A stretch of DNA of 64,000 nt. Source: Dehalococcoidia bacterium. GTDB taxonomy: Bacteria > Chloroflexota > Dehalococcoidia > Lucifugimonadales > UBA3495. The stretch lies in assembly GCA_022451945.1 (NCBI GenBank), contig JAKUNK010000008.1, positions 44,195 through 108,194 on the forward strand, given 5' to 3'. The notes under the pieces are model-generated. The model was not told where the DNA came from. It saw only the letters and a list, made by a program, of their open reading frames with translations, and made no database searches. Below, piece after piece: positions 1 through 64,000 of this stretch. Positions within the stretch are counted from its first letter, which is position 1. The number at the start of each line of letters is the position of its first letter. Made by a program: the position numbers and the translations under genes.

Positions 1-35
1 GAGGCCGCAACGGCCTAACGAGGAGATAGCGAACG

Positions 36-818
36 ATGGTTGCCTTTACTGAAGAGATGGTGGACGTTGGCGGTACCAAGGTCCATACCCTGAAAGGTGG
101 CTCCGGCGAGCCACTACTCCTGCTCCACGGCGCTGGAGGAAATACCGGCTGGCTGAGGTTCGCCGACGCCCTAGCCGAGAAGTACACGGTCTACTACCCG
201 TCTCATCCCGGCTACGGCAAGACAGACCGACCCGACTGGCTGGAGACAATCCCAGACATGGCCTGCTTCTATACCTGGTATCTGGAGTCCTTAGGTTTGG
301 AGGGTGTCCGCACTATCGGGTTCTCAATGGGCGGCTGGATTGCCTCGGAGATTGCCGCCATGTGTAACCATTCCATAAGCAAATTAATGTTAGTTGGTGC
401 CGCAGGCGTCAAACCCAACGACAGTGAGATTACCGACATATTCATCATCAGTCCCGCCCAGGTACTGGATCTGATGTACCACGACACCAGTCAGGCCCCC
501 GAATATCAAAAACTCTATGGAACGGATCCTACTCCCGAACAGGCAATGGTCGCTGAAACCAACCGCGAGATGGCCGTGCGCCTTTGCTGGAAGCCATACA
601 TGCACGATCCACGGCTAACCAGTCTGCTGCAACGGGTCAAGGTTCCGGCACGTATGGTCTGGGGTAAGAACGACGCCATAGTGCCCGTGGAATGCGGCGA
701 ACTCTATAAGCAGGCCATCAACGGCTCAGACCTGGTGGTTATAGACAACTGCGGCCACTCCCCTCAGGTTGAGAAACCTGAAGAGTTCATCAAAACAGCC
801 CTAGATTTCCTGGCGTAA
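36..818 (+). CDS. alpha/beta-fold hydrolase (C-C / meta-cleavage-product hydrolase-like)
   Basis: 260-aa ORF. HGAGG motif, GFSMGG nucleophile elbow (G-x-S-x-G) and C-terminal NCGHSPQ His region. GAGGAG Shine-Dalgarno at 21-26. Confidence 0.8.
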   Translation: MVAFTEEMVDVGGTKVHTLKGGSGEPLLLLHGAGGNTGWLRFADALAEKYTVYYPSHPGYGKTDRPDWLETIPDMACFYTWYLESLGLEGVRTIGFSMGGWIASEIAAMCNHSISKLMLVGAAGVKPNDSEITDIFIISPAQVLDLMYHDTSQAPEYQKLYGTDPTPEQAMVAETNREMAVRLCWKPYMHDPRLTSLLQRVKVPARMVWGKNDAIVPVECGELYKQAINGSDLVVIDNCGHSPQVEKPEEFIKTALDFLA

Positions 819-902
819 ACAAACATTCAGCAAACACTGGTCAGTTCTCAGATTTCCTAGCTGCTGATGGCTGGCCTCATAAAGCATCTCTCAAGGAGAA
901 CC

Positions 903-2036
903 ATGAGCCTAGACGTTTATTATTTCACTGAGATGCCCTACCACTATATCAATGATGATTTAGCGGAGCAGTGGCCATCTCTGCGGCTGACCTTTCCAAA
1001 CAGCTACTTCGACCCCAACAAGGCCACAGACCTCTTCAAGCGGTACCTAGACGAGTTCCAATACGCAGAGGAGGCCGGATTCCAGGGGCTGATGATTAAC
1101 GAACACCACAACACCCCGTCTTGCATGGACGTTGAGGTGAATATCACCGGCGGCATACTGGCCCGCCTGACCTCCAAGGCCAAGATTCTGATGCTGGGCA
1201 ACATGCTGCCCACCTCAGATAACCCACCAAGGCTAGCGGAAGAGATTGCCATGTTGGATGTCATATCCGGCGGCCGCATCGTGTCCGGTTTCGTCCGGGG
1301 AATCGGAGTGGAGAGTTGGGCCAACAACACCAACCCCGTATACAACCGGGAGAGGTTCGAAGAGTGCCACGACCTGATAATAAAGACTTGGACGACTCCC
1401 GGCCCTTTCCGCTGGGAAGGCAAGCACTACCAGTACCGAGCAGTAAACCCATGGATGGTTCCGGTCCAGAAACCTCATCCTCCCGCCTGGGTCCCAGGCA
1501 CCGGCAGCCCTGAAACTGTGGAGTGGGCGGTTAAGCACCGTTACACATACGCGGCATTCTTAACCGAGCTAAGCAGGGCTAAGGACCTGTTCGGCAGCTA
1601 CCGGGAGCAGGCTGCCCAGCAAGGTTGGGAAGCAGGGCCCGATAAGTTCGCCTTCATGATCTGCGCTCACGTCAACGAGACCGACGAAAAAGCTCAAGAA
1701 TCAGGCAAGGCATTTATGTGGCGTATGGGACATCCTCTGAAAGGACCAAGAGAATACTGGGCCCCACCAGGTTACTTCTCCCAGGCCGGTGTGTCCGCCA
1801 ACGCCGCACGCAGGCAGAGGCCCATGAACGAACTGTCATATGAAGAACTCCAGGAACACAACCACCTGGTCGTCGGCAGTCCCGACACCGTCATTAAGAA
1901 GCTCCGCCACATCAAGGAGGAACTGGGGATAGGTTCGCTGCTGCTGGAAACCCAAGGCGGACCGCTGTCCCACGAGGACACCATGCGCTCCATAAAACTG
2001 ATGGGCGAAGAAGTTATTCCAGCCCTACAAGGCTAA
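903..2036 (+). CDS. LLM-class (luciferase-like) flavin-dependent monooxygenase, paralogue 1
   Basis: ORF 867..2036. Preferred start is ATG 903, preceded by AAGGAG at 893-898 (377 aa). FTEMPY, INEHHN, EEIAMLDVISGGR and NPVYNRERFEE blocks. Long identical blocks shared with the CDS at 28690..29868. Confidence 0.85.
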   Translation: MSLDVYYFTEMPYHYINDDLAEQWPSLRLTFPNSYFDPNKATDLFKRYLDEFQYAEEAGFQGLMINEHHNTPSCMDVEVNITGGILARLTSKAKILMLGNMLPTSDNPPRLAEEIAMLDVISGGRIVSGFVRGIGVESWANNTNPVYNRERFEECHDLIIKTWTTPGPFRWEGKHYQYRAVNPWMVPVQKPHPPAWVPGTGSPETVEWAVKHRYTYAAFLTELSRAKDLFGSYREQAAQQGWEAGPDKFAFMICAHVNETDEKAQESGKAFMWRMGHPLKGPREYWAPPGYFSQAGVSANAARRQRPMNELSYEELQEHNHLVVGSPDTVIKKLRHIKEELGIGSLLLETQGGPLSHEDTMRSIKLMGEEVIPALQG

Positions 2037-2137
2037 CTAGAATCTCAAATACATTCGCCCTTAAAGGCTAATGGCAGAACGCGGCCAAACTCCACATCTG
2101 CCAAACTTGTTGAATAAAGAGACCACACCTCGATTAG

Positions 2138-3214
2138 CTAAAACAAACAGGGGACAGACATCTCTCCGCAGGTGTCCCTGATCCAGTCAGCAACCTCCGG
2201 ATGAAGCGGAATGCCCTCTTCACGTCGGACCGCTTCAACCTCAGCCTCGGGCTGGCCAGCCACCAACACTCGGTCATGGCCAGGCGCAGGCCTGGTGGTC
2301 TGCATCATCTGGGACCACTCGTCCATCTGCACCTTGAAGGGCTCGACATCGGTGAAAGCATCGATGCTGTAGGCCGCTACCATATGACCAAAATTGGGCC
2401 TGCCGGGCACAACTCCGTAGCCGAACCCAGTTAGAACCCCTGCCAGAATATCCACGATACAAGAGAAGCCGTAACCCTTATGGGAGCCGCCTTCACGGTC
2501 GCTACCGAGAGGCAAAAGCGTGACCTTCTCCGGAGCAGGCGATGGCTCCATGATTGGGCTGCCGTCCTCAGCTGCCAGCCAGCCTCCGGGAATCTCAGCA
2601 CCCAGCCGCCCGGCGATGCGTATCTTGTTCACCGCCACTGAACTGGTGGCCGCATCAAACACAAACGGGGGCTCATTCAAACACGGCACAGCGATAGCGA
2701 TCGGGTTGGTCCCCAACCGGGGTTCGGCGCCAAATGTCGGCAACACCGAGGGAGGGCAGCTGGTCATGCAGACGCCGATCATGTCGTGGTCCAAGGCCTT
2801 CATAGCGTGATAGGACGCCATGCCTAGATGGCGCGCATTTCCGATAGTCACCATGCCCAGGCCAACGTTCTTAGCCTTCTCGATGGCGATATCCATGGCC
2901 TTGGGGGTGATGATGGTTCCCAGACCACGGTCGGAGTCCACAGTGGCAGTGCTAGGTGTCTCTCGAATCACTTTCCAGTCGGGCTGGGGATTTATGGATC
3001 CTTCCTGGTAGCCCTGGATATAACTTTTCAGCATGTTGGAAACGCCGTGGGAGTCCACACCCCTAAGATCGGCCAGAACCTGCACGTCGGCTGCCAAGAG
3101 CGAGTCCTCAGGTGACACTCCTAGCTTCTCGAAGATGCCTGCTACGGTTTTCTTGAGATCATCTCCCTGAACGAACTCTGCGTCGTCATGGCTGACCTTG
3201 AATTGCTCTAACAC
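2138..3214 (-). CDS. Ldh2-family (malate/L-lactate/sulfolactate-type) dehydrogenase
   Basis: 358 aa. DSHGVSN and GGSHKGYGFS motifs typical of the Ldh_2 family. Confidence 0.75.
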   Translation of the reverse strand: MLEQFKVSHDDAEFVQGDDLKKTVAGIFEKLGVSPEDSLLAADVQVLADLRGVDSHGVSNMLKSYIQGYQEGSINPQPDWKVIRETPSTATVDSDRGLGTIITPKAMDIAIEKAKNVGLGMVTIGNARHLGMASYHAMKALDHDMIGVCMTSCPPSVLPTFGAEPRLGTNPIAIAVPCLNEPPFVFDAATSSVAVNKIRIAGRLGAEIPGGWLAAEDGSPIMEPSPAPEKVTLLPLGSDREGGSHKGYGFSCIVDILAGVLTGFGYGVVPGRPNFGHMVAAYSIDAFTDVEPFKVQMDEWSQMMQTTRPAPGHDRVLVAGQPEAEVEAVRREEGIPLHPEVADWIRDTCGEMSVPCLF

Positions 3215-3366
3215 TTTGACTCTCCTCGAGGGTACAGAATCGCAGGCTGAGTGTTCTTCTTAGCCTGCCTAGTCATCTTTCACGGAAGTATAGCACCAGG
3301 CCAGTTGGCCTGAGCCCCCAGCGTTGCTATAATCCCGCCACTCGTATCTTACCCCGCAGGTGGCGC

Positions 3367-4473
3367 ATGACCGATCTCAAACAACAGGCACTAGACTACC
3401 TCTCCCGGTTGGGCGGCAACCCCGCCACGGCATTCCGGGAGGAAGGAGTAGCGTCCACCGTTAAAGCTATCCTGCGGGAGATAGGTGCCGGGTTTGAGCA
3501 AGACGCGTTCGGCAACATCATCGCCAAGGTCCCAGGTACTGACCCAAGCGCCAACCCACTAGCCGTCGTCGCCCACATGGACCACCCAGGTTTTGAGATA
3601 ACCGGCAGCCACCCGGACGGACACATCGCCACGGCCATGGGCGGGATTCCTCCATCCAGCTTCGAATCAGGCGTGCCGGTTCAAGTGCTGCTCCCCGATG
3701 GCAGCCGGGTCAATGGGGCAACCACAGGCAGGTACGGAGAGGAGAGTGACCGGCAAGTACTGATCAAACTAGAGCAACCCCAGGACTTAGAGCCGCCTTT
3801 ATCAGTGGTTTTCGACCTGATTGATTACGAACTGGACGGGGATATGATTCGCATGCGTGCCGTGGACGATCTCGCCGGATGCGGCAGCATCTTGGCCATG
3901 ATTGCCCAGCTAACCGAGGGCGATGCCTCACCGGGTGATGTCTACGGAGTATTCACCCGCGCTGAGGAGGTCGGGCTGGTAGGCGCCAGGCTCATGGCTG
4001 ATTCCGGCACCTTGCCGCCCGATACACTGGTGATATCCGCAGAGTCCAGCCGAACTCTGCCCGGCGCAGAACAGGGTGAAGGCCCAGTCATCCGGGTCGG
4101 TGACGCCGGGTTCACATTCACCGCCGACGCCGAATCGGTTCTGATACGAGCACGCGAAACCTTGAATGAGCGAGACAACGGTTTTAAGTGCCAGCGTCAA
4201 CTAATGAGCGGAGGAACCTGCGAAGCCAGTGCATTCGCAGTCTTCGGATACCAGACCACCGGCATAGCTTTCCCTCTCGGCAACTACCACAACGGTGCGC
4301 CTGAAGGCCGGATCGAAGCCGAATATATCCACATAGACGACTACCTAGGCGGTGTGAAACTGCTCACTGAAGCCGCCCACTGCGTCTCAGACCGCACGAA
4401 TACCGCCTTCCGCCAACGCCTCCGCGAGGTGCCCGCAGATATGCGCCAGCGAATGCTGGATACGAGAGGGTAA
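3367..4473 (+). CDS. M42/M20-like metallopeptidase-fold hydrolase
   Basis: 368 aa. VVAHMDHPGF, VDDLAGC, RAEEVGLVGA and GGTCEAS metal-ligand-type motifs. Confidence 0.6.
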   Translation: MTDLKQQALDYLSRLGGNPATAFREEGVASTVKAILREIGAGFEQDAFGNIIAKVPGTDPSANPLAVVAHMDHPGFEITGSHPDGHIATAMGGIPPSSFESGVPVQVLLPDGSRVNGATTGRYGEESDRQVLIKLEQPQDLEPPLSVVFDLIDYELDGDMIRMRAVDDLAGCGSILAMIAQLTEGDASPGDVYGVFTRAEEVGLVGARLMADSGTLPPDTLVISAESSRTLPGAEQGEGPVIRVGDAGFTFTADAESVLIRARETLNERDNGFKCQRQLMSGGTCEASAFAVFGYQTTGIAFPLGNYHNGAPEGRIEAEYIHIDDYLGGVKLLTEAAHCVSDRTNTAFRQRLREVPADMRQRMLDTRG

Positions 4474-4593
4474 TTCCCTGCCGTCATCACGCCAACGCTC
4501 GCGTTCCAGAACGGCGAGGTGAAACAACCTCAAATCCTGAAAGGAATATCCTGGATTCCTGCCTTCGCAGGAAAGATGCAAGGAGAGCCATTA

Positions 4594-6042
4594 ATGGCCA
4601 TTCAAGACATAGCCTACCTATCAGCAACGGAACTGGGTTCCGCCATCAAGGCCAAACAAGTGTCTCCGGTCGAGGTAGTAGAGGCCTATCTAGACCGTAT
4701 CGAGCGTATAGATCCACAGGTCAACTCATACATCACGGTCATGGCAGAGCATGCACGACAAGAAGCTCTTGAGGTCGAAGCCGAAATCAGGCGCGGAGAC
4801 TATCGCGGACCTCTCCACGGTGTCCCAATCGCCATCAAGGACCAGATCTACACCAAGGGCGTTCTCACCACCGACGCCTCCAAGATTCGATCTGACTTCA
4901 TACCGAAATACGACGCCACTGTGGTCACCAACCTCAAGAAGGCTGGTGCTATCCTTCTGGGTAAACTAAACATGAGCGAGTTCGCTCATGGTGAGCCTCA
5001 GAGTTCGGCATTCGGTCCGGCCCGAAACCCATGGGACCTGACCCGCAGCCCCGGAGTTTCCAGCACCGGATCAGGGGCAGCCACTGCGGCCCGCCTGTGC
5101 GCCACTTCACTTGGCGAAGATACTGGCGGTTCCATCAGAGGTCCTGCAGCCAATTGTGGTTTGGTCGGCCTGCGTCCCACCTGGGGACGAGTCAGCCGCT
5201 ACGGCGTGGACGGAGCAGGGTGGTCATTCGATACCATCGGGCCAGTCTCCCGGACAGTGGAAGACTGCGCCATCACCATCGGCGGCATTGCCGGTTATGA
5301 CTCCAACGATCCGTCGACCCACCAGGTGTCCGTTCCAGACTACCAAGCGGCTCTAACCGGCGATATCAAAGGCCTGAAGGTGGGAGTGGTCCAAGAATTG
5401 ATCGACCCGGTGGAATTGGAACTGGACCCGCAGATGCGTCAATCAGTGATTAACGCCATCGAGGTGCTGGCTGAACTAGGTGCCGAGATCAGGCAGGTGT
5501 CCATGCCCTTAGCTGAAAAGTCTGGCTACATCACCAGGGCCATCACCCACGTCGACAGGGTCAGCTTACGCCCTGAATACCTGAGGGAACGCCCCGACGA
5601 CTACCACTACAACACACGAGTCCACTTCAGCACCGCCAACCTGATTCCCGCCCAGACCTATTACAAAGCCCAAAAATTGCGGACCATGATAAGGGAACAG
5701 GTGCTGGGATTGTTGGAAGAAGTAGATGTTCTGGTTCAGCCAACGTCAGGCGCACCCGCTAACGTAATCAACTTGGAACAGAAAGTAAACAGCCAAGAGT
5801 ACGCCAGAAAAGCTCTGGCCGCAGGTGGTTTCAGAGGCCCCTACAGCCTAAGCGGCGCCCCAGCCTTATCCATACTTTGCGGCTTCACGTCACCCGCGGA
5901 CGGGCCGAACGGAAACGAAGGTTTACCCTTAGCTATGCAGATAGCAGGACGCCCCTTCGAAGAAGCAACGGTTCTTCGCGTAGCGCACGCCTACGAGCAA
6001 GCGGCAGGATGGAACACGCGGGTCCCACCTGCTGCTCTTTGA
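4594..6042 (+). CDS. amidase-signature family amidase (GatA-like)
   Basis: ORF 4519..6042. ATG 4594 follows AGGAGAG at 4581-4587 (482 aa). IAIKDQ (Lys), Gly/Ser-rich GVSSTGSGAATAA and GGSIRGPA (nucleophile Ser). Confidence 0.85.
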   Translation: MAIQDIAYLSATELGSAIKAKQVSPVEVVEAYLDRIERIDPQVNSYITVMAEHARQEALEVEAEIRRGDYRGPLHGVPIAIKDQIYTKGVLTTDASKIRSDFIPKYDATVVTNLKKAGAILLGKLNMSEFAHGEPQSSAFGPARNPWDLTRSPGVSSTGSGAATAARLCATSLGEDTGGSIRGPAANCGLVGLRPTWGRVSRYGVDGAGWSFDTIGPVSRTVEDCAITIGGIAGYDSNDPSTHQVSVPDYQAALTGDIKGLKVGVVQELIDPVELELDPQMRQSVINAIEVLAELGAEIRQVSMPLAEKSGYITRAITHVDRVSLRPEYLRERPDDYHYNTRVHFSTANLIPAQTYYKAQKLRTMIREQVLGLLEEVDVLVQPTSGAPANVINLEQKVNSQEYARKALAAGGFRGPYSLSGAPALSILCGFTSPADGPNGNEGLPLAMQIAGRPFEEATVLRVAHAYEQAAGWNTRVPPAAL

Positions 6043-6552
6043 CTACTGCCGATCCTGTAGTTCATCTATCTGCTCTCTAGTGCGATTGTAGATCTGAGGG
6101 ACGTCCCAGCCTTCTAGTCCAGCGTAGGTGTCTATCTGGGAACGGTGGTGGACCTCGTGTTCCAGCAGCATCATCAGGATTCTCCAACCGCTGAGCATTC
6201 CGTCCGTGTCTATCATCTTGACCCGACGGTTGAGCCAATCCGTAGGCGTCCCCGAGATCTGCCTTTGGAACTCAATAGCCGAGGCTTCCAACGCAGATAC
6301 CCAGCCCGACTGCTTCTCCGTACTGGGTGGCTTCCAGTCATAACGCCAACCCTTTCCGGTATACGCAGAAGCGAAGTACATCCTGGACTCACAGATGTGA
6401 TGGACGATCTGAGAGATTCCCCACCCTTTTTCACCTTCACCCCGTGACGGCTCCCAGGCTTGGGCCATAGGCGGTAGCGCCTCGATATCTCGCAGAGTCC
6501 GCCGATGGATCGACCGGAAGAAACCCAGGTATGCTTCAGGGTCGGTAATCAT
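6043..6552 (-). CDS. DinB-family four-helix-bundle protein
   Basis: 169 aa. His-rich IVHHICE and LLEHEVHHRSQ motifs. Its stop codon abuts the amidase stop (convergent, zero spacing). Confidence 0.7.
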   Translation of the reverse strand: MITDPEAYLGFFRSIHRRTLRDIEALPPMAQAWEPSRGEGEKGWGISQIVHHICESRMYFASAYTGKGWRYDWKPPSTEKQSGWVSALEASAIEFQRQISGTPTDWLNRRVKMIDTDGMLSGWRILMMLLEHEVHHRSQIDTYAGLEGWDVPQIYNRTREQIDELQDRQ

Positions 6553-6598
6553 GCTATCTCCCTCTGGATTTGTTCACGAAATTTGGCGAACACAGTAC

Positions 6599-7957
6599 TT
6601 ACTTGACCGCTAGTAGGTCGTAGGCAAGGGCCACCATTATCCTAGTGCCGCTGATCAAGCTCTGTATGCCTACCGACTCGTTGGTTCCATGGATGAAACT
6701 AATCATAGGGTCGTCGTCCGGGTGGGAGCCCACCATTCCGTAGGTAGTCGTGCCAAGGTTGCGAGTGAACCGAGAGTCGGTGAACCCAGTAGTCAAAGAC
6801 GGCACCCACTGAATATCGTCCCTGTTCAACGCGTTAGCGGTACTGATCTGAATATGCTCGGCGAACTCGGTCTCGAACGGCGAGGCATTGGGGATGGACA
6901 TGTAATCGATGTCTATCTCCACACCTTCTATGCCGTCGAGAATCTTATCCAGCTCTTGCCGAACGTAAGCCTCGTCCTGGTGGGGCAATGTCCGGATGTC
7001 GCAGGTCAGGCGGACGGTCTCCGGAACACTGTTCGACTTGATACCTCCCTGAATCATGGTGGGAGTGATGGTCATCCGGGAAAGGGCCTTCATGATTGAG
7101 GCGAACCGGGGCTGGCTTTCCTCGTTGTCGGCTATGATCTGGTCGATGTTCGCCGGCGATGGTTTGTCTTCGATGGCGAACATCGAAAGGTGATCAAACA
7201 GGCTAGTAGAGGTGTCCCGCTCGGCTTCATAGGCCTCTATCCGTTTCACAACCTCAGACAATCCGAAAAGTGCGTTGGACCCCTGCCAAGGGGTTGATGC
7301 ATGAGCGCTGCTACCCCGCACCTCGATCTCCAATTGGAGCCTGCCTTTCTCTCCGATTCCAAGCAGATACGTCAAGTTGCCAGCCGCTGAGATGGGCACA
7401 CCACCGCCCTCGTTCACGGCATAAGGTGCTGCCAACTTCTCCGGGTGATGCTCGGCCATCCAGCCGAACCCATAGCGGCCACCGTGCTCTTCGTCAGCAC
7501 ACGACGCCAATATCAGACCATCCTTCAGTTCGACCTTATTGCGTTTGAGGATACGCATGGCAATGAGCTGGCATGTGAGCAGAGCCTTACAGTCGGATGC
7601 TCCCCGACCGAATACCCTTCCATCAGCTACCGTGGCGCTGAAGGGCGGGAAACGCCATTTCTCCTCTTCTTCGACAGGCACCACATCCAGATGGGACATG
7701 AACATCAAGCCAGCCCTTCCGGAACTACCCTCCAGCCGGGCGATCAGGTTGCCCCGATCCGGGGCCGATTCGATGGTCTCTGAAGCTATGCCGTCTTCAG
7801 CAAGCCATTTCTCGATGTAGCGGCAGGCTTCCGTTTCATTTCCGGTGGGCATGGCACCGGTGTTCACGGTGGGTATGCGGACCAAGTCCTGCTCCAGTGC
7901 GACAATCTCGTCCCGCATCTCATCTACTTGATCCAGCAAGCTGTCTAGGTCTGGCAT
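6599..7957 (-). CDS. M20-family metallohydrolase (ArgE/DapE/ACY1/CPG2-type)
   Basis: 452 aa. SHLDVVP, GRGASDCK, ADEEHGG and NEGG motifs. Confidence 0.85.
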   Translation of the reverse strand: MPDLDSLLDQVDEMRDEIVALEQDLVRIPTVNTGAMPTGNETEACRYIEKWLAEDGIASETIESAPDRGNLIARLEGSSGRAGLMFMSHLDVVPVEEEEKWRFPPFSATVADGRVFGRGASDCKALLTCQLIAMRILKRNKVELKDGLILASCADEEHGGRYGFGWMAEHHPEKLAAPYAVNEGGGVPISAAGNLTYLLGIGEKGRLQLEIEVRGSSAHASTPWQGSNALFGLSEVVKRIEAYEAERDTSTSLFDHLSMFAIEDKPSPANIDQIIADNEESQPRFASIMKALSRMTITPTMIQGGIKSNSVPETVRLTCDIRTLPHQDEAYVRQELDKILDGIEGVEIDIDYMSIPNASPFETEFAEHIQISTANALNRDDIQWVPSLTTGFTDSRFTRNLGTTTYGMVGSHPDDDPMISFIHGTNESVGIQSLISGTRIMVALAYDLLAVK

Positions 7958-7984
7958 TTTCTTACTCCAGTTCGTGTGATTACC

Positions 7985-9745
7985 CTAATACCCCACCGCA
8001 TACGCCTCGCACCTTGGGTCTGCGCCACCCTGCAGGACTTTAGTTTCCGGGTTACGCGTGATAGCGCAGTATAGAGAAGAACCCTCCCACCAGTCGGGAT
8101 ACATCTCAATGGTATGCCCCTTCCGACGCAGAGACTCAGCAGTCTCATCTGATATTCGGCCTTCCAATCGCAACATGCCCGGCTCGTACTTAGAAGGAAA
8201 GCCAGACTGCGGAAAGTTGTAGCTGAAGAACCGTGGCTCTTCCACTGCTTCCTGGGGATCCCGTCCGAATTCCAGGATGTTTAGCAGCAACTGCAGGGTC
8301 CCCTGTGGTATGTGGTCGCCGCCGTGGGCTCCTAGAGCCATCACCGGCTCGCCGTCCTGCAATACCAACGCCGGGGCAGGGGTTAGCCTGGGCCGTTTGC
8401 CTGGCTGCACCGAGGCCGGAGCTGATTCGTCCAACTTAGATTGGGAACCTCTCAGCGAGAAGGCCAGACCGGTTCCTGGTATGATCGGTCCGCCATTCTT
8501 GGTACCCTCAGAGGGTGTGCTGGAGAAGATGTTACCGTCCCGGTCAATCACTGCGAAGTAAGAAGTTCCACCGCCGCTAGGGCCCGCTGTTGCCAATGGG
8601 ACCGGGGCGTCCTTGGGGGACAACGGTCCGCCGTTCAAAGTGGGTTTGCGACCTCGCGGGTCTCCGGCGGGAGGCATTCCTGGCCAGGCCATATCCTCAT
8701 GGATGAGTACCCTGCGCTGCGCAAGGTACTCTTCGGAAAGCAGCTCGTTGATCGGAACATCCACAAAGTACGGGTCACCAACATATTGTTCCCGGTCCGC
8801 GAATGCCAGGTTCAGTGCTTGACTCACGGTGTGTATGTACTCCGGCGTGTTGTGCCCCATCGATGACAGATCGAAACCTTCCAGAATCTTGAGGGCCTGA
8901 GGGAAGGTCGGCCCCTGTCCCCACGGCCCGGTACTATAGACATCGTATCCTTTGTAATTCACCGTTACCGGCGTGCCAACTTTCACATGATAGCGGGCCA
9001 GATCATCTTGGGTGAGCAGCCCGCCCAACTGCTGGTTGAAAGCCACGATCTTTCGGCTCAGGTCACCGGTGTATATCTCGTCCCTGGCCGCCTGCAGGGC
9101 AGCTTCCCGGCCATTGCCAGCGTTTGCGCTCTCGATCTCCGCTAACATGGACAGCGTGGCACCAAGGTCTTTCTGGTAGAAGATCTCCCCCTGCTTGGGA
9201 GGCTTTCCATTGGGCAGGTAAATCTCAGCCGTTGAGGGATGAGCGTTATAAGCATCAAATGCGGTCACAAATCGGCCTGCCAGGTAGCGGAACATGGGGA
9301 AACCGTCACTGGCAAGATCGATGGCGGCTGATGCCACTTGGCCAAAGGCCATGGTCCCGAACTGGGACAGAGACGTTATCCACGAGTCCGCGGCCGCAGG
9401 AGTCAGCGAGTTCATCACTCCTGGCACGAGTTTACCTCCGTGGTGTTTATTGAAGTAATCAACCGATGCTGCCTGCGGCCACACCCCTAGGCCATCTACT
9501 TCCACCACTTCTTTGCGGTCAGCCAAGTAAATGACAGTAGGAGCCACTCCCAAGAAACTACAGTCGTCCACGTGCACCACGTTCAACGCGATTCCCACCG
9601 CCACACCTGCGTCGATAGCGTTGCCGCCCTTCCTCAATATGTCCAGCCCCGCCATGGCGGCGCTGGGGTGACTAGCTACCACCATGCCATTCGTGCCCTG
9701 CATCAGCGGGCGGAAACTGGTTAACGTGGTTCCTGGTACGGGCAT
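7985..9745 (-). CDS. gamma-glutamyltransferase-family Ntn hydrolase without signal peptide
   Basis: 586 aa. The GGGTSYFAV autoprocessing-Thr context and overall GGT-like sequence. The N-terminus MPVPGTTLTSFRPLMQG has no hydrophobic signal region. Confidence 0.8.
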   Translation of the reverse strand: MPVPGTTLTSFRPLMQGTNGMVVASHPSAAMAGLDILRKGGNAIDAGVAVGIALNVVHVDDCSFLGVAPTVIYLADRKEVVEVDGLGVWPQAASVDYFNKHHGGKLVPGVMNSLTPAAADSWITSLSQFGTMAFGQVASAAIDLASDGFPMFRYLAGRFVTAFDAYNAHPSTAEIYLPNGKPPKQGEIFYQKDLGATLSMLAEIESANAGNGREAALQAARDEIYTGDLSRKIVAFNQQLGGLLTQDDLARYHVKVGTPVTVNYKGYDVYSTGPWGQGPTFPQALKILEGFDLSSMGHNTPEYIHTVSQALNLAFADREQYVGDPYFVDVPINELLSEEYLAQRRVLIHEDMAWPGMPPAGDPRGRKPTLNGGPLSPKDAPVPLATAGPSGGGTSYFAVIDRDGNIFSSTPSEGTKNGGPIIPGTGLAFSLRGSQSKLDESAPASVQPGKRPRLTPAPALVLQDGEPVMALGAHGGDHIPQGTLQLLLNILEFGRDPQEAVEEPRFFSYNFPQSGFPSKYEPGMLRLEGRISDETAESLRRKGHTIEMYPDWWEGSSLYCAITRNPETKVLQGGADPRCEAYAVGY

Positions 9746-10208
9746 CAGGGGTCCCTCCGAGTTATCATATTTCGTGTCGCAGATCTAAGATCAGAGATCT
9801 CCAACGATTTGGTGGGCGCATTACCAGAACTTGTAAGCGCCAGAGAAGTTAGATGCCAAGCCGATGAATATTCAGAGCGTTCCGTCGCGGTCTCTGAGAA
9901 CTTTCAAGAACTGTCCGAAAGTGGTGCGCTCGTTGTTCTAGGCGGCCGCAAGCATTTCAGCCTCTATCAGACCGTATCCGTCTCCTCTTCTCCCAAATAG
10001 CAAAATCAGCCGGTGCGGCCAGAAGACCTGTCGTACTGGGCTCAGATGAATCACGGGCATTTTAACAAGATCCCTGACCCAATGAATCAGTGAAGTTGGA
10101 TTCGGTCTCTACCGGGAGTAAACTGAAGCCAACACTGATTGTGGCTGCAGCTCCGGATGATTGCGGCCAGAGACCTGGCGAACAGATAAAATTCGGAGGA
10201 TGACAACC

Positions 10209-11378
10209 ATGGACATGCCCAAAAGAATGAAATTTGGTTCTTTCCTTGGCCCGTTCCACCGCGTCGGCGAGAACCCTACTCTGGCCCTAGACCGCGACCT
10301 AGAGTTGATTGACTGGATGGACAGCTTGGGTTTTGATGAAGTCTGGGTTGGAGAGCACCATTCGGCCGGCTGGGAGATCATCGCGTCACCGGAGGTATTC
10401 ATCGCCGCAGCCGCCCAACGGACCCGATACATCAAACTGGGCACCGGCGTCGTGTCCCTGCCCTATCACCACCCGCTCATGGTCGCCAATCGAATGGTCC
10501 AGCTTGACCACATGAGCCGTGGCCGCATCCTGTTTGGCGTAGGCCCCGGCGCCCTTCCGGGGGACGCCTACATGATGGGTATACCCCACGAGACCCAGCG
10601 CGAACGGATGGACGAATCCCTGACAACCATCATGCGACTCTTCACGGAGACCGAACCGATCTCCGTGAAGACTGACTGGTTCGAACTTAACGAGGGCATG
10701 CTCCAACTCCGGCCTTACCAGCAACCCCACATGCCAGTGGCAGTCGCATCTGTCCAGACACCAGCAGGAGTCACCCTTGCGGGAAAGCACGGGGCGGCTG
10801 TACTGACCATAACCGTGCCTCGAGACCCATCGGCCGGGCCATCGGACCTGAAAGGACTCTGGTCTATCGCCGAGGAATCGGCTGCTGAACACGGCCAGCA
10901 AGTGAACCGACACGACTGGCGACTGGTGCTCCCGGTCCACATCTCCGAAACGAGGCAAGAGGCCCTCGACGATGTCCGCGTCGGCTCTGCCCAATTCCTC
11001 CGAGAATATTCAGAAGGCACAAACGGGCGGAAGGCCGTATTCGACGGCCCGATGGACAAGGTCGTCGACAATATGCGGGACTCCGGTTCCTGGATCGTAG
11101 GCTCGCCCGACGACTGCATCGAAGCCATCAACAAGCTTCAGGAACAGAGCGGCGGATTCGGCGGATTCTTGGTCCAGACAGTAGACTGGGCGCCCAGAGA
11201 AAAGGTGCTGCGCAGCTACGAACTGATGGCCCGCTACGTCATGCCTCAATTCCAAGGCACGGTTGCCAGCACCATCGCGTCAAACCAATGGGCCGCCGAG
11301 CGCAAAGACACTCTCGTGGACGGCCGAGCCCGAGCACTGGACCGGGCCAAACAGGCCTACGCTGACAGGAATAACTAG
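10209..11378 (+). CDS. LLM-class flavin-dependent oxidoreductase, paralogue 2
   Basis: ORF 10161..11378. ATG 10209 lies 8 nt after GGAGGA at 10195-10200 (389 aa). FGSFLGPFH, VWVGEHHS and IVGSPDDCIEAINKL blocks. Confidence 0.85.
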   Translation: MDMPKRMKFGSFLGPFHRVGENPTLALDRDLELIDWMDSLGFDEVWVGEHHSAGWEIIASPEVFIAAAAQRTRYIKLGTGVVSLPYHHPLMVANRMVQLDHMSRGRILFGVGPGALPGDAYMMGIPHETQRERMDESLTTIMRLFTETEPISVKTDWFELNEGMLQLRPYQQPHMPVAVASVQTPAGVTLAGKHGAAVLTITVPRDPSAGPSDLKGLWSIAEESAAEHGQQVNRHDWRLVLPVHISETRQEALDDVRVGSAQFLREYSEGTNGRKAVFDGPMDKVVDNMRDSGSWIVGSPDDCIEAINKLQEQSGGFGGFLVQTVDWAPREKVLRSYELMARYVMPQFQGTVASTIASNQWAAERKDTLVDGRARALDRAKQAYADRNN

Positions 11379-11442
11379 ACGCAATCACGATCATGCAGAG
11401 GGCCCTCGTTGGAAGGCCCTCTATTTTCTGGGAGGAAAAATT

Positions 11443-11853
11443 ATGCCCGTAGACAAAGAGGCGGAACTGGCCAGAGTAACCAACCTGCGTGGTTTCAGAT
11501 ACGGTCTACACGATTTCCTAGCGGAAGTTGCCCCCGACTTCCTGAAGGCGGTCAACGACACCGTGGAAACCCAGTATATCAACACTCAGATACTGGACCG
11601 AAAGACCAAGGAGATCGCCATAATAGTGGCCTGCATCTCCCAAGTAGACCTTGCTTCGCACCTGCAGATTCACATCCACGCGGCCGTACAGGCCGGCGCA
11701 ACCGGCGAGGAGATACTCTCCGTTATAAACCTGGTCGGGGACTGGATCGGTCACGTAGCTCGAATCAGAGCACTAGAGGCCTGGCGGATCTACTTCAGAC
11801 CTGACCTGCCAACTATAGACCGGGTGATCGAGTTGAGGGACACAGCCAAATAA
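11443..11853 (+). CDS. carboxymuconolactone decarboxylase (AhpD-like) family protein
   Basis: ORF 11263..11853, but ATG 11443 follows GGAGGA at 11431-11436 (136 aa). Helical CMD-like sequence with no CxxC. Confidence 0.6.
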   Translation: MPVDKEAELARVTNLRGFRYGLHDFLAEVAPDFLKAVNDTVETQYINTQILDRKTKEIAIIVACISQVDLASHLQIHIHAAVQAGATGEEILSVINLVGDWIGHVARIRALEAWRIYFRPDLPTIDRVIELRDTAK

Positions 11854-11867
11854 ACTCTGCGTACCAG

Positions 11868-12827
11868 TTAGATTCCTAGCAGTTTCTCCAAGTTCTTGAA
11901 CAATATGGCCTCTTTCTCGTCATTAGTTAGACTTTCTAGACCTAGGAGCCAAGACACCGGCCAGTCGATGGCCATGTCAAAGGGCCAATCTGTACCAAAT
12001 ACCACTTGGTCGATACCCACACTGTCAATGAGATAACGCAGCGCTGGTTCACTGTGAGTCAGGCAGTCGTAGTAGAACTTGCCCAAGTAGGTGCTGGGTG
12101 GCTTCTGGATGTGCTCTCTGGCTTCTTGACGCACTTCCCAACCCCGATCCATGCGGCCTATGCCATAGCAAGTGTAACCGCCGCCGTGGCAAAGGCAAAT
12201 CTTCAGATCAGGGCAGGCATCCATCACACCACCGAAAACCAGTGATGCAAAAGTTACCGCCCGGTCGGCTGGATTCCCGATGGTATTAGGCAAGTGGTAG
12301 CGGTTGGAGCGTTGGTTTACCACTGTATCGCCGCCCTGGTGCACCAAGATAACCGCCCCGAGGCTCTCGACAGCCTTCCAGAACGGCAAGAATTTCGTCT
12401 CATCAAAGGTCTCTCCGTTGACGTTGTCACCTATCATAGCTCCCTTGAGACCCAGCTTCATGCTGCGTTCCAGTTCAACGATAGCCGCTTTGACATCCTG
12501 CATAGGCAGTGTCGAGAACCCGGAGAACCGGTCCGGGTGGTCTTTAACCAATTCGGCCACGTAATCGTTGCACTCCTGTGTCATCAAGGTGACCGTTTTG
12601 GGATCGCCTTCATAGTTGTAGAAGTAAGCGTTGGTGGAAAGCACTTGAACATCTACTCCCAACGAGTTCATATCGGCCAAGCGTTCTTCCGGGGTCCAGG
12701 TGGTCTTGGGGTTGTTTCGGTGGATGCTCATGGCATCAATAGGCATTCCGTGCCAAATCTCGCCTTTCTTATTAGCCTCGACGAATCCCACAGGAGTGAT
12801 GTGTGCGTGGATGTCTATGGTCCGCAT
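11868..12827 (-). CDS. amidohydrolase-2 family metal-dependent hydrolase/decarboxylase (ACMSD-like)
   Basis: 319 aa. N-terminal IDIHAHI (H-x-H), CHGGG and FGTDWPF motifs. Confidence 0.85.
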   Translation of the reverse strand: MRTIDIHAHITPVGFVEANKKGEIWHGMPIDAMSIHRNNPKTTWTPEERLADMNSLGVDVQVLSTNAYFYNYEGDPKTVTLMTQECNDYVAELVKDHPDRFSGFSTLPMQDVKAAIVELERSMKLGLKGAMIGDNVNGETFDETKFLPFWKAVESLGAVILVHQGGDTVVNQRSNRYHLPNTIGNPADRAVTFASLVFGGVMDACPDLKICLCHGGGYTCYGIGRMDRGWEVRQEAREHIQKPPSTYLGKFYYDCLTHSEPALRYLIDSVGIDQVVFGTDWPFDMAIDWPVSWLLGLESLTNDEKEAILFKNLEKLLGI

Positions 12828-12982
12828 TCGCGCTCCTTAGTCTTTGTTCCGGGCGAGTCACTTATCCTTCTTCCAGAAGGTTAGTATAGTGGTGTTCGCC
12901 GTTAGAACAGTTCTATCGGCAAGCGTTTCCCCACCCCAATGCTCCATTTTACAAGGAGGGGGAATATTTCTGGTTGGGCCCG

Positions 12983-14017
12983 TTAGACGCCAACCACCCG
13001 TACGCGGTGGTTATTGCTGTCAGCGACGAAGATGTTGCCGTAGCTATCGATGCCGCAGCCGTGAGGGCGGTCCATGGCGGCTTCTGAGGCAGGGCCACCA
13101 TCGCCGTCTCCTCCCAACCGACCACCAGCGATGGTGGTGACGATTCCAGTACCAGTATCAATCAGGCGGATTGCGTGGTTCTCGGTATCCACCACGACCA
13201 CATTATCCTGGGCGTCACAGCGTAAGGCCTTGGGAGAACCCCAAGTTGCCGTCAGAGCGGGGCCACCGTCGCCTTCGTAACCCCGTTCGCCGGTGCCGGC
13301 CACGGTACTCATGATTCCGCTGGTATCAATCTTGCGGACACCGTTCCCTTCCCGCTCTGCAACATAGGTGTTGCCCTTACTGTCCATGCAGACCGCTCTG
13401 GAACCCATGAAACTGGCCTCCACGGCGGGCTTGCCATCACCGGAGCGTTCTTTCTCGCCGTTACCTGCAAAAGTTGTGATAATGCCGCTGACCAGGTCCA
13501 ACCTGCGAATGCGCTGGTCTTGAATATCCGCGATCAACAACCCGCCTTTTCCATCCAAGAAACAGTCGTTAGGCTCAACCATCATGGCTTGGTTGCCCGG
13601 ACCGCCGTCGCCTCTGTACCCCACCTCTCCCGTGCCAGCAACGGTGGAGATAATCTTGGTGGAACCGTCCACCTTGCGCACCACGGCCGACAGTCGGTCG
13701 ACGATATAAATATCGTTGTTGTCCCGGTCAACCTGCAAGGAATACGGCTCTCTCATGGTCGCCTGAGTGGCCGGCCCTCCGTCGCCACTGTTGCCTGCTT
13801 CTCCTGTCCCGGCCACCGTCGTTATGACACCAGTGGCCTTGTCGACCCGCCGTACAATATTGTTCCGAGATTCTGAATAATAGAGATTACCGTCTGAGTC
13901 GAAATCGCACATGAACGGCTCGGTGCATAGCGCCTTAAGTGCAAGGCCGCCGTCTCCGGCATAACCTGCTTCTCCTGTCCCTACATAAGTCTGAATCTTT
14001 CCCGTTTCGAATGGCAT
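12983..14017 (-). CDS. NHL-repeat six-bladed beta-propeller protein, no signal peptide
   Basis: 344 aa. Six ~57-aa repeats each containing (V/F/I)AG(T/N)GE-x-G-x-x-GDGG-P-A. Confidence 0.8.
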   Translation of the reverse strand: MPFETGKIQTYVGTGEAGYAGDGGLALKALCTEPFMCDFDSDGNLYYSESRNNIVRRVDKATGVITTVAGTGEAGNSGDGGPATQATMREPYSLQVDRDNNDIYIVDRLSAVVRKVDGSTKIISTVAGTGEVGYRGDGGPGNQAMMVEPNDCFLDGKGGLLIADIQDQRIRRLDLVSGIITTFAGNGEKERSGDGKPAVEASFMGSRAVCMDSKGNTYVAEREGNGVRKIDTSGIMSTVAGTGERGYEGDGGPALTATWGSPKALRCDAQDNVVVVDTENHAIRLIDTGTGIVTTIAGGRLGGDGDGGPASEAAMDRPHGCGIDSYGNIFVADSNNHRVRVVGV

Positions 14018-14133
14018 TGAGTTTTCTCTCCATTACTTGGTTGGCTACGGAAATCATCTTCAGTCCCCTCTACGGAAGGAGAAGTCGAAGTTCCTCTTTA
14101 TCCCTCTTTAAGAGAGGGAAGGTTTGGAAGGAT

Positions 14134-15006
14134 CTATGTGCTCTTGGTCTCCCGGTTATACCAGTCCAGAATCTCCTCTCCGGTCATGAACACGACATCG
14201 TCGTGCTGACAGATGTACTCAAATATCTGGTCGTAGTATTTGATGCGGTGGGCCGCGCCCGTGATATAGGGATGGGTGGAGACGCACATGATGCGGGCAC
14301 TCTCTTCCCCTTCGCGGTATAAGGTGTCGAAGTGGTCCTTGGCCCGGTCGAATAGCTCTGGTGAACGGTGGTGCTGCACCAGGTATACGGGGATGTCATT
14401 CAGTTCCACTGTGTAAGGCACGGCCACCAAACTACCCGACTTAACCTTCATGGGATAGGGCTGGTCGTCGTTGCACCAGTCGGCCACGTACTCGATGCCT
14501 TCTTCGGCTAGGATGTCCGGAGTGTCGAATGTCTCAGCCAGTCCAGGACCCATCCAGCCTCTGGGGGCCTTTCCGGTGAACTCCTCAATCGTACTGATGG
14601 TCCTGCGTATGGCTTCCCGTTCGTCTGGCTCCTTGTTGATCACTCGTTGGATGTAACTGTGAGCCAGCATCTCCCACCCAGACTTAACACTCTCGGTCAC
14701 GATCTGCGGGTAGCTGAAACACACCGATGCGTTCAAGCTCACTGTGGCCCGTATGCCATGGCTATCCAACACCTGCTTCATCCGCCAAAAGCCGACCCTC
14801 AGACCATAGTCGAACCACCCAAAGTTGGGAATGTCCGGAATAACCGACACTCCCTGCGGCGTAGGCAGCACCGTGCGGGCCATAGGCTCATTGATGTCCC
14901 ATTCCTCTACATTGATGACCGGCCACACGGCCACACGGGCGCCGCCGGGAAGTTTCAAAGGCTTGCGGTCAAAAATGGGCGAAAAATCAGCCCTTGGGTT
15001 GGCCAT
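14134..15006 (-). CDS. polysaccharide-deacetylase/PuuE-like (CE4-fold) hydrolase
   Basis: 290 aa. An N-terminal PLKLPGGARVAVWPVINVEEWD block of the type seen in PuuE-like deacetylase-fold proteins. Confidence 0.65.
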   Translation of the reverse strand: MANPRADFSPIFDRKPLKLPGGARVAVWPVINVEEWDINEPMARTVLPTPQGVSVIPDIPNFGWFDYGLRVGFWRMKQVLDSHGIRATVSLNASVCFSYPQIVTESVKSGWEMLAHSYIQRVINKEPDEREAIRRTISTIEEFTGKAPRGWMGPGLAETFDTPDILAEEGIEYVADWCNDDQPYPMKVKSGSLVAVPYTVELNDIPVYLVQHHRSPELFDRAKDHFDTLYREGEESARIMCVSTHPYITGAAHRIKYYDQIFEYICQHDDVVFMTGEEILDWYNRETKST

Positions 15007-15056
15007 AGATATTTACTCCTATTGGTCACGGCTAGGGCAGAATTTCCCTGATTGGC

Positions 15057-15476
15057 TTAAAGCTTGAGTGCCTTCAGGCCGATCTTCGCCAGGTCTTCGT
15101 CTTCTTCTGCGGCCAGGCCGCTCACTCCGATACCGCCCATGATAGAGCCGCTCTGTGGATGGAGGACGACCACCCCGCCTTGAACGGCAGCCAGCATCGG
15201 GTCTCCCATCTCAGCCACAGTTCGGCCCTGGCCGGCTAGTCGCTCTGCATAATCCTTGGAGTCCTGACCTGATAGGGCACAGGTGTAGGCTTTGCGAATG
15301 GCCATTCGCTTGGGGACTTCGCGGCAGCGGTCCATTCGCCCGTAAGCAATCATGCTACCTGTATCATCCACGATGGCAACGGCCAGCGGCCGATCCGGGT
15401 CTTTGTTGGCCTCGACGAATATGGCATTGATGGCGTCTTGTGCCTGGCTTAAACCCAGCATCGGCTTATCGTACAT
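15057..15476 (-). CDS. GlcG/HbpS-like (DUF336) protein
   Basis: 139 aa. AIVDDTGSMIAY and GGIGVSG motifs. Confidence 0.75.
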   Translation of the reverse strand: MYDKPMLGLSQAQDAINAIFVEANKDPDRPLAVAIVDDTGSMIAYGRMDRCREVPKRMAIRKAYTCALSGQDSKDYAERLAGQGRTVAEMGDPMLAAVQGGVVVLHPQSGSIMGGIGVSGLAAEEDEDLAKIGLKALKL

Positions 15477-15680
15477 AAGAACCCCCCTGCAGAATGGTAT
15501 GGGCCATTCTACCTGTGGGGGTAAACCACTGGCAAGAAAGCTATTGGTAAAACCCCATCGGTCGCACTTCCCAGAAGCCGGGCCGCTCCGGGATAGATCA
15601 GTTTAGAGGAACCAGCTTGATTGTGGCATGCAAAAACCTGCCTTTCTGGGATTCATTCCTTCGGTAGCAAGAAATTCATC

Positions 15681-16616
15681 CTAGATCAGGTCTCCGACGG
15701 TAAGCCAATAGAAAACGATATATGTGCCAGCGATGACCATGAGCCAGGGACCGACTGAATGGATGTAAGGCAACGCTTTGCGGAGCGCAACGACCATGGC
15801 AGTCTTGAAGAAGGCCATCCCTAAGGTCAAGGCGATGATCACGATCCCCATCCCCAGGGCGAAGAGCAGGAAGTCGCCGAATACCGATGATATGCTGCGT
15901 CCAGCCACACTGATTCCCACCACTGCCAAAAATATGGGGAGTGTGCAGCTCAATGAAGCGGTACCGTAGCTGATTCCAAAGATGAAGTAACCCTTCATTC
16001 CTACCTGAGCGGGGTTGCCCATATGACTAGCAGCCCTGGCCGCCACGCCAGTGTATAGCTTGCCACCGCCCACCATCCAGGCACCTACGATAGCAAGACC
16101 TATACCAATGACCAGGCCCAACCATTGCAGCAGGTAACCGATAAATCCGGCGCCGGCGGCGATTATTATCCCCACTAAACCGAAGAGAACTACGAACCCG
16201 GCAGTGACCGTTAGTCCAACCGCCAGTGCTCTAACAAAATGTTTGACCGGATTAATCGCTATCTGTTGGCCCGCTTCGTCTCCTAGATACATGCCCAAGT
16301 AGGCTGGGAGCATGGCGAAACCACAAGGGTTAACTGCGGATGCCATTCCCGCCGCCAGCGCGAATAGGGCGGATGCACTCACCAAGCCGCCCAACCAAGA
16401 ACCTGAATCCCCAGACAGGCGTTCGACGAACAAGTTTACATCGTCTATACCGCTATCGTTGCCGATTACGATCGCCCCTATGAAGGCGGTCGCCAAGGCA
16501 ACCGTGGCCACGGCCGCGGGCAACATGACGACTCCTCTGATATTTCTTTCGTCTCGGTTAATCACTCTGCTGATTGGTTGGAACATGTCCAGACGGAACT
16601 CCCAGTGCGGGGCCAA
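15681..16616 (-). CDS. CcdA/DsbD-type thiol:disulfide electron-transfer membrane protein
   Basis: 311-aa multi-TM ORF. AVNPCGFAMLPAYL motif and a second Cys in SLSCTLPIF. Start uncertain (alternative ATG 16526). Confidence 0.7.
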   Translation of the reverse strand: MAPHWEFRLDMFQPISRVINRDERNIRGVVMLPAAVATVALATAFIGAIVIGNDSGIDDVNLFVERLSGDSGSWLGGLVSASALFALAAGMASAVNPCGFAMLPAYLGMYLGDEAGQQIAINPVKHFVRALAVGLTVTAGFVVLFGLVGIIIAAGAGFIGYLLQWLGLVIGIGLAIVGAWMVGGGKLYTGVAARAASHMGNPAQVGMKGYFIFGISYGTASLSCTLPIFLAVVGISVAGRSISSVFGDFLLFALGMGIVIIALTLGMAFFKTAMVVALRKALPYIHSVGPWLMVIAGTYIVFYWLTVGDLI

Positions 16617-16714
16617 TGGAATTCTTAGAATTAATGGCCGAGACCAAGTGACTTGTCCCTGGAAGGTCCCAAACCGTCCTCGGCGATATCTTGCGCCACG
16701 GACGAACAGAACGG

Positions 16715-17635
16715 TTATGACCGGGCTTTCACCATCACTCCGTCTAATGAAATGCCGTTAAATATCTGTGGGTGCATGGCTTCTGCCAAACTCTCTAGAA
16801 CATCCACAACTCTCGGGCCATGACGAGTGGGAATGCGACCGTCAAATAAGAACACTTGGTCCATCTGGACCGCCGGCAATCCGCTCCAGCCTTCCAAGCC
16901 AGTCAACTTCCCTGAGGTTTCTTGCCGTACCCGTTCTGGATCGAAGGCGCACGGCATGACCATCAGATACTCTGGGCCATAATCAACTACCTCTTTCCAC
17001 GTCAACTCCCGGGAACGGCCTCCCGCTTCCGCAAGTTGCTCATCCCCACCGGCGATCGCCACCAACTCGGGCACCCACTGGCCGGTGTTACGTAACGGAT
17101 CAAGCCAGTCCAGGCACAAAACCCTCGGGTGGGCCTCTTGACAAGACACTGCATCCACCACGGTCTGAATGCGTTCTTGTAGCGAGTCCGCAAGTTCCTC
17201 GCCTCTCTCGGGCACTTTGGCAACGGTCGCGATGTTGCGCACATTCTGAAGGATATCGACGACAAAGTTGGGGCGGATCGTCAGGATGTCAGGCTGGTAG
17301 TCCAAGACCTTTGCGACTGTCTCAAAGACAGACCCACTGTCTATAGCGCAAACCTCACAAATCTCCTGTGTGATGATTAAGTCAGGCTTCAATTCCTGTA
17401 GCAGGTCGCCGTCGATCCAATAGAGCGGGTTGCTGTTGGCTCTAGCCTGTCGCACAATGGCGTCAATCTCTTCGCTAGTCAAGTGGGTTATCTGCTGCAC
17501 ACTCTGGCTGACCACCGGCTTGACCCTGGCAATCTCCGGGTAGTCGCAGGCGTGGGACACGCCAACCAATTGGTCTCCCAATCCCAAGGCATAGACAATC
17601 TCAGTGGCGCTCGGTAACAACGAACAGATGCGCAT
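16715..17635 (-). CDS. BtuF/FhuD-like type-2 periplasmic-binding-fold protein lacking a signal peptide
   Basis: The long ORF 16715..17836 would overlap folD, so ATG 17635 (MRICSLLPSATEIVYALGLGDQLVGVSHACDYP) is preferred (306 aa). Confidence 0.7.
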   Translation of the reverse strand: MRICSLLPSATEIVYALGLGDQLVGVSHACDYPEIARVKPVVSQSVQQITHLTSEEIDAIVRQARANSNPLYWIDGDLLQELKPDLIITQEICEVCAIDSGSVFETVAKVLDYQPDILTIRPNFVVDILQNVRNIATVAKVPERGEELADSLQERIQTVVDAVSCQEAHPRVLCLDWLDPLRNTGQWVPELVAIAGGDEQLAEAGGRSRELTWKEVVDYGPEYLMVMPCAFDPERVRQETSGKLTGLEGWSGLPAVQMDQVFLFDGRIPTRHGPRVVDVLESLAEAMHPQIFNGISLDGVMVKARS

Positions 17636-17755
17636 ACGACAAGTATAGATTGGCCCTCTCTGGTCAATCAAACTTTCACCCCATTTCTGGCTAAATTCCC
17701 CACGTGACATGCTAAAATTGCGGCGCGGTATCCAAACGGCCATTTCGAGGTCCCA

Positions 17756-18652
17756 GTGACAGCAAAGATACTGGACGGCAAAGCGCTGGCTGAAGATATT
17801 CGTGCTGAGGTTGCCGCAAGCGTCACCGAAATACAACTAAATCACGGTGTCACCCCTGGTCTGGCTGCCGTACTTGTAGGCGACGACCCAGCTTCAGCGA
17901 TCTATGTGCGCAACAAACGCAGGGCCTGCGACGAGGTCGGCATGGTCAGCGACACCATCCTTCTGGCCGCCGACTCCACCACTGAAAAAGTATTAGAAAC
18001 CGTAGCTGACCTGAACAAAGACCCCCGTTTCCACGGAATTTTGATCCAACTGCCTCTGCCGCCGCAGATCGATGAACTCGCCATCATAGAGTCGATAGAT
18101 CCGGACAAAGACGTTGACGGGCTACACCCGTTCAATGTAGGTAAGCTGGTTCAGGGCAGGGCCGATTTCGTGCCTGGCACACCCGCAGGCATCCAGCAGA
18201 TCCTGATGCGTAACGGCCACGACCCGGCAGGCGCAAACGTGGTGATATGCGGCAGGAGCGACATCGTCGGCAAACCCATGGCCCTGCTTCTGATGCAACG
18301 AGGCGACGGCGCCAACGCCACAGTCACCGTCTGCCACACGCGCACCAAGAACATGACAGAGATCACCCGTCACGCAGATATCCTAGTGACAGCCATCGGC
18401 CGTCCCAACGCAATTACAGCTGATATGGTGAAAGAAGGGGCGATTGTGATCGACGTCGGCATTAACCGGGTCGATGATGCCTCCCGTAAAAGCGGATACC
18501 GGTTGGACGGCGATGTGGACTTCGCAGAAGTCTCTAAGAAAGCCTCATCCATCACACCGGTGCCCGGTGGAGTTGGTCCTATGACCATTGCTATGCTGCT
18601 GGTCAATACACTGACCGCCACTCGCATCAGCATCCACGGACGAGGCAGCTAA
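17756..18652 (+). CDS. folD: bifunctional methylenetetrahydrofolate dehydrogenase/methenyl-THF cyclohydrolase
   Basis: 298 aa with a GTG start. ILDGKALA, YVRNKRRAC, GRSDIVGKPMALLL and PVPGGVGPMT motifs. Confidence 0.95.
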   Translation: MTAKILDGKALAEDIRAEVAASVTEIQLNHGVTPGLAAVLVGDDPASAIYVRNKRRACDEVGMVSDTILLAADSTTEKVLETVADLNKDPRFHGILIQLPLPPQIDELAIIESIDPDKDVDGLHPFNVGKLVQGRADFVPGTPAGIQQILMRNGHDPAGANVVICGRSDIVGKPMALLLMQRGDGANATVTVCHTRTKNMTEITRHADILVTAIGRPNAITADMVKEGAIVIDVGINRVDDASRKSGYRLDGDVDFAEVSKKASSITPVPGGVGPMTIAMLLVNTLTATRISIHGRGS

Positions 18653-18669
18653 CGGCTGCAAGCCCTTCC

Positions 18670-19764
18670 ATGCGTACTGTAGACTTCGATTACGACCTTC
18701 CCCCGGAACTGATCGCCCAAACTCCTATCGAGCCCCGAGACTCGTCCCGACTAATGGTTATGAACCGCAACACCGGGGCGTTAGAGCACAACCAATTCAG
18801 CAATATATCTGAGTACCTGCGGCCCGGCGATGTCATGGTCTTTAACCAAAGCCGAGTCATTCCTGCCCGGTTGTACGGACACAGGACCGACACCGGCAGT
18901 AGAGTCGAATTCCTACTGCTCCGTCGGAATGCCGACGGTACTTGGCAGTCCATGGCCAGGCCAGGCCGTAGGTTGCGCCCGGGTGTGGTAGTGGAGATCG
19001 AGCAAGCCGATGAAAATACCCCGTTCTTTCATAAAGGTGAAACCAAGGGGCGGTTTTCGGTAGAAATCACAGCCGCCCATGAAGACGGCCTGAAAACAGT
19101 CCGCCTCTCCAGCGAAGAAGGTATTGAAGCGTTCGGATACACACCGCTTCCCCCATACATAAAGAAAAGACTGGATGACGCCAACCGTTACCAAACAGTC
19201 TATGCCTACCAGCCAGGGAGCGTAGCGGCCCCAACGGCCGGACTTCATTTCACTGATGAACTACTGGATAAAGTCCGAAGCTTAGGTGTCGAGACGGTGT
19301 TCGTGACCCTGCACGTGGGCCTAGACACCTTCAAACCGGTGGATGAAGAAGACCCCACCGAGCACAAGATTCACACCGAGCACTATCAAATTGCCCCACA
19401 GGCCGCCAAAGCTCTAAACCGCGCCAAATCTGAGGGACGGCGCATCATCGCAGTAGGAACAACATCTGTACGGGTGCTGGAACAAGCAGCCCAAGACCTA
19501 GATCAATCAGGAAAGTCGGAACTTTCGGAAATCGAAGCCGAGGCTTCCCTATTCATCCTCCCTGGCCATACCTTTCGCATGGTCGACGCCATGATTACAA
19601 ACTTCCACTTACCCAGATCCAGTCTGCTCATGCTCGTCTCAGCGTTCGTTGGAAACGGTACTTCAACCAACTTGGGACTCGATTCCATTAAAACTTCCTA
19701 CCGAGAGGCAATAAAAAATCGATATAGATTCTACAGCTTCGGCGACGCGATGTTGATTGCCTGA
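18670..19764 (+). CDS. queA: S-adenosylmethionine:tRNA ribosyltransferase-isomerase
   Basis: 364 aa. DFDYDLPPELIAQTPIEPRDSSRLMV N-terminus, AAPTAGLHFT and RFYSFGDAMLI C-terminus. Confidence 0.95.
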   Translation: MRTVDFDYDLPPELIAQTPIEPRDSSRLMVMNRNTGALEHNQFSNISEYLRPGDVMVFNQSRVIPARLYGHRTDTGSRVEFLLLRRNADGTWQSMARPGRRLRPGVVVEIEQADENTPFFHKGETKGRFSVEITAAHEDGLKTVRLSSEEGIEAFGYTPLPPYIKKRLDDANRYQTVYAYQPGSVAAPTAGLHFTDELLDKVRSLGVETVFVTLHVGLDTFKPVDEEDPTEHKIHTEHYQIAPQAAKALNRAKSEGRRIIAVGTTSVRVLEQAAQDLDQSGKSELSEIEAEASLFILPGHTFRMVDAMITNFHLPRSSLLMLVSAFVGNGTSTNLGLDSIKTSYREAIKNRYRFYSFGDAMLIA

Positions 19765-19770
19765 CCTACG

Positions 19771-20577
19771 TCACTCCACTTTCAGCCGCACTTCTCCCAG
19801 AGTATCGATCTCGAACCGTACGTCATCTCCTTTGTTAAGGAACTTAGTGCTTACGATGCTACCGGTCATAATAATCATGTCTTTCTTTAGACTTTTACCG
19901 CGGATGGCCAGGTTATTCGCCAGCCAAGCCAGCGCTTCCAGTGGGTGTCCCAGAACATCACCGCCCTTGCCTTCACCAGCCGGTTCTCCATTGATAGTCA
20001 TGGCGCCCGTCGCCTCTACCAAGTCAATAGACGACCAGTCGATGACCGGTTCGCCCAACACGATGCCTGCGTTCCAAGCGTTATCGGCAGCCACACCTAG
20101 AAAGAAAAGGTCTGAGTAGTCGGCGTTCCGGTCTTCGATAATCTCAAAGGCCGGCATCAATGCAGATACCGCTCCGGCAACTCTCTGCCGGTCATAAGGA
20201 GCGGCTGAAGCGGGAAGGTCCTGATCCAGCAACGCCGCAATCTCGCATTCAGCGCCCAAACGGACGTAGTCCGACCATTTGGTGGATGCAGGAGATCGGT
20301 GGACACCGTTAGCGAAGACTGCCCCTGAAGCAGGGTGGCCGAAGCCAACCATCTTCTGCATCACTGGAGTCGTAAGCGCCACTTTATAGCCGACGATAGA
20401 TCCGCGCTCTGGAATAAGCAGCTCGTGGAACGCCTCTTGGATATCATATGCCTCGCTGATGTCGCGGGGCGAAATGTCCTCCGGGAGAGGCTCATACTGG
20501 GCCTTCGCTTGATGGGCCTCATGCAAGAATCTCGCCGCCCTCTGGACATTATCTTCGCCTACCATGCCATCCTCCAT
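19771..20577 (-). CDS. 2-keto-4-pentenoate hydratase family (FAH-fold hydratase/decarboxylase)
   Basis: 268 aa. AYDIQEAF and GYKVALT motifs characteristic of the MhpD/HpcG family. Confidence 0.75.
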   Translation of the reverse strand: MEDGMVGEDNVQRAARFLHEAHQAKAQYEPLPEDISPRDISEAYDIQEAFHELLIPERGSIVGYKVALTTPVMQKMVGFGHPASGAVFANGVHRSPASTKWSDYVRLGAECEIAALLDQDLPASAAPYDRQRVAGAVSALMPAFEIIEDRNADYSDLFFLGVAADNAWNAGIVLGEPVIDWSSIDLVEATGAMTINGEPAGEGKGGDVLGHPLEALAWLANNLAIRGKSLKKDMIIMTGSIVSTKFLNKGDDVRFEIDTLGEVRLKVE

Positions 20578-20609
20578 CTAAATGAATTCCGCCTGATATT
20601 ACTCCCAGA

Positions 20610-20966
20610 TTAGACCAACTGCAGCAATTGCAATATGTTCCCATCTGGGTCCTTGAACGTGGCCACCCAGCCGCCCCAGGTCTCCTGTTCTGGCTGACGT
20701 ATGAACTCGACTCCAGCATGGGAAAGGCGCTTAACTTCGGCATGGATGTCTGTGACACCTAGGTGGGGCATGAACCTAAACGGGTCCTTTGAGCCACCAG
20801 ATATTTCGCTATGGTGTCCGATGTTGAACCGGACTTCACCAAGCTCAAAGGAGATAAAATCGTCGTGGCGCGAATGCAGTGGGAGACGGAGCACATCGTA
20901 ATAGAAACCGAACATGCGATCCAGCTCGTTAGTCCACAATGTTACCCCGATAACGCCCGTGACCAT
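20610..20966 (-). CDS. VOC (glyoxalase/bleomycin-resistance) family protein
   Basis: 118 aa. VOC-like pattern with C-terminal FKDPDGNILQL. Confidence 0.7.
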   Translation of the reverse strand: MVTGVIGVTLWTNELDRMFGFYYDVLRLPLHSRHDDFISFELGEVRFNIGHHSEISGGSKDPFRFMPHLGVTDIHAEVKRLSHAGVEFIRQPEQETWGGWVATFKDPDGNILQLLQLV

Positions 20967-21000
20967 ATCTCTCTCCTTGGTATCCGGCTGATAGTCCGTT

Positions 21001-21037
21001 AAAAAATAAGGCCGTCCCGACGAGTCGGGACGGCCTT
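21001..21037 (-). terminator. rho-independent terminator downstream of the Fur-family gene
   Basis: 13-bp perfect stem AAGGCCGTCCCGA/TCGGGACGGCCTT (21008-21020 / 21025-21037) with a 4-nt loop. On the minus strand it is followed by ATTTTTT (21007-21001). Confidence 0.85.
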
Positions 21038-21061
21038 ATCTAATTTTATCTATACAGCTGA

Positions 21062-21523
21062 CTAAACTTCGGAAAGTTCGCCCCGGCGCTTAGCTGCCGC
21101 ACAGCGCGGGCACAGACCATAGAAGTCCACTCGTTGCCAGGCTACTTCAAAATCCGACTTGGCGGCGATTTGCTGACGCAGACCCACTACCACGCTTTCA
21201 ACGTCATGGTTCGTCTCGGCGTCGATAACGTTCTCACACTCGATGCATACCAGGTTCACGTGCGGTTCCATGTTCGGTTCGTAGCGTGACATCTTTTGGA
21301 ACGGGAGTTCTTGTATAAGACCGCTCTTCTGAAGGACTCCCAAAGTAGAATAAATCGTGGCCAGGGTCATGGACGGGAAATGCCCTTTGACCCTGTCATA
21401 TATTTGTTGGACCGTGGGGTGGTCGGAGGAATTCAGGACCACCTCAGCGATTGCGAGGCGCTGCGGAGTGACTCGTACCGCCCACTCACGCATCCGCTCG
21501 ACAAGCTGCTGCTGGGTTAACAT
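21062..21523 (-). CDS. Fur-family metalloregulator (Fur/Zur/PerR type)
   Basis: ORF 21062..21646. ATG 21523 is preceded by AGGAGAG (153 aa). VTPQRLAIAEVV winged helix and two CxxC pairs (CIEC, CPRC). Confidence 0.85.
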   Translation of the reverse strand: MLTQQQLVERMREWAVRVTPQRLAIAEVVLNSSDHPTVQQIYDRVKGHFPSMTLATIYSTLGVLQKSGLIQELPFQKMSRYEPNMEPHVNLVCIECENVIDAETNHDVESVVVGLRQQIAAKSDFEVAWQRVDFYGLCPRCAAAKRRGELSEV

Positions 21524-21785
21524 TGGCTCTCCTGGGTAATACGGACCTGGGAGGTGTCGCAGACCTCCCATCGTGAACTCGAGATTCCCCGGGTCCGCAC
21601 CCGACGAATCCACCTCAACTATAACTGGATTCAGTCGTCCAGGCAACCCTATTTATTTGATTTCTCGACTATCTTTATTCCTATTCCTGGGGTAAGAGGG
21701 TTCGATTGTTACATTTATCACATATTGGAGACCGGCCGCCGTAGGCGTGCTTCGTAGTAGAATCATCAGATATAATACCGGTCTC

Positions 21786-21875
21786 GGAGAGATGGCTGAG
21801 CGGACGAAAGCGCTGGTCTCGAAAACCAGTATAGGGGCAACTCTATCGTGGGTTCGAATCCCACTCTCTCCGCCA
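21786..21875 (+). tRNA. tRNA-Ser (anticodon CGA), encoded CCA
   Basis: 7-bp acceptor stem GGAGAGA/TCTCTCC, anticodon stem CTGGT/ACCAG with loop CTCGAAA, long variable arm, T-arm GTGGGTTCGAATCCCAC, discriminator G plus CCA. Confidence 0.9.
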
Positions 21876-21948
21876 CGCATGGACTACCACTAAGGACTCT
21901 TCATAAGTGAGGAGCGTTCTTAACCAGCTATCAGGGCAGCGAAGCTGA

Positions 21949-22155
21949 TTAGGTGAACAGGTCGAAAATATTCCCTAGTGCTCCGCTATCTGCACGGTAG
22001 ATTTCAGTGTATTTACAGCGGGTACAGGTTACCGTAGTGAACTTACGACTTTGAACATCAAATATCTTTGACAAGAACCCTCCGGTAGCCCTGAACTCGC
22101 TTGTTTCGTATTCACCGTTAGAGCACTTAGAGCATTTGAAGTTGGCAGCGGCCAT
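21949..22155 (-). CDS. zinc-ribbon domain protein (DUF2082-like small Zn-ribbon family)
   Basis: 68 aa. CSKC...CTRC pairs, RATGGFLSKIFDVQ and a C-terminal GNIFDLF tail. Confidence 0.7.
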   Translation of the reverse strand: MAAANFKCSKCSNGEYETSEFRATGGFLSKIFDVQSRKFTTVTCTRCKYTEIYRADSGALGNIFDLFT

Positions 22156-22418
22156 TGTCCATATCTCCCGTATATCTGGCTATGATCCATACAGTTTAAC
22201 AAGACGGTCGTTCCCATAAACTCAATTCAGACCAATGTTAACCCCGCGATAAAAAAACCGACTCCACGCACCGGGACGACGTTTGACCTGGCAGCCTCTT
22301 TCTAATGGCCTCACGAAGCTTGCCTGCGCACCTTGACCCTTAATACAATCCATTCCAATGGTACTGGTACTGCCCATTTGGCGTTCCAAAGAACGGTACG
22401 ATAACGGGAGGCGGTAAG

Positions 22419-23129
22419 ATGTCAGAGGAACTAGGTAGGATTCAACGACCCACAGCAAGTCAATACGATGGGCGGCGCAAACTAATGCTGGTGCCTTTGA
22501 TATACGGGCCCCAAGCGGACGACCTCACAGGCGCAGAAGTCCTGAAAAATTACTGGGATCAGATGCAGACCCAGGTGAACGCTTTGGAGGGCGCTTTAGG
22601 TGGATTGCAGCACATCTATCACGAGAGCCTGACCGTCGGTGGACCAGAAGGGCTGGAACAGTTGGCTGGCGCAGACCAACGGAGCCATGCCTTTATATCC
22701 GGCAAGACCGAATCTGGCGCGGTATTGGAACCTACGGAAGACATGGATGTTTTGCTTGAGACCTTAGATCTGCAACGGTGCATGATGATCCCGTTGGCGA
22801 GCCCAAGCGTAGGTTCCCGGCTCCAAGAATGGCACGCCGACAGCAATCGACAACGTTACGAACACATCGCCAATCAGATTGACAGCACTCTGGGCGAGAA
22901 CGAGGCAGGGTTGCTGCTAATCAGCGAACGTCACCAAGTCCAGTTCCCGGACGACGTGGAAGTCTTTTACGTATCACCGCCAGCCCTAGACGATTATCGC
23001 CGGTGGTTCCAAAACTGGATGGAGCAACAACAGTCAACTGCTGGTGCAAGCAGAGACTCAGATACGGATGCCATCGAGGAAAGTGATCACCCAGGCAGCA
23101 GAGACGCCGAGGACACCGAGAATACATAG
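22419..23129 (+). CDS. hypothetical protein with acidic C-terminal tail
   Basis: 236 aa. GGGAGG SD upstream of ATG 22419. No family recognised. Tail is Asp/Glu/Ser-rich. Confidence 0.6.
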   Translation: MSEELGRIQRPTASQYDGRRKLMLVPLIYGPQADDLTGAEVLKNYWDQMQTQVNALEGALGGLQHIYHESLTVGGPEGLEQLAGADQRSHAFISGKTESGAVLEPTEDMDVLLETLDLQRCMMIPLASPSVGSRLQEWHADSNRQRYEHIANQIDSTLGENEAGLLLISERHQVQFPDDVEVFYVSPPALDDYRRWFQNWMEQQQSTAGASRDSDTDAIEESDHPGSRDAEDTENT

Positions 23130-23138
23130 CTGCGCCGG

Positions 23139-24344
23139 TTAGACCACTGCCACTGCCGTAATTTCAACCAGCTGCTCTGGCTGTCCTAGTATCTGGTGCA
23201 TCGAGATGCCAGTTGCTGATGGGAAGCGCTCTCCAAAGTGCTTGCGCCGGACCTCGCCGACTTTCCTGTAGTCCATCATTCCGTTGGGAGCTACCCATTC
23301 AATGGTGTTAACAATGTCGTCCATGGAATATCCGCCCTCATCCATGATTCTGGCGATGTTACTATAGGCCTGCTCCGTTTGGGCCACGATGTCGTAGCCA
23401 CCGACCGTGACCCCAGTGGCGTGGTTCATCGACGACTGACCCGATATCTGAAGCATCCGACCCTTTTTGACCCCTGCATTCTGGGTGAGAACGCTGTAGT
23501 TTTGCTCCCATTCGGGCACTCTAATCTCCTCTCTGATACCCCTCTTCACAGCTACAACCTCGGTCTCCACATGTCCGTCTGGACGTAACAGCCGGTTGAC
23601 GGGAATGTGGGTGGACGCCGGGAAGCGGTCTCCGAAGAATCCACGCCTAACATCGGCGGTATTAGGGTACTGAAGCAGACATTGAGGGGAGATGTAGTCG
23701 AGGGTCTTGACCACGTCCTCGGGGCCGGCTCCAGCACCATCCAGCACTTGGCTGATTATCCCGTAGGTCAACTCCATCTGCCGGGCCGTATCCTGAGGAT
23801 AGTTAGACTGGCCGTCAACGTCCTCACTGCCCACAAAGCCCGAGGTCCAGACCATGTCCTCCACCTCAACTCCAGGCACGTAGGTGAGCTGACCATAGCG
23901 GCCCCAGCCGGGATTAATCGGTCTCTTCTCTCCCTTCATTGCCACCATGCTGACCTCAATGAGAGCGTCGGGCCGCAAGAGACGTTCCACACAGATGCCG
24001 GTAGCCCCCAACGGCGTACCGTTCAGGTATTCCTGGCGGATAACGCCGGTCTGTCGATATAAGGGGAGGGCTGTGGCGTCAATGTAGTCCACAGTCTGCA
24101 CCACGTTCTCAAATCCCATTCCCGCGGCTTCCAATACAACCGCCAACTTCTCGTATATCACCCTGGTCTGGTCCAGCAGGTCTCCCTTGCAGACCACCCG
24201 CCCCTGCGCTGAATCATACTCGCTGGCGGTCTGGCCAGAAAGATACAAGATTCCAGAGTTCTCGGCTCCCATGCAAAATGTGTACCGGTTCAGATCAAGC
24301 CAGGGGAACTTAGCCGGATCAACTTCGATGATGTTCTTGCTCAT
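23139..24344 (-). CDS. triple-tandem RidA/YjgF/UK114-family domain protein
   Basis: 401 aa divisible into three ~130-aa units. Each ends in a YjgF-type C-terminal strand (..ALIEVSMVA, ..HVETEVVAV, ..LVEITAVAV). Confidence 0.75.
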   Translation of the reverse strand: MSKNIIEVDPAKFPWLDLNRYTFCMGAENSGILYLSGQTASEYDSAQGRVVCKGDLLDQTRVIYEKLAVVLEAAGMGFENVVQTVDYIDATALPLYRQTGVIRQEYLNGTPLGATGICVERLLRPDALIEVSMVAMKGEKRPINPGWGRYGQLTYVPGVEVEDMVWTSGFVGSEDVDGQSNYPQDTARQMELTYGIISQVLDGAGAGPEDVVKTLDYISPQCLLQYPNTADVRRGFFGDRFPASTHIPVNRLLRPDGHVETEVVAVKRGIREEIRVPEWEQNYSVLTQNAGVKKGRMLQISGQSSMNHATGVTVGGYDIVAQTEQAYSNIARIMDEGGYSMDDIVNTIEWVAPNGMMDYRKVGEVRRKHFGERFPSATGISMHQILGQPEQLVEITAVAVV

Positions 24345-24361
24345 GCTATCTCCAATGGCTG

Positions 24362-25573
24362 TTAGCTGATCACTCCACTATCCAACAAGCGCGTATATTC
24401 GTCGTCGGGAACCTGAAGAAGTTCCTGAATCACCTTCTGGTTATGCTCCCCCAAGAGAGGTGCGGCCCGGGCGATACCTGGTTGACCACCGTCCACTGCC
24501 CAAGGGAACGCTCCCAGAGGACGGGGGCCGACCTCAGGGTGATCTGGTGATTGTACGAACCCTCTCGCAACCATGTGTGGGTCGACCAACACCTGGGCCG
24601 AATCCAATACTGGCCCGGCCGGCACTCCGGCCTTTTGGAGACGGCCTACAACGTCGTGCACGTGGAGCCCAGATGTCCAATCCTGGATCAGAGGCTCCAG
24701 ATCACCTTGGTGAGACAAACGGGCTTCAGGATTGGCGAACCTGGTGTCTGAAACCCATCTCGGGTTCCCCGAAACTTGGGCCAGGGCTTTAAACTGAGCA
24801 TCGTTTTCCACCGAAATCGCCACCCAGTTTTCAACGCCTAGGCAACGGAACACGTTATGGGGCGCCTTGTTCTTGTGGCGGTTGCCCACCCGCTTCGGCT
24901 CCGTACCGTCCAGTGTGTATTCCATCACCGCCTCAGGTATCAGAGTGCCCAAGGCTTCGGTCATGGCCACCTCGATATGCTGCCCTTGTCCGGTATTGGC
25001 CCGGTGATAAATAGCTTCCAACAAAGAGAGTATGCAATAACAACCACTGAATGCATCGGGGAACAGTCCGCCCATGATCCGGGGATGGGAACCTTTATGC
25101 CCGGTCACTGACGCCAAGCCACTAAACAGGTTTATGACGCTATGAAAACCAACCAGATCTTTCATGGGCCCGGTGCGTCCGAAAGCCCCCAATGACAAGT
25201 AGATAACGTCTGGCCTTAGACGTTTCACGTCTTCGTAGCCCAGGCCCATGCGTTGCATGGTGCCACTGGAGTAATTCTCAACGACAATATCGCTCACCGA
25301 GATGATCTGCTTAGCCAGCGCCACGCCTTTCGGGTCTCGCAGGTTCAGAGTGCAGCTCATCTTGCTGGAGTTGACCATATTGAAGCCACCGCTACGGTTG
25401 ACTCCAGGTTCATTCGCGGCGAATGGCGGCCAAATGCGAGTGGTGAGGCGCTCTTGGGTCTCGATCAAAATCACTTCAGCGCCCAGCCAGGCCAACATCT
25501 GGGCGGTATAAGGGACGGCAATGATCTGCCCGAAGTCGGCTATCCGGATTCCTTCCAGTGGCAGCACGGTCAT
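24362..25573 (-). CDS. family III CoA-transferase (CaiB/BaiF/Frc type)
   Basis: 403 aa. LEGIRIADFGQIIAVPYTAQMLAWLGAEVI N-terminus and NLRDPKG block. Confidence 0.85.
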   Translation of the reverse strand: MTVLPLEGIRIADFGQIIAVPYTAQMLAWLGAEVILIETQERLTTRIWPPFAANEPGVNRSGGFNMVNSSKMSCTLNLRDPKGVALAKQIISVSDIVVENYSSGTMQRMGLGYEDVKRLRPDVIYLSLGAFGRTGPMKDLVGFHSVINLFSGLASVTGHKGSHPRIMGGLFPDAFSGCYCILSLLEAIYHRANTGQGQHIEVAMTEALGTLIPEAVMEYTLDGTEPKRVGNRHKNKAPHNVFRCLGVENWVAISVENDAQFKALAQVSGNPRWVSDTRFANPEARLSHQGDLEPLIQDWTSGLHVHDVVGRLQKAGVPAGPVLDSAQVLVDPHMVARGFVQSPDHPEVGPRPLGAFPWAVDGGQPGIARAAPLLGEHNQKVIQELLQVPDDEYTRLLDSGVIS

Positions 25574-26781
25574 ACGCCGGTCTGCTCCAGCTGTTCAGCT
25601 GAATACCCCAACCATTCCTCCAAGACCTTTGAGGTGTGCTCGCCTAGTTTAGGGGCCGACCTGAATAGCTGCCAGGGCGTGCGTTCCATGCGAACCGGAT
25701 AGCCAGGGAGATTGAACTTCTCTCCACCCGGGCCTTCCATATCTCTCATGAACCCGCGTTCGATCACGTGAGGCGAGTCCACCATCTGTCCCACGGTATA
25801 AGCAGGGAAGCAGGGGATGCCTCGATCCTGGGCCAGCTGCGCGATCTCTGCGCCGGTGTGGGCCATGGTCCATTCCAGAAGCAGTGGTTCCAATGCGTCC
25901 CAGTTTCGAGCACGCTCTACCCCCGATGAAAACACTTCTAGTTGCGCCCAGTCCGGGTTGTCAGCCAGGTCCATTAGGTTCCGCCAGTGGGCTTCCATCA
26001 CCGCCATAACCACCACATAGCCGTCCTTGCAAGGCAGGTAGGCATTCGGCATAACTCCAAATATCTCTGGTCGTCGGGCCTTAGCTTCGTGATATGAGGC
26101 GTGGGCCAGTTCGAAAGGCATAACCGCCGCAACTGTTTCCTGGATACTGAGATCGATCTCACATCCGACACCCTGAATCTTCCGAGACAGCAATGCTGCA
26201 ACACTGGCGACTGCACCTTGGACCCCTGCCAGGTAGCCTGCCATATCGGTGTTGGAACGGAGCGGCGGCTCCAGGTCAGGATCTCCCACCATGTCCGGTA
26301 TGCCGGGAGTGGCGTAAGCCATGCCCCCAGCGCTGATGGCGATCAGATCATCACCCAGATAGGAACTGTTGGGCCCGGTAAGCCCAAACGGAGTGATGCT
26401 CGTAACTATCAATCCTTGATTGGTCTCTGCAAGTCTCTCTCGGCGCAGACCCAGCCGCTCTATCTTTGAACTGTTCTCGCCTACTACCAGGAAATCTGCA
26501 GCGGCCACCAAGTCCTGAAATACCGCCCACCCTCCTTGCGCCTCTATGTCTAGAGACACTCCTCGCTTGTTTGAATTAAGATAGAGGAACATTCCGCTCC
26601 ACTCCGGATCGGGATACCCACCGGGGAAGGGGCCACTCCGGCGGTAGCGGTCACCATCCAGAGGCTCAACCTTCACTACATCAGCACCGGCATCGCCCAT
26701 TAAACGGGCGCAGAATGAGCCTGCCACTTGGTCGCTAAGCTCTACAACTTTAAGCCCGGAGAGAGCACCTTGCTGGAGCAT
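25570..26781 (-). CDS. family III CoA-transferase (second paralogue)
   Basis: ORF 25570..26862. ATG 26781 (MLQQGALSGLKVVELSDQVAGSFCARLMGDAGADVV) gives 403 aa. Its stop overlaps the downstream start as ATGA (25570-25573). Confidence 0.85.
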   Translation of the reverse strand: MLQQGALSGLKVVELSDQVAGSFCARLMGDAGADVVKVEPLDGDRYRRSGPFPGGYPDPEWSGMFLYLNSNKRGVSLDIEAQGGWAVFQDLVAAADFLVVGENSSKIERLGLRRERLAETNQGLIVTSITPFGLTGPNSSYLGDDLIAISAGGMAYATPGIPDMVGDPDLEPPLRSNTDMAGYLAGVQGAVASVAALLSRKIQGVGCEIDLSIQETVAAVMPFELAHASYHEAKARRPEIFGVMPNAYLPCKDGYVVVMAVMEAHWRNLMDLADNPDWAQLEVFSSGVERARNWDALEPLLLEWTMAHTGAEIAQLAQDRGIPCFPAYTVGQMVDSPHVIERGFMRDMEGPGGEKFNLPGYPVRMERTPWQLFRSAPKLGEHTSKVLEEWLGYSAEQLEQTGV

Positions 26782-26785
26782 GCTG

Positions 26786-27229
26786 CTAGTTACCTGGCTG
26801 CAATTGGAACCGGACCAAAGCGTTGGCCGCATCCACCACTTTTTCGCCCCGTTGGTTCTCAATCCAGAGGTCGCATTCCACCATTCCCCCCTCGTCGGTA
26901 GATTCGACTCCCGTGACTACACCGTGGCAGGTCAGTGAATCGCCAGGATAAGCCATGACCCGGTTGCGGAAAGCAAGCTTTCGGAGGAATGCTCCAACGC
27001 CGGCCCAGTCTTGCACGTGCTGGGTCAAGAACCCGCCCATCATCTGACCATCTACGAATGGCGCTTCAAACCCAGATTCTCTGGCATAGTCGGCATCGTA
27101 ATGTAGGCGAATGAAATCCCAGGTAGCTGCACCGTAGGCCATCATACGGGCCATTCCAATCTCTTTGACCAAAGGCGTGATTTCGTCGCCGATCTGGATA
27201 TCCTCGAACCTCCTGGTTTGAGTAACCAA
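26786..27229 (-). CDS. MaoC-like (R)-specific enoyl-CoA hydratase hot-dog subunit
   Basis: 147 aa with a TTG start at 27229. ATWDFIRLHYD (Asp/His hydratase-2-type motif). Confidence 0.8.
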   Translation of the reverse strand: MVTQTRRFEDIQIGDEITPLVKEIGMARMMAYGAATWDFIRLHYDADYARESGFEAPFVDGQMMGGFLTQHVQDWAGVGAFLRKLAFRNRVMAYPGDSLTCHGVVTGVESTDEGGMVECDLWIENQRGEKVVDAANALVRFQLQPGN

Positions 27230-27230
27230 G

Positions 27231-27713
27231 CTAGGCTTCCGGCCGATAGAACATGGTCTCGGTATTCCGAGCTAGCAACTCGTCAGACTGGTTGTAGAAA
27301 GTGGTTTCGATTACCTGGAAAACCAGGGAGCCCGTGCGCCCTGTCTTCTCATAGACATCCTTGACCGTCCAATGAGCAGTAATAACGTCGTCGGGATGTA
27401 TGGTCTGGAAGAACTCATACTCGTTGCCGGCTCGCAGGCCCTCAAGTTCACGGATGGGTCCGCGTCCCAGGAGGTCGCCTCGTTCGTCCATATCGCTGTC
27501 AACATACTGCCAGGTGTCGCAGATGAGCGTCGGCGGGGCCATCACGTCTCGGAGCCCGTTGGCTTGGGCGAACTCACGGTTCGAGTAAAGCGGGTTGAAG
27601 TCTCCGATAGCCAATGCGTACTGCCGCAATGAGGACCGCCCAATCTCGTCCGGGGCTCGCAGCACTATCTCTTGCCCTACAGTTGCCTTTAATCTTTCTA
27701 GTAAGCTAGCCAC
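27231..27713 (-). CDS. MaoC_dehydrat_N / FAS1-like hot-dog subunit (non-catalytic hydratase partner)
   Basis: 160 aa. YALAIGDFNPLY motif. Its TAG stop (27231-27233) lies 1 nt from the TTG start of the downstream hot-dog gene. Confidence 0.75.
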   Translation of the reverse strand: MASLLERLKATVGQEIVLRAPDEIGRSSLRQYALAIGDFNPLYSNREFAQANGLRDVMAPPTLICDTWQYVDSDMDERGDLLGRGPIRELEGLRAGNEYEFFQTIHPDDVITAHWTVKDVYEKTGRTGSLVFQVIETTFYNQSDELLARNTETMFYRPEA

Positions 27714-27725
27714 GTATGAACCTCG

Positions 27726-28532
27726 TCATTCACCCTTAAAGTGAGGGGGTCGTTTCTCTCGGAACGACGCCAACGACTCTATATGATCCTGACTGGTTAG
27801 GGTCAGCACCTCTGCCTGTGCCGCCTCGGCCAGGTGCTCATCCAGCGTCTGGGTCAGACCGCGGTATATCATGCCCTTGACCATACGATTAGGTATGGGT
27901 GCCTTACTTGCAATTTTACGCGCCAAGTCCATGGTCGTCTCTTCCAGGGCATCAGCGGAGACGAGATGAGCCAAAACCCCACACTCCTTTGCCTCTTCAG
28001 ATTCCAACCAGTCTCCGGTGTAGAGAAGTTCCAACGCCTTGCTGATGCCCATGGCCCTGTTATATAGCCAGGTTGAGCCAGTATTGGATACCAGACCCAT
28101 CTGCAAAAAGGCGTTCATGAATCGAGAGTTCTCACAGCCTACTCTGATGTCGCAAGCCAGGACCCAGTCGAACCCGTCGCCAATCGCCAGGCCATTAACC
28201 ATAGCGATGGTCGGTATGGCCAGGTTGTGTAGCTTGGACGTCACGCCCTGGGGCATGGCGCGGATGAACTGGTAGGTCTCGTACGGGTCTTTGTGCCCGA
28301 GCAGCTGGTCGCCGCCACGGCTTTCGTCTTTGATGTCAGCAGAGGCGCAGAAGGCCCGACCAGCCCCGGTGATGATGAACACGCGCAGATGTGTGTCTGC
28401 GGCCACGTCTTCAAGGGCGTGGTTGAGTTCGGCGAACATCTCTTCGTTAAGAGCGTTTAGGCGCTCCGGTCGGTTGAGAGTCAGCCGCGCGATGTGGTCC
28501 GACTTGTCCAGAATTATGGTGTTATAGACCAC
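27726..28532 (-). CDS. enoyl-CoA hydratase/isomerase (crotonase) family
   Basis: 268 aa. ITGAGRAFCASADIK oxyanion-hole motif and MVNGLAIGDG. Confidence 0.85.
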   Translation of the reverse strand: MVYNTIILDKSDHIARLTLNRPERLNALNEEMFAELNHALEDVAADTHLRVFIITGAGRAFCASADIKDESRGGDQLLGHKDPYETYQFIRAMPQGVTSKLHNLAIPTIAMVNGLAIGDGFDWVLACDIRVGCENSRFMNAFLQMGLVSNTGSTWLYNRAMGISKALELLYTGDWLESEEAKECGVLAHLVSADALEETTMDLARKIASKAPIPNRMVKGMIYRGLTQTLDEHLAEAAQAEVLTLTSQDHIESLASFREKRPPHFKGE

Positions 28533-28689
28533 CTCGGTTCCCTCCCGGCGGTTGCTCTAAATATGAATCGTCGAGCCATGATTCTGGTGCTGCTACATTC
28601 CACTGTCAAGTTGACATCGAATAATGCCGATTCCATACTGGCCGCAATCTGCGACGATGGTTCGAACACAGATGGGTAGGAGGTTTTAC

Positions 28690-29868
28690 ATGTCACGCGA
28701 AGTGTTGTTCTTCACCGAGATGGGGTACACCGCATACCCGCAAGACCAGGCCAAGAAACTTGGCTACAACAACCTCATGTTCCCCAACGAGTTCTTCAGT
28801 CCCGAAAAAGCTCAGGAGCTCTACTCGATGTATTTCGAGGAGCTCCAGTACTGCAGCGAGTCCGGTTTCGATGGCGTCATGATCAATGAGCACCACAACA
28901 ATCCTCTTTGCATGATGCCCTCGGTGAACGTGATTGGCTCAGTACTCGCCCGAACCACCAAGAAAGGCAAGATCGCTTTCTTGGGCAACGTCTTACCCAT
29001 TCACGAGAACCCCCTCCGAATCGCCGAAGAGATCGCAATGATCGACATACTCTCCGGAGGCCGTGTGGTGTGCGGATTCGTACGAGGAATAGGCCAGGAG
29101 AGCATCGCCACCAACACTAATCCGGTTTATAACCGGGAGCGGTTCGATGAAGCCCATAACGTCATCATCAAGGCCTGGACCAACCCCGGCCCGTTTCGCT
29201 ACGAGGGAAAGCACTATCAATACCGGGTGGTTAACCCCTGGGTGATGCCGTTACAGAAACCTCATCCGCCTATTTGGATTCCCGGCGTGGCATCCACAGA
29301 ATCGGTGGTCTGGGCAGCCAAGCACAAATATCCGTACGTGGCCTTAGCCCCGCCAGTGGACTTGCTCAAAGGTATCTATGAGCTTTATGACGAGACCGCC
29401 AAGGCCGACGGCTGGGCACCTACGTCAGAACACCGGGCCTACGCGGTCCGAATAAACGTTGCCGACACTGATGAAAAGGCCTACGAAGAGGGCAAGAACT
29501 TCTATTGGCAACTGGGGACTTCGTTCGGAATCACGCCGCCCCATTGGCAGGCGCCTCCAGGATACATCTCCAGATCATCAGCCCAGAGTGCACGGGAGGC
29601 AGCCCGGACGGCAGCTTCCAACATCACTCCCGGCGGACCCGGCCTGCCCTACGATGAGGCTCAGGAGACAGTCCAAATCATAACTGGCAATCCCGACACA
29701 GTCACCAAAAAGCTCAAGAGGATTATTGACCTCATCAACCCGGGCACTATAGTGCTCTGGGGCCGGGAGGGCCCCATGTCCCACAAGATAGCCATGCGCA
29801 ACATAGACCTCCTAAGCCAAGAAGTCATCCCAGCCATCAAGGAATACCAAGCGGTTCAACAGGGCTAA
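28690..29868 (+). CDS. LLM-class flavin-dependent monooxygenase, paralogue 3
   Basis: ORF 28624..29868. ATG 28690 follows TAGGAGG at 28677-28683 (392 aa). Shares long blocks with 903..2036 (EEIAM-D-LSGGR, TNPVYNRERF, GKHYQYR-VNPW, QKPHPP). Confidence 0.85.
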   Translation: MSREVLFFTEMGYTAYPQDQAKKLGYNNLMFPNEFFSPEKAQELYSMYFEELQYCSESGFDGVMINEHHNNPLCMMPSVNVIGSVLARTTKKGKIAFLGNVLPIHENPLRIAEEIAMIDILSGGRVVCGFVRGIGQESIATNTNPVYNRERFDEAHNVIIKAWTNPGPFRYEGKHYQYRVVNPWVMPLQKPHPPIWIPGVASTESVVWAAKHKYPYVALAPPVDLLKGIYELYDETAKADGWAPTSEHRAYAVRINVADTDEKAYEEGKNFYWQLGTSFGITPPHWQAPPGYISRSSAQSAREAARTAASNITPGGPGLPYDEAQETVQIITGNPDTVTKKLKRIIDLINPGTIVLWGREGPMSHKIAMRNIDLLSQEVIPAIKEYQAVQQG

Positions 29869-29923
29869 CAAACTAAAAGCCACTCTTCCGTAAAAGGCGG
29901 TTGAGGGGATTGCTCTACCAGAC

Positions 29924-29969
29924 AACATAAGGAGGGCCTCCTGATTAGCCGGGAGGCCCTCCTTATGTT
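29924..29969. terminator. 18-bp perfect inverted repeat between convergent genes (candidate bidirectional terminator)
   Basis: AACATAAGGAGGGCCTCC (29924-29941) pairs with GGAGGCCCTCCTTATGTT (29952-29969) across a 10-nt loop. No clear U-tract on either side. Confidence 0.6.
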
Positions 29970-29989
29970 CCTATATGTCAAAAGAATCT

Positions 29990-30325
29990 CTAATCCCCAG
30001 CGAAAACCACCAATTCTTCCTGATTGATCAAAGTGGCGTCGCGGCAGCGGCGCATGATCCGGAAGATGGTGCGCACAGTGACAGAAAAGCGCTCCGCGGC
30101 GTCTTCAACCGTCAAGTCATCTTGCTGCATAGCAGACCAGATCTTAAAGTCCCTGGCCAACCTCCGGTTGCGCTGAAACCAGGCCGGGTCATCGTATTTG
30201 CACTGAGGTAGTGGGCAGTCCAGGCAGGCACCAGAAACCTCACAACCCGTATCTTCGTAATGGTAAAATTCGGGCATGGCATCAAGAACAGGGCTGGAAA
30301 TGATCGGCCAATCTAAAGCGGTCAT
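29990..30325 (-). CDS. small Cys-rich helix-turn-helix protein (putative transcriptional regulator)
   Basis: ORF 29990..30343. ATG 30325 is preceded by GGAG (111 aa). N-terminal C-x6-C-x2-C-x4-C (GCEVSGACLDCPLPQC) and C-terminal HTH-like LTVEDAAERFSVTVRTIFRIMRR. Confidence 0.6.
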   Translation of the reverse strand: MTALDWPIISSPVLDAMPEFYHYEDTGCEVSGACLDCPLPQCKYDDPAWFQRNRRLARDFKIWSAMQQDDLTVEDAAERFSVTVRTIFRIMRRCRDATLINQEELVVFAGD

Positions 30326-30344
30326 GTCGGTACTCCAAAACAAA

Positions 30345-30408
30345 TGTTCTAATATTGCTTACTGAGTTTAGAACACTTGTTCTGCAGATGTCAACTGTTT
30401 TCGAACAG
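30345..30408. promoter_or_regulatory. cluster of TGTTC/GAACA half-site inverted repeats (candidate operator)
   Basis: TGTTCTAA (30345-30352) / TTAGAACA (30368-30375). AGAACA-ct-TGTTCT palindrome (30370-30383). CTGTT-ttcg-AACAG (30395-30408). Located in the divergent intergenic region. Confidence 0.5.
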
Positions 30409-30486
30409 ATTTTCTGATTTCTTGAAATTCACGATCAACCACGCCTGGAAATTAAAACAAACTACGTATCGCATAGAGGTGGTCCA

Positions 30487-31299
30487 GTGCTCGAAACATC
30501 AACTGAAGAACCCCAAATCATTACAAAATACGAAACCATGATGTACAAAAGGCGGGATAATATCGCCTACATCATGCTTAACCGTCCTCAAGCACTGAAC
30601 GCAGTGAACGACCAGTTCGAAGAAGACCTGCACTCAGCCTTGCTGGAGTTTGATCTGGATGACGAAGCCTGGGTGGCCATAGTACACGGTGCAGGCCGGA
30701 GTTTCTGTGCTGGGGCCGACATCAAGCAGCGTTTCGTGGCCATGACGCCGGAGCAGAGCGCACGGAGAGAGCGAGGGCCTAATCCCGAGGGCTACATGGG
30801 CCGCGCCATCAACTGGAAACCAATAATCGCAGCCGTCCACGGATACGCTCTGGGCGCAGGAATAGTCATAGCCGCGGAGTCCGATATGATAGTAGCCTCG
30901 GAGGACGCCAAATTCGGCATCACCGAGACCCGAAGGGGACTGCCCGGCGGTCGAATCTGGGCCAAGGTCAACGCCTTCATGCCATCCAAGATAGCCTCGG
31001 AGATGGTGATCACAGGGGAGCACATAGACGCGTCAGAACTGTACCGGCTGGGCCTTATTAACCGCCTGGTACCGACCGGCGAGCACGTCAGAGCCGCTGA
31101 GGAACTGGCTAAGAAGGTTCTAAAATCGCCGCCACTGGCCACCAGGGCCGCGGTCAAGTTGACACGCCGTCAGTGGGTTCAGACCGGGGCCGAAGCCGAC
31201 ATGCAGATGCTGCCTCTCAAACTGCATCTGAGTGAGGATTTCAAAGAGGCCAGCCGGTCTTTCGTGGAAAAGAGAACCCCGAAATACCACGCCAAATAG
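30487..31299 (+). CDS. enoyl-CoA hydratase/isomerase (crotonase) family
   Basis: 270 aa. GTG 30487 follows AGAGGTGG. HGAGRSFCAGADIK and AVHGYALGAG motifs. Confidence 0.85.
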   Translation: MLETSTEEPQIITKYETMMYKRRDNIAYIMLNRPQALNAVNDQFEEDLHSALLEFDLDDEAWVAIVHGAGRSFCAGADIKQRFVAMTPEQSARRERGPNPEGYMGRAINWKPIIAAVHGYALGAGIVIAAESDMIVASEDAKFGITETRRGLPGGRIWAKVNAFMPSKIASEMVITGEHIDASELYRLGLINRLVPTGEHVRAAEELAKKVLKSPPLATRAAVKLTRRQWVQTGAEADMQMLPLKLHLSEDFKEASRSFVEKRTPKYHAK

Positions 31300-31390
31300 G
31301 TCGCAACGCCGCGTATTAATGTTGCTTTAACGTTGGGGAAGCCTTCGATATCTTTCCAAGGAAACACAGGGTCGGCGAGCCAGGTAATAA

Positions 31391-31588
31391 CTAAACGAAT
31401 TTCGCCATGACCTTCTCAGCGGATAGGTGGAACGACTTGGTAGCTACCTCGCCCTCCATACCTGTCCATTGGGAACGGAGTATCAGTTTATCCACCCCCA
31501 GATCTTTATACCTGTGGGTCTCTTCTAGGCACTCTTCAGGATTGCCAATGATAAAGCGGTCTTCAACTACCAGAGCCGATAAACGAGG
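31391..31588 (-). pseudogene. C-terminal remnant of an LLM-class oxidoreductase gene
   Basis: 65 codons open between TGA (31589-31591) and TAG (31391-31393) with no start codon. The translation ..VVEDRFIIGNPEECLEETHRYKDLGVDKLILRS..TKSFHLSAEKVMAKFV parallels the C-terminus of the 10209..11378 product (IVGSPDDCIEAINKL..LRSYELMARYVMPQF). Confidence 0.6.
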
Positions 31589-31598
31589 TCATTGGACA

Positions 31599-31919
31599 TC
31601 AAGCCCACGAGTCACGACGACCCAACACTAACCCGTTCTCCAGTTCAAGCTCCGCTTTGAGGTTCCGGAAAAACAAGAACTTCTTGCTGTCGATGTTCAT
31701 TGTGGTGGTGTGCTGGGCCAAGTTGGGTGGGATGAACAACTCCACACCGTCCTGTTTTATCTTGCGGTACGGGGAGACGTCGCGACGGGAGAGTCGGGTA
31801 TCGACCGATACCTCAGTGGAGTTGCCGCCTCAAGATGTGAACGAAAGCAGGTCGACGGCCGCCTGACCGCCTTTGCTCTGGATATGGTGAACGGCTTCTG
31901 GTGTCAGGTTAATCTGCAT
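31599..31919 (-). CDS. candidate selenoprotein, small HesB/IscA-like or 'CC/Se-motif'-like protein (Sec at codon 30)
   Basis: ATG 31919 is preceded by GAGAGG (31930..31925). In-frame TGA at 31832..31830 and stop TGA at 31601..31599. Conceptual 106 aa: MQINLTPEAVHHIQSKGGQAAVDLLSFTS-U-GGNSTEVSVDTRLSRRDVSPYRKIKQDGVELFIPPNLAQHTTTMNIDSKKFLFFRNLKAELELENGLVLGRRDSWA. The frame stays open for 76 codons after the TGA, and the first ATG comes 44 codons downstream. Confidence 0.6.
31797..31812 (-). promoter_or_regulatory. candidate bacterial SECIS apical hairpin
   Basis: On the mRNA: UGA, then 17 nt, then GGUAUC-GGUC-GAUACC (6-bp perfect stem, GGUC tetraloop). Confidence 0.5.
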
Positions 31920-32007
31920 CGGAACCTCTCAGGCTGGTCGCCTTCTCCGGCGTGGTTGCCGTTAACTTATGATGCGCTAACTGCGGTCAAGCTTCAATCC
32001 CTGGGAG

Positions 32008-32586
32008 TTAGTTCTTGAGCTTTAGGATCAAGCTGTTGCGCGCGTCCAAGCTGGCCGGGTGGACAGTCTCTCTTTTTTCGAGCCGCACGGCCATCTCACG
32101 GGATAGGAATTCCAGCAGCGCCAGGTCCAGACTCTCTAGTGCCATATCATGCAGCTTGGCTTGGTAGGAGTAGACGGCCGCTTTATGTGGGTCCAACTTG
32201 TCGGCCAAAAACACCAGCTTGCCCAGATCGTCCAGAGAAGCATGGGCGGTTGAATGCCAGCGCACCGCCTCACAGAGACTGTGTTCAGCAAGCTCTTCTT
32301 CCATGCGTAGGAGTTCAGCACCAACCGGGCCGTGGAGCAGGAGAGGAAAATCCCGTTCCACATCGGTCACTAACACTCCCAGGTCAGCGGACATCTTCAG
32401 GAGCTCATCCCCTGGAACGGCTCGACATACGTCATGTGCCAGAGCGCCCAGTTCGGCACGGTCTAAGGGAATGCCGTGACGAGAGGCCAACTCCATAGCC
32501 ACGTCACGGACGCGATATATATGTGCCTGCAGTCCGTCGGGCAGGCCCTCCAGGCGGTTCTGGAGGCTTTGAAGCAAGTCGGTCAC
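32008..32586 (-). CDS. HD-domain phosphohydrolase (YqeK-like)
   Basis: ORF 32008..32688 would overlap the HIT gene by 77 nt. The in-frame GTG 32586 gives 192 aa. H..HD motif (LGALAHDVCR). Start uncertain. Confidence 0.65.
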   Translation of the reverse strand: MTDLLQSLQNRLEGLPDGLQAHIYRVRDVAMELASRHGIPLDRAELGALAHDVCRAVPGDELLKMSADLGVLVTDVERDFPLLLHGPVGAELLRMEEELAEHSLCEAVRWHSTAHASLDDLGKLVFLADKLDPHKAAVYSYQAKLHDMALESLDLALLEFLSREMAVRLEKRETVHPASLDARNSLILKLKN

Positions 32587-32611
32587 TGCAGTAACTGTTA
32601 GACCGGGCGGC

Positions 32612-32962
32612 CTAGCCCATAGCTCCCAATTTCTTGCCGCCCAGGAGGTGCATGTGGGGATGAGGAATCTCCTGGCCCGAGTCATCACCCTGGTTTAACA
32701 CCAGTCGGTATCCACTGAGGGTGATACCTTCGCGCCGGGCAATCTCTTCCGCTACCACGAACATGTGACCCATGATGGGCACCTGTCCTGGGCCGACGTA
32801 GGCCAATGACGCTATATGCATATTAGGGACGATAAGCATATGCACGGGGGCCTTGGGGTTGATGTCTTTTACGGCAAAAACCCGGTCGTCCCGGTAAACC
32901 GGGGCAGCGTGCATAGGGTCTTGCGCCATGTTGCAGAAAACACATTCTGTAGTGGTGGTCAT
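32612..32962 (-). CDS. HIT (histidine triad) family nucleotide hydrolase/transferase
   Basis: 116 aa. CVFC N-terminus and HPHMHLLGG histidine triad. Confidence 0.9.
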   Translation of the reverse strand: MTTTTECVFCNMAQDPMHAAPVYRDDRVFAVKDINPKAPVHMLIVPNMHIASLAYVGPGQVPIMGHMFVVAEEIARREGITLSGYRLVLNQGDDSGQEIPHPHMHLLGGKKLGAMG

Positions 32963-32992
32963 GCCTTGTTCGCCTCCGGGGTGCGGTAATTC

Positions 32993-34129
32993 TTACTCAT
33001 CGTCTAGGTGCTGCAATGCAACCTCTTTGTGATGGTTGACGTCACCATACGTCAGTTCGTGGACCTTAGCCCGCCGGGTATATAGCTGCAAGTCGTGTTC
33101 TTTTGTGAACCCAATGGCGCCGTGGCACTGGTGGGCAGTGCCGCATACACGACGGTATGCTGGGCCGATCCAGGCCTTCGCCATCGCTACTTCTTTCTGG
33201 GCCGACAAGCCCTCCGACAGCCGCCAGACCGCCTGGTAAGCGATATTCTTCGAGCCTTCGACGTCGGTGGCCATGCGCGCGCAGTGGTGTTGAACCGCCT
33301 GGAAACTGCCAATGGCACGGCCGAATTGGGTGCGGCCTTTAGCGTATTCGACGGTCATGTCCAGCACTGCCTCGGCCCCGCCCAGCATCTCGATGCATTG
33401 GGCCGCCGTGGCTCTCATGATGCTCTGTTCGACGATGGGCCAACCCTGACCCACAGGACCGAGTACCGCATCCGCAGGCACGTTGACCTTGTCCAGGTTG
33501 ACTTCAAACACCCGCTCATTACCTATCGACTGCATCGGTGATATATTCAGTCCATTGGTCCCGGAAGGCACCAAGAACAGGGATATGCCATCAGCAGGAT
33601 CAGAACTTGACAAGGTGCGCGCTGCCACTATGACCACGTCGGATGCCTCAGCATCGGGCACGAACAACTTGGTGCCGCTGATCTCGTAACCACCACCTTT
33701 CTGATTGGCAGTAGCCTTGATGCCCCAGGGTTCATAGGTCGCACTGTCCTCTGAAACAGCCATAGTCATAATTATGGTCCCGGCGCATATGCGGCTGATC
33801 AATTCGTCTTTCTGAGCGTCCGAACCGGCGTCTAAGACGGTCATTCCGCCCAGCACCACGGTGGAGAAGAATGGTGAAGGCGCTAGAGAGCGGCCAATCT
33901 CTTCCAACAACACTCCCAGGTCGGCGAAATTGCCGCCAGTGCCCCCATACTGTTCAGGGAACGCCACGCCGGTCCAACCAAGTCCAACCATCTGACGCCA
34001 CAGTTCATCAGTGAATCCCCGTGAGTCCTCCTCCATCTCCCGAACAAGAGTCAGGGGGCATTCTCGGGACAAAAAATCCTGGGCGCTGGTCTTCAGCATC
34101 TGCTGTATCTCGGATAGACCCAGGTCCAT
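32993..34129 (-). CDS. acyl-CoA dehydrogenase
   Basis: 378 aa. ACAD N/M/C domain pattern with RTQFGRAIGSFQAVQH and GGAIGFTKEH-type blocks. Confidence 0.85.
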   Translation of the reverse strand: MDLGLSEIQQMLKTSAQDFLSRECPLTLVREMEEDSRGFTDELWRQMVGLGWTGVAFPEQYGGTGGNFADLGVLLEEIGRSLAPSPFFSTVVLGGMTVLDAGSDAQKDELISRICAGTIIMTMAVSEDSATYEPWGIKATANQKGGGYEISGTKLFVPDAEASDVVIVAARTLSSSDPADGISLFLVPSGTNGLNISPMQSIGNERVFEVNLDKVNVPADAVLGPVGQGWPIVEQSIMRATAAQCIEMLGGAEAVLDMTVEYAKGRTQFGRAIGSFQAVQHHCARMATDVEGSKNIAYQAVWRLSEGLSAQKEVAMAKAWIGPAYRRVCGTAHQCHGAIGFTKEHDLQLYTRRAKVHELTYGDVNHHKEVALQHLDDE

Positions 34130-34319
34130 GTTATTCCTCCAGAATTTCTACTGGTCAGCTTGAGCGCGGATAGTATAGCCCATCGCCTGGTACGTGGGTA
34201 GGGGTTCTGGCTTTCCAGACTACCACCGCTGATGATAATCATGTCGAACCAGGGTCTCAGTTAAACCACAGTTTTTTTACAGGCTCAATATAAGCCGTTA
34301 AAAGGCGTGTAAGAGCTAT

Positions 34320-34706
34320 CTATGCCTTGGACGGCTCCACTTCCACCACTATCTCAACGGGCGTGTTGCGGGCCACGATTATCTCCAGGTCATTCGAACC
34401 ATCATTCACCGGTTGGTGAACGGCTCCAGCAGGCACATAGATAAAATCTCCAGGTCCGATCGGTAGTTCGGTGTCCAAGTTATCACCAATCACGAAACGG
34501 CCCTTCCCTTTGACCACATAGATGGCTGATTCGCAATTCACATGGTAGTGCGGACTCGAGGCGCAATGGGGAGGGATCGTGGCCACGGCTAAGTGGATGC
34601 CCGTGGAACCTGTCAGGGCTTCGGACACTCCGGCCAGTCTGGTCATCGCCCCAGACTGAATCTCAACTTCCAGACCGTCTGGATGCACTACTTTGATCTC
34701 GCCCAT
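34320..34706 (-). CDS. cupin-domain protein
   Basis: 128 aa. HYHVNCESAIYVVKG and GDFIYVPAGAVH cupin motifs. Confidence 0.75.
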   Translation of the reverse strand: MGEIKVVHPDGLEVEIQSGAMTRLAGVSEALTGSTGIHLAVATIPPHCASSPHYHVNCESAIYVVKGKGRFVIGDNLDTELPIGPGDFIYVPAGAVHQPVNDGSNDLEIIVARNTPVEIVVEVEPSKA

Positions 34707-34728
34707 CTCAATCTCCGTTCGTTAGTGG

Positions 34729-35895
34729 CTAGAGGGTGCGGACCATCTTGTCCAACTGGCTGATGGCCTTTTGAATATTGTCTTGAGAATTGGCATAGGA
34801 TAGCCGTACATACCCCTCGCCGTACTTGCCGAAGGCGCTGCCGGACAGTAAAGCAACTCCCGCCTCGTTCATTGCCCTGGTCTCGAATTCCATGCTGGTC
34901 AGCCCAGTTTCTTGGATGCTAGGGAAGGCGTAGAACGCCCCCTCCGGCTCCGGGCAATTGATGCCTGGAATACTACGCAGTCCATCAGTTATCAGCCTGC
35001 GTCGGATGCCGAACTCAGCCACCATGGCTTCGACTTCGTCCCTTGGGCCTTCCAGCGCGGCCACCGCTGCCTTCTGGGTAAAGGACGCGGCGCAAGAGAC
35101 GCTGTTTACAGCTAGCTTCACCACGTGGGGAATCAATTCTTCGGGGAGGATCCCATAGCCCATCCGCCAGCCGGTCATAGCGTAGCTCTTTGAGAATCCA
35201 TCCAGGATTATGGTGCGTTCCTGCATGCCCGGTATGGACGAGATACTGTAGTGTTCACCGGTGTAGAGGATGTCTTTGTATATCTCATCGGCCAACACAT
35301 ACAGATCCGGATGCTGCATTACAACCCTTGCGATGGTCTCTAGTTCTTGCTTGGTCAGGGCTGACCCGCAGGGGTTCTCCGGCGAGTTCAGGATGATCAG
35401 CCGAGTTTGGTCAGTAATCATTCCTGGCAGCGCATCCAAGTCGGGATGGTAGTCCTTCTCTTCCAGAAGTTGCATGGGAACCGGAGTGGCTCCGGCGAAC
35501 TTGATCATGGACTCGTAGATTGGGAATCCTGGATTCGGGTAAATGACTTCCACGCCGGGTTCGGCCAATGCCAACAGAACGTAGAACATGATGGGTTTTG
35601 CACCAGGCGTCACCACCACATTGGCCGGGTCGGTGTTGGTACCTCGTACTTCACGGCTGTTCCGTGCGATGGCCTCCCGCAGGTCGGGCAACCCGGCAGT
35701 TGGTCCGTAATGAGTGAAACCGTCGCTGATAGCCTGCATGCCCGCCTCGACGATATGCCTAGGAGTTTCGAAATCGGGCTCTCCGATCTCTAAGTGGATT
35801 ATTTCTTTACCCTCGGCTTCTAGAGCCCGGGCCTTAGCCAGCACTTCAAAAGCCGATTCAGTGCCCAGATCATTCATGCGGGCGGCGACTGTCAT
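34729..35895 (-). CDS. class I PLP-dependent aminotransferase (aspartate/aromatic type)
   Basis: 388 aa. FSKSYAMTGWRMGY (PLP-Lys) and NSPENPCG motifs. Confidence 0.85.
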   Translation of the reverse strand: MTVAARMNDLGTESAFEVLAKARALEAEGKEIIHLEIGEPDFETPRHIVEAGMQAISDGFTHYGPTAGLPDLREAIARNSREVRGTNTDPANVVVTPGAKPIMFYVLLALAEPGVEVIYPNPGFPIYESMIKFAGATPVPMQLLEEKDYHPDLDALPGMITDQTRLIILNSPENPCGSALTKQELETIARVVMQHPDLYVLADEIYKDILYTGEHYSISSIPGMQERTIILDGFSKSYAMTGWRMGYGILPEELIPHVVKLAVNSVSCAASFTQKAAVAALEGPRDEVEAMVAEFGIRRRLITDGLRSIPGINCPEPEGAFYAFPSIQETGLTSMEFETRAMNEAGVALLSGSAFGKYGEGYVRLSYANSQDNIQKAISQLDKMVRTL

Positions 35896-35957
35896 TGGTC
35901 CTCCAGGAACGTGGTACTACAAAAGTGGGGAACTCGGCTATGGAAAGAACCAGAGGA

Positions 35958-37148
35958 TCAATCCGACTGGACCTGGTTCTCAGTCTTTACCGACAGGCCG
36001 TAGATCTTGATGAATCCTTCGGCAGAGCCGTGGTCAAACTCGTCCGAGCGGTCATACGTCGCCAGCCCATGATTATACAATGCCTTGGGCGCCTGGCGGC
36101 CAACTACCGTGGCAGTACCCTTATGCAAGCGCACTCGGATATCACCGGTTACAAACCGCTGGGTACTCTGGACGTAGGAATTTAGGTCTGCCCGGTGGGC
36201 TGTGAACCACAGCCCGTTATAGACCACGTCGGCGTATTCCAAAGCGATACGAGCCTTGGTTCGAGCCTGGTCTTTGGTCAAGGTCATGGCTTCCAAAGCG
36301 GTGTGGGCAGTGTGCAGGAGTGTGGCCGCCGGGCATTCGTATATCTCACGCGACTTGATGCCCACTAACCTGTTCTCAACGTGGTCGATGCGCCCGATAC
36401 CGTGGGTGCCTGCTACGGTGTTCAGGTGATTGATCAGATCAGTCCCTGCCATGCGCTCGCCGTCCAACGACTTGGGCACGCCACACTCGAAATGGACTTC
36501 AACGTAGGTTGGGTCGTCAGGTGTCGCCTTCACCGCGTTGGTCCAGGCGTAGGCATCTTCAGGAGGTTCTAGCCAAGGGTCTTCTAATTCTCCTGCCTCT
36601 ACGCTCCTGCCCCACAGGTTTTCGTCAGTGGAGAATCGGCTGCGATTAGCGTTGATGGGCAGGTTCCGCGCCTGACCATACTCGATTTCGTCATCACGGC
36701 TCATGCCCCAGTCACGAATAGGAGCAATGACCTCTATGTCTGGCCCCAAGGAAGCAACACCGACTTCCAGCCTAACTTGATCGTTACCCTTGCCAGTGCA
36801 GCCGTGGGCGATAGCGTACGCGCCGTGCTCCTTGGCCGCCTCCACCAAGTACCGAGCGATAAGCGGACGGCCCAGTGCTGTGGCCAGAGGATACTGTTCT
36901 TCATATACCGTCCCTGCTTGGAGTGACGGGAAAAGAAACTCATTGACCAGGGTATCCCGACCATCGACGGTCAGAGCTTCCACCGCACCAATACTTAGCG
37001 CTCTCTGGCGGATGGACTCCAGATCTACCATACCCAGGTCAATAGTGAGGGTTATTATGTCTGCGTCGTACTTTTCCTGTAGCCAAGGGACAGCCACCGT
37101 TGTATCCAATCCCCCGCTGTAAGCCAACACTATCTTTGGTCTTGCCAT
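35958..37148 (-). CDS. argG: argininosuccinate synthase
   Basis: 396 aa. IVLAYSGGLDTTV, AHGCTGKGNDQVR and FSTDENLWGRS motifs. Confidence 0.95.
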   Translation of the reverse strand: MARPKIVLAYSGGLDTTVAVPWLQEKYDADIITLTIDLGMVDLESIRQRALSIGAVEALTVDGRDTLVNEFLFPSLQAGTVYEEQYPLATALGRPLIARYLVEAAKEHGAYAIAHGCTGKGNDQVRLEVGVASLGPDIEVIAPIRDWGMSRDDEIEYGQARNLPINANRSRFSTDENLWGRSVEAGELEDPWLEPPEDAYAWTNAVKATPDDPTYVEVHFECGVPKSLDGERMAGTDLINHLNTVAGTHGIGRIDHVENRLVGIKSREIYECPAATLLHTAHTALEAMTLTKDQARTKARIALEYADVVYNGLWFTAHRADLNSYVQSTQRFVTGDIRVRLHKGTATVVGRQAPKALYNHGLATYDRSDEFDHGSAEGFIKIYGLSVKTENQVQSD

Positions 37149-37171
37149 TATATGATTCTATCCGTCCGGTA

Positions 37172-38362
37172 TTAGATGGTCGCCAGTGCCCTACCTAGGC
37201 GCTCCACGCCTTCGTCGATCTCTTCCTTGGTGATGTTCAGAGGCGGCATGAAGCGGATCGTGTGGGGTCTGGGACCGTTCAGCAAGATCCCTGCCTCGTT
37301 GGCCGCAGTCAATACTTGCCCAGATATGTCACTGTCGAAGTCCATCGCAGCCAGCAGGCCTTTGCCACGTACCTCGGTGATAAAAGAGAACCGGCCCTTC
37401 AGGTCGTTCAGTACGCCCAGCAGGTAAGGTTCCATCTCTTTGACCTTGCTGGGGATGTTGTTATCAATCAGAAACTTAGTTCCTGCATAAGAAGCGGCGG
37501 TCGTCAACATATTACCGCCGAAGGTCGAGCCATGGTCACCCGGGACCAAGGCCATGGCATGTTCTTTGGACAGGAACGCTCCGATAGGCACGCCGTGCCC
37601 GAGACCTTTGGCCAGAGTCATGACATCGGGTTCGACACCATATTCCTGATAGCCGAACAAGCTGCCCAACCGGCCCATACCGGTCTGTACCTCGTCCAAA
37701 ATCAGCAATATGCCCTGCTGGTCACACCACTCCCTTACCCGCTTCAGATAGTCGTCGTCAGGAATGATCACTCCGGCCTCACCTTGTACCGGCTCAATCA
37801 TCACCGCCGCTGTCCTGTCATTCGTGGCGTTCATGATGCCCTCCACGTCGTTGTAGTCAACGTGGACGAATCCGGGTTGTAACGGAGTGAAGTTCTCCTG
37901 GTAATGAGGCTGGCCGGTGGCGGCCACAGTAGCCATGGTTCGGCCATGGAAGGAATTCAGAGCTGTGATTATCTCGTAAGCGCCGTCGCGGTGGAGCTTA
38001 CCGTATCGCCGGGCCAGCTTCATGGCGCCCTCATTGGCCTCTGCGCCGCTGTTGCCGAAGAATACCAGGTCGAGTGCGCTATTTTCGATCAGCGTCTCGG
38101 CCAGTTGTAGTTGGGGCACGCTGTAGAACTGGTTGGAAGTCTGAACCAGAGTGGCGGCCTGATCCGCAATAGCCTTGGTCACCGTCGGATGGCAGTGGCC
38201 CAACTGGTTGACGGCCCAGCCGGCTACGAAATCCAGATACTCTTTGCCGTCGGCGTCCCAAGCGCGCGTGCCTTCGCCCTTGACCAGCACCACCGGTTGG
38301 CGGCGTACTGTCTGGGCGTAATACTTCTTCTCAACCTCTATCCAATCACTGCTCTTGCTCAT
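37172..38362 (-). CDS. argD: acetylornithine aminotransferase (class III)
   Basis: ORF to 38380. ATG 38362 is preceded by GGGAGGAG (396 aa). LILDEVQTGMGRLG and TLAKGLGHGVPIGA (PLP-Lys). Confidence 0.9.
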   Translation of the reverse strand: MSKSSDWIEVEKKYYAQTVRRQPVVLVKGEGTRAWDADGKEYLDFVAGWAVNQLGHCHPTVTKAIADQAATLVQTSNQFYSVPQLQLAETLIENSALDLVFFGNSGAEANEGAMKLARRYGKLHRDGAYEIITALNSFHGRTMATVAATGQPHYQENFTPLQPGFVHVDYNDVEGIMNATNDRTAAVMIEPVQGEAGVIIPDDDYLKRVREWCDQQGILLILDEVQTGMGRLGSLFGYQEYGVEPDVMTLAKGLGHGVPIGAFLSKEHAMALVPGDHGSTFGGNMLTTAASYAGTKFLIDNNIPSKVKEMEPYLLGVLNDLKGRFSFITEVRGKGLLAAMDFDSDISGQVLTAANEAGILLNGPRPHTIRFMPPLNITKEEIDEGVERLGRALATI

Positions 38363-38391
38363 AGCGGGTCTCCTCCCCATTATCGGTCTGG

Positions 38392-41127
38392 TTACTGCGA
38401 GTCCTTGTTCAAGGACTTTCGTAGGCGTTCCACAGCCTCTTGAAGCTCTTTCAAGGCCTCGTCCAACCCATCGACCGCATCTTCGATCACATGCAGGCCT
38501 TCATGGCCTGGAGTTGCCTGGCCGTCCCCACCTACCCCCGCAGCGCCGCCTGGCAATCCATCGGGAAGCGCCCCACCTTCCAGCAACATGGCCAATCCTT
38601 CGCCGACACTATCCGCCATGACGACGTTGCTGCCGTCGGCTAGAATCACCTTTTTAAGCTCCGGAAATGCTAGCACTTCCGACTGGAGATACAAAGGTTC
38701 CACATAGATTATCGCATCGCCGACTGGTATGACCAGTAGCTGGCCTCGTACGACCTGAGACCCAGCCCCGTCCCACAGTGTGAATTGCTGGGAGATCGTC
38801 TGGTCGTTCTCAATACGAGCTTCCACCTGGGCTGGACCATCCACCTGCGGGTCACTGGGCACTACGAAGGCGTTTAGTTCGCCATAGTGCTTGCCGTCAT
38901 TCCGTGCCGTTAGCCAGCCGACCAGGTTCTTCTTATCTCCGGCCGGACTGAAAGGCAACATTAACACAAACTCCTCGGTGTCGCTGTCGGGCATCTGTAG
39001 GATCAGGTACGACGGATGGACATCCACACCGCTCTGGCCGAATCGAGTGTCTTGAGGGATGGCCCATTGTTCAGACTGGTTGAAGAAAATCTGAGGGTCC
39101 GTGATGTGATAGCGCAGATACATGTCTGCTTGAGCCGAGAACAGACCGTTAGGGTAACGGATGTGTGACTGGAGGTCAGCAGGCATTTCTTGGAAGTCCA
39201 GAAACAGGCCCGGGAAGGCGCGCCGATACATCTTCAACAGCGGGTCGTTGGGGTCCATGACGTAGATATAGACCTCGCCGGTGAACGCGTCAACCGCAGC
39301 CTTGACGCTGTTTCGGATGTAGTTAAAGCCGTCTTCAGTGAAAGTCGAGTAAGGGTATCTATCGGTGGTTGTGAAAGCGTCTTGCAGCCACCATAACTTA
39401 CCGTAAGAGTCGACCACTGGGTACGGGTCTTCGTCCATGGTCAGGAACGGCGCCAATGAATTGACCCGAGTACTTATCTGGCGGCGGTACTGGATGCGGG
39501 TGTCCGAAGAGACTTGATCGCTGAGCAGGATATTAACGTCGGCGAACTGCCAAGCATAGGCCAACTTGCGAAGGGTTGAGCCCAATTTCACGCCACCTAA
39601 ACCGTCGTAATGCAGTTCGCTTCCTGAAGGGTCAATCTCAGGGGCCGAACTGTTCACTATGGCGAAGGGCGCTGGCGACTCTCCGTAGTACAATTCGGGT
39701 CGCTCGATGGGAATCTTCCCTCGGATGGGAATATCCTGAATGAAGAATTCAGGACGCCCTTCTTCGGGCGTGAATCCCGTAGCCGGGCTCATGGCCAAGC
39801 CGTAACCATGTGTATATTGGAGTCTGCGGTTCACCCAGTTGCGCGCGTCGACGGGAAGGTTGTCTGGATCCAGCTCCCTAGCCGCCAATAACACCTGGCG
39901 CAGCTTCCCATCCAAGACGTACCGGTCCGAGTCCATGTTAAGGAAGTTGTAATAAAGTTCCATGAATTGGAGTTGGTTATAGGCGTCTTGCAGTGGCTCC
40001 ACGTCCCAGAGTCGGATGTTTTCGATCACCGCCGGGTTTTCTCTTATCACGTCGGCGTCCAGATTGCCCACAGCTGGCACCGAAATTCGCTCCACTTGAT
40101 CCAACTGGTATGCGATGCGGGTGGACTCGATGTTCCGTTCGATGTAGACCTTCTCCTTTTCGAATTCGTTGGGGTCCACCTGAAACCGTTGGAACAGCGC
40201 CGGCAAGGCTAAATTGGCCAACAGCACCATTATGACCCAGAGGCTGGAAGAACCGATCATAAGCCTTAATCCGCCAAAGTAATGGCTAGTGAAGAACGCT
40301 GCCGCAGCCAGAGATGCTATTGCCGTCATCAGCCACAGCACCGGAATCTTGGCGTGGATATCAGTGTATCCTGCACCGGCGACCAAGCCTCCGGCTGACA
40401 CCACCAGGCCGTATATGGCTACCACGTGCCCAACGGCGATGCTCAACATCAACAAGCCGCCTAGAATGCCGATGTGCTTCAACATGCGAGGTGCCAGGAC
40501 GAAGTTCAGCCCCCTAAGACCATAGATTCCCGCATAGAGGAACAGCGACATGACGACAGATACGATCAGTATGCCCATCACCCAGTTCTGGATGAAGTTG
40601 AGCATCTGGAGTGTGACTATGAAGAATGAGAGGTCCTTCCCGAACTCGGCGTCGGAGACTCCGAACGACACCTTGTTCAGAACCAGCAGGAAGATCTCCC
40701 AACGCCCAGCAGCGGCCGATCCGAAAACCGGGGCGGCGATAAGAACAGTAATGAAAACCGCCGCCACCAGCATAGCCCGCAACAGACGCATGGTGTCTTC
40801 ATTGATTGGGAGACTGGAAGGGCCTCTAGAGAACCGAAATGTGAAATAGAAATTAATCATCAGGGAAGCGGAAGTCATTACCGTGCCACCGATGAAGAGC
40901 CAGATCTTTATAACCAAGATCTTGGTGAACACATCCCGATATCCCAACTCGCCGTACCACAGCAGGTCGGTGTAAACCGTCCTCAGCCACCACAGGATCA
41001 AGAAGGCAAACAGAAGACCAATGGCGATTATGCAGCCGTTTCGAACTCGCAGTAGTACAACCGCCGAGATTCCAGGTAAGTTCGGCCCGTCTGGTTGTTC
41101 TGCGTCGTTGGTCAGGTCATAGCTCAT
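38392..41127 (-). CDS. UPF0182-family large membrane protein
   Basis: 911 aa. N-terminal multi-TM region followed by a large soluble domain, with sequence typical of UPF0182. Its start overlaps the argB stop as ATGA (41124-41127). Confidence 0.8.
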   Translation of the reverse strand: MSYDLTNDAEQPDGPNLPGISAVVLLRVRNGCIIAIGLLFAFLILWWLRTVYTDLLWYGELGYRDVFTKILVIKIWLFIGGTVMTSASLMINFYFTFRFSRGPSSLPINEDTMRLLRAMLVAAVFITVLIAAPVFGSAAAGRWEIFLLVLNKVSFGVSDAEFGKDLSFFIVTLQMLNFIQNWVMGILIVSVVMSLFLYAGIYGLRGLNFVLAPRMLKHIGILGGLLMLSIAVGHVVAIYGLVVSAGGLVAGAGYTDIHAKIPVLWLMTAIASLAAAAFFTSHYFGGLRLMIGSSSLWVIMVLLANLALPALFQRFQVDPNEFEKEKVYIERNIESTRIAYQLDQVERISVPAVGNLDADVIRENPAVIENIRLWDVEPLQDAYNQLQFMELYYNFLNMDSDRYVLDGKLRQVLLAARELDPDNLPVDARNWVNRRLQYTHGYGLAMSPATGFTPEEGRPEFFIQDIPIRGKIPIERPELYYGESPAPFAIVNSSAPEIDPSGSELHYDGLGGVKLGSTLRKLAYAWQFADVNILLSDQVSSDTRIQYRRQISTRVNSLAPFLTMDEDPYPVVDSYGKLWWLQDAFTTTDRYPYSTFTEDGFNYIRNSVKAAVDAFTGEVYIYVMDPNDPLLKMYRRAFPGLFLDFQEMPADLQSHIRYPNGLFSAQADMYLRYHITDPQIFFNQSEQWAIPQDTRFGQSGVDVHPSYLILQMPDSDTEEFVLMLPFSPAGDKKNLVGWLTARNDGKHYGELNAFVVPSDPQVDGPAQVEARIENDQTISQQFTLWDGAGSQVVRGQLLVIPVGDAIIYVEPLYLQSEVLAFPELKKVILADGSNVVMADSVGEGLAMLLEGGALPDGLPGGAAGVGGDGQATPGHEGLHVIEDAVDGLDEALKELQEAVERLRKSLNKDSQ

Positions 41128-41975
41128 GGACTTGGCGGCGCCTTCCGGCGCGCGCTTCTAAAATCACCAACTATAGTAGTGCCAGTGGAATTACCGCGTA
41201 TGCATTCCAACAGTGCGTTTGGCTGTCTGCCATCTATGATGTTAGCCACAGGGGATTGTTCGAGGGCCCGGAGACAGGCAGAAAGTTTGGGGATCATGCC
41301 ACCTTGAATCACACCAGAGTTGAAAAGGATGTTGGCCCGGCGCCGGTCCAACCTTCTGATGACTCGACCGCCGCCGTCCATGACGCCGGCAACGTCGGTC
41401 AGAAACACCAACTGCTGGGCCTCCAGTGCGCGAGCCAGTTCTCCGGCTACAGTGTCTCCATTGATGTTCAACGGGCTACCGGCGTTTTCGGAGCCGTCGC
41501 GCACATGGACGCCCAACGGGGCAATCATCGGGATGAACCCGCTATCGAGAGCAACTCGAATCAGGTCGACGTTGACATTGGTTACCTCTCCAACGAAACC
41601 CAACTCTGGATTTCCTATTTCGGCTTCCACCATGCAACCATCGATCCCACTCAGGCCCACCGACCGGCCTCCGAACTCGTACATCAATGACACTAATTCT
41701 TTGTTGATTAACCCACCGAGGACTGCAACCACTATCTCTAGGCTGGGTGCGTCCGTGACCCGAAGGCCGCCCACAAACTGGGGCGCCAGGCCTTGGCGTT
41801 GCATCCACTGGGATATCACGTTACCGCCACCATGAACCACCACCACCTGTTGCCCTTCCTCCTGTAGCGCCACCAAGTCCCTAAGACTGGTGTCATGACT
41901 ACCCAGGGTGCTGCCGCCGATCTTTACCACTATTGGGTGACCGGAAGTCGGTTGGACCGCCAATTCTTCCTCCAA
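41124..41975 (-). CDS. argB: acetylglutamate kinase
   Basis: 283 aa. IVVKIGGS, VVVHGGG and NINGDTVAGELA motifs. Confidence 0.92.
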   Translation of the reverse strand: MEEELAVQPTSGHPIVVKIGGSTLGSHDTSLRDLVALQEEGQQVVVVHGGGNVISQWMQRQGLAPQFVGGLRVTDAPSLEIVVAVLGGLINKELVSLMYEFGGRSVGLSGIDGCMVEAEIGNPELGFVGEVTNVNVDLIRVALDSGFIPMIAPLGVHVRDGSENAGSPLNINGDTVAGELARALEAQQLVFLTDVAGVMDGGGRVIRRLDRRRANILFNSGVIQGGMIPKLSACLRALEQSPVANIIDGRQPNALLECIRGNSTGTTIVGDFRSARRKAPPSP

Positions 41976-42184
41976 AGCCTAAAACAGAATCGAGTATCGA
42001 TAGGGTCTATTGGGAATGGAATCGGCTGCATAAGAGGGATCGCGAAAGCCGCCGGAGAAGCAATCAGACTACCGCAGGCCCTTCCGGCTGAATGCGGCCG
42101 CCACTCCCCGAATGTTATCGGGAAATCGGACGCAGACGTGTCCGAGCAAAAAGGCTCATGCCAACATTTATGATAGAAACTTGT

Positions 42185-43405
42185 CTAGGTCGTGTAGGCA
42201 CTGTTGATGACCACGTATTCTTCGGTGAGGTCGCAGCCCCAAGCGGTGGCACGACCGTCCCCGAGATTCAAGTTAACTCCAAACGTGACCTCATCGCCAC
42301 GCATGAGAACAACAACGGCGTCCCGGTGGAACGGCACGGGTTTGCCAGATTCCATGATGCAAACTCCGTTGATATATAGATCGATCTTCGACTCGACAGT
42401 TTCGGCCCCGCTGCGGCCAAGGGCCATGACCAGCCTACCCCAGTTGGGGTCTGCTCCGTACACCGCAGATTTAACCAGCAACGATGAGGTGATAGTCTTG
42501 GCAGCCAACCGGGCGTCGGCAACATTCTTGGCGCCCTCGACCTCGGCAACCACCAAAGTTGTCGCCCCTTCACCATCCTGGGCCAACTGGCGGGTCAACT
42601 GGACTAAGACTTCCATAAGGCCATCACGGAAACTGCCAGCATCTGGGCTGGCTGCAGAAAGTGCAGCATTGCCCGCAGCCCCGTTGGCTAAGACCACTAA
42701 ACTGTCGTTGGTACTCGTATCGCCATCGATATCCAGCATATTAAGCGTGCTGTCTGCGATATCCGGAAGGATTGCCCGGAGATAGTCCTGCTCAACGGCA
42801 GCATCGGTAGCCACAAAGCAAAGCATCGTCGCCATATTAGGGTGAATCATACCCGAGCCCTTTGCTACGCCGCTGATGTTGACCTCGGTGCCTCCCACAT
42901 TCACTGTTACTGCAGCTTCCTTTGTCCTGGTATCGGTGGTCATCATGGACCGAGCCAAAGCGTTTCCGCCGTTATCCTTCAGCTCTATCTCATCGACGCC
43001 CTTTCTGATCAGCGTCATGGGCAATTCAACACCGATGACACCGGTGCTGAACACAAGAACTTCTTCTGGTTTTACGCCCAGGCCGAGAGCGGCTACGGCG
43101 GCCATCTCTTTAGCATCTACATAGCCCTGCTCGCCGACTCCCGCATTTGCTATACCCGAATTGACCACCAGCCCGCGTACTGGACCGCCGGCAGCCAGAG
43201 TCTCCCGGTTCACAGTCACTGACGGTGAGACCAGAGTACTCTTGGTGAACACGCCGGCAACCGAGCACGGGGTATCCGAAAGAAGCAGTCCCATATCCAT
43301 TTTGTCTTCCGAGAAGGTCTTGATCCCAACATAGGTGCCGCCAGCTTTGAAGCCTTTAGCGTTAGTTATGGTGCCACCTTCTACACGGTTGATTGGGCCT
43401 GCCAT
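42185..43405 (-). CDS. argJ: bifunctional glutamate N-acetyltransferase / amino-acid acetyltransferase
   Basis: 406 aa. TTDT and the autoprocessing context HPNMATMLCFVATDA. Confidence 0.95.
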   Translation of the reverse strand: MAGPINRVEGGTITNAKGFKAGGTYVGIKTFSEDKMDMGLLLSDTPCSVAGVFTKSTLVSPSVTVNRETLAAGGPVRGLVVNSGIANAGVGEQGYVDAKEMAAVAALGLGVKPEEVLVFSTGVIGVELPMTLIRKGVDEIELKDNGGNALARSMMTTDTRTKEAAVTVNVGGTEVNISGVAKGSGMIHPNMATMLCFVATDAAVEQDYLRAILPDIADSTLNMLDIDGDTSTNDSLVVLANGAAGNAALSAASPDAGSFRDGLMEVLVQLTRQLAQDGEGATTLVVAEVEGAKNVADARLAAKTITSSLLVKSAVYGADPNWGRLVMALGRSGAETVESKIDLYINGVCIMESGKPVPFHRDAVVVLMRGDEVTFGVNLNLGDGRATAWGCDLTEEYVVINSAYTT

Positions 43406-43601
43406 GGACTACCTTCCTTATGGGGACGATATCACGTTTCTACTCGTGCCTGGGGAAGCACAAAGTATATCACAAGAAGAACGTTATTCATCTTAAGAAC
43501 CCTTTATGGAACCGACAGCTGGCCCGTCTGTGGACTGGTTCTTGGGGTTAACCTATAATCGAGCCTTCTCACGGTACAATACATGACGCACAGGTGGTGG
43601 A

Positions 43602-44885
43602 ATGGCAGAGGTAAGCCCGTTCAGAGGTTGGCGCTTTAGCCCAGAAAAAGTAGGGGATATGGCCTCGGTCCTGTGCCCGCCATATGACATGATTGACGAG
43701 GACACCCAAAAGGCCCTCAAGGCACAGAACCCATACAACGTCATCCATCTGGAAGCAGGAGAAGGCCTGGACTGGAACTCTTCTGCCAAGGAGCAATACA
43801 CAGCCACTTCAGACCTGTTCGACCGCTGGCGGGCCGACGGAGTCCTACAGCAGGATCCCGAACCCAGCTACTACCTTATGCGCCACAGTTTCCCTCTGGG
43901 TGACAAGAACATGGTACGCATCGGGCTGATCGCATTAGTGTGGTTAGAAGACTACGAAACCCGCGAAGTGCTTCCCCACGAGTTCACCCAAGCCCCGGCG
44001 ATCCAGGACCGCGTCTGGCTGATGGAATCCCTATCAGCCAACATCAGTCCGATAATGTCGATCTACCGCGACGCCGAAGGTGAGCTTGACCGGATCTACC
44101 CGCAAATTATGAACGGTACACCAGAGTTCAACTCCACCGACGACTCGGGAAGCATTACCGCCCTTTGGCGCATCTCAGAGCCTAATGTGCAGAACCAGAT
44201 CAGCAAATTCTTCGCCAGCCGGCCCATATACCTGGCGGACGGCCACCACCGCTATGAAGCCGCCAGGCAATATCAACTTGACCGGCACGCCGAAGACCCA
44301 GGCAACAAGTCTGCTAACCTCGCCCACAATTTTGTGATGATGACCCTAATCGCCTTCGATGACCCTGGTCTGGTAGTGCTGGGTTATCACAGGACTCTTA
44401 ACAACGTACCAGAAGACAAGTTAGCCAAAATCAAGGCGAAACTAAATCAACTATTCGACTCGGAGCCGGCCAATGGAACCTCCAACGACGTGATCGATCA
44501 GGTAGGCCGGCTAGGGGTCGACCGCCGCCTGATGGCGTCTGTCGATAGCGGCGGCGCAAAGATGTTGACCTTGAAAGAATCTGCGATCGAACCAGACTGG
44601 GGGCCGCTATCAGCATCCGAAGCCTGGGTCCTGGAGGAACAGGTGCTTAAGCCAGAGCTGGGCGACGCTACCTTAGAGCACCTTGATTTCATGCACGACC
44701 ATGAAAAAGCCGTGGAACAGGCCAAAAGCGGTGAACTGCAAATGGTATTCCTGCTAAAGCCCTTCCCTCTAGACGCATTCGAGAGCATCGTCGGCGGAGG
44801 GCAGCGTTTGCCCCGAAAGTCCACTTTCTTCTACCCCAAGTTGCCTACCGGTCTAGTGATTAACCGAATCGACGGTGAACTATAG
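43602..44885 (+). CDS. DUF1015-family protein
   Basis: 427 aa. PFRGWRF N-terminus, CPPYDMI and YLADGHHRYEAA motifs. Confidence 0.8.
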   Translation: MAEVSPFRGWRFSPEKVGDMASVLCPPYDMIDEDTQKALKAQNPYNVIHLEAGEGLDWNSSAKEQYTATSDLFDRWRADGVLQQDPEPSYYLMRHSFPLGDKNMVRIGLIALVWLEDYETREVLPHEFTQAPAIQDRVWLMESLSANISPIMSIYRDAEGELDRIYPQIMNGTPEFNSTDDSGSITALWRISEPNVQNQISKFFASRPIYLADGHHRYEAARQYQLDRHAEDPGNKSANLAHNFVMMTLIAFDDPGLVVLGYHRTLNNVPEDKLAKIKAKLNQLFDSEPANGTSNDVIDQVGRLGVDRRLMASVDSGGAKMLTLKESAIEPDWGPLSASEAWVLEEQVLKPELGDATLEHLDFMHDHEKAVEQAKSGELQMVFLLKPFPLDAFESIVGGGQRLPRKSTFFYPKLPTGLVINRIDGEL

Positions 44886-44891
44886 AAAGAG

Positions 44892-45365
44892 CTAGATGGC
44901 TGTTAGGTCTCCATCCATCCGTTGCCGGAACCGGTCGGTGATAGCCTGTTCGGCCTGGCGGCTGTTGGCAGCGATGAACCCTTCTAATTGGCGGATCTGC
45001 TCCTGAGCCTCTTCGCCAGAAGAAGCTCCAAATAGCCCGTTCTTCTTGAGGCTGGCCAGCTTGGACCGCGCCTCATCCACCCGCTTGAGTAATTGAAGGG
45101 CCTCCAATTCTTGGATGGCGGTATCTTTTATCGCCAGCAGCCTACGCCGGTTAGCCACGGCGTCTTCAAGTCGCTCTTCAATCTCACCCATGGCGGTCAA
45201 GGAAAGTTCAAGGGAGGTCTGACCATATACAACCTGCCTGGGCAGGCGGCGCAATTGGGTCCGGAATTGATTTATCTGGGCGTCCAGTCGCTCTTCTTTG
45301 GCACGCATCTCGGCGATACCCAATCTGAGTGTAGCCATCGCCTGTTCCAGTTGGGAAATAGCCAC
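44892..45365 (-). CDS. hypothetical coiled-coil protein
   Basis: 157 aa, heptad-rich and Glu/Arg/Leu/Gln-rich. No family recognised. Confidence 0.5.
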   Translation of the reverse strand: MAISQLEQAMATLRLGIAEMRAKEERLDAQINQFRTQLRRLPRQVVYGQTSLELSLTAMGEIEERLEDAVANRRRLLAIKDTAIQELEALQLLKRVDEARSKLASLKKNGLFGASSGEEAQEQIRQLEGFIAANSRQAEQAITDRFRQRMDGDLTAI

Positions 45366-45527
45366 TTAAACACCCCCCATCATTAGCCATAAAATGTAAC
45401 GCCGGACCTGCGGTTACTTTAGCTCGGCGAAAATATTATTTCGTTAATTATCCTATCTCGCCGAGCTTATTCATACGTAAACTAGCTCCGTTCGGATGTA
45501 TTTTCATCCTATGAAGACCGTCCGCCG

Positions 45528-46637
45528 TTAAGACTTGAAGCCCACTTCAGGCAAGACCACCTTCAGGGCGTCCATGACCTGAGTGATGTCGTCTTTCTCA
45601 ACGGCGCCTAAGTGGCCTATGCGGAATATGTCTGAACTCATACGCCCCTGTCCACCGGCCAACACCACATTGTGCTCGGTGCGCATCTTGCCCATCAATG
45701 CTTTCTGGTCAACACCTTCGGGCACCTTGATGGCGGTCACGGTATTCGAAGCGTATGCCTCGTCAGAGACCAGAAGTTCCAAGCCCAGAGCCCTTACTCC
45801 GTCACGGGTGAACTGGCCGATAGTGTCGTGGCGGCCGAAAACGTTCTCCATACCCTCTTCCAGCAAAACATCCAGGGCTCGGCTGAGTCCGTACATGGCC
45901 GACAAGTTGGGAGTGAACGGGGTTTGGCCTGTCGCTAAGTATTGCTTGGCCATGGCTAGGTCGAAATAGAACCGGGGCATTTTGGCGGTCTGCTGGGCTT
46001 CCCAGGCGGCCTCGCTGACGCTAATGAACGAGAGGCCGGGCGGAATCATGAACCCCTTTTGGGAGGCTGTGCCGACCATGTCACAGTCCCAAGCGTCCAC
46101 CGGCAAAGGGATGCAGCCCAGACTCGAGACTGCATCGACCAGAAACAACTTATCGAATTCACCTTTCACGACCTTGGCTATCTCTTCCACCGGATGGGTG
46201 ACGCCGGTAGATGTCTCGTTGTGGGTGACGAGCACGGCCTTCACAGTGGGGTCATCTTGCAACGCCTTACGAATATCGCCTGGGGCGATGGGGCCGCCCC
46301 ATTCGAAGTCCATGCGCTTCACATCGGCGCCGTAAGCTTCAACCATATCCACGAACCGGTCGCCAAAGGCCCCTGCCGTAGCAGCTATGACTCGATCTCC
46401 TGGTGATAGCGTATTTACTATGGCCGCCTCCAGAGAGCCAGTGCCAGACGCCGTCAGGATGAACAGGTCGTTCTTGGTCATAAAAACCTGCTTCAATTGT
46501 TCGGTCGTCTTGTGAATCATCTCGTCGAACTCAGGTCCCCGATGATTGATCATCGGGGAGGTCATGGCTTCAACGATATCCTCGGGAATGGGAGTGGGTC
46601 CAGGAGTCCTCAGGTTCTGGGCGGTAATATTTTGCAT
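45528..46637 (-). CDS. class V aminotransferase (serine-pyruvate / alanine-glyoxylate type)
   Basis: 369 aa. HNETSTGV, DAVSSLG and GTASQKG (PLP-Lys) motifs. Confidence 0.85.
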   Translation of the reverse strand: MQNITAQNLRTPGPTPIPEDIVEAMTSPMINHRGPEFDEMIHKTTEQLKQVFMTKNDLFILTASGTGSLEAAIVNTLSPGDRVIAATAGAFGDRFVDMVEAYGADVKRMDFEWGGPIAPGDIRKALQDDPTVKAVLVTHNETSTGVTHPVEEIAKVVKGEFDKLFLVDAVSSLGCIPLPVDAWDCDMVGTASQKGFMIPPGLSFISVSEAAWEAQQTAKMPRFYFDLAMAKQYLATGQTPFTPNLSAMYGLSRALDVLLEEGMENVFGRHDTIGQFTRDGVRALGLELLVSDEAYASNTVTAIKVPEGVDQKALMGKMRTEHNVVLAGGQGRMSSDIFRIGHLGAVEKDDITQVMDALKVVLPEVGFKS

Positions 46638-47337
46638 GGATCCTTTCGTCCTAATCTAGCTGCCGGCGTACGCCGCATTTCATCACGCTTCGCGAAGCGT
46701 AATTGGCCGACTGCCTAAACGGTAGATGATTATATCACCGTCATACGAGGCCGTCATACGAGTGCAAGTCTAACGAGGTACACCCGTATGGCACCACCCG
46801 CCAACACAGGGCATAGTGGAATAGATTGAGCGCCATGAACAGGTCGGCTGTATATGCTAGCAAACCAGCCATCACGGATGCGCCAACATCGAATAAGGCG
46901 AATCACATCTGTCTGAAATCCGGAAGCAACCAAACAGGAGAGATGGTCTCCGAAACAGGCTGCAAGTATCAGGCGAAAGGGCAATGGCTGCAAAAAACCC
47001 TCTCCCCCGGCGATATCCTGCGTCAGCAAAGACCCTAAATCGGCTAAAGTTGCTTGTCACGGTGGGCATCCGTGCCACACCTAGCACAGCGTTGATAACC
47101 CATTTGCTTTCCAGGTAGCCGGCAATATAGGCCACGTTACTCGACTCTAAGCTGAACGTCCTCGAAGTTCGTTGCAATGAAACATCGAGGGCCTCTAAGA
47201 CCGGCCTGAAGTATATGCATACCTCTAGCAATTCTCTTGGCCGTGGATGAGTGATTGGATAACCTGCCGGACCTGCCTGGCCGGAAATAGTCTTGTTTTG
47301 AGGCTAATTTCTGGTTATGTCATGTTATAATCAGCCC

Positions 47338-49584
47338 ATGGCTACAAGCTCCGGATTATTGGAAGGACTCAACCCTGCGCAGAAGGATGCCGTAGAGACT
47401 GTCGACGGCCCACTTCTCATCGTAGCTGGCCCCGGCAGTGGCAAGACCAGGGTCATCACCCACCGAATCGCCTACCTGGTGCGCGAATATGGGGTAAAGC
47501 CATACAACATCTTGGCCATGACCTTCACGAATAAGGCCGCCAGGGAGATGCGCGATCGGCTCGACAGACTGGTGGGCTCCCGCAGCGATGCCCTTACCGT
47601 GGGCACATTCCACTCGTTCTGCGCCAAACTATTGCGCATAGAAGGCCATCATCTGGGTCTGGAGCCCAACTACACCATATACGACGCTGACGACCAAACC
47701 ACGATCATCAAGCAGTCAATGGAATTGGCGGAGGTCGATCCCAAACGCAACTCGCCCCGCGCCGTCCTCAGCACCATCTCCAAAGCCAAAAACATGTTGT
47801 GGGACTCGCAGACGATGCTCAGGAACGCTGTCGACAACTACTTTGAGGAGACCTGCGCCCGCATCTACCACCACTACGAAGAAATCCTGACCCGCAACAA
47901 CTCCCTCGACTTCGACGACCTGTTGATGAAGTCGGTCCAGCTTTTGCAGGAGTTCCCAGAGGTCAGGCGGAAGTACCAGGAACGATATCAATACATCATG
48001 GTGGACGAGTTCCAAGACACTAACATCTCCCAGTACCAACTGGCGCGATACCTAGGTGAGTCGCACCAGAACGTCTGCGTGGTAGGAGACCCCGACCAGT
48101 CGATCTATTCATGGCGCAGCGCAGACATCCGCAACATCCTGAGCTTTCAGAATGATTACCCCAAGGCCAAGACTATCGCTCTAGACCAGAATTACCGTTC
48201 CACCGCCACCATCCTGGACGCCGCTAAGAACCTAATTTCCATCAACGGCCTGCGAATCCAGAAGGACTTGTTCACCGACAACTCAAAAGGAGAACTAGTG
48301 GAGGTTCGGGAGGCGTACGACGAAGGAGAGGAAGCGTCGTTCGTCATCGCCGAAGCTGAACGGCTGGTTCGGGAGAAAGGGTTCAACGCCGGCGACTGCG
48401 CTGTCATGTACCGAATCAACGCCCAGTCTCGGGCCCTTGAGGAAGCCTGCCTGCACAAGGGCACCAAATACCGGTTAGTCGGCGGCATCCGCTTCTACAA
48501 ACGCCGCGAGGTCAAAGACCTGATGGCCTACCTGCACATGGTTCACAACCCGTTGGACGATGTGAACGTTGGCCGGGTGATAAACGTCCCTCCTAGGGGC
48601 GTCGGGGCCAAGTCCATGCAGCAACTGGCCGACTGGGCACGCAACCGCGGCATGGCCTTGTTTTCGGCCATGCAAGAGATTGCCGCTGCCCGGCTAGCCG
48701 ACGAGGATTGCCCGGTTGCCATCACCAAGAAGGCCGCCACGTCACTGGCCGACTTCGCTGTGTTGATGGAGAATCTAATCGAACTCAGCAAGCGTACTCC
48801 AGTGGTAGACCTAGTGGACAGAGTGGTCGAAGACACCGGCTTCCGGACATTCATCCAAAACGGCGAGGATCGCCCCCAGGAACGCTGGGAAAACATCATG
48901 GAGCTCCGCAACACGGCCCATGAGTTCAACGCCGAACCGCCACCCGATGGCCTGGCCACCCTGTTAGAACGCCTGGCTTTAGTGGCTGACGTGGACAGCT
49001 ACGAAGACGCCGAAGACTCCATAACATTGATTACTCTGCACCAAGCAAAGGGACTGGAGTTTCCAGTGGTGTTCATAGTAGGAATGGAAGAAGGCCTGCT
49101 GCCCCACAGCCGGTCTCTGGACGACGAAGACCAACTTGAAGAAGAACGGCGGCTATGCTATGTGGGTATGACGCGGGCCGAGAAGCGCCTCTACCTGACC
49201 CGAGCCTTCCGCCGGTCCATCTTCGGTGCCACTCGGCCCGGAGAGGCTTCCCGGTTCCTTCGCGACATCCCGGTGGAACTTATCTCATCAGGCAACAACC
49301 AGAGCAACGGAGGGATGGACAAACCGGGCGAAGGTTCCCGGACCAAGCGTCCCAGCTGGAACGATTGGCAGGCCCCCACGCCAGTCATCAACCGAGCCCA
49401 AGGCGCCACAGCTAAACCAAACCTGCAAGTGGGAGACTCCGTGCGCCACAACGCCTTCGGTGAGGGCGTCGTCACCGGCCTAGAGATAACAGCATCAGAC
49501 ACAGAGGTAACCATAGAGTTCACCGGCGGAGTAGGCCAAAAGCGCCTACTCCTAAGCTTCGCTCCTTTAGAAAAAGTCAGGTAG
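47338..49584 (+). CDS. pcrA: ATP-dependent DNA helicase PcrA/UvrD (SF1)
   Basis: ORF from 47317; ATG 47338 gives LLEGLNPAQ near the N-terminus. AGPGSGKT (Walker A), VDEFQDTN, TLHQAKGLEF and VGMTRA motifs. Confidence 0.92.
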   Translation: MATSSGLLEGLNPAQKDAVETVDGPLLIVAGPGSGKTRVITHRIAYLVREYGVKPYNILAMTFTNKAAREMRDRLDRLVGSRSDALTVGTFHSFCAKLLRIEGHHLGLEPNYTIYDADDQTTIIKQSMELAEVDPKRNSPRAVLSTISKAKNMLWDSQTMLRNAVDNYFEETCARIYHHYEEILTRNNSLDFDDLLMKSVQLLQEFPEVRRKYQERYQYIMVDEFQDTNISQYQLARYLGESHQNVCVVGDPDQSIYSWRSADIRNILSFQNDYPKAKTIALDQNYRSTATILDAAKNLISINGLRIQKDLFTDNSKGELVEVREAYDEGEEASFVIAEAERLVREKGFNAGDCAVMYRINAQSRALEEACLHKGTKYRLVGGIRFYKRREVKDLMAYLHMVHNPLDDVNVGRVINVPPRGVGAKSMQQLADWARNRGMALFSAMQEIAAARLADEDCPVAITKKAATSLADFAVLMENLIELSKRTPVVDLVDRVVEDTGFRTFIQNGEDRPQERWENIMELRNTAHEFNAEPPPDGLATLLERLALVADVDSYEDAEDSITLITLHQAKGLEFPVVFIVGMEEGLLPHSRSLDDEDQLEEERRLCYVGMTRAEKRLYLTRAFRRSIFGATRPGEASRFLRDIPVELISSGNNQSNGGMDKPGEGSRTKRPSWNDWQAPTPVINRAQGATAKPNLQVGDSVRHNAFGEGVVTGLEITASDTEVTIEFTGGVGQKRLLLSFAPLEKVR

Positions 49585-49877
49585 CCAACCAAACCGATCG
49601 GTCATTCCCGTGAAGGATGGGACGCAGGGACCCCAACCGGGGAATCAACAGTGGGATGCGGGCATGAACCCTCGCCTTGTATTCTTTCATTCTAATACCC
49701 AACCATCGGCCGAGATTCTCGAATGAGTCCGGCCTGTCGACGACACCTCTCCGCAATCCAATCAGTCCTAGGCAGCGCTCAATTAACCCCAGCCCGAGCC
49801 AGAATGGCAAGAATACGCTCTTCCCTCAGTCATCCAACGACTGCTGATCACTAATTGCCATAAACAATCCAAACAGA

Positions 49878-50963
49878 ATGGAGCAACACGTAACGATGGC
49901 CAACAACCTAGATTCCCTCCAGTCTTCTAGAACAAACATCCCAGACTCTCAGCGCGCTGTCCAGGACTACCTCTGGGAGCAGGGCTGGACCGACGGTTTA
50001 CCTGTTATCGCGCCCACCGAGCCTCTGGTCCGCGAGATGCTATCCGGCTACGGCGGTCAGCCCCAAGACTCTCTAGGCCGCATCCAGCCGGGCAACTCCA
50101 ACGTCACCTTGGAAAAACTAGCTGTGAACGCCGTGCTTGCTGGCTGCCTCCCGGATCACTTCCCCGTAGTGGTAGCAGCCATGAAAGCTGCCCTACGGGA
50201 CGAGTTCAATCTAGCTGGCAACGCCGTCACCACCGGAGGCGCGGGGCAAGTGCTAATAGTCAATGGCCCTATTGCGAAAAAACTGAACATTAACGGTGAC
50301 GCTGCCTGCTTCGGGCCGGGCTTTCGAGCTAACGCCGCCATTGGCCGTGCGCTGCGGCTAGCCATCCGGAACCTAGGCGGACTGATTCCAGGAGATATGG
50401 ACAAGGCCACCCTTTCTACACCCTACCGCTACAGCTTCTGTTTCAGCGAGAACGAAGACCTCAGCCCTTGGGAGCCACGGCATGTGGAATTGGGCTACGA
50501 ACCCTCTGCTAGCACTGTGACCATAGCCGCCATCCTGGGCGTCTACAATGTCATGGAAAGCACAGTGGGCACGGGAATCGAGGTATTGCGAACCATCGCC
50601 GGCAACATGCGCGGCATAGGCATCCCCGGCTACTATCACCTCGGCACACGCTCCCAGATCGTGCTGGTACTCTGCCCCGAGCACGCCGCCGAAGCCGCCA
50701 AGTCGGGTCTATCGAAAGCGGACGTCCGAGAGTACATCTACGCAAATGCCCGTATGCCCGTCCACAAGCTGAAAGACCTGGCCCACTACGGAAACCGAGT
50801 CTGGCCTAATTGGATTGACCAGACCAACGCCGATTCTCTGGTCCCTATTTGCTCGTCTCCGAAAGACATAGTGGTAATAGTAGCCGGCGGTGGAGGCCGC
50901 CATTCAGCCTGGATGTCCGGTTGGGTGACGCGGGTTTGCACGGAGGAGGTGGTGGCGAAATAG
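49878..50963 (+). CDS. conserved hypothetical protein (GWTDGLPVIAPT motif)
   Basis: 361-aa ORF with coding-like composition. No family name recognised. Confidence 0.6.
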   Translation: MEQHVTMANNLDSLQSSRTNIPDSQRAVQDYLWEQGWTDGLPVIAPTEPLVREMLSGYGGQPQDSLGRIQPGNSNVTLEKLAVNAVLAGCLPDHFPVVVAAMKAALRDEFNLAGNAVTTGGAGQVLIVNGPIAKKLNINGDAACFGPGFRANAAIGRALRLAIRNLGGLIPGDMDKATLSTPYRYSFCFSENEDLSPWEPRHVELGYEPSASTVTIAAILGVYNVMESTVGTGIEVLRTIAGNMRGIGIPGYYHLGTRSQIVLVLCPEHAAEAAKSGLSKADVREYIYANARMPVHKLKDLAHYGNRVWPNWIDQTNADSLVPICSSPKDIVVIVAGGGGRHSAWMSGWVTRVCTEEVVAK

Positions 50964-51101
50964 GGTTCAGTCCGTCCCAAGGTATGCAAAGCGTTTAGGG
51001 GAACCCAATACCCCTACCATTTGACACCGCACCTGCCCTTCCGCGATGATACCCACGCTCACAAGAAACGAATTTATTGAACCCATAGGAGGCGCTTGCA
51101 G

Positions 51102-52196
51102 ATGGTTAAGGCCGCCGTGTTGTATGAACAAAGGAAACCTTTGGTTGTTGAAGACTTGGAGCTGGACGACCCTAAAGACCACGAGGTCTTGATCAAGGTC
51201 GGCGCGGCCGGCATTTGCCGCAGTGACAGACACTATATGCACGGGGATGCCCCAACGGCTCTTCCCGTGGTTCTAGGCCATGAAGGCGCGGGCACCGTCG
51301 AAGCTGTCGGTCCAGGCGTGACTTCGGTCCGGCCCGGACAGCAGGTCATCCTATCGTTCGTCTCTTCGTGCGGCCGATGCAAGAGTTGCATCACCGGAAA
51401 CTCCCACTTGTGCGACGCACACGCAGCGGCTGGCGCATTCATGTTCGACGGCACCACTCGTCTACACAAGGGCGACACTCGAATCCATCACTTTGGTAAG
51501 ACCGCATTATTCGCCGAACACACAGTCGTCCCAGAAGCCGCCGTAGTGCCAATCGACGCCAACATCGGTATGGACGTAGCCGCCCTCATCGGCTGCTGCG
51601 TACCAACGGGCGTCGGCGCGGTAACCGCCAGTGCCAACGTGCAGCCCGGCAGCACCGTGGCAGTTATCGGTTGTGGTGGCGTGGGCCTTAACGTAATTAT
51701 GGGGGCAGCTCTGGTCAACGCCAGCAAAATCATCGCCGTGGACATCGGAGAGGCTCAGCTCGAGTTCGCCATGAAGTTCGGCGCGACCCACACGGTCAAC
51801 GCCTCGGACAAAGACCCGGTGGCCCAAGTCAGGGAGCTGACGGATGGCAAAGGTGCCGACTACACTTTCGAGGTTTTCGGCTCAGCCGACACAACCAAAG
51901 CGGCTTACGACATGGCGGGCAAAAGTGGCACTGTTACCATCGTGGGCATCGCCCCGGTAGGCGCGGAGGCAGGGATCAACGCGGTGGACATGGTTCGGAA
52001 CGAGAAAACCATGCGCGGCACCTACTACGGCTCCACCCACGCCAGTGTGGACATGCCCAAGCTACTTGATATGTACCGAGCCGGCAAGCTAAATCTGGAT
52101 GACTTGGTGGTGCGCCACTATTCCCTCGACCAGGTCAACGAAGCCTACGACGACATGGACAAAGGCGAAGTAGGTCGCGGCGTAATCATCTATTAA
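51102..52196 (+). CDS. zinc-dependent alcohol dehydrogenase (MDR family, class III-like)
   Basis: ATG 51102 lies 9 nt after AGGAGG at 51087-51092 (364 aa). GICRSDRH, GHEGAGTVEAVG, CGRCKSC and GCGGVGL motifs. Confidence 0.9.
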   Translation: MVKAAVLYEQRKPLVVEDLELDDPKDHEVLIKVGAAGICRSDRHYMHGDAPTALPVVLGHEGAGTVEAVGPGVTSVRPGQQVILSFVSSCGRCKSCITGNSHLCDAHAAAGAFMFDGTTRLHKGDTRIHHFGKTALFAEHTVVPEAAVVPIDANIGMDVAALIGCCVPTGVGAVTASANVQPGSTVAVIGCGGVGLNVIMGAALVNASKIIAVDIGEAQLEFAMKFGATHTVNASDKDPVAQVRELTDGKGADYTFEVFGSADTTKAAYDMAGKSGTVTIVGIAPVGAEAGINAVDMVRNEKTMRGTYYGSTHASVDMPKLLDMYRAGKLNLDDLVVRHYSLDQVNEAYDDMDKGEVGRGVIIY

Positions 52197-52210
52197 GCAA
52201 TAAGCTGACA

Positions 52211-52660
52211 ATGGAAGACCTGACCATAAAACTGGTGGATACTGAAACGGAGATGGAAGGGGCATTGGGAGTGAGGTTCCGAGTGTTCGTGTCGGAGCAG
52301 CAAGTGCCGATGGAAGAGGAGCTGGACGAGATCGACGCTTCCGCCACCCACGCCATAGCCATTCATAACGGTCAGGTCATAGCCACTGGCCGGGTGTTCT
52401 ATCGGGACGAAGACAGCGCCGCCCGCATCGGCCGCATGGCCGTGGACTCTGATTGGCGCCGCCATGGAATCGGGGGACGGCTACTGAAGTTCCTCGAGCA
52501 AGAGGCCACGAAACAAGGCGTCACCACCTACATCCTTAACGCTCAAGTTTACGTCAAGGACTTCTACGCGGCCAACGGCTACGAGGAACGAGGCGAAGAA
52601 TTCCTCGAAGCAGACATCGTCCACATCCTCATGCGAAAACAAGCTGCAAGTCCCGATTGA
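52211..52660 (+). CDS. GNAT-family N-acetyltransferase
   Basis: 149 aa. RIGRMAVDSDWRRHGIGGRLL acetyl-CoA-binding motif. Confidence 0.85.
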   Translation: MEDLTIKLVDTETEMEGALGVRFRVFVSEQQVPMEEELDEIDASATHAIAIHNGQVIATGRVFYRDEDSAARIGRMAVDSDWRRHGIGGRLLKFLEQEATKQGVTTYILNAQVYVKDFYAANGYEERGEEFLEADIVHILMRKQAASPD

Positions 52661-52727
52661 TGAGATTGGTCAGCTAAAATCTCATCAACTATTTAGTCGA
52701 AAGGTGCGGAATTTTAGCTGTCGGCCG

Positions 52728-53027
52728 CTAGGCTGCCAACTTTCCTTGTTCTAAGCTTTGAATATCCATCTTGGCTATGTGTTCGCCAGGCTGGCTTCCC
52801 AGGGATTTGAAGCCATCGGACTCGCGGAATGCGGCCTCTTTGGCGGGAACATCGTCACCGTCGGCGAATCGTCGAACCCAGATGAACTGGTTGTGGTCGG
52901 CATTAACCCATGTAGCAACTACAGGGATTCCCATCGCTTCGTGAGCCGGTTTGATGCCGGTCTCGAACAGTTTCACCCAAGAGTCCATCATTCCTTTGTT
53001 GATGGTGTAACTTCGCATCTGGTCCAT
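52728..53027 (-). CDS. NIPSNAP-family small alpha/beta protein
   Basis: 99 aa. YTINKGMMDSW N-terminus. Paralogue of 53169..53480. Confidence 0.65.
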   Translation of the reverse strand: MDQMRSYTINKGMMDSWVKLFETGIKPAHEAMGIPVVATWVNADHNQFIWVRRFADGDDVPAKEAAFRESDGFKSLGSQPGEHIAKMDIQSLEQGKLAA

Positions 53028-53168
53028 AATTAGTCTCCTTCATTAAGCTAATGGCTATCAGCATCCAGCTGCCAACTTATTTCACCTAACCCGTCCGCAA
53101 TCAGATATTTGATCTACGATCCAGGTAATCAATCAGCATCCGCGACGCAGTTGGATATTGTCAGCTAT

Positions 53169-53480
53169 CTAGGCCGCTTTCGCGGTCCGAAGCACTTCTT
53201 CCACCAACTTCACTTCCATCTTGGCGATGTGGTTGGTAGGTTTGTCTCCCAGCGCCTTACGTCCCGGAGACGCGAAGTAGGCCTTCTCTTTCTCTGGAAT
53301 CTCTTCCGCGGTCTCAAAGGTCCGTACCCAGACGAAATCCGTCCGGTCAGGGCTCACATAGGTGGCCACAATGGGAATCCCCAAGCCCTCGTGAACGGGG
53401 CGAATTTCCTTGTCGAATAACTCCAACCAAGAGTCCATCATTCCCTTATTGATAGTGTAAGTACGAATCTGTGCAACCAT
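53169..53480 (-). CDS. NIPSNAP-family small alpha/beta protein (tandem paralogue)
   Basis: 103 aa. YTINKGMMDSW, GIP-VAT-V and HIAKM- blocks shared with 52728..53027. Confidence 0.65.
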   Translation of the reverse strand: MVAQIRTYTINKGMMDSWLELFDKEIRPVHEGLGIPIVATYVSPDRTDFVWVRTFETAEEIPEKEKAYFASPGRKALGDKPTNHIAKMEVKLVEEVLRTAKAA

Positions 53481-53508
53481 TAATTCCTCCTAAAGTTGTT
53501 ATCAGCTG

Positions 53509-54609
53509 TTAGCTGACGGCATATCGCGTGATAACGCTTTCATCAAACTTCAAACCAAGGCCTGGCTTGTCCGGAACCTCCAGGCAACCGTCCACAAGCT
53601 TGGGAGTCTCTTCAAACAGCTTGAGCGTCCAAGGCATGTATTCCACTGTCAACCCATTAGGGATGGCGCCCATCAGTTGGATGTGTATCTCAGGGACCAG
53701 GTGACTCACCACCGGTAAGTTGAAGGCCTCAGCCATGCCTGCTACTTTGCGCCACTCGGTAATACCGCCAACACGCAGAAGGTCAACCATCACGATGTCT
53801 ATAGAGCGGTTCTCTATCAGTTGCCTGAATGGATTTATCCCGTAGACGTACTCTCCTGCCGCTATGGGGGTGTTCAGGGCGTCGGCCACCCGAGCTAAGC
53901 CCTGGTAGTCATCGTGGGCGACGACATCCTCCAGCCAGAAGAGGTTGTACTCTTCAACCCGGCTGCCAATGGTGATGGCCTGGTTCACGTTCCACATCTG
54001 GTTAATATCACACATGATGTCGATGTCGTCGCCCACGGCCTCCCGAAGAGTCCGCATGCGCATCACCTCTTTGGCAGGAGTGTCCTCAGCACCCATCTGT
54101 GACTTCATCTGCTTGAAGCCTTTTTGTACGAGTGCAGGTCCTATTTCGGCCAACTGCTCTAAGTTCATTGGTCGCATCAGCGCGCCGCTGGCATATGTGG
54201 GAACCCGCTTACGATATCCGCCCAGAAGCGAACACACTGACTGGTTCAACGCTTTCCCTTTGATATCCCACAACGCCATATCCACCGCGGAAAGAGCAAG
54301 GGTAAGCATCCCACCAGGGCCCGAGCCATTAGTCTTGTCGCGCAGGCCTTGCATCACGGCCTCGATCTCCATCGGGTCTTCGCCTTCTGTGAGTTCGCAA
54401 AGAGCCTCTACCATGGTCTTGAGCGACGGAGCCAGAGGGCTTAGTCCCAAGCCAGGTGCGAATGTCAGGCCGATGCCTTCTATGCCCTCGTCGGTCATCA
54501 TCTTGAGGGTTACGAAGGCGCGTAGACCCCCGGCCTGAGGCTGAACATCAACCAACTGTTCATCGCCAGGGGAGTGCAGTAACTGGACCTGTGATTTGGT
54601 GATCTTCAT
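53509..54609 (-). CDS. enolase-superfamily enzyme (mandelate racemase / muconate lactonizing family)
   Basis: 366 aa. FKQMKSQMG, MCDINQMW, FWLEDV and AAGEY metal-ligand/acid-base positions. Confidence 0.85.
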   Translation of the reverse strand: MKITKSQVQLLHSPGDEQLVDVQPQAGGLRAFVTLKMMTDEGIEGIGLTFAPGLGLSPLAPSLKTMVEALCELTEGEDPMEIEAVMQGLRDKTNGSGPGGMLTLALSAVDMALWDIKGKALNQSVCSLLGGYRKRVPTYASGALMRPMNLEQLAEIGPALVQKGFKQMKSQMGAEDTPAKEVMRMRTLREAVGDDIDIMCDINQMWNVNQAITIGSRVEEYNLFWLEDVVAHDDYQGLARVADALNTPIAAGEYVYGINPFRQLIENRSIDIVMVDLLRVGGITEWRKVAGMAEAFNLPVVSHLVPEIHIQLMGAIPNGLTVEYMPWTLKLFEETPKLVDGCLEVPDKPGLGLKFDESVITRYAVS

Positions 54610-54934
54610 TTAAATTCTTCTCGAGTGAACACCGGATACCTGAAAGGCCCGATTTTACCACAATCGATATACGAATTTACCCGAACCTGATCACAAAGCT
54701 TGACAGCCAGAAGAGTTTGGATTCTCATACTTCAAAAGCGGATGTATTGAATTAGGTTAGTGTTAATGATTAATATCATAGCCGCGGTAGATGTTTGTAA
54801 ACACGAGTTGCCGACTGCCACGGACTGAGGAAACCTCCAGCTAAATGGCTCGATATGAGAGGAATACCGAGATTAAGGGTTTTTAAGGACTATAGTAGAC
54901 ATCAAGCATACAAATCTATTCAGGGAGGGCAACA

Positions 54935-55747
54935 ATGTCCACTGAACAAGAACAGATAAAAGAGCTGGTAAAGGAGCGCTATGGCGCACGTGCCGACCGG
55001 GTGATAAACCTAACCCCAGCCGAACTGGAACATGAACACGATGAAGGCTGCGGTTGTTCAACTGACACTGTTTGTTGCGGGCCCACTGATCTAGACCACG
55101 CCATGATCCTCTACAGTGACGGTCAACTGTCCGGACTGCCAGTGGAGTCCGTCGCCGCATCCGCTGGCTGCGGCAACCCCACAGCCCTAGCCGGGCTAAA
55201 GCCTGGAGAGAAAGTGCTTGACCTGGGATCAGGCGGCGGTATTGATTGTTTCCTGGCTGCCCAGCAAGTTGGCGAAGCCGGCCAGGTAACCGGACTGGAC
55301 ATGACTCCGTCCATGCTAGAACTAGCCCGCGAGAACAAGTCCAAGCTGGGCATCGAGAACGTAGAATTCGTTCAAGGTGAGATGGAGAACATGCCCATAC
55401 CTAACTCCAGCGTAGACGTAATCATATCTAATTGCGTGGTGTGCCTATCCCCAGACAAGGACGCCGTATTCGAAGAAAGTTTCCGAGTATTGTCACCCGG
55501 CGGGCGAATCCATCTCTCTGATGTAATGGCCCTCACCGACGATGGCCCCAGCGTATCCTCATCCGATGACTGGGTGTCCTGCACTGCCGGAGCCGAGCAT
55601 ATGGATGTATACCGCGACCGGCTGATCCGCGCAGGGTTCACAGACATCGAGTTCACCAGCGAGCAAATAGATTACATGAAAGACCGTGCCGAGCGGCCAT
55701 CCACCAATACCGCCGGCTACAAAATAGTGGCCCACAAGCCCACCTAG
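54935..55747 (+). CDS. arsM: SAM-dependent methyltransferase, arsenite methyltransferase-like
   Basis: 270 aa. [16 protein letters not shown] (SAM motif I) and ISNCVVCLS Cys positions. Cys-rich N-terminal [11 protein letters not shown]. Confidence 0.65.
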
Positions 55748-55773
55748 TACCCTCTTCGACCAAGGGATAAAAA

Positions 55774-55816
55774 GGGTGGTGTATCGAAACGATACACCAC
55801 CCTTTTCTGTTTTTTA
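55774..55816 (+). terminator. rho-independent terminator after the methyltransferase gene
   Basis: 13-bp perfect stem GGGTGGTGTATCG / CGATACACCACCC with an AAA loop, followed by TTTTCTGTTTTTT. Confidence 0.9.
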
Positions 55817-55975
55817 GTTTATCCGTACCCTCCATCATTGTAGGCAACCCTGGAATAATGGATCTAGTCTGCAACAACCCTTAGTTTGGGCGAGATCACT
55901 CGATTATTGCCGCCGTTGCAAAGACGACGGTGAGTCTCTGATCGTCTTCTCAGAGGCCGCGCCACAGGGATCCGG

Positions 55976-56689
55976 CTATCCAAACGGTATGCGCTTAAAC
56001 CCTTCCGCGTAGGCCATGCCTATCTTGGCACCAGTGCGGATACGGCCTTGCTGGAACCACTCGTCCGCGTTCTCTTGATCCACCTGAGAAACGTGGGCCT
56101 TCAGGGCTTTGATTGCAGTGTCCATGTACGCTTCCACATCCACGTAGTTGTCCGCATTATCGCCGCCCCCGGCAATCCAGACTTCACGAACTTTGTGTGG
56201 CTCCAGCCCTTCTTCTAAGAGTTCCGGAAAAGTGAGACGGTCACGGGCTGTTGGAAATATGGCCGATAGTGCGGCCTCGCCAGCCGCCAGATGATCTGGA
56301 TGGCTAACGTAATATCCACGTTCAACATCCCTGGCCGGGCTTCCCGTGATTACCACATCGGGTTTGTAGCGGCGAATCTCTCTTGCTATGTCTTTCCGTA
56401 ATTCCAGTGTCGGCTCTAGATAGGCGTCCGGGTAACCCAAGAAAACCACATCCTGCAGTCCCAAGACTTTGCCGGCATCCCTCTGCTCTCTCTCTCGTAT
56501 CTTGATCAGCTGTTCGCTAGTCATCTCTGGATCGGAACTGCCCTTGCTACCGTCGGTGCAAAGCACATAAACCACGTCCCAGCCTTCCGCACACCACTTA
56601 GCCACAGTCCCTGAACAGGTCCACTCAGCATCGTCAGGGTGGGCCATAATCACCATTCCTCTACGAAACGGCTCTTCATTTTCCGCCAT
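55976..56689 (-). CDS. PIG-L/LmbE-family N-acetylglucosaminyl deacetylase
   Basis: 237 aa. VIMAHPDDAE and HPDH motifs. Confidence 0.85.
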   Translation of the reverse strand: MAENEEPFRRGMVIMAHPDDAEWTCSGTVAKWCAEGWDVVYVLCTDGSKGSSDPEMTSEQLIKIREREQRDAGKVLGLQDVVFLGYPDAYLEPTLELRKDIAREIRRYKPDVVITGSPARDVERGYYVSHPDHLAAGEAALSAIFPTARDRLTFPELLEEGLEPHKVREVWIAGGGDNADNYVDVEAYMDTAIKALKAHVSQVDQENADEWFQQGRIRTGAKIGMAYAEGFKRIPFG

Positions 56690-56803
56690 GGAATATTCCT
56701 CCCAATTTGTCGGCCTAAGTCTTGCTCATCAGCTAAATTCAGGCTCGAAAATCAGTGTATCATAGCTAAATGTAAACCCAGGATCTCACTCAGAGGAGCC
56801 TTC

Positions 56804-57190
56804 ATGCCCACACTCTGGGCCCATACAGTAGAATTCGCCAACATATTGGTGGGCGACGACCTACCGATTCTGGTGAAATTCGACTTCCGACCGCCCGCTC
56901 AAGGCGGGGTTGAGCCACCTGCCGAAGAGCCGGTGGATGCTGACAGGTTAACCGCCTACGTCAAAGAACTGCTCTTCAAATCCTTTCCAACGGACATCGT
57001 GAACAGTGACGACACGGCTATAGAAACAGAAAGCTTGATCAAGTTCCTTCCCGGCGACACGGTCAGCATATGCGGTAAGGTGGCTAAGAAGTCAGAGGAA
57101 GGCGATAAGCAAATGGTGGAGTGCCAGGTGGTTATAGAGTCTCAAGATGGTGTCACCCTGGCCAACGCCAGGGCGATGGTCAGCTTCTAG
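56804..57190 (+). CDS. hot-dog-fold (MaoC-like) small protein
   Basis: ORF from 56639. ATG 56804 follows AGAGGAG (128 aa). C-terminal pattern PGDTVSICGKV...VECQVVIESQDGVTLANARAMV. Confidence 0.45.
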   Translation: MPTLWAHTVEFANILVGDDLPILVKFDFRPPAQGGVEPPAEEPVDADRLTAYVKELLFKSFPTDIVNSDDTAIETESLIKFLPGDTVSICGKVAKKSEEGDKQMVECQVVIESQDGVTLANARAMVSF

Positions 57191-57584
57191 TGCGAGGGTT
57201 TCTGCGGCGTCTTCTGGCGGATGGACGTGGAGGGACTCTCTCTTCCAACTCTCCCGTTTCCCGTTCGGCCGGTTCATCATCGTCAGCCATCCGTTGACGG
57301 TACACAGTCCACTGTACCTGAGTTACCAAAGTTAACAGCAACCCTGGTACGTAAAACGTGAAAATCGGCTGATAGATGCCGTCGCTCAGCCACCTAACAG
57401 CCATGACTCCGCCCACGATCAAAAATGCCCAGGCCACTCCTCCAAACATCACGTTGGTGTTCCAAGGAGACCTAATGGCCAGCAGCGACCCGGACGGCCA
57501 CAAGATGAACATCGGAATCATGAACTCAGGCCGGTAATACCAGGGCTTGGGAAAAGATGGGCCCTGCTCTTCTTTTTGCATCAA
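57180..57584 (-). CDS. hypothetical membrane protein with Arg-rich tail
   Basis: 134 aa. Three predicted hydrophobic helices and a C-terminal RRRRRNPRTRS. Confidence 0.5.
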   Translation of the reverse strand: MMQKEEQGPSFPKPWYYRPEFMIPMFILWPSGSLLAIRSPWNTNVMFGGVAWAFLIVGGVMAVRWLSDGIYQPIFTFYVPGLLLTLVTQVQWTVYRQRMADDDEPAERETGELEERVPPRPSARRRRRNPRTRS

Positions 57585-57678
57585 TTGATTGAGACCAGGC
57601 GTACTTGGATTTCAGCCCCATTTTAGCACCTGTATTTTCCCCGCGAAACACCGCTTTTCATCGTTGGCTCCGTCTCTA

Positions 57679-57707
57679 TTGACACCTATCTAACCCTTCA
57701 CGATAAT
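57679..57707 (+). promoter_or_regulatory. sigma-70-like promoter (TTGACA-17 nt-GATAAT)
   Basis: TTGACA at 57679-57684, a 17-nt spacer and GATAAT at 57702-57707. About 260 nt upstream of the rhodanese start. Confidence 0.5.
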
Positions 57708-57970
57708 GACCACTCCAGGCTGAGCTGTCGAGAACTGCAGACTTCGGATGCCAACTGTCGCCGTTCATGTCCACAGCACAGACGTTCATTCCCTCAACCA
57801 GAGAGCATTCGGCTTTAAGGCCGGCGAGACTACTACTTTCAGAACCACCAAATGGCACAAACTTTATAGCTCAAAAGTTGAACGTGGGTTGAACACGGGA
57901 GCCGGCATATAGGATGGCGTCTCGGTCAGCACCGCGAAACATATATACAGGTATACAGGAGACGACACAG

Positions 57971-59548
57971 ATGGCCCAGAAGATCTCCTCCCAAGGCCTA
58001 AACGACCTACTACAAGGGAAGTCTCCCTTCGCGTTGATTGACGTCCGGGAGTCCGGCGAATACAACGCCACCCACATACCCGGTGCAGCCCTCATACCTC
58101 GCCGTCGGATCGAGTACATAATCGAAAGCTCAGTGCCGTTCAAAGGAACTCGAATAGTCGTCTGCTGTGACGACGGGCGCCGCTCTCAGTTAGCCTCGGC
58201 AACCCTGGACAAATTAGGGTACACCGATGTCCATTATCTTGAAGGTGGTACCAATCGCTGGTCCAGTAACGACCTACCAACAGAGTGGGGTGTGAATGTC
58301 CCCAGCAAGGACTTCGGCGAGATGCAAGAAGTTGTCCACCACGTCCCCGAGATTACCGCCGACGACCTCCATCAGAAGATTGAGAATGGAGAGAAACTGA
58401 TCATCTTAGACACCCGCACACCGGAGGAATACCACAACTTCTGCATCCCCGGCGGACGCAGCATGCCAGGCGGTGAGTTGGCCTTACGCATTACCGACAT
58501 TAAAAAAGAACTAGACCCTGACACCACCTTAGTGATTAACTGCGCAGGCCGGACCCGCAGCATCATGGGTACACGCGTATTGCAGCGAATGGGAGTGGAG
58601 GCAGTGGGTCTCAAGAACGGTACTTCAGGCTGGCTGTTGGCCGGTTACAACCTGGAATACGGCGGAGACCGATTGACTCTTCCCGACGTTTCCAAAGAGA
58701 GCCGCGCCGCTGCTGAAGAATACGCCGCCAAACTGGCAAGTGAGGACGGCGTCGGCTACCTGGACATCCCTGCCCTTCGGCAAGCCGTAGCCAAACAAAC
58801 CCAAGAATCAGTGTACCTAATAGACGTCCGAACCGAGGGCGAATTCAAAGCGGGACACATCCCCGGCTTCCGCTGGTTTCCTGGCGGACAGGCCGTCCAA
58901 CGCTCAGATGACGTGGCCGTGGTCAAAAACGCCACCTACATTTTCTGCTGCGACGGCAAAGCTAGGGCCACTATCACGGGATCCATATACCGCCAACTCG
59001 GCCACGAGAACGTCTTCGCTGTCGATGGCGGAACTCTAGCCTGGCAAGCTGCCGGGCAGCGTCTGGAAACCGGGTTCACGACCAGCAGTCCCGCTGGTAT
59101 GAAAGAGGCCGAAGCATTAGTGAAAAAGGTTTCCGCTGAAGACCTAAGTCATAACCAAGCTGACCTGGTACTCTACGTAGACACCAGCGAAGACTTTTCT
59201 CAGGGCCACACTCCAGGCGCCAAGTGGATTACTCGCAGTTGGCTGGAGATCGAGATCGCGGACATAGCTCCATCCAAGAGCGCATCAATCGCGGTAACCT
59301 GCCGTGACGGACGTAGTTCAACCCTGGCTGCTGCCACACTTCAAGGCCTGGGTTACACGAATATCACCACCCTGGACGGCGGTATGACTGCTTGGAAGCA
59401 AGCTGGGTTGCCCGTTGAAGAGGGCCTTACCGGCATCGTGCGCCCGCCCTCTGATATCAATTATTTGGGCGTGTCCCGCAGCTACGGCGAAATGATGAAT
59501 TACCTGAGGTGGGAGACCGCCCTGGGAGAGAAATACGCCGCCGACTAG
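57971..59548 (+). CDS. four-domain rhodanese (sulfurtransferase) protein
   Basis: ORF from 57914. ATG 57971 follows AGGAG (525 aa). Four ~120-aa rhodanese units, each with an active-site-loop Cys: CCDDGRRS, CAGRTRS, CCDGKARA, CRDGRSS. Confidence 0.85.
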   Translation: MAQKISSQGLNDLLQGKSPFALIDVRESGEYNATHIPGAALIPRRRIEYIIESSVPFKGTRIVVCCDDGRRSQLASATLDKLGYTDVHYLEGGTNRWSSNDLPTEWGVNVPSKDFGEMQEVVHHVPEITADDLHQKIENGEKLIILDTRTPEEYHNFCIPGGRSMPGGELALRITDIKKELDPDTTLVINCAGRTRSIMGTRVLQRMGVEAVGLKNGTSGWLLAGYNLEYGGDRLTLPDVSKESRAAAEEYAAKLASEDGVGYLDIPALRQAVAKQTQESVYLIDVRTEGEFKAGHIPGFRWFPGGQAVQRSDDVAVVKNATYIFCCDGKARATITGSIYRQLGHENVFAVDGGTLAWQAAGQRLETGFTTSSPAGMKEAEALVKKVSAEDLSHNQADLVLYVDTSEDFSQGHTPGAKWITRSWLEIEIADIAPSKSASIAVTCRDGRSSTLAAATLQGLGYTNITTLDGGMTAWKQAGLPVEEGLTGIVRPPSDINYLGVSRSYGEMMNYLRWETALGEKYAAD

Positions 59549-59609
59549 ACCAGCACAGACCACATGAGACTGAAATCAATCTCTATGATAAATACTGAGG
59601 AGGGACTTG

Positions 59610-60800
59610 ATGGCCACGCGACAAGATAATGTGATTCCTGATTTTCTGAGGATGGACGAGGCGATCGGTTCAGACCCCGCCAACGCCCACAAGAGCGGTA
59701 ACTGGCACGGCTGGCCCACGAAAGACCTGAACCCCGTCACTCTCATGGACGACGAGGGCCGGACAGTCCGTATTCGCACTCCTGTGATGGAGCTTGAAGG
59801 CCTGATCACTCCCACCGATCTGCACTACACCGTGCAACACTTCGCCGTTCCCCCGGTTGTGCCGACAGACCAGTGGGAGCTGAAAATCCACGGTCAGGTA
59901 AAGAATGAACTGACTCTGAATTTCGATCAACTCCGGCGTTTCCCTGGACGCAGCGTACGCACCGTCATGGAATGCTCGGGGAGCGACGCCACTTTCTTCG
60001 AATACTTCAAAGACGAAGGCCCTAAGCCTTCCCGAACCCAAGAGTGCATGATTCTTAGCACCGGCGAATGGACCGGCGTCCCTCTAGCCGCTGTGCTGAA
60101 CGCCGCCGGTCTTAGTGACAAGTCCCTTTACGTCAGGGCCGTTGGAAACGACGAAGGAGTGCCCGCAACAGCCGCTGAAGGCACCAAGCCTTTCTACTAT
60201 GACAAAGGTTTGCCCATACAGAAAGCGCTCCATCCCGACACTATCCTGGCCTACGCGCAGAACGGAGCGTTGCTGGAACACCTCCACGGCGCACCTGTCC
60301 GGCTCCTAGTGCCCGGTTGGTCAGGAAACTGGTCGGTGAAGTGGCTGACAGATCTTGAGATCCTTGACCACATGCCCGACTGCTGGTACCACTACGAGTT
60401 CTACTATTATGGCGACTCAGCTGACGACCCCAATAAGGAACTCATCACAACCCTCGGCGTGAAGTCCATCGTGACCCAGCCCAATGATGACACTGAAGAA
60501 ATGAGCAAGGGCGTCCACATGGTCCGTGGTTACGCCTGGAGCGGGGCTGGGGCGATATCTGAAGTTGATGTCAGCGTCGACGGCGGAGAGACCTGGCATG
60601 CCGCCCACATCGAAGAACCGCGCGACCGATTCATGTGGGTTCGCTGGTCCTACCGCTGGGAAGCTGGCAAAGCGGGCGACTACACTATAATGTCTCGCGC
60701 CACTGACGAGATAGGCAGAGTCCAGTCTCGCGAACCCCGCTACAACAACATGCGCAAGAACTTCAGCGCCATAGTTGGATATCCGGTCAAAGTTAAATAG
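59610..60800 (+). CDS. sulfite-oxidase-family molybdopterin oxidoreductase with dimerisation domain, no signal peptide (paralogue A)
   Basis: ATG 59610 follows GAGGAGGG (396 aa). FRRFPGRSVRTVMECSGSD (Mo-Cys context), HGAPVRLLVPGW and a C-terminal GYAWSGAG..VSVDGGETWHAA Ig-like domain. Confidence 0.8.
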   Translation: MATRQDNVIPDFLRMDEAIGSDPANAHKSGNWHGWPTKDLNPVTLMDDEGRTVRIRTPVMELEGLITPTDLHYTVQHFAVPPVVPTDQWELKIHGQVKNELTLNFDQLRRFPGRSVRTVMECSGSDATFFEYFKDEGPKPSRTQECMILSTGEWTGVPLAAVLNAAGLSDKSLYVRAVGNDEGVPATAAEGTKPFYYDKGLPIQKALHPDTILAYAQNGALLEHLHGAPVRLLVPGWSGNWSVKWLTDLEILDHMPDCWYHYEFYYYGDSADDPNKELITTLGVKSIVTQPNDDTEEMSKGVHMVRGYAWSGAGAISEVDVSVDGGETWHAAHIEEPRDRFMWVRWSYRWEAGKAGDYTIMSRATDEIGRVQSREPRYNNMRKNFSAIVGYPVKVK

Positions 60801-60829
60801 CAGGTTCTGATGCTCAGGAGTTAGACCAA

Positions 60830-61180
60830 ATGCCCATAATCGACCACACAGACGTCCGTCTCTCACCAACAACTGAGAGGGTTCGGGAGCGGTACCTAGT
60901 ATCTAAAGAGCTAGGTGCGTTATCATTAACCGTGAAAGAGGTTGAGATTTCCCCAGGGTGGGAAGGACGCATGCACACCCACCCGATAGATGTCTCAATC
61001 CAGGTGTTGTCCGGCGCCATCCAAATCATTCTTGGTGACGAAGTCCGGACGGTACGGGCGGGAACAACTCTGCTGGCCCCGCCTGGAGTACCCCACAAGA
61101 TGATTCACCATCTTTGGACACCGGCATTATTGCTGATTACATATCCGTCGTCGGAACTAGAGACCGACCACCTGGAATAA
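60830..61180 (+). CDS. cupin-2 domain protein
   Basis: 116 aa. GRMHTHPIDVSIQVLSG and LLAPPGVPHKM cupin motifs. Confidence 0.7.
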   Translation: MPIIDHTDVRLSPTTERVRERYLVSKELGALSLTVKEVEISPGWEGRMHTHPIDVSIQVLSGAIQIILGDEVRTVRAGTTLLAPPGVPHKMIHHLWTPALLLITYPSSELETDHLE

Positions 61181-61209
61181 GCAACACAGCTTCTTGAGGA
61201 GGAGCCCTT

Positions 61210-62316
61210 ATGGCCTTGCCACAGATTGGTACGAAAGCGGAACCGCAGATCATCCCCACCAATGCGGGCCTACGGACCTGGGCCGTACCGCCAGAGGGAT
61301 TACAGAACAACATCGTTCCCAACGACCTGTTTTACATCCGCAATCACTGGAAAGATAGCCCTGAGATCGACATCAACACGTTCACATTGAAGATTGACGG
61401 TGAAGTTGAACGGGAGATTACACTGTCTTTCGAAGACCTCAAGAAACTACCTCAAAAGCGCTTCCAGGTTGCCTTCGAGTGTTGCGGCAATAGCCCGGTG
61501 CCTGAGTACTACACCAAGGCCTTGCGCATTAGCTCGGTCATGGAACAGATCAAGGGCCACGGCATCATGGGCAATGCCGAATGGGCGGGAGTCTCCCTCA
61601 AAGATGTGCTGGAACTGGCTGGAGTCAAAGACTCAGCCGTCGAAGTCATGTTTGAAGGCGCTGACCACGGTGCTGACGAAGTGGTAGGCGACCCTTCCGA
61701 AGTTACTTACGAGCGTAGTCTGCCCGTGAAGAAAGCCCTTCACGAAGACACCATCTTGGCCTACGAGATGAACGGAGAGCCTCTGCCCAAGGACCACGGT
61801 TACCCGCTGCGTCTCTTAGTATCTGGCTGGTACGGGATGAACTCAGTCAAGTGGCTTGTGGGCATCCACGTGCTGGATCACAAGTTCGAAGGGTTCTACA
61901 TGACCCAACGTTACATGACCATGAACGAACCAGGCAGCCCGGAGCCATATCGGTACTATAGCAAGCTTCAGGTCAAGTCCATCATAACCAACCCTGTCCC
62001 TGGTGAGATTGTGCCTCTAAGCGGGTACAATCTAGCGGGCGCCGCCTGGTCCGGCGAGGAAGACATCGAAGAAGTAGAGATTAGCACTGACGGCGGCGAG
62101 ACCTGGGACCCGGTGGAGAAACTCCACGACCGTGAGGCTTACTCTTGGTACCGTTGGGAGCACACCTGGAAACCCAAGGCGGCAGGCAAATACACTATCA
62201 TGTGCCGCGCCACCAACGTGGAAGGCGTCACCCAGCCCTTAGAATTCCCGAATCCTTGGGACGGTCGGGGCTACGGGAACAACATGGTTTTCCCATACGA
62301 GGTAGAAGTCCGATAG
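61210..62316 (+). CDS. sulfite-oxidase-family molybdopterin oxidoreductase, no signal peptide (paralogue B)
   Basis: 368 aa. GAGGAGGAG SD. LFYIRNHW, FQVAFECCGNS, HGYPLRLLVSGWYG and GAAWSGEE..ISTDGGETWDPV. Confidence 0.8.
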   Translation: MALPQIGTKAEPQIIPTNAGLRTWAVPPEGLQNNIVPNDLFYIRNHWKDSPEIDINTFTLKIDGEVEREITLSFEDLKKLPQKRFQVAFECCGNSPVPEYYTKALRISSVMEQIKGHGIMGNAEWAGVSLKDVLELAGVKDSAVEVMFEGADHGADEVVGDPSEVTYERSLPVKKALHEDTILAYEMNGEPLPKDHGYPLRLLVSGWYGMNSVKWLVGIHVLDHKFEGFYMTQRYMTMNEPGSPEPYRYYSKLQVKSIITNPVPGEIVPLSGYNLAGAAWSGEEDIEEVEISTDGGETWDPVEKLHDREAYSWYRWEHTWKPKAAGKYTIMCRATNVEGVTQPLEFPNPWDGRGYGNNMVFPYEVEVR

Positions 62317-62369
62317 CAAACCTAACGGTGTTTCCTTGGAAGAATCGTTAAACGAACAAAGATACAAGT

Positions 62370-62651
62370 TTGAGCACATCTAACCGCGTCCCGGTACCAC
62401 TCGCATTCTCATTGGTGCTGGCGATTGTCCTGGCCCTGATCATATTCTTCGGGGCTTGGGCTGCGTCGGCCGATGTGGGCAACCAACGCACCTTGGCCTT
62501 CGGTCTACCCGGCACCACTACCACATCAAGTGGCTCCACTGTTAACGATCAGAGCTCAAGGCCGTTCCAAGTAGCCCGACTGAACGATCAAGGCACAGCA
62601 GGGGACACTTGGTGGGGTGGTGCGTTCTTGAGGGCTTGCCCCCTCCACTGA
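62370..62651 (+). CDS. hypothetical small secreted/membrane-anchored protein
   Basis: 93 aa from TTG. Hydrophobic segment LAFSLVLAIVLALIIFFGAWAASA followed by a Thr/Ser/Gly-rich region. Weak support. Confidence 0.35.
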   Translation: MSTSNRVPVPLAFSLVLAIVLALIIFFGAWAASADVGNQRTLAFGLPGTTTTSSGSTVNDQSSRPFQVARLNDQGTAGDTWWGGAFLRACPLH

Positions 62652-62732
62652 AAAAAGGCCAGCTAGATCCAAAGCGATTAATCGAAAGGACATAGGGAGG
62701 CTGTTCGGGCCTCCCTTAAGATAACCAATACC

Positions 62733-64000
62733 ATGGCAGTCCCCACTACCCCGACTCACGCAACCACTCGCCCTCCCAAAGGGATCCACCAGGCCTGGAT
62801 CATACTCGCGATTATAGCCATGGCCCAAATAGTGGGCCAATCCATCAGCATGGCGGCCGGAATCATGGTCGCGCCGTTGAACGACCCCGAAGGTGGCTTT
62901 GGCTGGAACATGGGGCTGATCGGCGCTGCCTTGGCCACCTACTACCTTTTCGGCGCCTTGGTAGCCCCGATTACCGGCATGCTTGGCGACCGCTACGGTG
63001 CTCGCCCTGCCATGTTCGCCTGCGGAGTGCTATACGCCGTCAGCATGGCCCTTATCGGCTCCGTCAGCCACCTTTGGCAGTTCTTCATCTATTTTGGGGT
63101 ACTGTTGTCTGTCACCCAATCACTGGCTATGGTACCCATACTAGCTTCGGTCAACGGCTGGTTCAAACAGCGCCTTGGTCTGGCCACCGGGCTTCTCTGG
63201 GCCTCAGGTGGTGTTGGTGCGGCGATGGTTGCGCCGGGCATAGCGAGCCTACTGGACGCCTTCGGCTGGCAGACCACCTTCACAGCCATCGGAATCGCGG
63301 GCGGCGGAATTCTTATGTTATTAACGGTGTTCTTCCGTTCCAAACCATCGGATATGAACGCCACTGCCTTTGGCTCCCGAGCAGATGACCCACCAGAGGT
63401 ATTCCAGAGCAAAGAGATCGAGCAGCTAAGATTGAAGGTCTTCAACAAGGCCATGCGCCGGACCCGGGCATTCTGGAACCTGCCCACCATCCACGGCCTC
63501 GGCTGTGCCGGACACGGCATAGTCTTGATTTACTCTATCCCCTTGGCGATCGAGCAAGGGGTCAGCTTATCGGCGGCGTCATTCATCCTGGCGCTGATAT
63601 CCATCTTCAGCATACTCGGCCGTTTCGTGGCTCCTATCCTGGCTGAACGTATGGGCGCCAAACCCGTAATGATGTCGGCATTGTTCGTCCAGGGCATCAC
63701 AGTGTTGGTGCTATTCTGGGCCCAGGATGCCTACGCGTTCTACCTGTTCGCAATCTTGTTCGGTCTGGGATTCGGCGGCGAGATGTCGGCTTACCTGGTG
63801 GTCAACCGTCAATACTTCGGTACAGGACCACTGGCGACCCTCTACGGGTTCGAGATGATGGGCGCGCTCGCCGGCCACGCCATTGCCACTATATTAGGAG
63901 GACTAGCCATCTACGCCACCGGCTCGTTCAGCCCTGCATTGGTAATGTCCATGCTTTTCAGCTTCGCTGGAGTGCTGGTGATCTACAGTATGGAGTCCGG
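62733..64000 (+). CDS. MFS transporter (oxalate/formate-antiporter-like), 3' end outside window
   Basis: Open frame from ATG 62733 to the window edge, so absent from the ORF track. Translation is multi-TM (..GMLGDRYGARP.., ..LFGLGFGGEMSAYLVV..). Confidence 0.8.
   Translation, partial: MAVPTTPTHATTRPPKGIHQAWIILAIIAMAQIVGQSISMAAGIMVAPLNDPEGGFGWNMGLIGAALATYYLFGALVAPITGMLGDRYGARPAMFACGVLYAVSMALIGSVSHLWQFFIYFGVLLSVTQSLAMVPILASVNGWFKQRLGLATGLLWASGGVGAAMVAPGIASLLDAFGWQTTFTAIGIAGGGILMLLTVFFRSKPSDMNATAFGSRADDPPEVFQSKEIEQLRLKVFNKAMRRTRAFWNLPTIHGLGCAGHGIVLIYSIPLAIEQGVSLSAASFILALISIFSILGRFVAPILAERMGAKPVMMSALFVQGITVLVLFWAQDAYAFYLFAILFGLGFGGEMSAYLVVNRQYFGTGPLATLYGFEMMGALAGHAIATILGGLAIYATGSFSPALVMSMLFSFAGVLVIYSMES

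Follow-up and report, generated by a model that had tools for sequence, protein, structure and literature searches.

The closest described relatives of the gene analyzed here are found in the CC/Se motif family (NF041239, 'Moor_selen_rel'; PF28096), which was first predicted in Moorella thermoacetica and the name of which we take to denote a C-C or C-U dipeptide. The HesB-like selenoproteins (TIGR01911) have the motif UxGP. Concerning the non-selenoproteins with a similar fold, the ligands of E. coli IscA are Cys35 (the first), Cys99, and Cys101, and DsrR, an IscA-like protein encoded in the dsr cluster of Allochromatium, lacks the ligand cysteines. The published motif of the CC/Se family is CxxU (PMC13188914). 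[quoted passage not shown] Dehalococcoidia MAGs, with 46–49 selenoprotein genes, are listed in the top ten of bacteria by selenoprotein content (PMC13326102). A tRNA-Sec, with an 8/4 acceptor/T-stem form, has been reported in Chloroflexi.

In the window, i.e., the whole 64-kb stretch of DNA that was analyzed, the region 31599..31919 on the minus strand is very probably one selenoprotein gene of 106 codons and a terminal TGA, in which the in-frame UGA at codon 30 is decoded as selenocysteine (Sec) through a downstream SECIS element. The frame opens with the ATG at 31919..31917, reads MQINLTPEAVHHIQSKGGQAAVDLLSFTS, meets a TGA at 31832..31830, and stays open for 76 further codons until a second TGA at 31601..31599. 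Direct reading revealed a Shine-Dalgarno-like GAGAGG (31930..31925) with a spacing of 5 nt to the start codon, and comparison of the upstream 15-mers showed that most related loci have a purine-rich AGAGG or GAGG box at a comparable position. The first downstream methionine is codon 74, 44 codons past the in-frame TGA, and the sole listed ORF 3′ of this TGA starts with GTG and comprises 48 aa; therefore, neither half yields an ORF of 60 aa. Translation and the ORF list thus agree with the initial annotation, which had pointed out that no ATG occurs for 44 codons after the TGA and that neither half appears among the ORFs of at least 60 aa. Its coordinates for the SD motif, the start codon, the two TGA codons, the 76 codons between them, and the hairpin described below were likewise all found to be correct on the minus strand. 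The translated protein does not contain a single Cys residue over its full length.

When U was replaced by C, the protein matched NF041239 ('CC/Se motif family (seleno)protein') with 45.9 bits at a cut-off of 40, and the match extended over residues 1–90 of the protein and positions 1–89 of the 91-position model. NF041239 was the best or the only family for every relative tested, and in precomputed annotation PF28096 (CC_Se_fam) is assigned to the database homologues P0001 and P0003 and to many SAR202 fragments. The initial annotation had named two selenoprotein families for comparison, and the results were not uniform: the link to the CC/Se motif family was borne out, whereas TIGR01911, the model for the HesB-like selenoproteins, gave no match even at E ≤ 10 in the NCBIfam scan. 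The Ser-Sec pair that had been proposed to replace the usual Cys-Sec or Cys-Cys was also verified, as the window motif is S-U. The gene is a motif variant within the known CC/Se family and represents a sound, though rather ordinary, extension of it.

The fold was predicted with AlphaFold. A first model, based on two full-length rows, had a pLDDT of 56 and was discarded; the AF2 model from a deeper alignment had a pLDDT of 85.2 and a pTM of 0.76. The top Foldseek matches in the PDB were SufA (2d2a) and IscA (1x0g, 1r94, 1s98), with a TM of about 0.55 and a probability of 1.00. The top eight specific matches were all of the SufA/IscA/HesB type (E of 5e-5 to 2e-2), and HI1723, AQ_1857, and DsrR were matched as well. 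The best PDB sequence-profile match was also DsrR (2k4z), at a very weak E = 0.11. Sec is located at the tip of the beta2–beta3 hairpin in the AF2 model, and hhalign comparison with IscA, SufA, and ErpA aligned it to Cys35 of IscA. Pfam Fe-S_biosyn (PF01521) gave a weak match of 17.8 bits, which is under the gathering threshold of 26.3. The HesB/IscA-type layout recognized in the initial annotation therefore recurs in the weak Fe-S_biosyn match, in the alignment of Sec with Cys35, and in the top fold matches. As judged from the profile matches and the model, the product belongs to the CC/Se motif family and consists of a single domain with a predicted IscA/SufA-like fold.

Downstream of the UGA, the mRNA can form the hairpin GGUAUC-GGUC-GAUACC (31797..31812, minus strand), which is proposed to be the upper stem-loop of a bacterial SECIS. 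Its arms comprise 31812..31807 and 31802..31797 and enclose the GGUC loop at 31806..31803; it overlaps codons 36–41, (E)VSVDT. The stem starts 17 nt after the UGA, as had been noted, and the loop 23 nt after it. Folding of 71 nt of the single sequence gave no signal in comparison to shuffled sequences (z = −0.05). The hairpin is thus unremarkable by itself, and the case for it is made by comparison among loci. All 46 related loci have both the TGA and the hairpin, and every cell of the upper stem was paired in the alignment of 48 sequences. One A-U pair of the stem is replaced by G-C in five sequences from two lineages (L019, L020, L021, and L024, and independently L048), and another pair is changed to a G-U wobble. 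Five of the hairpin codons had a relative codon entropy of 0–0.24, compared to about 0.3–0.99 at other conserved columns; at the sixth, Asp40, it was 0.50, and the variation was compensatory. For Val, 43 of the 48 sequences have GTA in the hairpin, a codon that is otherwise minor, and within the window's clade, there were zero differences at any position of the hairpin codons. EVSV is also found in the Cys-containing homologues P0069 and P0095, and therefore, the conservation of the hairpin acts partly at the protein level. Nevertheless, the comparison indicates an RNA-level constraint on the hairpin beyond the requirements of the protein, and the freezing of synonymous sites and the compensatory pair are in line with the expected behavior of a SECIS.

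The candidate also lies within the published bSECIS ranges, with a GGUC loop of 4 nt, a stem of 6 bp, a spacing of 23 nt, and a predicted energy of −13.2 kcal/mol for the UGA plus 48 nt (−6.2 kcal/mol for the hairpin alone). Rfam yielded neither a SECIS nor any other RNA family, at the gathering threshold for the window and at E ≤ 10 for 31550..31980. To define a signature, both strands of the window and the 46 loci were scanned for a TGA with open flanks and a GGTC-loop hairpin of at least 5 bp 16–37 nt downstream. This led to 49 matches, all of them in genes of the CC/Se-type family, with zero false hits in about 1 Mb. Three genomes also contain a tandem paralogue, the hairpin of which differs but likewise presents GGUC. 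A possible lower SECIS helix (31784..31829, minus strand), which would pair 31825..31829 with 31784..31788 and enclose the upper hairpin, is tentative: its pairing amounts to 78.7% of cells, with one pair alternating between CG, GC, and GU, and to 63.8% when the register is shifted by one or two bases. RNAalifold predicted the lower helix from the alignment in neither register.

Homologues spanning the TGA position had been proposed as a further check, and Cys was indeed found in the Sec column of nine remoter full-length homologues with the motif [GA]-C-G-[GK] (P0069, P0073, P0081, P0092, P0095, P0096, P0098, P0099, and P0100), and P0094 also has Cys in this column. The Cys homologues are continuous, uninterrupted proteins. 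The expectation that only Cys or Sec occurs at codon 30 was not fully upheld: it applies to the rest of about 50 sequences, but two natural relatives have GGA (Gly) or CGA (Arg) instead of TGA. Both codons are one base away from TGA, and the hairpin is retained in both cases, which implies that Sec is dispensable in some lineages. Sec has thus disappeared on two occasions through single-base changes, with a fossil hairpin left behind. The residue preceding Sec is S, T, or N in the 48 sequences, and Ser in the window protein. A partner Cys, where present, is located at +3 (UxxC) or −4 (CxxxU); the sister SAR202 clades have U-A-G-C (UxxC) or CxxxU, and the window's clade has none. Redox selenoproteins usually contain a Cys that resolves the selenenylsulfide, and a protein that lacks it, like that of the window, is unusual. 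The gene neighborhoods of the Cys forms were also inspected. P0099 is next to genes for cystathionine beta-synthase and gamma-lyase, P0096 next to genes for an acyl-CoA synthetase and MarR, and P0094 next to an aminopeptidase C gene; a role in sulfur metabolism was rejected, as it would rest on the single case of P0099 and no common theme emerged.

The 64-kb window and the 46 related loci (about 0.9 Mb) contained neither selA, selB, or selD nor a tRNA-Sec gene. Motif scans for SelA, SelB, and SelD found nothing in these sequences, ARAGORN detected only tRNA-Ser(CGA) and one tRNA-Tyr in them, and Pfam annotation of all 60 larger ORFs of the window revealed no sel gene. We therefore infer, rather than observe, the decoding of the UGA as Sec. 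A second selenoprotein gene was not detected either: the scan of the window for read-through ORFs with a single TGA recovered only ordinary gene boundaries, and the all-against-all tblastn search for TGA aligned to Cys recovered only antisense-frame artefacts. The lack of Sec machinery in the window and the related loci would suit a read-through of the UGA without Sec, in which a tRNA of the near-cognate or suppressor type supplies Trp, Cys, Arg, or Gly and the hairpin stimulates the event. The absence of a partner Cys from the window protein and the GGA and CGA variants with their retained hairpins would also fit. We nevertheless regard this explanation as improbable, because the column contains Cys, the usual counterpart of Sec, in the remote homologues, the hairpin agrees with the bSECIS model and has the GGUC of the fdhF SECIS, NF041239 is a curated selenoprotein family, large selenoproteomes have been reported for marine Dehalococcoidia MAGs, and TGA is the ordinary terminal stop codon of the very same gene.

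The 46 related loci all stem from Dehalococcoidia/SAR202 MAGs of different species, and the identity of the proteins falls as low as 38%. The complete chromosomes that carry the gene include OZ242013.1, OZ241328.1, OY730490.1, OZ242027.1, OZ253565.1, and OZ245439.1. In all 46, the TGA is at the identical codon 30, the frame continues past it, and conserved residues are found on both flanks; all 48 aligned sequences share the TGA. Within the window's clade, the substitutions at codon positions 1/2/3 were 0.135/0.051/0.434 before the TGA and 0.186/0.074/0.369 after the hairpin. The dominance of the third position, which is alike on both flanks, indicates that both sides are translated and under purifying selection. 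If the TGA were a true stop codon, the locus would encode a peptide of 29 residues and/or a separately initiated C-terminal protein, and the hairpin would have a regulatory or coupling function. The public protein predictions resemble this arrangement, as nearly all are C-terminal fragments ('MEVSVDT...' with 64–75 aa; 59–87 aa overall) and one is a 29-aa N-terminal fragment, and in some clades a GTG directly precedes EVSVDT. However, the window's clade lacks any ATG, GTG, or TTG from the TGA to codon 59, and the five codons between TGA and hairpin evolve like coding sequence (0.099/0.099/0.309). In addition, according to NF041239, Fe-S_biosyn, and the IscA fold, the first 29 codons belong to one domain with the remainder, and the homologues with Cys run uninterrupted. 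A true stop codon is thus highly improbable. One ENA protein (n = 1) has a 'W' at the Sec position, which represents the TGA translated under another genetic code. The luciferase-like monooxygenase remnant directly downstream, of which most of the gene has been lost, shows that local gene decay does occur in the window genome, but a decaying pseudogene with the TGA as a nonsense mutation is effectively refuted by the identical TGA position in 46 of 46 species despite identities down to 38%, by purifying selection on both sides, by the absence of frameshifts and other stop codons, and by a divergence of the loci that rules out assembly copies of one sequence.

The upstream neighborhood is also conserved. 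A gene for an HD-domain YqeK of the Ap4A hydrolase type (32008..32688, minus strand; TIGR00488, 80.4 bits, cut-off 70.15) is the probable operon partner. In 45 of the 46 loci, it directly precedes the selenoprotein gene on the same strand, and it usually ends 50–160 nt before the ATG of the latter. Next upstream is a gene for a HinT-like protein of the HIT family (32612..32962, minus strand; Pfam HIT, 77.4 bits), for which purine nucleoside phosphoramidase was the best NCBIfam match, under the cut-off, and which keeps its syntenic position in 45 of the 46 loci. The hinT-like, yqeK, and selenoprotein genes are probably co-transcribed.

For a selenoprotein encoded by one continuous gene, we propose the following mechanism. 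The ribosome would arrive at the UGA of codon 30, and the 16-nt hairpin 17 nt 3′ of it would serve as a bacterial SECIS and recruit SelB-GTP-Sec-tRNA(Sec). SelB would thus be the putative ligand of the hairpin and Sec the putative residue at codon 30; after its insertion, translation would continue to the second TGA. Sec would then occupy the spot of the first cluster-ligating Cys of IscA. As the C-terminal C-x-C is missing, the window protein cannot ligate a cluster in the manner of IscA, and a role as a classical Fe-S A-type carrier is unlikely. Our guess, which we hold with low confidence, is that it is a small selenol-based redox protein or a chalcogen- or metal-binding protein of the carrier type, possibly a dimer. 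It is doubtful, albeit conceivable, that the SAR202 branch represents a functionally distinct selenoprotein, with an IscA scaffold, a lone Sec as the only reactive residue, and a fixed hinT-yqeK-selenoprotein trio. If this were true, its chemistry would go beyond the Cys/Sec redox pair and could include, e.g., an intermolecular diselenide or the hand-over of Se, S, or metal, and SAR202, which is abundant in the oxygenated deep ocean, would specifically require selenium as a micronutrient.

In public records, the gene is missed or appears as a 'hypothetical protein' of 59–87 residues; the correct model is a selenoprotein of 106 residues. A recent review states that selenoproteins are rarely kept by aerobic bacteria, and a full-text literature search yielded no publication that connects SAR202 to selenocysteine. 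The conservation of the selenoprotein in at least 46 SAR202-type species points to the use of selenium by a major heterotroph of the deep ocean. Furthermore, the varying partner Cys of the sister clades (absent, +3, or −4) and the twofold loss of Sec offer a compact natural series for the role of Sec in the CC/Se family. Current concepts of recoding are not altered by this gene.

The comparison with known systems revealed similarities and differences in each case. Like the verified SECIS of E. coli fdhF, which the initial annotation had cited for its GGUC loop at a similar distance, the hairpin has the identical apical loop and a short stem directly after the UGA, inside the coding sequence. 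This citation was correct (the fdhF SECIS sequence had a 100% match to fdhF in 5413 E. coli genomes); the loop starts 18 nt after the UGA in fdhF and 23 nt after it here. In addition, the hairpin is a perfect stem of 6 bp without a bulged U, and the stem sequence is unrelated to that of fdhF. With the HesB-like selenoproteins, the window protein has in common that it is small, has an IscA fold, carries Sec in place of the first conserved Cys, and occurs in Sec-rich bacteria, but its motif is U-G-G-N instead of U-x-G-P, and it belongs to a separate sequence family. It resembles IscA, SufA, and ErpA in the predicted fold and in the N-terminal helix motif M-x-I-x-L-T-x-x-A; of the triad of IscA, it retains just the first position, in the form of Sec. 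DsrR represents an IscA scaffold without the Cys triad, as does the window protein, and the folds match; however, the counterpart of Sec in DsrR is Ala, and its genomic context is unrelated. The CC/Se family agrees in size, in the single domain, and in having Sec or Cys roughly 30 residues after the N-terminus. A protein search with P0094 for canonical named members returned only the query itself, and the Ser-Sec variant is set apart by the name and the published motif of the family: with S-U and no Cys, it has neither C-C or C-U nor CxxU. The lineages differ as well, as the CC/Se family is found in anaerobic Firmicutes, whereas the variant described here belongs to a Chloroflexota clade of the oxic ocean.

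Re-reading of the minus strand confirmed every element of the small selenoprotein gene proposed in the initial annotation, including the spacing between them. A Shine-Dalgarno-like GAGAGG (31930..31925) and an ATG five bases after it (31919..31917) were read directly. Translation from this ATG yielded MQINLTPEAVHHIQSKGGQAAVDLLSFTS up to an in-frame TGA at codon 30 (31832..31830), and 76 sense codons separated this triplet from the terminal TGA (31601..31599). The hairpin GGUAUC-GGUC-GAUACC (31812..31797, minus strand) begins 17 nt past the UGA. The first Met past the in-frame TGA is codon 74, and the sole ORF listed downstream of it has 48 aa and a GTG start, and therefore neither half attains 60 aa.

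A protein search with Sec written as Cys retrieved mostly C-terminal fragments of 59–87 aa and two full-length proteins, P0001 and P0003. The P0001 record has a Trp at residue 30, yet the DNA has TGA, and translation with table 11 does not give the record; P0003 has a genuine GGA. When one genome of each GTDB species was scanned, 46 loci were recovered, and all belong to Dehalococcoidia, SAR202 or Chloroflexota MAGs. Each matched the query from residue 1 to about residue 100–106, with protein identities from 91% down to 38%, and all 46 had TGA at codon 30. The flanks were conserved on both sides (D-L-[LIV]-x-x-[ST]-[STN]-U-[GAS]-[GA]-x-x-x-E-V-S-V-D-T), showing that the homologues span the TGA and that the frame continues across it in every locus. 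The closest locus, L004, is from an uncultured Dehalococcoidia MAG, and its neighbouring genes are 84–98% identical to those of the window, which is accordingly assigned to a Dehalococcoidia genome of SAR202 type.

Sequence differences at each codon position were computed within the window's clade (15 sequences). The mean pairwise differences at positions 1/2/3 were 0.135/0.051/0.434 for codons 2–29, 0.099/0.099/0.309 for codons 31–35, and 0.186/0.074/0.369 for codons 42–105. Third positions thus dominated alike on either side of the TGA, which argues against a pseudogene and equally against two independent genes. The comparison indicates instead that both halves are translated in one frame.

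The hairpin alone folded at −6.2 kcal/mol. Folding of a 71-nt region of the single window sequence was no better than that of shuffles (z = −0.05), and an Rfam scan of the hairpin region gave no match even at E ≤ 10. The window sequence alone would thus not set the TGA and hairpin apart from chance, and the case rests on comparison. All six stem pairs were formed in 48 of 48 aligned sequences. Pair 4 is A-U in 43 of them and G-C in five (L019, L020, L021, L024 and, independently, L048), the switch combining Val GTA to GTG with Asp GAT to GAC, each synonymous. One other pair is a G-U wobble in two of the 48 sequences. GGUC forms the loop in all but one of the 48 (AGUU in L029), and the 18 hairpin nucleotides showed zero differences within the window's clade. 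The relative codon entropies of codons 36–41 (E, V, S, V, D, T) were 0, 0.24, 0.06, 0.07, 0.50 and 0, the Asp value being wholly due to the compensatory change, versus about 0.3–0.99 at columns elsewhere whose amino acid is just as well conserved. Val GTA was used at codon 37 in 43 of 48 sequences and was minor at other conserved Val columns (4/44 and 5/46). These near-frozen synonymous sites, together with the compensatory pair, indicate that the hairpin is under selection at the RNA level and uphold its proposed role as a SECIS. Set beside the published bacterial SECIS limits (PMC13188914), the loop has 4 nt (3–9), the stem 6 bp (4–16), the UGA-loop distance is 23 nt (16–37), and the UGA plus 48 nt fold at −13.2 kcal/mol (≤ −7.5). 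A lower helix is possible below the hairpin, in more than one register. Both strands of the window and the 46 loci were also scanned for a TGA with the frame open before and after it, followed 16–37 nt later by the GGTC loop of a hairpin with 5 bp or more; all 49 hits were genes of this family.

In three genomes the first gene is directly followed by a tandem paralogue (L007, about 10390–10751, TGA at 10476; L011, TGA at 8573; L012, TGA at 10474), with its own in-frame TGA in the motif C-L-D-H-U-A-G-S. The usual hairpin is broken in the paralogue, and another 5-bp hairpin (GCCGA-GGUC-UCGGU) lies 12 nt past the UGA and again presents a GGUC loop, beginning 17 nt after the UGA. The N-terminal part of the L012 paralogue is in another frame, through either a frameshift or an error of long-read assembly.

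To follow residue 30, a profile was run exhaustively against 1.84 billion representative proteins, and a word-indexed search was added. In nine full-length non-SAR202 homologues (P0069, P0073, P0081, P0092, P0095, P0096, P0098, P0099 and P0100), a single N-terminal Cys in [GA]-C-G-[GK] aligns to the Sec column; an extra Cys near their C-terminus is absent from the SAR202 proteins. In two SAR202-type sequences a single base change has removed Sec: P0003 (L003, 203–523) has GGA (Gly) for TGA and has gained Cys at residues 26 and 28, and P0097, found on two independent marine contigs (L050, 514–819, and L051), has CGA (Arg) for TGA. The Cys of the nine accords with the initial annotation, which expected Cys or Sec at this position; the Gly and Arg of these two depart from it. 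Both retain the hairpin with a GGUA or GGUC loop, apparently a 'fossil SECIS' of the kind known from Sec-to-Cys conversions (PMC1794560).

Neither selA, selB, selD, tRNA-Sec nor a second selenoprotein gene was found within the 64-kb window or the 46 loci. A 90-nt tRNA beside a Fur-family regulator gene (21786–21875, plus strand) was ruled out as tRNA-Sec; it is a tRNA-Ser with anticodon CGA, also present in locus L032 (1012–1100). A full-text literature search found no paper tying SAR202 to selenocysteine. Published work lends indirect support to Sec decoding: a description of BSepDB (PMC13326102) places two Dehalococcoidia MAGs, with 49 and 46 selenoprotein genes, among its top ten bacteria; the isolate-naming style of one is that of many of the 46 loci, and a tRNA-Sec form has been reported from Chloroflexi. 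Taken together, the TGA common to all 46 loci, the translated flanks, the conserved hairpin and the family match described below support the selenoprotein interpretation, and the locus is very probably a selenoprotein gene missed by annotation, whose SECIS has been conserved. We infer both Sec insertion at the UGA and the biochemical role of the protein.

Two same-strand genes, for a HinT-like HIT protein and the HD-domain protein YqeK (TIGR00488, 80.4 bits, cut-off 70.15), directly precede the selenoprotein gene in 45 of 46 loci, usually with 50–160 nt between the end of yqeK and the ATG. This suggests an operon, the context of which does not reveal a function. The longest-ORF calls of HIT and YqeK share 77 nt (32612–32688, minus strand); the YqeK family match begins only at residue 55, and the true start is therefore probably further downstream. 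The Cys forms have unrelated genomic contexts. The P0099 gene (L052 and L053, 5323–5631; L054, 6001–6309) directly follows cystathionine beta-synthase and cystathionine gamma-lyase-type genes on a contig that also has a heliorhodopsin gene, a context not common to other Cys forms.

Downstream of the selenoprotein gene come an enoyl-CoA hydratase gene in convergent orientation and an ORF of 117 aa (29990–30343, minus strand), which is conserved beside the locus in 43 of the 46 genomes. This ORF has a Cys-rich N-terminal and a helix-turn-helix-like C-terminal part; no family of Pfam or NCBIfam reached threshold with it, and its similarity to transposase Zn-binding/HTH regions is only faint. Immediately past the selenoprotein stop are about 65 codons (31394–31588, minus strand) similar to the C-terminus of a luciferase-like monooxygenase, lacking a start and an N-terminal part. 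The homologous segment lies 1.25–1.95 kb downstream of the selenoprotein start in L004, L006, L007, L009, L010, L014 and L042, leaving room for a full-length gene, which seems to have been mostly deleted in the window genome. The window also contains four luciferase-like monooxygenases, two family III CoA-transferases, two enoyl-CoA hydratases and a sulfur-oxidation-type cluster (57914–62316, plus strand) with a four-rhodanese-domain protein, two sulfite-oxidase-type molybdopterin oxidoreductases and a cupin.

The initial annotation had likened the protein to HesB/IscA-type proteins and to two selenoprotein families. With Sec written as Cys, the CC/Se motif family (NF041239) was the sole NCBIfam match (45.9 bits, cut-off 40), and the HesB-like selenoprotein model (TIGR01911) did not match in the same scan. 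NF041239 was also the top or sole family match of each relative examined, in some cases below cut-off. PF28096 (CC_Se_fam) is recorded on homologues; a Pfam set without it gave only a sub-threshold Fe-S_biosyn match. Among PDB sequences, the family profile matched only the IscA-like DsrR (E = 0.11). Alignment with hhalign to IscA, SufA and ErpA (E = 2.6e-4, probability 42%) placed Sec on Cys35 of IscA. An AlphaFold model of P0001 (82% identical to the window protein; ten full-length rows; pLDDT 85.2) matched SufA 2d2a, IscA 1x0g/1r94/1s98, HI1723, 2p2e, AQ_1857 and DsrR best, with residue 30 in the turn between strands 19–29 and 32–40. These matches thus support a layout of the HesB/IscA type in which Sec occupies the Cys loop, although the SAR202 protein lacks the CxC that true A-type carriers have at the C-terminus.

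The hairpin resembles the E. coli fdhF SECIS in its short stem with a GGUC loop, but the fdhF loop starts 18 nt after the UGA, compared with 23 nt in the window. The fdhF SECIS sequence matched fdhF in 5413 E. coli genomes at 100%, and its folding bore out the likeness drawn in the initial annotation. For NF041239, a 2026 review gives the motif as CxxU (PMC13188914). The family name implies a Cys adjoining Cys or Sec. Compared with this motif and name, the −1 residue in the SAR202 sequences is always Ser, Thr or Asn; it is Ser in the window protein, where the initial annotation had Ser-Sec in place of Cys-Sec or Cys-Cys. The window's clade has T/S-S-U-G-G-N and no Cys in the whole protein, whereas the largest SAR202 clade has U-A-G-C, a UxxC motif, and several smaller clades have C-x-x-x-U. 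The predicted selenoprotein falls inside the curated family by HMM but lacks its Cys partner, and it is therefore filed as a motif variant.

Follow-up and report, generated by a model that had tools for sequence, protein, structure and literature searches.

The window, a 64,000-nucleotide stretch of DNA from a marine Dehalococcoidia bacterium of the SAR202 group, ends in a block of six co-directional genes (57971-64000), encoding a four-domain rhodanese (rhod4), a first sulfite oxidase (SO)-family molybdoenzyme (SUOX1), a cupin, a second SO-family enzyme (SUOX2), a small exported protein and an MFS transporter. Gene and domain calls bear out the single, plus-strand direction given in a preliminary description of this DNA, and the short gaps noted there measure 29-81 nt. 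The features are as follows.

57679-57707, plus strand: sigma-70-like promoter TTGACA-17-GATAAT, with 11 of 12 consensus matches, the probable operon promoter
57748-57912, plus strand: stub of a 3-mercaptopropionate-dioxygenase-like (CDO-family) thiol dioxygenase gene, 54 codons, metal-binding core deleted
57971-59548, plus strand: rhod4, four-domain rhodanese (four PF00581 domains, E 3e-61)
59610-60800, plus strand: SUOX1, signal-less SO-family molybdoenzyme with the motif ECSGSDATF (PF00174, E 5e-42; PF03404, E 2e-16)
60830-61180, plus strand: Cupin_2 protein of 116 aa (PF07883, E 1.5e-10)
61210-62316, plus strand: SUOX2, signal-less SO-family molybdoenzyme with the motif FECCGNSP and a 14-aa insert (PF00174, E 2e-54; PF03404, E 1e-11)
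62370-62651, plus strand: small exported or membrane-anchored protein, 93 codons, with the invariant C-terminus WWGxxFLxACPLH
62694-62716, no strand assigned: GC-rich inverted repeat of 8 bp, downstream of the small ORF and ahead of the MFS gene, predicted to be terminator-like on the minus strand
62733-64000 and past the window, plus strand: MFS transporter of the oxalate/formate - monocarboxylate type (PF07690, E 9e-37)

Inspection of the start regions of the six genes located AGGAG-type Shine-Dalgarno sequences before rhod4 (57971), SUOX1 (59610), the cupin gene and SUOX2, and none upstream of the small ORF and the MFS gene; the strong signals ascribed earlier to all six are thus found for four. 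Alternative starts lie at 57914 (ATG) for rhod4 and at 59607 for SUOX1. The cluster extends beyond both of its proposed limits. At the 3' end, the MFS gene (461 aa at full length, ending at window-equivalent position 64118, as read in L005, the full contig) is followed by four further co-directional genes, for a hydrolase of the cyclase family, a Ham1-like protein, a MoxR ATPase and a VWA protein of the CoxE type. At the 5' end, the decayed thiol-dioxygenase gene (57748-57912) lies ahead of the rhodanese gene, and the promoter stretch has an aligned counterpart in locus L025, upstream of a thiol-dioxygenase gene that is intact there. No electron acceptor gene is encoded in the block.

The 54-aa stub ORF matches only residues 158-191 of a 194-aa protein (41% identity, E 6e-10) that is encoded directly upstream of rhod4 in relatives; this remnant accounts for the "long leader" before the rhodanese gene. 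Of 19 same-genus species, 16 carry an intact dioxygenase gene at the head of the cluster, and the gene is also found directly upstream of rhod4 in a further cluster, G035, and in three other genera of the family. Counting all 20 species of the genus, 4 have lost the gene or retain only a decayed copy, so that the dioxygenase is, on gene content, dispensable, which counts against the sulfur-oxidation route proposed below. The closest solved relatives of the intact protein are 4QMA, 3-mercaptopropionate dioxygenase (3USS/4TLF) and mercaptosuccinate dioxygenase (8VNI). By homology, the cluster's real thiol dioxygenase is this separate upstream gene, which has decayed in the genome studied here.

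The recurrence of gene order that the preliminary description had proposed to look for is strong: about 50 Dehalococcoidia genomes share all ten genes in the same order, also where different genes lie upstream. Parts of it recur as well, with a paralogous set of rhod4, SUOX1-like, SUOX2-like and MFS genes in G016, a multi-domain rhodanese gene adjoining SUOX1 or SUOX2 in two alphaproteobacterial loci, and a minimal cluster of only dioxygenase, rhod4, cupin and SUOX2-type genes in G035. Alphaproteobacterial SUOX1 orthologues are approximately 80% identical, and in 16 of 21 alphaproteobacterial loci SUOX1 occurs by itself, so that it needs no rhodanese, cupin or SUOX2; this, too, counts against the sulfur-oxidation route. 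TauD- and CDO-like genes are located near the alphaproteobacterial copies, as for the CDO-like gene 2.6 kb upstream of SUOX1 in locus L043. Together with the 3-mercaptopropionate dioxygenase (3MDO)-like head gene, these independent gene contexts point to organosulfur chemistry.

The cupin gene does lie between the two SUOX genes (60830-61180), as had been described. The residues H49, H51, D54 and H89 of the protein are invariant and form an H-x-H-x2-D...H site, and PDB searches returned generic small cupins only. The gene precedes a SUOX2-type gene in the 58 loci that have both, and also in L121 and G035; a homologous cupin gene follows another SUOX paralogue (C25). The idea that the cupin is a thiol or sulfinate dioxygenase is unsupported, as it is a generic Cupin_2 protein in which nothing identifies such a function, and the dioxygenase gene lies upstream instead. 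The small ORF, evidently a real gene, recurs in 54 loci; its product, which has no Pfam or NCBIfam match, combines a basic N-terminus, one TM segment and an acidic linker, placing the C-terminus outside the cell by prediction. The MFS gene is conserved in 51 loci, and its product scores 142 bits against the NCBIfam model for the SfMCT L-lactate transporter (cut-off 320) and 95 bits against that for the OFA family (cut-off 375). These two are its best NCBIfam matches, and each falls far short of its cut-off. For the cyclase-family hydrolase and the Ham1-like gene no role in sulfur chemistry is apparent, which counts against the sulfur-oxidation route proposed below.

Four rhodanese domains, each with an active-loop Cys, are present in rhod4 as reported before, and in an NCBIfam search all four are of the GlpE/PspE-like catalytic type. 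The Cys residues of the loops (CDDGRRS, CAGRTRS, CDGKARA and CRDGRSS) are intact and, in an alignment of the window sequence with 52 orthologues, are kept in 51-53 of the 53 sequences; the domain 2 loop CAGRTRS is invariant. Such a protein could serve plain sulfite detoxification, a reading that we consider unlikely, in which SUOX1 and SUOX2 would be redundant cytoplasmic sulfite oxidases and rhod4, the MoxR ATPase and the VWA protein would act only in cofactor supply and maturation. In that case the dithiolene of molybdopterin would receive its sulfur from rhod4, in a role like that of YnjE or the Variovorax rhodanese, and metal sites would be assembled as by CoxD/CoxE. A role in molybdenum-cofactor synthesis was indeed proposed for the rhodanese beside the dioxygenase Msdo in Variovorax/Advenella (PMC5373536), and the ATPase and VWA genes (MadB/MadC-like and PF05762 CoxE-like) stay linked to SUOX genes through rearrangements. 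However, four catalytic domains with conserved Cys seem more than a cofactor-sulfuration helper needs, and the cofactor biosynthesis proteins MoaC and MoeA, whose presence was a proposed check, are encoded elsewhere in the genome. Their presence also speaks for a supply of cofactor to the route proposed below. That a multi-domain rhodanese could serve cofactor synthesis, as in the Variovorax proposal, nevertheless counts against the sulfur-oxidation route.

Both SUOX proteins carry the dimerisation domain (PF03404) and lack Tat or Sec signals, alternative starts included, as the preliminary description had it. Their starts are the first start codons after upstream in-frame stops and their N-termini are hydrophilic, so that, judging from the reading frames, no signal peptide is possible on either; the reference SorA, SorT and SoxC sequences all start with RR Tat leaders. 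The absence of a haem or cytochrome partner was also confirmed for the six proteins of the block, in which a Pfam search gave no cytochrome or haem family and a reading of the translations no CxxCH. Both enzymes score far below the NCBIfam cut-offs for SorA, SorT and SoxC, and structure comparison did not separate SoxC from SorA. A reading outside sulfur oxidation would make them cytoplasmic reductases of S-oxides, N-oxides or N-hydroxylated compounds, as MsrP/YedY or mARC, with the Ham1-like pyrophosphatase and the hydrolase clearing damaged bases or metabolites. We hold this to be highly improbable. It could draw on the JGI label of the family ('DMSO/TMAO reductase YedYZ catalytic subunit'), the conservation in the block of a divergent Ham1/RdgB-like gene and the cyclase-family hydrolase, the Amidohydro_2 genes that recur beside SUOX1 and beside the C25 SUOX paralogue, and the lack of an oxidising partner in the block. 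Yet the label is a generic COG name, both proteins, which carry the dimerisation domain, group with SO, SorA and SoxC rather than in clades with non-sulfur substrates, and matches to MsrP (56-58 bits, cut-off 207) and YedY (33-41 bits) are weak; the tightest partners are the rhodanese and, ancestrally, the thiol dioxygenase.

Active-site patterns and tree position indicate that SUOX1 and SUOX2 are not interchangeable as sulfite oxidases. The Mo-Cys, Trp and Tyr are conserved in each of them, and the Arg at Cys+5 is missing from each, as it is from SoxC. In SUOX1 the equivalents of SorA R55 (chicken R138) and R109 (the Arg at Cys+5) are absent, the two arginines being replaced by Val and Ala, and an LSxxEW motif is held in common with SoxC. 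The top NCBIfam match of SUOX1 is SoxC (236 bits, cut-off 420), and it is sister to SoxC (support 94/90) in a tree with two SoxC sequences on long branches, from which eukaryotic, Thermus and YedY references were left out. SUOX2 has SorA as its closest match (E 6e-48; 246 bits against the NCBIfam model, cut-off 600), falls on the SorA side of the tree, and keeps the equivalents of SorA R55, H57, Mo-Cys (Cys104), Trp and Tyr236 and of chicken R450; R109 is replaced by Pro, which leaves SUOX2 with two of the three arginines that bind sulfite. For groups picked after the tree was seen, AU tests rejected monophyly of the periplasmic references (p 0.014) and of SUOX1 + SUOX2 (p 0.016). As SUOX1 lacks both R55 and the Cys+5 Arg and groups with SoxC, the conversion of sulfite to sulfate is plausible only for SUOX2, a probable sulfite oxidiser; since SUOX2 also lacks the Arg at Cys+5, even this activity stays putative. 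SUOX1 probably acts either on sulfane in bound form or on a sulfinate.

These differences bear on detoxification by redundant enzymes, which would fit the shared Mo-Cys, Trp and Tyr. SUOX1 lacks two of the three substrate arginines, and loss of the first alone cripples human sulfite oxidase (R160Q); moreover, the pair are not recent duplicates (the AU test above), and a canonical, likewise signal-less SO-family paralogue with both arginines is already present on contig C63. SUOX1 might otherwise be a sulfinate oxidoreductase, converting the dioxygenase product R-SO2- (for example 3-sulfinopropionate, hypotaurine, cysteine sulfinate or methanesulfinate) to the sulfonate, with SUOX2 handling free sulfite. 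We regard this as quite improbable. The thiol dioxygenase at the head of the ancestral operon and the CDO-like gene of L043 agree with it, the change from Arg to Val and Ala would free space for an organic substituent and suit a mono-anion, and oxygen-atom transfer to a sulfur lone pair would be the same chemistry as with sulfite. However, it leaves no role for the rhodanese, whose gene directly precedes SUOX1 in Dehalococcoidia loci with both genes, and SUOX1 persists without the dioxygenase and is absent from the G035 cluster, which has one. We know of no sulfinate dehydrogenase from the SO family with characterisation at the sequence level.

The products of the locus most likely convert thiol or persulfide sulfur to sulfite and sulfate within the cytoplasm. 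In its full form, to which we give about an even chance, this would be a conserved SAR202 operon oxidising reduced sulfur to sulfate in the cytoplasm. In the ancestral form, seen in relatives, the 3-mercaptopropionate-dioxygenase-like enzyme would oxidise a thiol or persulfide, the substrate probably being a small thiol-carboxylate brought in by the monocarboxylate-type MFS transporter, and rhod4 would bind and relay sulfane sulfur as cysteine persulfides. SUOX2, with its constant cupin partner, would oxidise sulfite to sulfate, and SUOX1 would take another, less anionic sulfur substrate, most likely a rhodanese-bound persulfide/thiosulfonate or an organic sulfinate. Electrons may pass to O2, as in the haem-less plant sulfite oxidase, or to another acceptor, and the MoxR/CoxD-like ATPase and the VWA protein of the CoxE type, encoded further downstream, probably act in the maturation of one of the metal centres. 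In this genome, where the dioxygenase is a stub, the remaining module presumably takes sulfite or sulfane sulfur from other sources. Of the intracellular route from organosulfur or persulfide to sulfite and sulfate suggested earlier, sulfur oxidation and the cytoplasmic location stand, and the last step is plausible for SUOX2 only.

Several known systems resemble parts of this arrangement. SoxC of the periplasmic Sox system (SoxCD of Paracoccus pantotrophus, PDB 2XTS), the sister and best curated match of SUOX1, oxidises sulfane sulfur on a carrier-protein cysteine, and rhod4, encoded beside SUOX1, would be a parallel cysteine-persulfide carrier. In contrast to SoxCD, SUOX1 has no Tat signal and no adjacent SoxD dihaem cytochrome or SoxYZ, is cytoplasmic, and is without the first arginine, present in SoxC. 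SorAB (Starkeya novella, 2BLF) and SorT (Sinorhizobium meliloti, 4PW3) share the two-domain SUOX fold with dimerisation domain, but reside in the periplasm, carry Tat leaders and have a cytochrome or another redox partner; SUOX2 differs from SorA further in the Pro at Arg109 and the 14-residue insert. Arabidopsis SO is likewise a haem-less SO-family enzyme without a partner cytochrome, although plant SO matches SUOX1 and SUOX2 weakly (85-118 bits) and O2 as acceptor is only a proposal here. A group of 'uncharacterised single-subunit cytoplasmic enzymes' of the SO family, which the signal-less, single-subunit SUOX proteins resemble, is named, and not defined, in the part of PMC7759655 that cites Kappler (2008) and Workun (2008).

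The sulfide-oxidation unit of mitochondria (ETHE1 - rhodanese - SUOX) similarly combines non-haem-iron dioxygenase, rhodanese and sulfite oxidase activities, and in CstB, a bacterial fusion of persulfide dioxygenase and rhodanese, a protein-bound S-sulfonate is passed from the dioxygenase to a persulfide on the rhodanese (PMC12934615); here, the dioxygenase is of the cupin (CDO) rather than the metallo-beta-lactamase type, and a second Mo enzyme is present. The closest precedents are bacterial clusters of thiol dioxygenase, rhodanese and Mo-oxidoreductase, in Variovorax paradoxus B4 and Advenella mimigardefordensis DPN7 (Msdo) and Pseudomonas aeruginosa (3MDO), whose CDO-family dioxygenases are also the nearest solved structures to that of the window's relatives. 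Msdo is clustered with a rhodanese-domain protein, and removal of sulfite by a molybdopterin oxidoreductase was proposed there (PMC5373536). In contrast to these clusters, the block described here is without carbon-handling genes (cystathionine lyase, CoA enzymes) and has its dioxygenase reduced to a stub in this genome, whereas its rhodanese has four catalytic domains, its two signal-less SO-family enzymes belong to different clades, and it includes a fixed small cupin along with an MFS transporter, a MoxR/VWA pair and the small exported protein.

The sulfur-type gene cluster closes the window (G000:C96:44195-108194, from a genome of 2.76 Mb that is 86% complete), and close matches of its proteins are found in metagenome-assembled genomes named SAR202 cluster or Dehalococcoidia. 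The preliminary description counted six co-directional plus-strand genes here, which the ORF list and the Pfam and NCBIfam scans confirm. Reading of the contig beyond the MFS gene (locus L005) adds four further, closely spaced co-directional genes, and the unit therefore comprises about ten genes, not six:

57914/57971-59548, plus strand: rhod4, four rhodanese domains (Pfam PF00581)
59607/59610-60800, plus strand: SUOX1, PF00174 and dimerisation domain PF03404
60830-61180, plus strand: cupin of 116 aa, Cupin_2 (Pfam)
61210-62316, plus strand: SUOX2, PF00174 and PF03404
62370-62651, plus strand: small ORF of 93 codons (ORF list)
62733 to past the window end, plus strand: MFS transporter, 461 aa in the contig (L005)
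3' of the MFS gene, co-directional: cyclase/arylformamidase-family hydrolase (PF04199)
after the hydrolase gene, co-directional: divergent Ham1/RdgB-like protein
after the Ham1-like gene, co-directional: MoxR-type AAA+ ATPase, CoxD/MadB-like (AAA_5/AAA matches)
after the ATPase gene, co-directional: VWA_CoxE protein (PF05762, E 3e-62)

The short gaps described earlier were found again (29-81 nt within the cluster); the strong Shine-Dalgarno sequences claimed throughout were seen, as AGGAG-type sites, before the rhodanese, SUOX1, cupin and SUOX2 genes. The position of the ribosome-binding site favours the rhodanese start at 57971 and the ATG at 59610 for SUOX1. The VWA gene has a Shine-Dalgarno-preceded ATG one base past the ATPase stop codon, and a convergent PAP2 gene bounds the block downstream. 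The succession of a MoxR ATPase and a VWA_CoxE protein (PF05762) is that of a CoxD/CoxE-type pair, known for metal-centre maturation, and we infer by analogy that the two may take part in maturation of a molybdenum enzyme; against the MadB and MadC equivalog models they score 271 (cut-off 475) and 57 (cut-off 600), so that neither belongs to these equivalogs. Of the molybdenum-cofactor synthesis genes, named earlier as a point to check, two (MoaC and MoeA) are encoded elsewhere in the genome.

The cluster is more than a chance association. In a neighbourhood comparison of 80 loci from named genome records, the order rhod4, SUOX1, cupin, SUOX2, small ORF, MFS, cyclase, Ham1, AAA, VWA was found in about 50 Dehalococcoidia genomes, many of them closed chromosomes of 3-5 Mb, so that the rhodanese-SUOX-cupin-SUOX order whose co-occurrence had been proposed for checking is conserved, and it persists in these loci despite quite different upstream genes. 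All 19 other species of the genus carry SUOX1 and SUOX2 at a spacing of about 1.5 kb; beyond the genus, SUOX1 occurs in three more genera of the family, with SUOX2 next to it in two of them. One congener carries a paralogous set on a separate contig, with rhod4, SUOX2-like and MFS genes and a SUOX1-like gene at 49% identity. Among 300 evenly drawn Chloroflexota genomes there was a single weak SUOX1-like match and the orthologue was otherwise absent. Marine metagenomes hold more than 2,000 SUOX1 homologues (E <= 1e-10), 75-94% identical among the 120 matches listed, and some of their 90% clusters have hundreds of members.

Variants and neighbours of the block were also observed. In one genus (locus L022 of genome G020, 8005-9850), Uma2-family endonuclease-like and acyl-CoA-dehydrogenase-like genes stand in place of the cupin and SUOX2 genes; the genes for rhod4, SUOX1, the small protein and the MFS transporter are retained. 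In large-genome Dehalococcoidia an extra small membrane-protein gene lies between cupin and SUOX2 (locus L085, 9612-10466; loci L058-L095 at the corresponding position); it shows a tandem duplication of ~250-270 bp (79-84% identity) with two repeat segments of 103-109 nt. Upstream of the cluster in the window, at a position syntenic in the family, 54935-55747 encodes a SAM-dependent methyltransferase with an N-terminal Cys-rich stretch, which presumably resembles that of the arsenite methyltransferase ArsM. Between a PIG-L deacetylase gene and the cluster come two conserved hypothetical genes, likewise syntenic in the family, for which Pfam and NCBIfam gave no match: 57180-57584 (minus strand) and 56639-57190. 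One encodes a membrane protein of 134 aa whose tail is rich in Arg, the other a protein of 183 aa.

Both SUOX proteins exceed the Pfam cut-offs for PF00174 and PF03404, which places them in the SUOX-fold family and bears out the dimerisation domain assigned to each. The molybdenum-ligating Cys, aligned with SorA Cys104, lies in ECSGS in SUOX1 and ECCGN in SUOX2, and the motif is invariant in the 81 (SUOX1) and 59 (SUOX2) aligned sequences of window and orthologues. SUOX1 and SUOX2 belong to none of the curated families of sulfite or sulfane dehydrogenases.

Bit scores against NCBIfam models, and residues at two substrate-binding positions (alignment; C63 and C25 are contigs of the same genome with further sulfite oxidase (SO)-family paralogues)
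SoxC TIGR04555, cut-off 420 bits: SUOX1 236, SUOX2 208
SorA NF052245, cut-off 600 bits: SUOX1 174, SUOX2 246
SorT, cut-off 570 bits: SUOX1 149, SUOX2 156
MsrP, cut-off 207 bits: SUOX1 58, SUOX2 56
SorA Arg55 / chicken R138: Arg in SorA, SorT and SoxC; SUOX1 Val, SUOX2 Arg; C63 Arg, C25 Ile
Cys+5, SorA R109 / chicken R190: Arg in SorA and SorT, no Arg in SoxC; SUOX1 Ala (CSGSDA), SUOX2 Pro (CCGNSP plus a 14-residue insert); C63 Arg, C25 Arg

The reference sequences, from alphaproteobacterial genomes, score 572 and 636 bits (SoxC), 703 bits (SorA, with near-cut-off relatives) and 517 bits (SorT-like). All of these periplasmic references, including six SorA-type sequences, have RR Tat leaders, which all four SO-family proteins encoded in the window's genome lack. 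The reported lack of Tat or Sec signals on either SUOX protein holds for alternative starts as well, as the N-termini are hydrophilic and no upstream start is possible. The lack of a haem or cytochrome partner extends to the whole block: no gene of the ten matches a cytochrome or haem Pfam family, there is neither a SorB-type cytochrome c subunit beside the SUOX genes nor a SoxD-like cytochrome-domain partner, and no block gene resembles SoxYZ.

At the active site, the substrate arginines of SorA (Arg55 and Arg109) are thus replaced by Val and Ala in SUOX1, and SUOX2 keeps the first and has Pro for the second. Both proteins retain the Trp, and also the Tyr that corresponds to SorA Tyr236. We infer from the alignment that SUOX2 also keeps an Arg at the chicken R450 position, which is ambiguous in SUOX1. 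These motifs are invariant among orthologues. In humans the R160Q substitution, which removes only the first of these arginines from sulfite oxidase, is pathogenic; with two arginines missing, SUOX1 is unlikely to oxidise free sulfite efficiently. SUOX2, with two of the three arginines as in SorA, could plausibly oxidise sulfite. Judged by these residues, SUOX1 and SUOX2 are neither canonical nor alike.

The phylogenetic placement proposed as a check was made in a maximum-likelihood tree of 34 sequences (LG+C20; no outgroup, Thermus or eukaryotic sequences). The SUOX1 clade, to which the 49% paralogue belongs, comes out as the sister of SoxC and lies outside it (support 94/90), SoxC being represented by two sequences on long branches; SUOX2 groups towards SorA and SorT, weakly supported. 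Approximately unbiased (AU) tests rejected trees in which the periplasmic references (p 0.014) or SUOX1 and SUOX2 (p 0.016) were forced together, both for groups chosen post hoc from the tree. An AlphaFold model of SUOX1 (24-sequence alignment, pLDDT 64.6) matched SorA, SoxC, SorT, chicken and plant SO and nitrate reductase in Foldseek at E 1e-21 to 1e-27, with roughly 25-30% identity to all solved members of the two-domain SO group; SorA, SoxC, SorT and chicken SO ranked about equal, which confirms the fold and does not discriminate. A non-sulfur reductase role tied to the Ham1-like and hydrolase genes of the block is in our view very unlikely. As an apparent SoxC-sister clade without the sulfite-binding arginines, SUOX1 is singled out as the enzyme of interest for its substrate, and blanket annotation of PF00174 proteins as sulfite oxidases will lead to sulfite-oxidising capacity being miscounted.

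Two further SO-family paralogues are encoded in the same genome. The third, on C63 (locus L006, 7546-8610), is signal-less, has the canonical CAGNSR motif and the first arginine, and may be the real sulfite oxidase of the genome; it adjoins a divergently transcribed gene for a xanthine-dehydrogenase/CODH-family large subunit, and its orthologue in genome G016 adjoins XDH-family L/S/M genes. The fourth, on C25 (locus L007, 4819-9893), has a CAGNGR motif with Ile instead of the first Arg and is followed by a small-cupin homologue, an SNase-like gene and an Amidohydro_2 gene, so that the SUOX-cupin pairing recurs in a separate context. The block itself might serve redundant sulfite detoxification, its rhodanese serving cofactor synthesis. 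This reading, which has to be set against the missing arginines of SUOX1, appears rather unlikely.

The active-loop Cys ascribed to every rhodanese domain is present: the four loops of rhod4 (CDDGRRS, CAGRTRS, CDGKARA, CRDGRSS) all have the Cys-x5-(S/T/A) form of catalytic, GlpE/PspE-like rhodaneses, and the Cys is retained in 51-53 of 53 aligned sequences. The small ORF is a real gene, since it recurs in 54 loci with an invariant C-terminus, WWGxxFLxACPLH. Its product has a basic N-terminus, one hydrophobic segment and an acidic Ser/Thr/Gly linker, features that would put the C-terminal motif outside the cell. A role as SoxY-like cytoplasmic carrier, considered for its invariant C-terminal Cys, was rejected because the charge distribution places this terminus extracellularly. 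For the cupin, a reading as hydroxynitrile lyase was rejected (22 bits against a cut-off of 140); its structure model made without alignment (pLDDT 38) was too poor for a fold search, and no cupin-SUOX2 fusions occur among 58 loci.

At the head of the block, relatives carry a gene that the window has lost. In 14 fetched loci the strand of rhod4 carries a 194-aa ORF 5' of this gene, at a median distance of 135 nt. The protein marginally passes Pfam CDO_I (PF05995; 23.5 against 23 bits) and matches 4QMA (E 4e-19), the Pseudomonas 3-mercaptopropionate dioxygenase 3USS/4TLF (E 8e-17) and the mercaptosuccinate dioxygenase 8VNI (E 1e-10); the intact homologues (GPHDH...IH...IHVYG) conserve the HDH...H iron motif and IHVYG. 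A whole-genome search located the dioxygenase gene at the matching place in the gene order in 16 of 19 congeners, and likewise in the three other genera and in G035, a genome of another family. The window's genome has no intact copy (no match at E <= 1e-5). Its 54-codon ORF 57748-57912 covers only dioxygenase residues 158-191 (41% identity, E 6e-10), that is, the C-terminal 34 residues, and the HDH motif of the three-histidine cupin core is gone. On this alignment the ORF is the stub left of a 3-mercaptopropionate-dioxygenase-like gene by an internal deletion that removed the metal-binding core, and the "about 260-nt untranslated leader" described before the rhodanese gene is in fact this stub. 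A riboswitch in the supposed leader was accordingly dismissed, an Rfam scan of 57100-64000 being empty. The promoter-like TTGACA-17-GATAAT at 57679-57707 aligns with the stretch 5' of the intact dioxygenase gene in locus L025. Genome G003 has a different stub (L122 2767-2898), the N-terminal 33 residues, and two further congeners have no dioxygenase match; the dioxygenase has therefore been lost repeatedly, with the rest of the block intact. G035 has only dioxygenase, rhod4, cupin and a SUOX2-type gene, which suggests that these form the core set and that SUOX1 was added in the window's family. The rhodanese and the two non-canonical SO-family enzymes thus belong to one conserved operon, ancestrally with a thiol dioxygenase at its head.

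In the dark ocean, SAR202 bacteria rank with the most abundant cells, and organosulfur turnover and sulfite oxidation are attributed to them. Their metabolic reconstructions list Apr/Sat, "rhodanese" and a "sulfite oxidase" that is not further specified, each as a predicted function of its own (PMC5864207, PMC5395668, PMC9416657), and in the literature searched we found neither the operon nor the SUOX1 clade described. The block is best filed as a variant on the thiol-dioxygenase/rhodanese/Mo-oxidoreductase theme. Its gene set matches that of known aerobic units for the disposal of sulfide or thiol sulfur, which combine a dioxygenase with non-haem iron, a rhodanese and a sulfite oxidase: mitochondrial ETHE1/TST/SUOX, bacterial CstB and the mercaptosuccinate clusters of Variovorax and Advenella (PMC5373536, PMC12934615). 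In the block described here all three activities would be cytoplasmic.

A small thiol-carboxylate could be imported by the monocarboxylate-type MFS transporter, or sulfate or sulfite exported by it; the thiol-carboxylate would be dioxygenated by the 3-mercaptopropionate-dioxygenase-like enzyme, where present, rhod4 would hold and relay the sulfane sulfur, and SUOX2, with its constant cupin partner, would oxidise sulfite. The substrate of SUOX1 would be a less anionic sulfur species, either a rhodanese-bound persulfide, in the fashion of SoxC, or a sulfinate. The second option, SUOX1 as a sulfinate oxidoreductase, would suit the loss of the arginines and the organosulfur setting; we consider it distinctly unlikely. 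The first, in its full form, would make SUOX1 a cytoplasmic, haem-less counterpart of SoxC that oxidises rhod4-borne persulfide to the sulfonate level, rhod4 standing in for SoxYZ, with SUOX2 and the cupin converting sulfite to sulfate; we put this forward as a tentative and, as a whole, unlikely account. No electron acceptor is encoded in the block, and O2, as for plant sulfite oxidase, is the simplest guess. The block is a concrete, testable candidate for cytoplasmic disposal of thiol or persulfide sulfur in SAR202. If the persulfide account were true, reverse Dsr and sHdr would be joined by a third way of converting sulfane sulfur to sulfate in the cytoplasm, one based on molybdenum, which would be abundant in SAR202 of the dark ocean and of sponges and would have passed to soil Alphaproteobacteria.

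SUOX1 orthologues about 80% identical are indeed found in metagenome-assembled genomes of soil Alphaproteobacteria, including Stellaceae and Acetobacteraceae, on contigs of up to 2.6 Mb (loci L040-L060, L064, L073 and L092). They nest within the Dehalococcoidia clade, beside the window's sequence (98/94), which implies an apparent recent transfer between phyla. In 16 of 21 of these loci SUOX1 is the sole cluster gene, in variable neighbourhoods, and it can therefore work without the others. Three loci have SUOX1, cupin and SUOX2; a multi-domain rhodanese lies directly downstream in two and an Amidohydro_2 gene directly upstream in six, and upstream neighbours include LysR and a CDO-like gene in one locus and a TauD-family dioxygenase in another. 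These occasional partners again point to organosulfur chemistry. Two alphaproteobacterial genomes with SUOX1, G041 and G042, also encode SoxC above the cut-off (572-636 bits). In L041 the gene after SUOX1 (9328-9816) encodes a periplasmic protein of the LTXXQ (Spy/CpxP-like) type, as Pfam confirms, with an unrelated MFS transporter gene behind it, and in L040 (9312-9800) an ORF of the same size occupies the same position after SUOX1.
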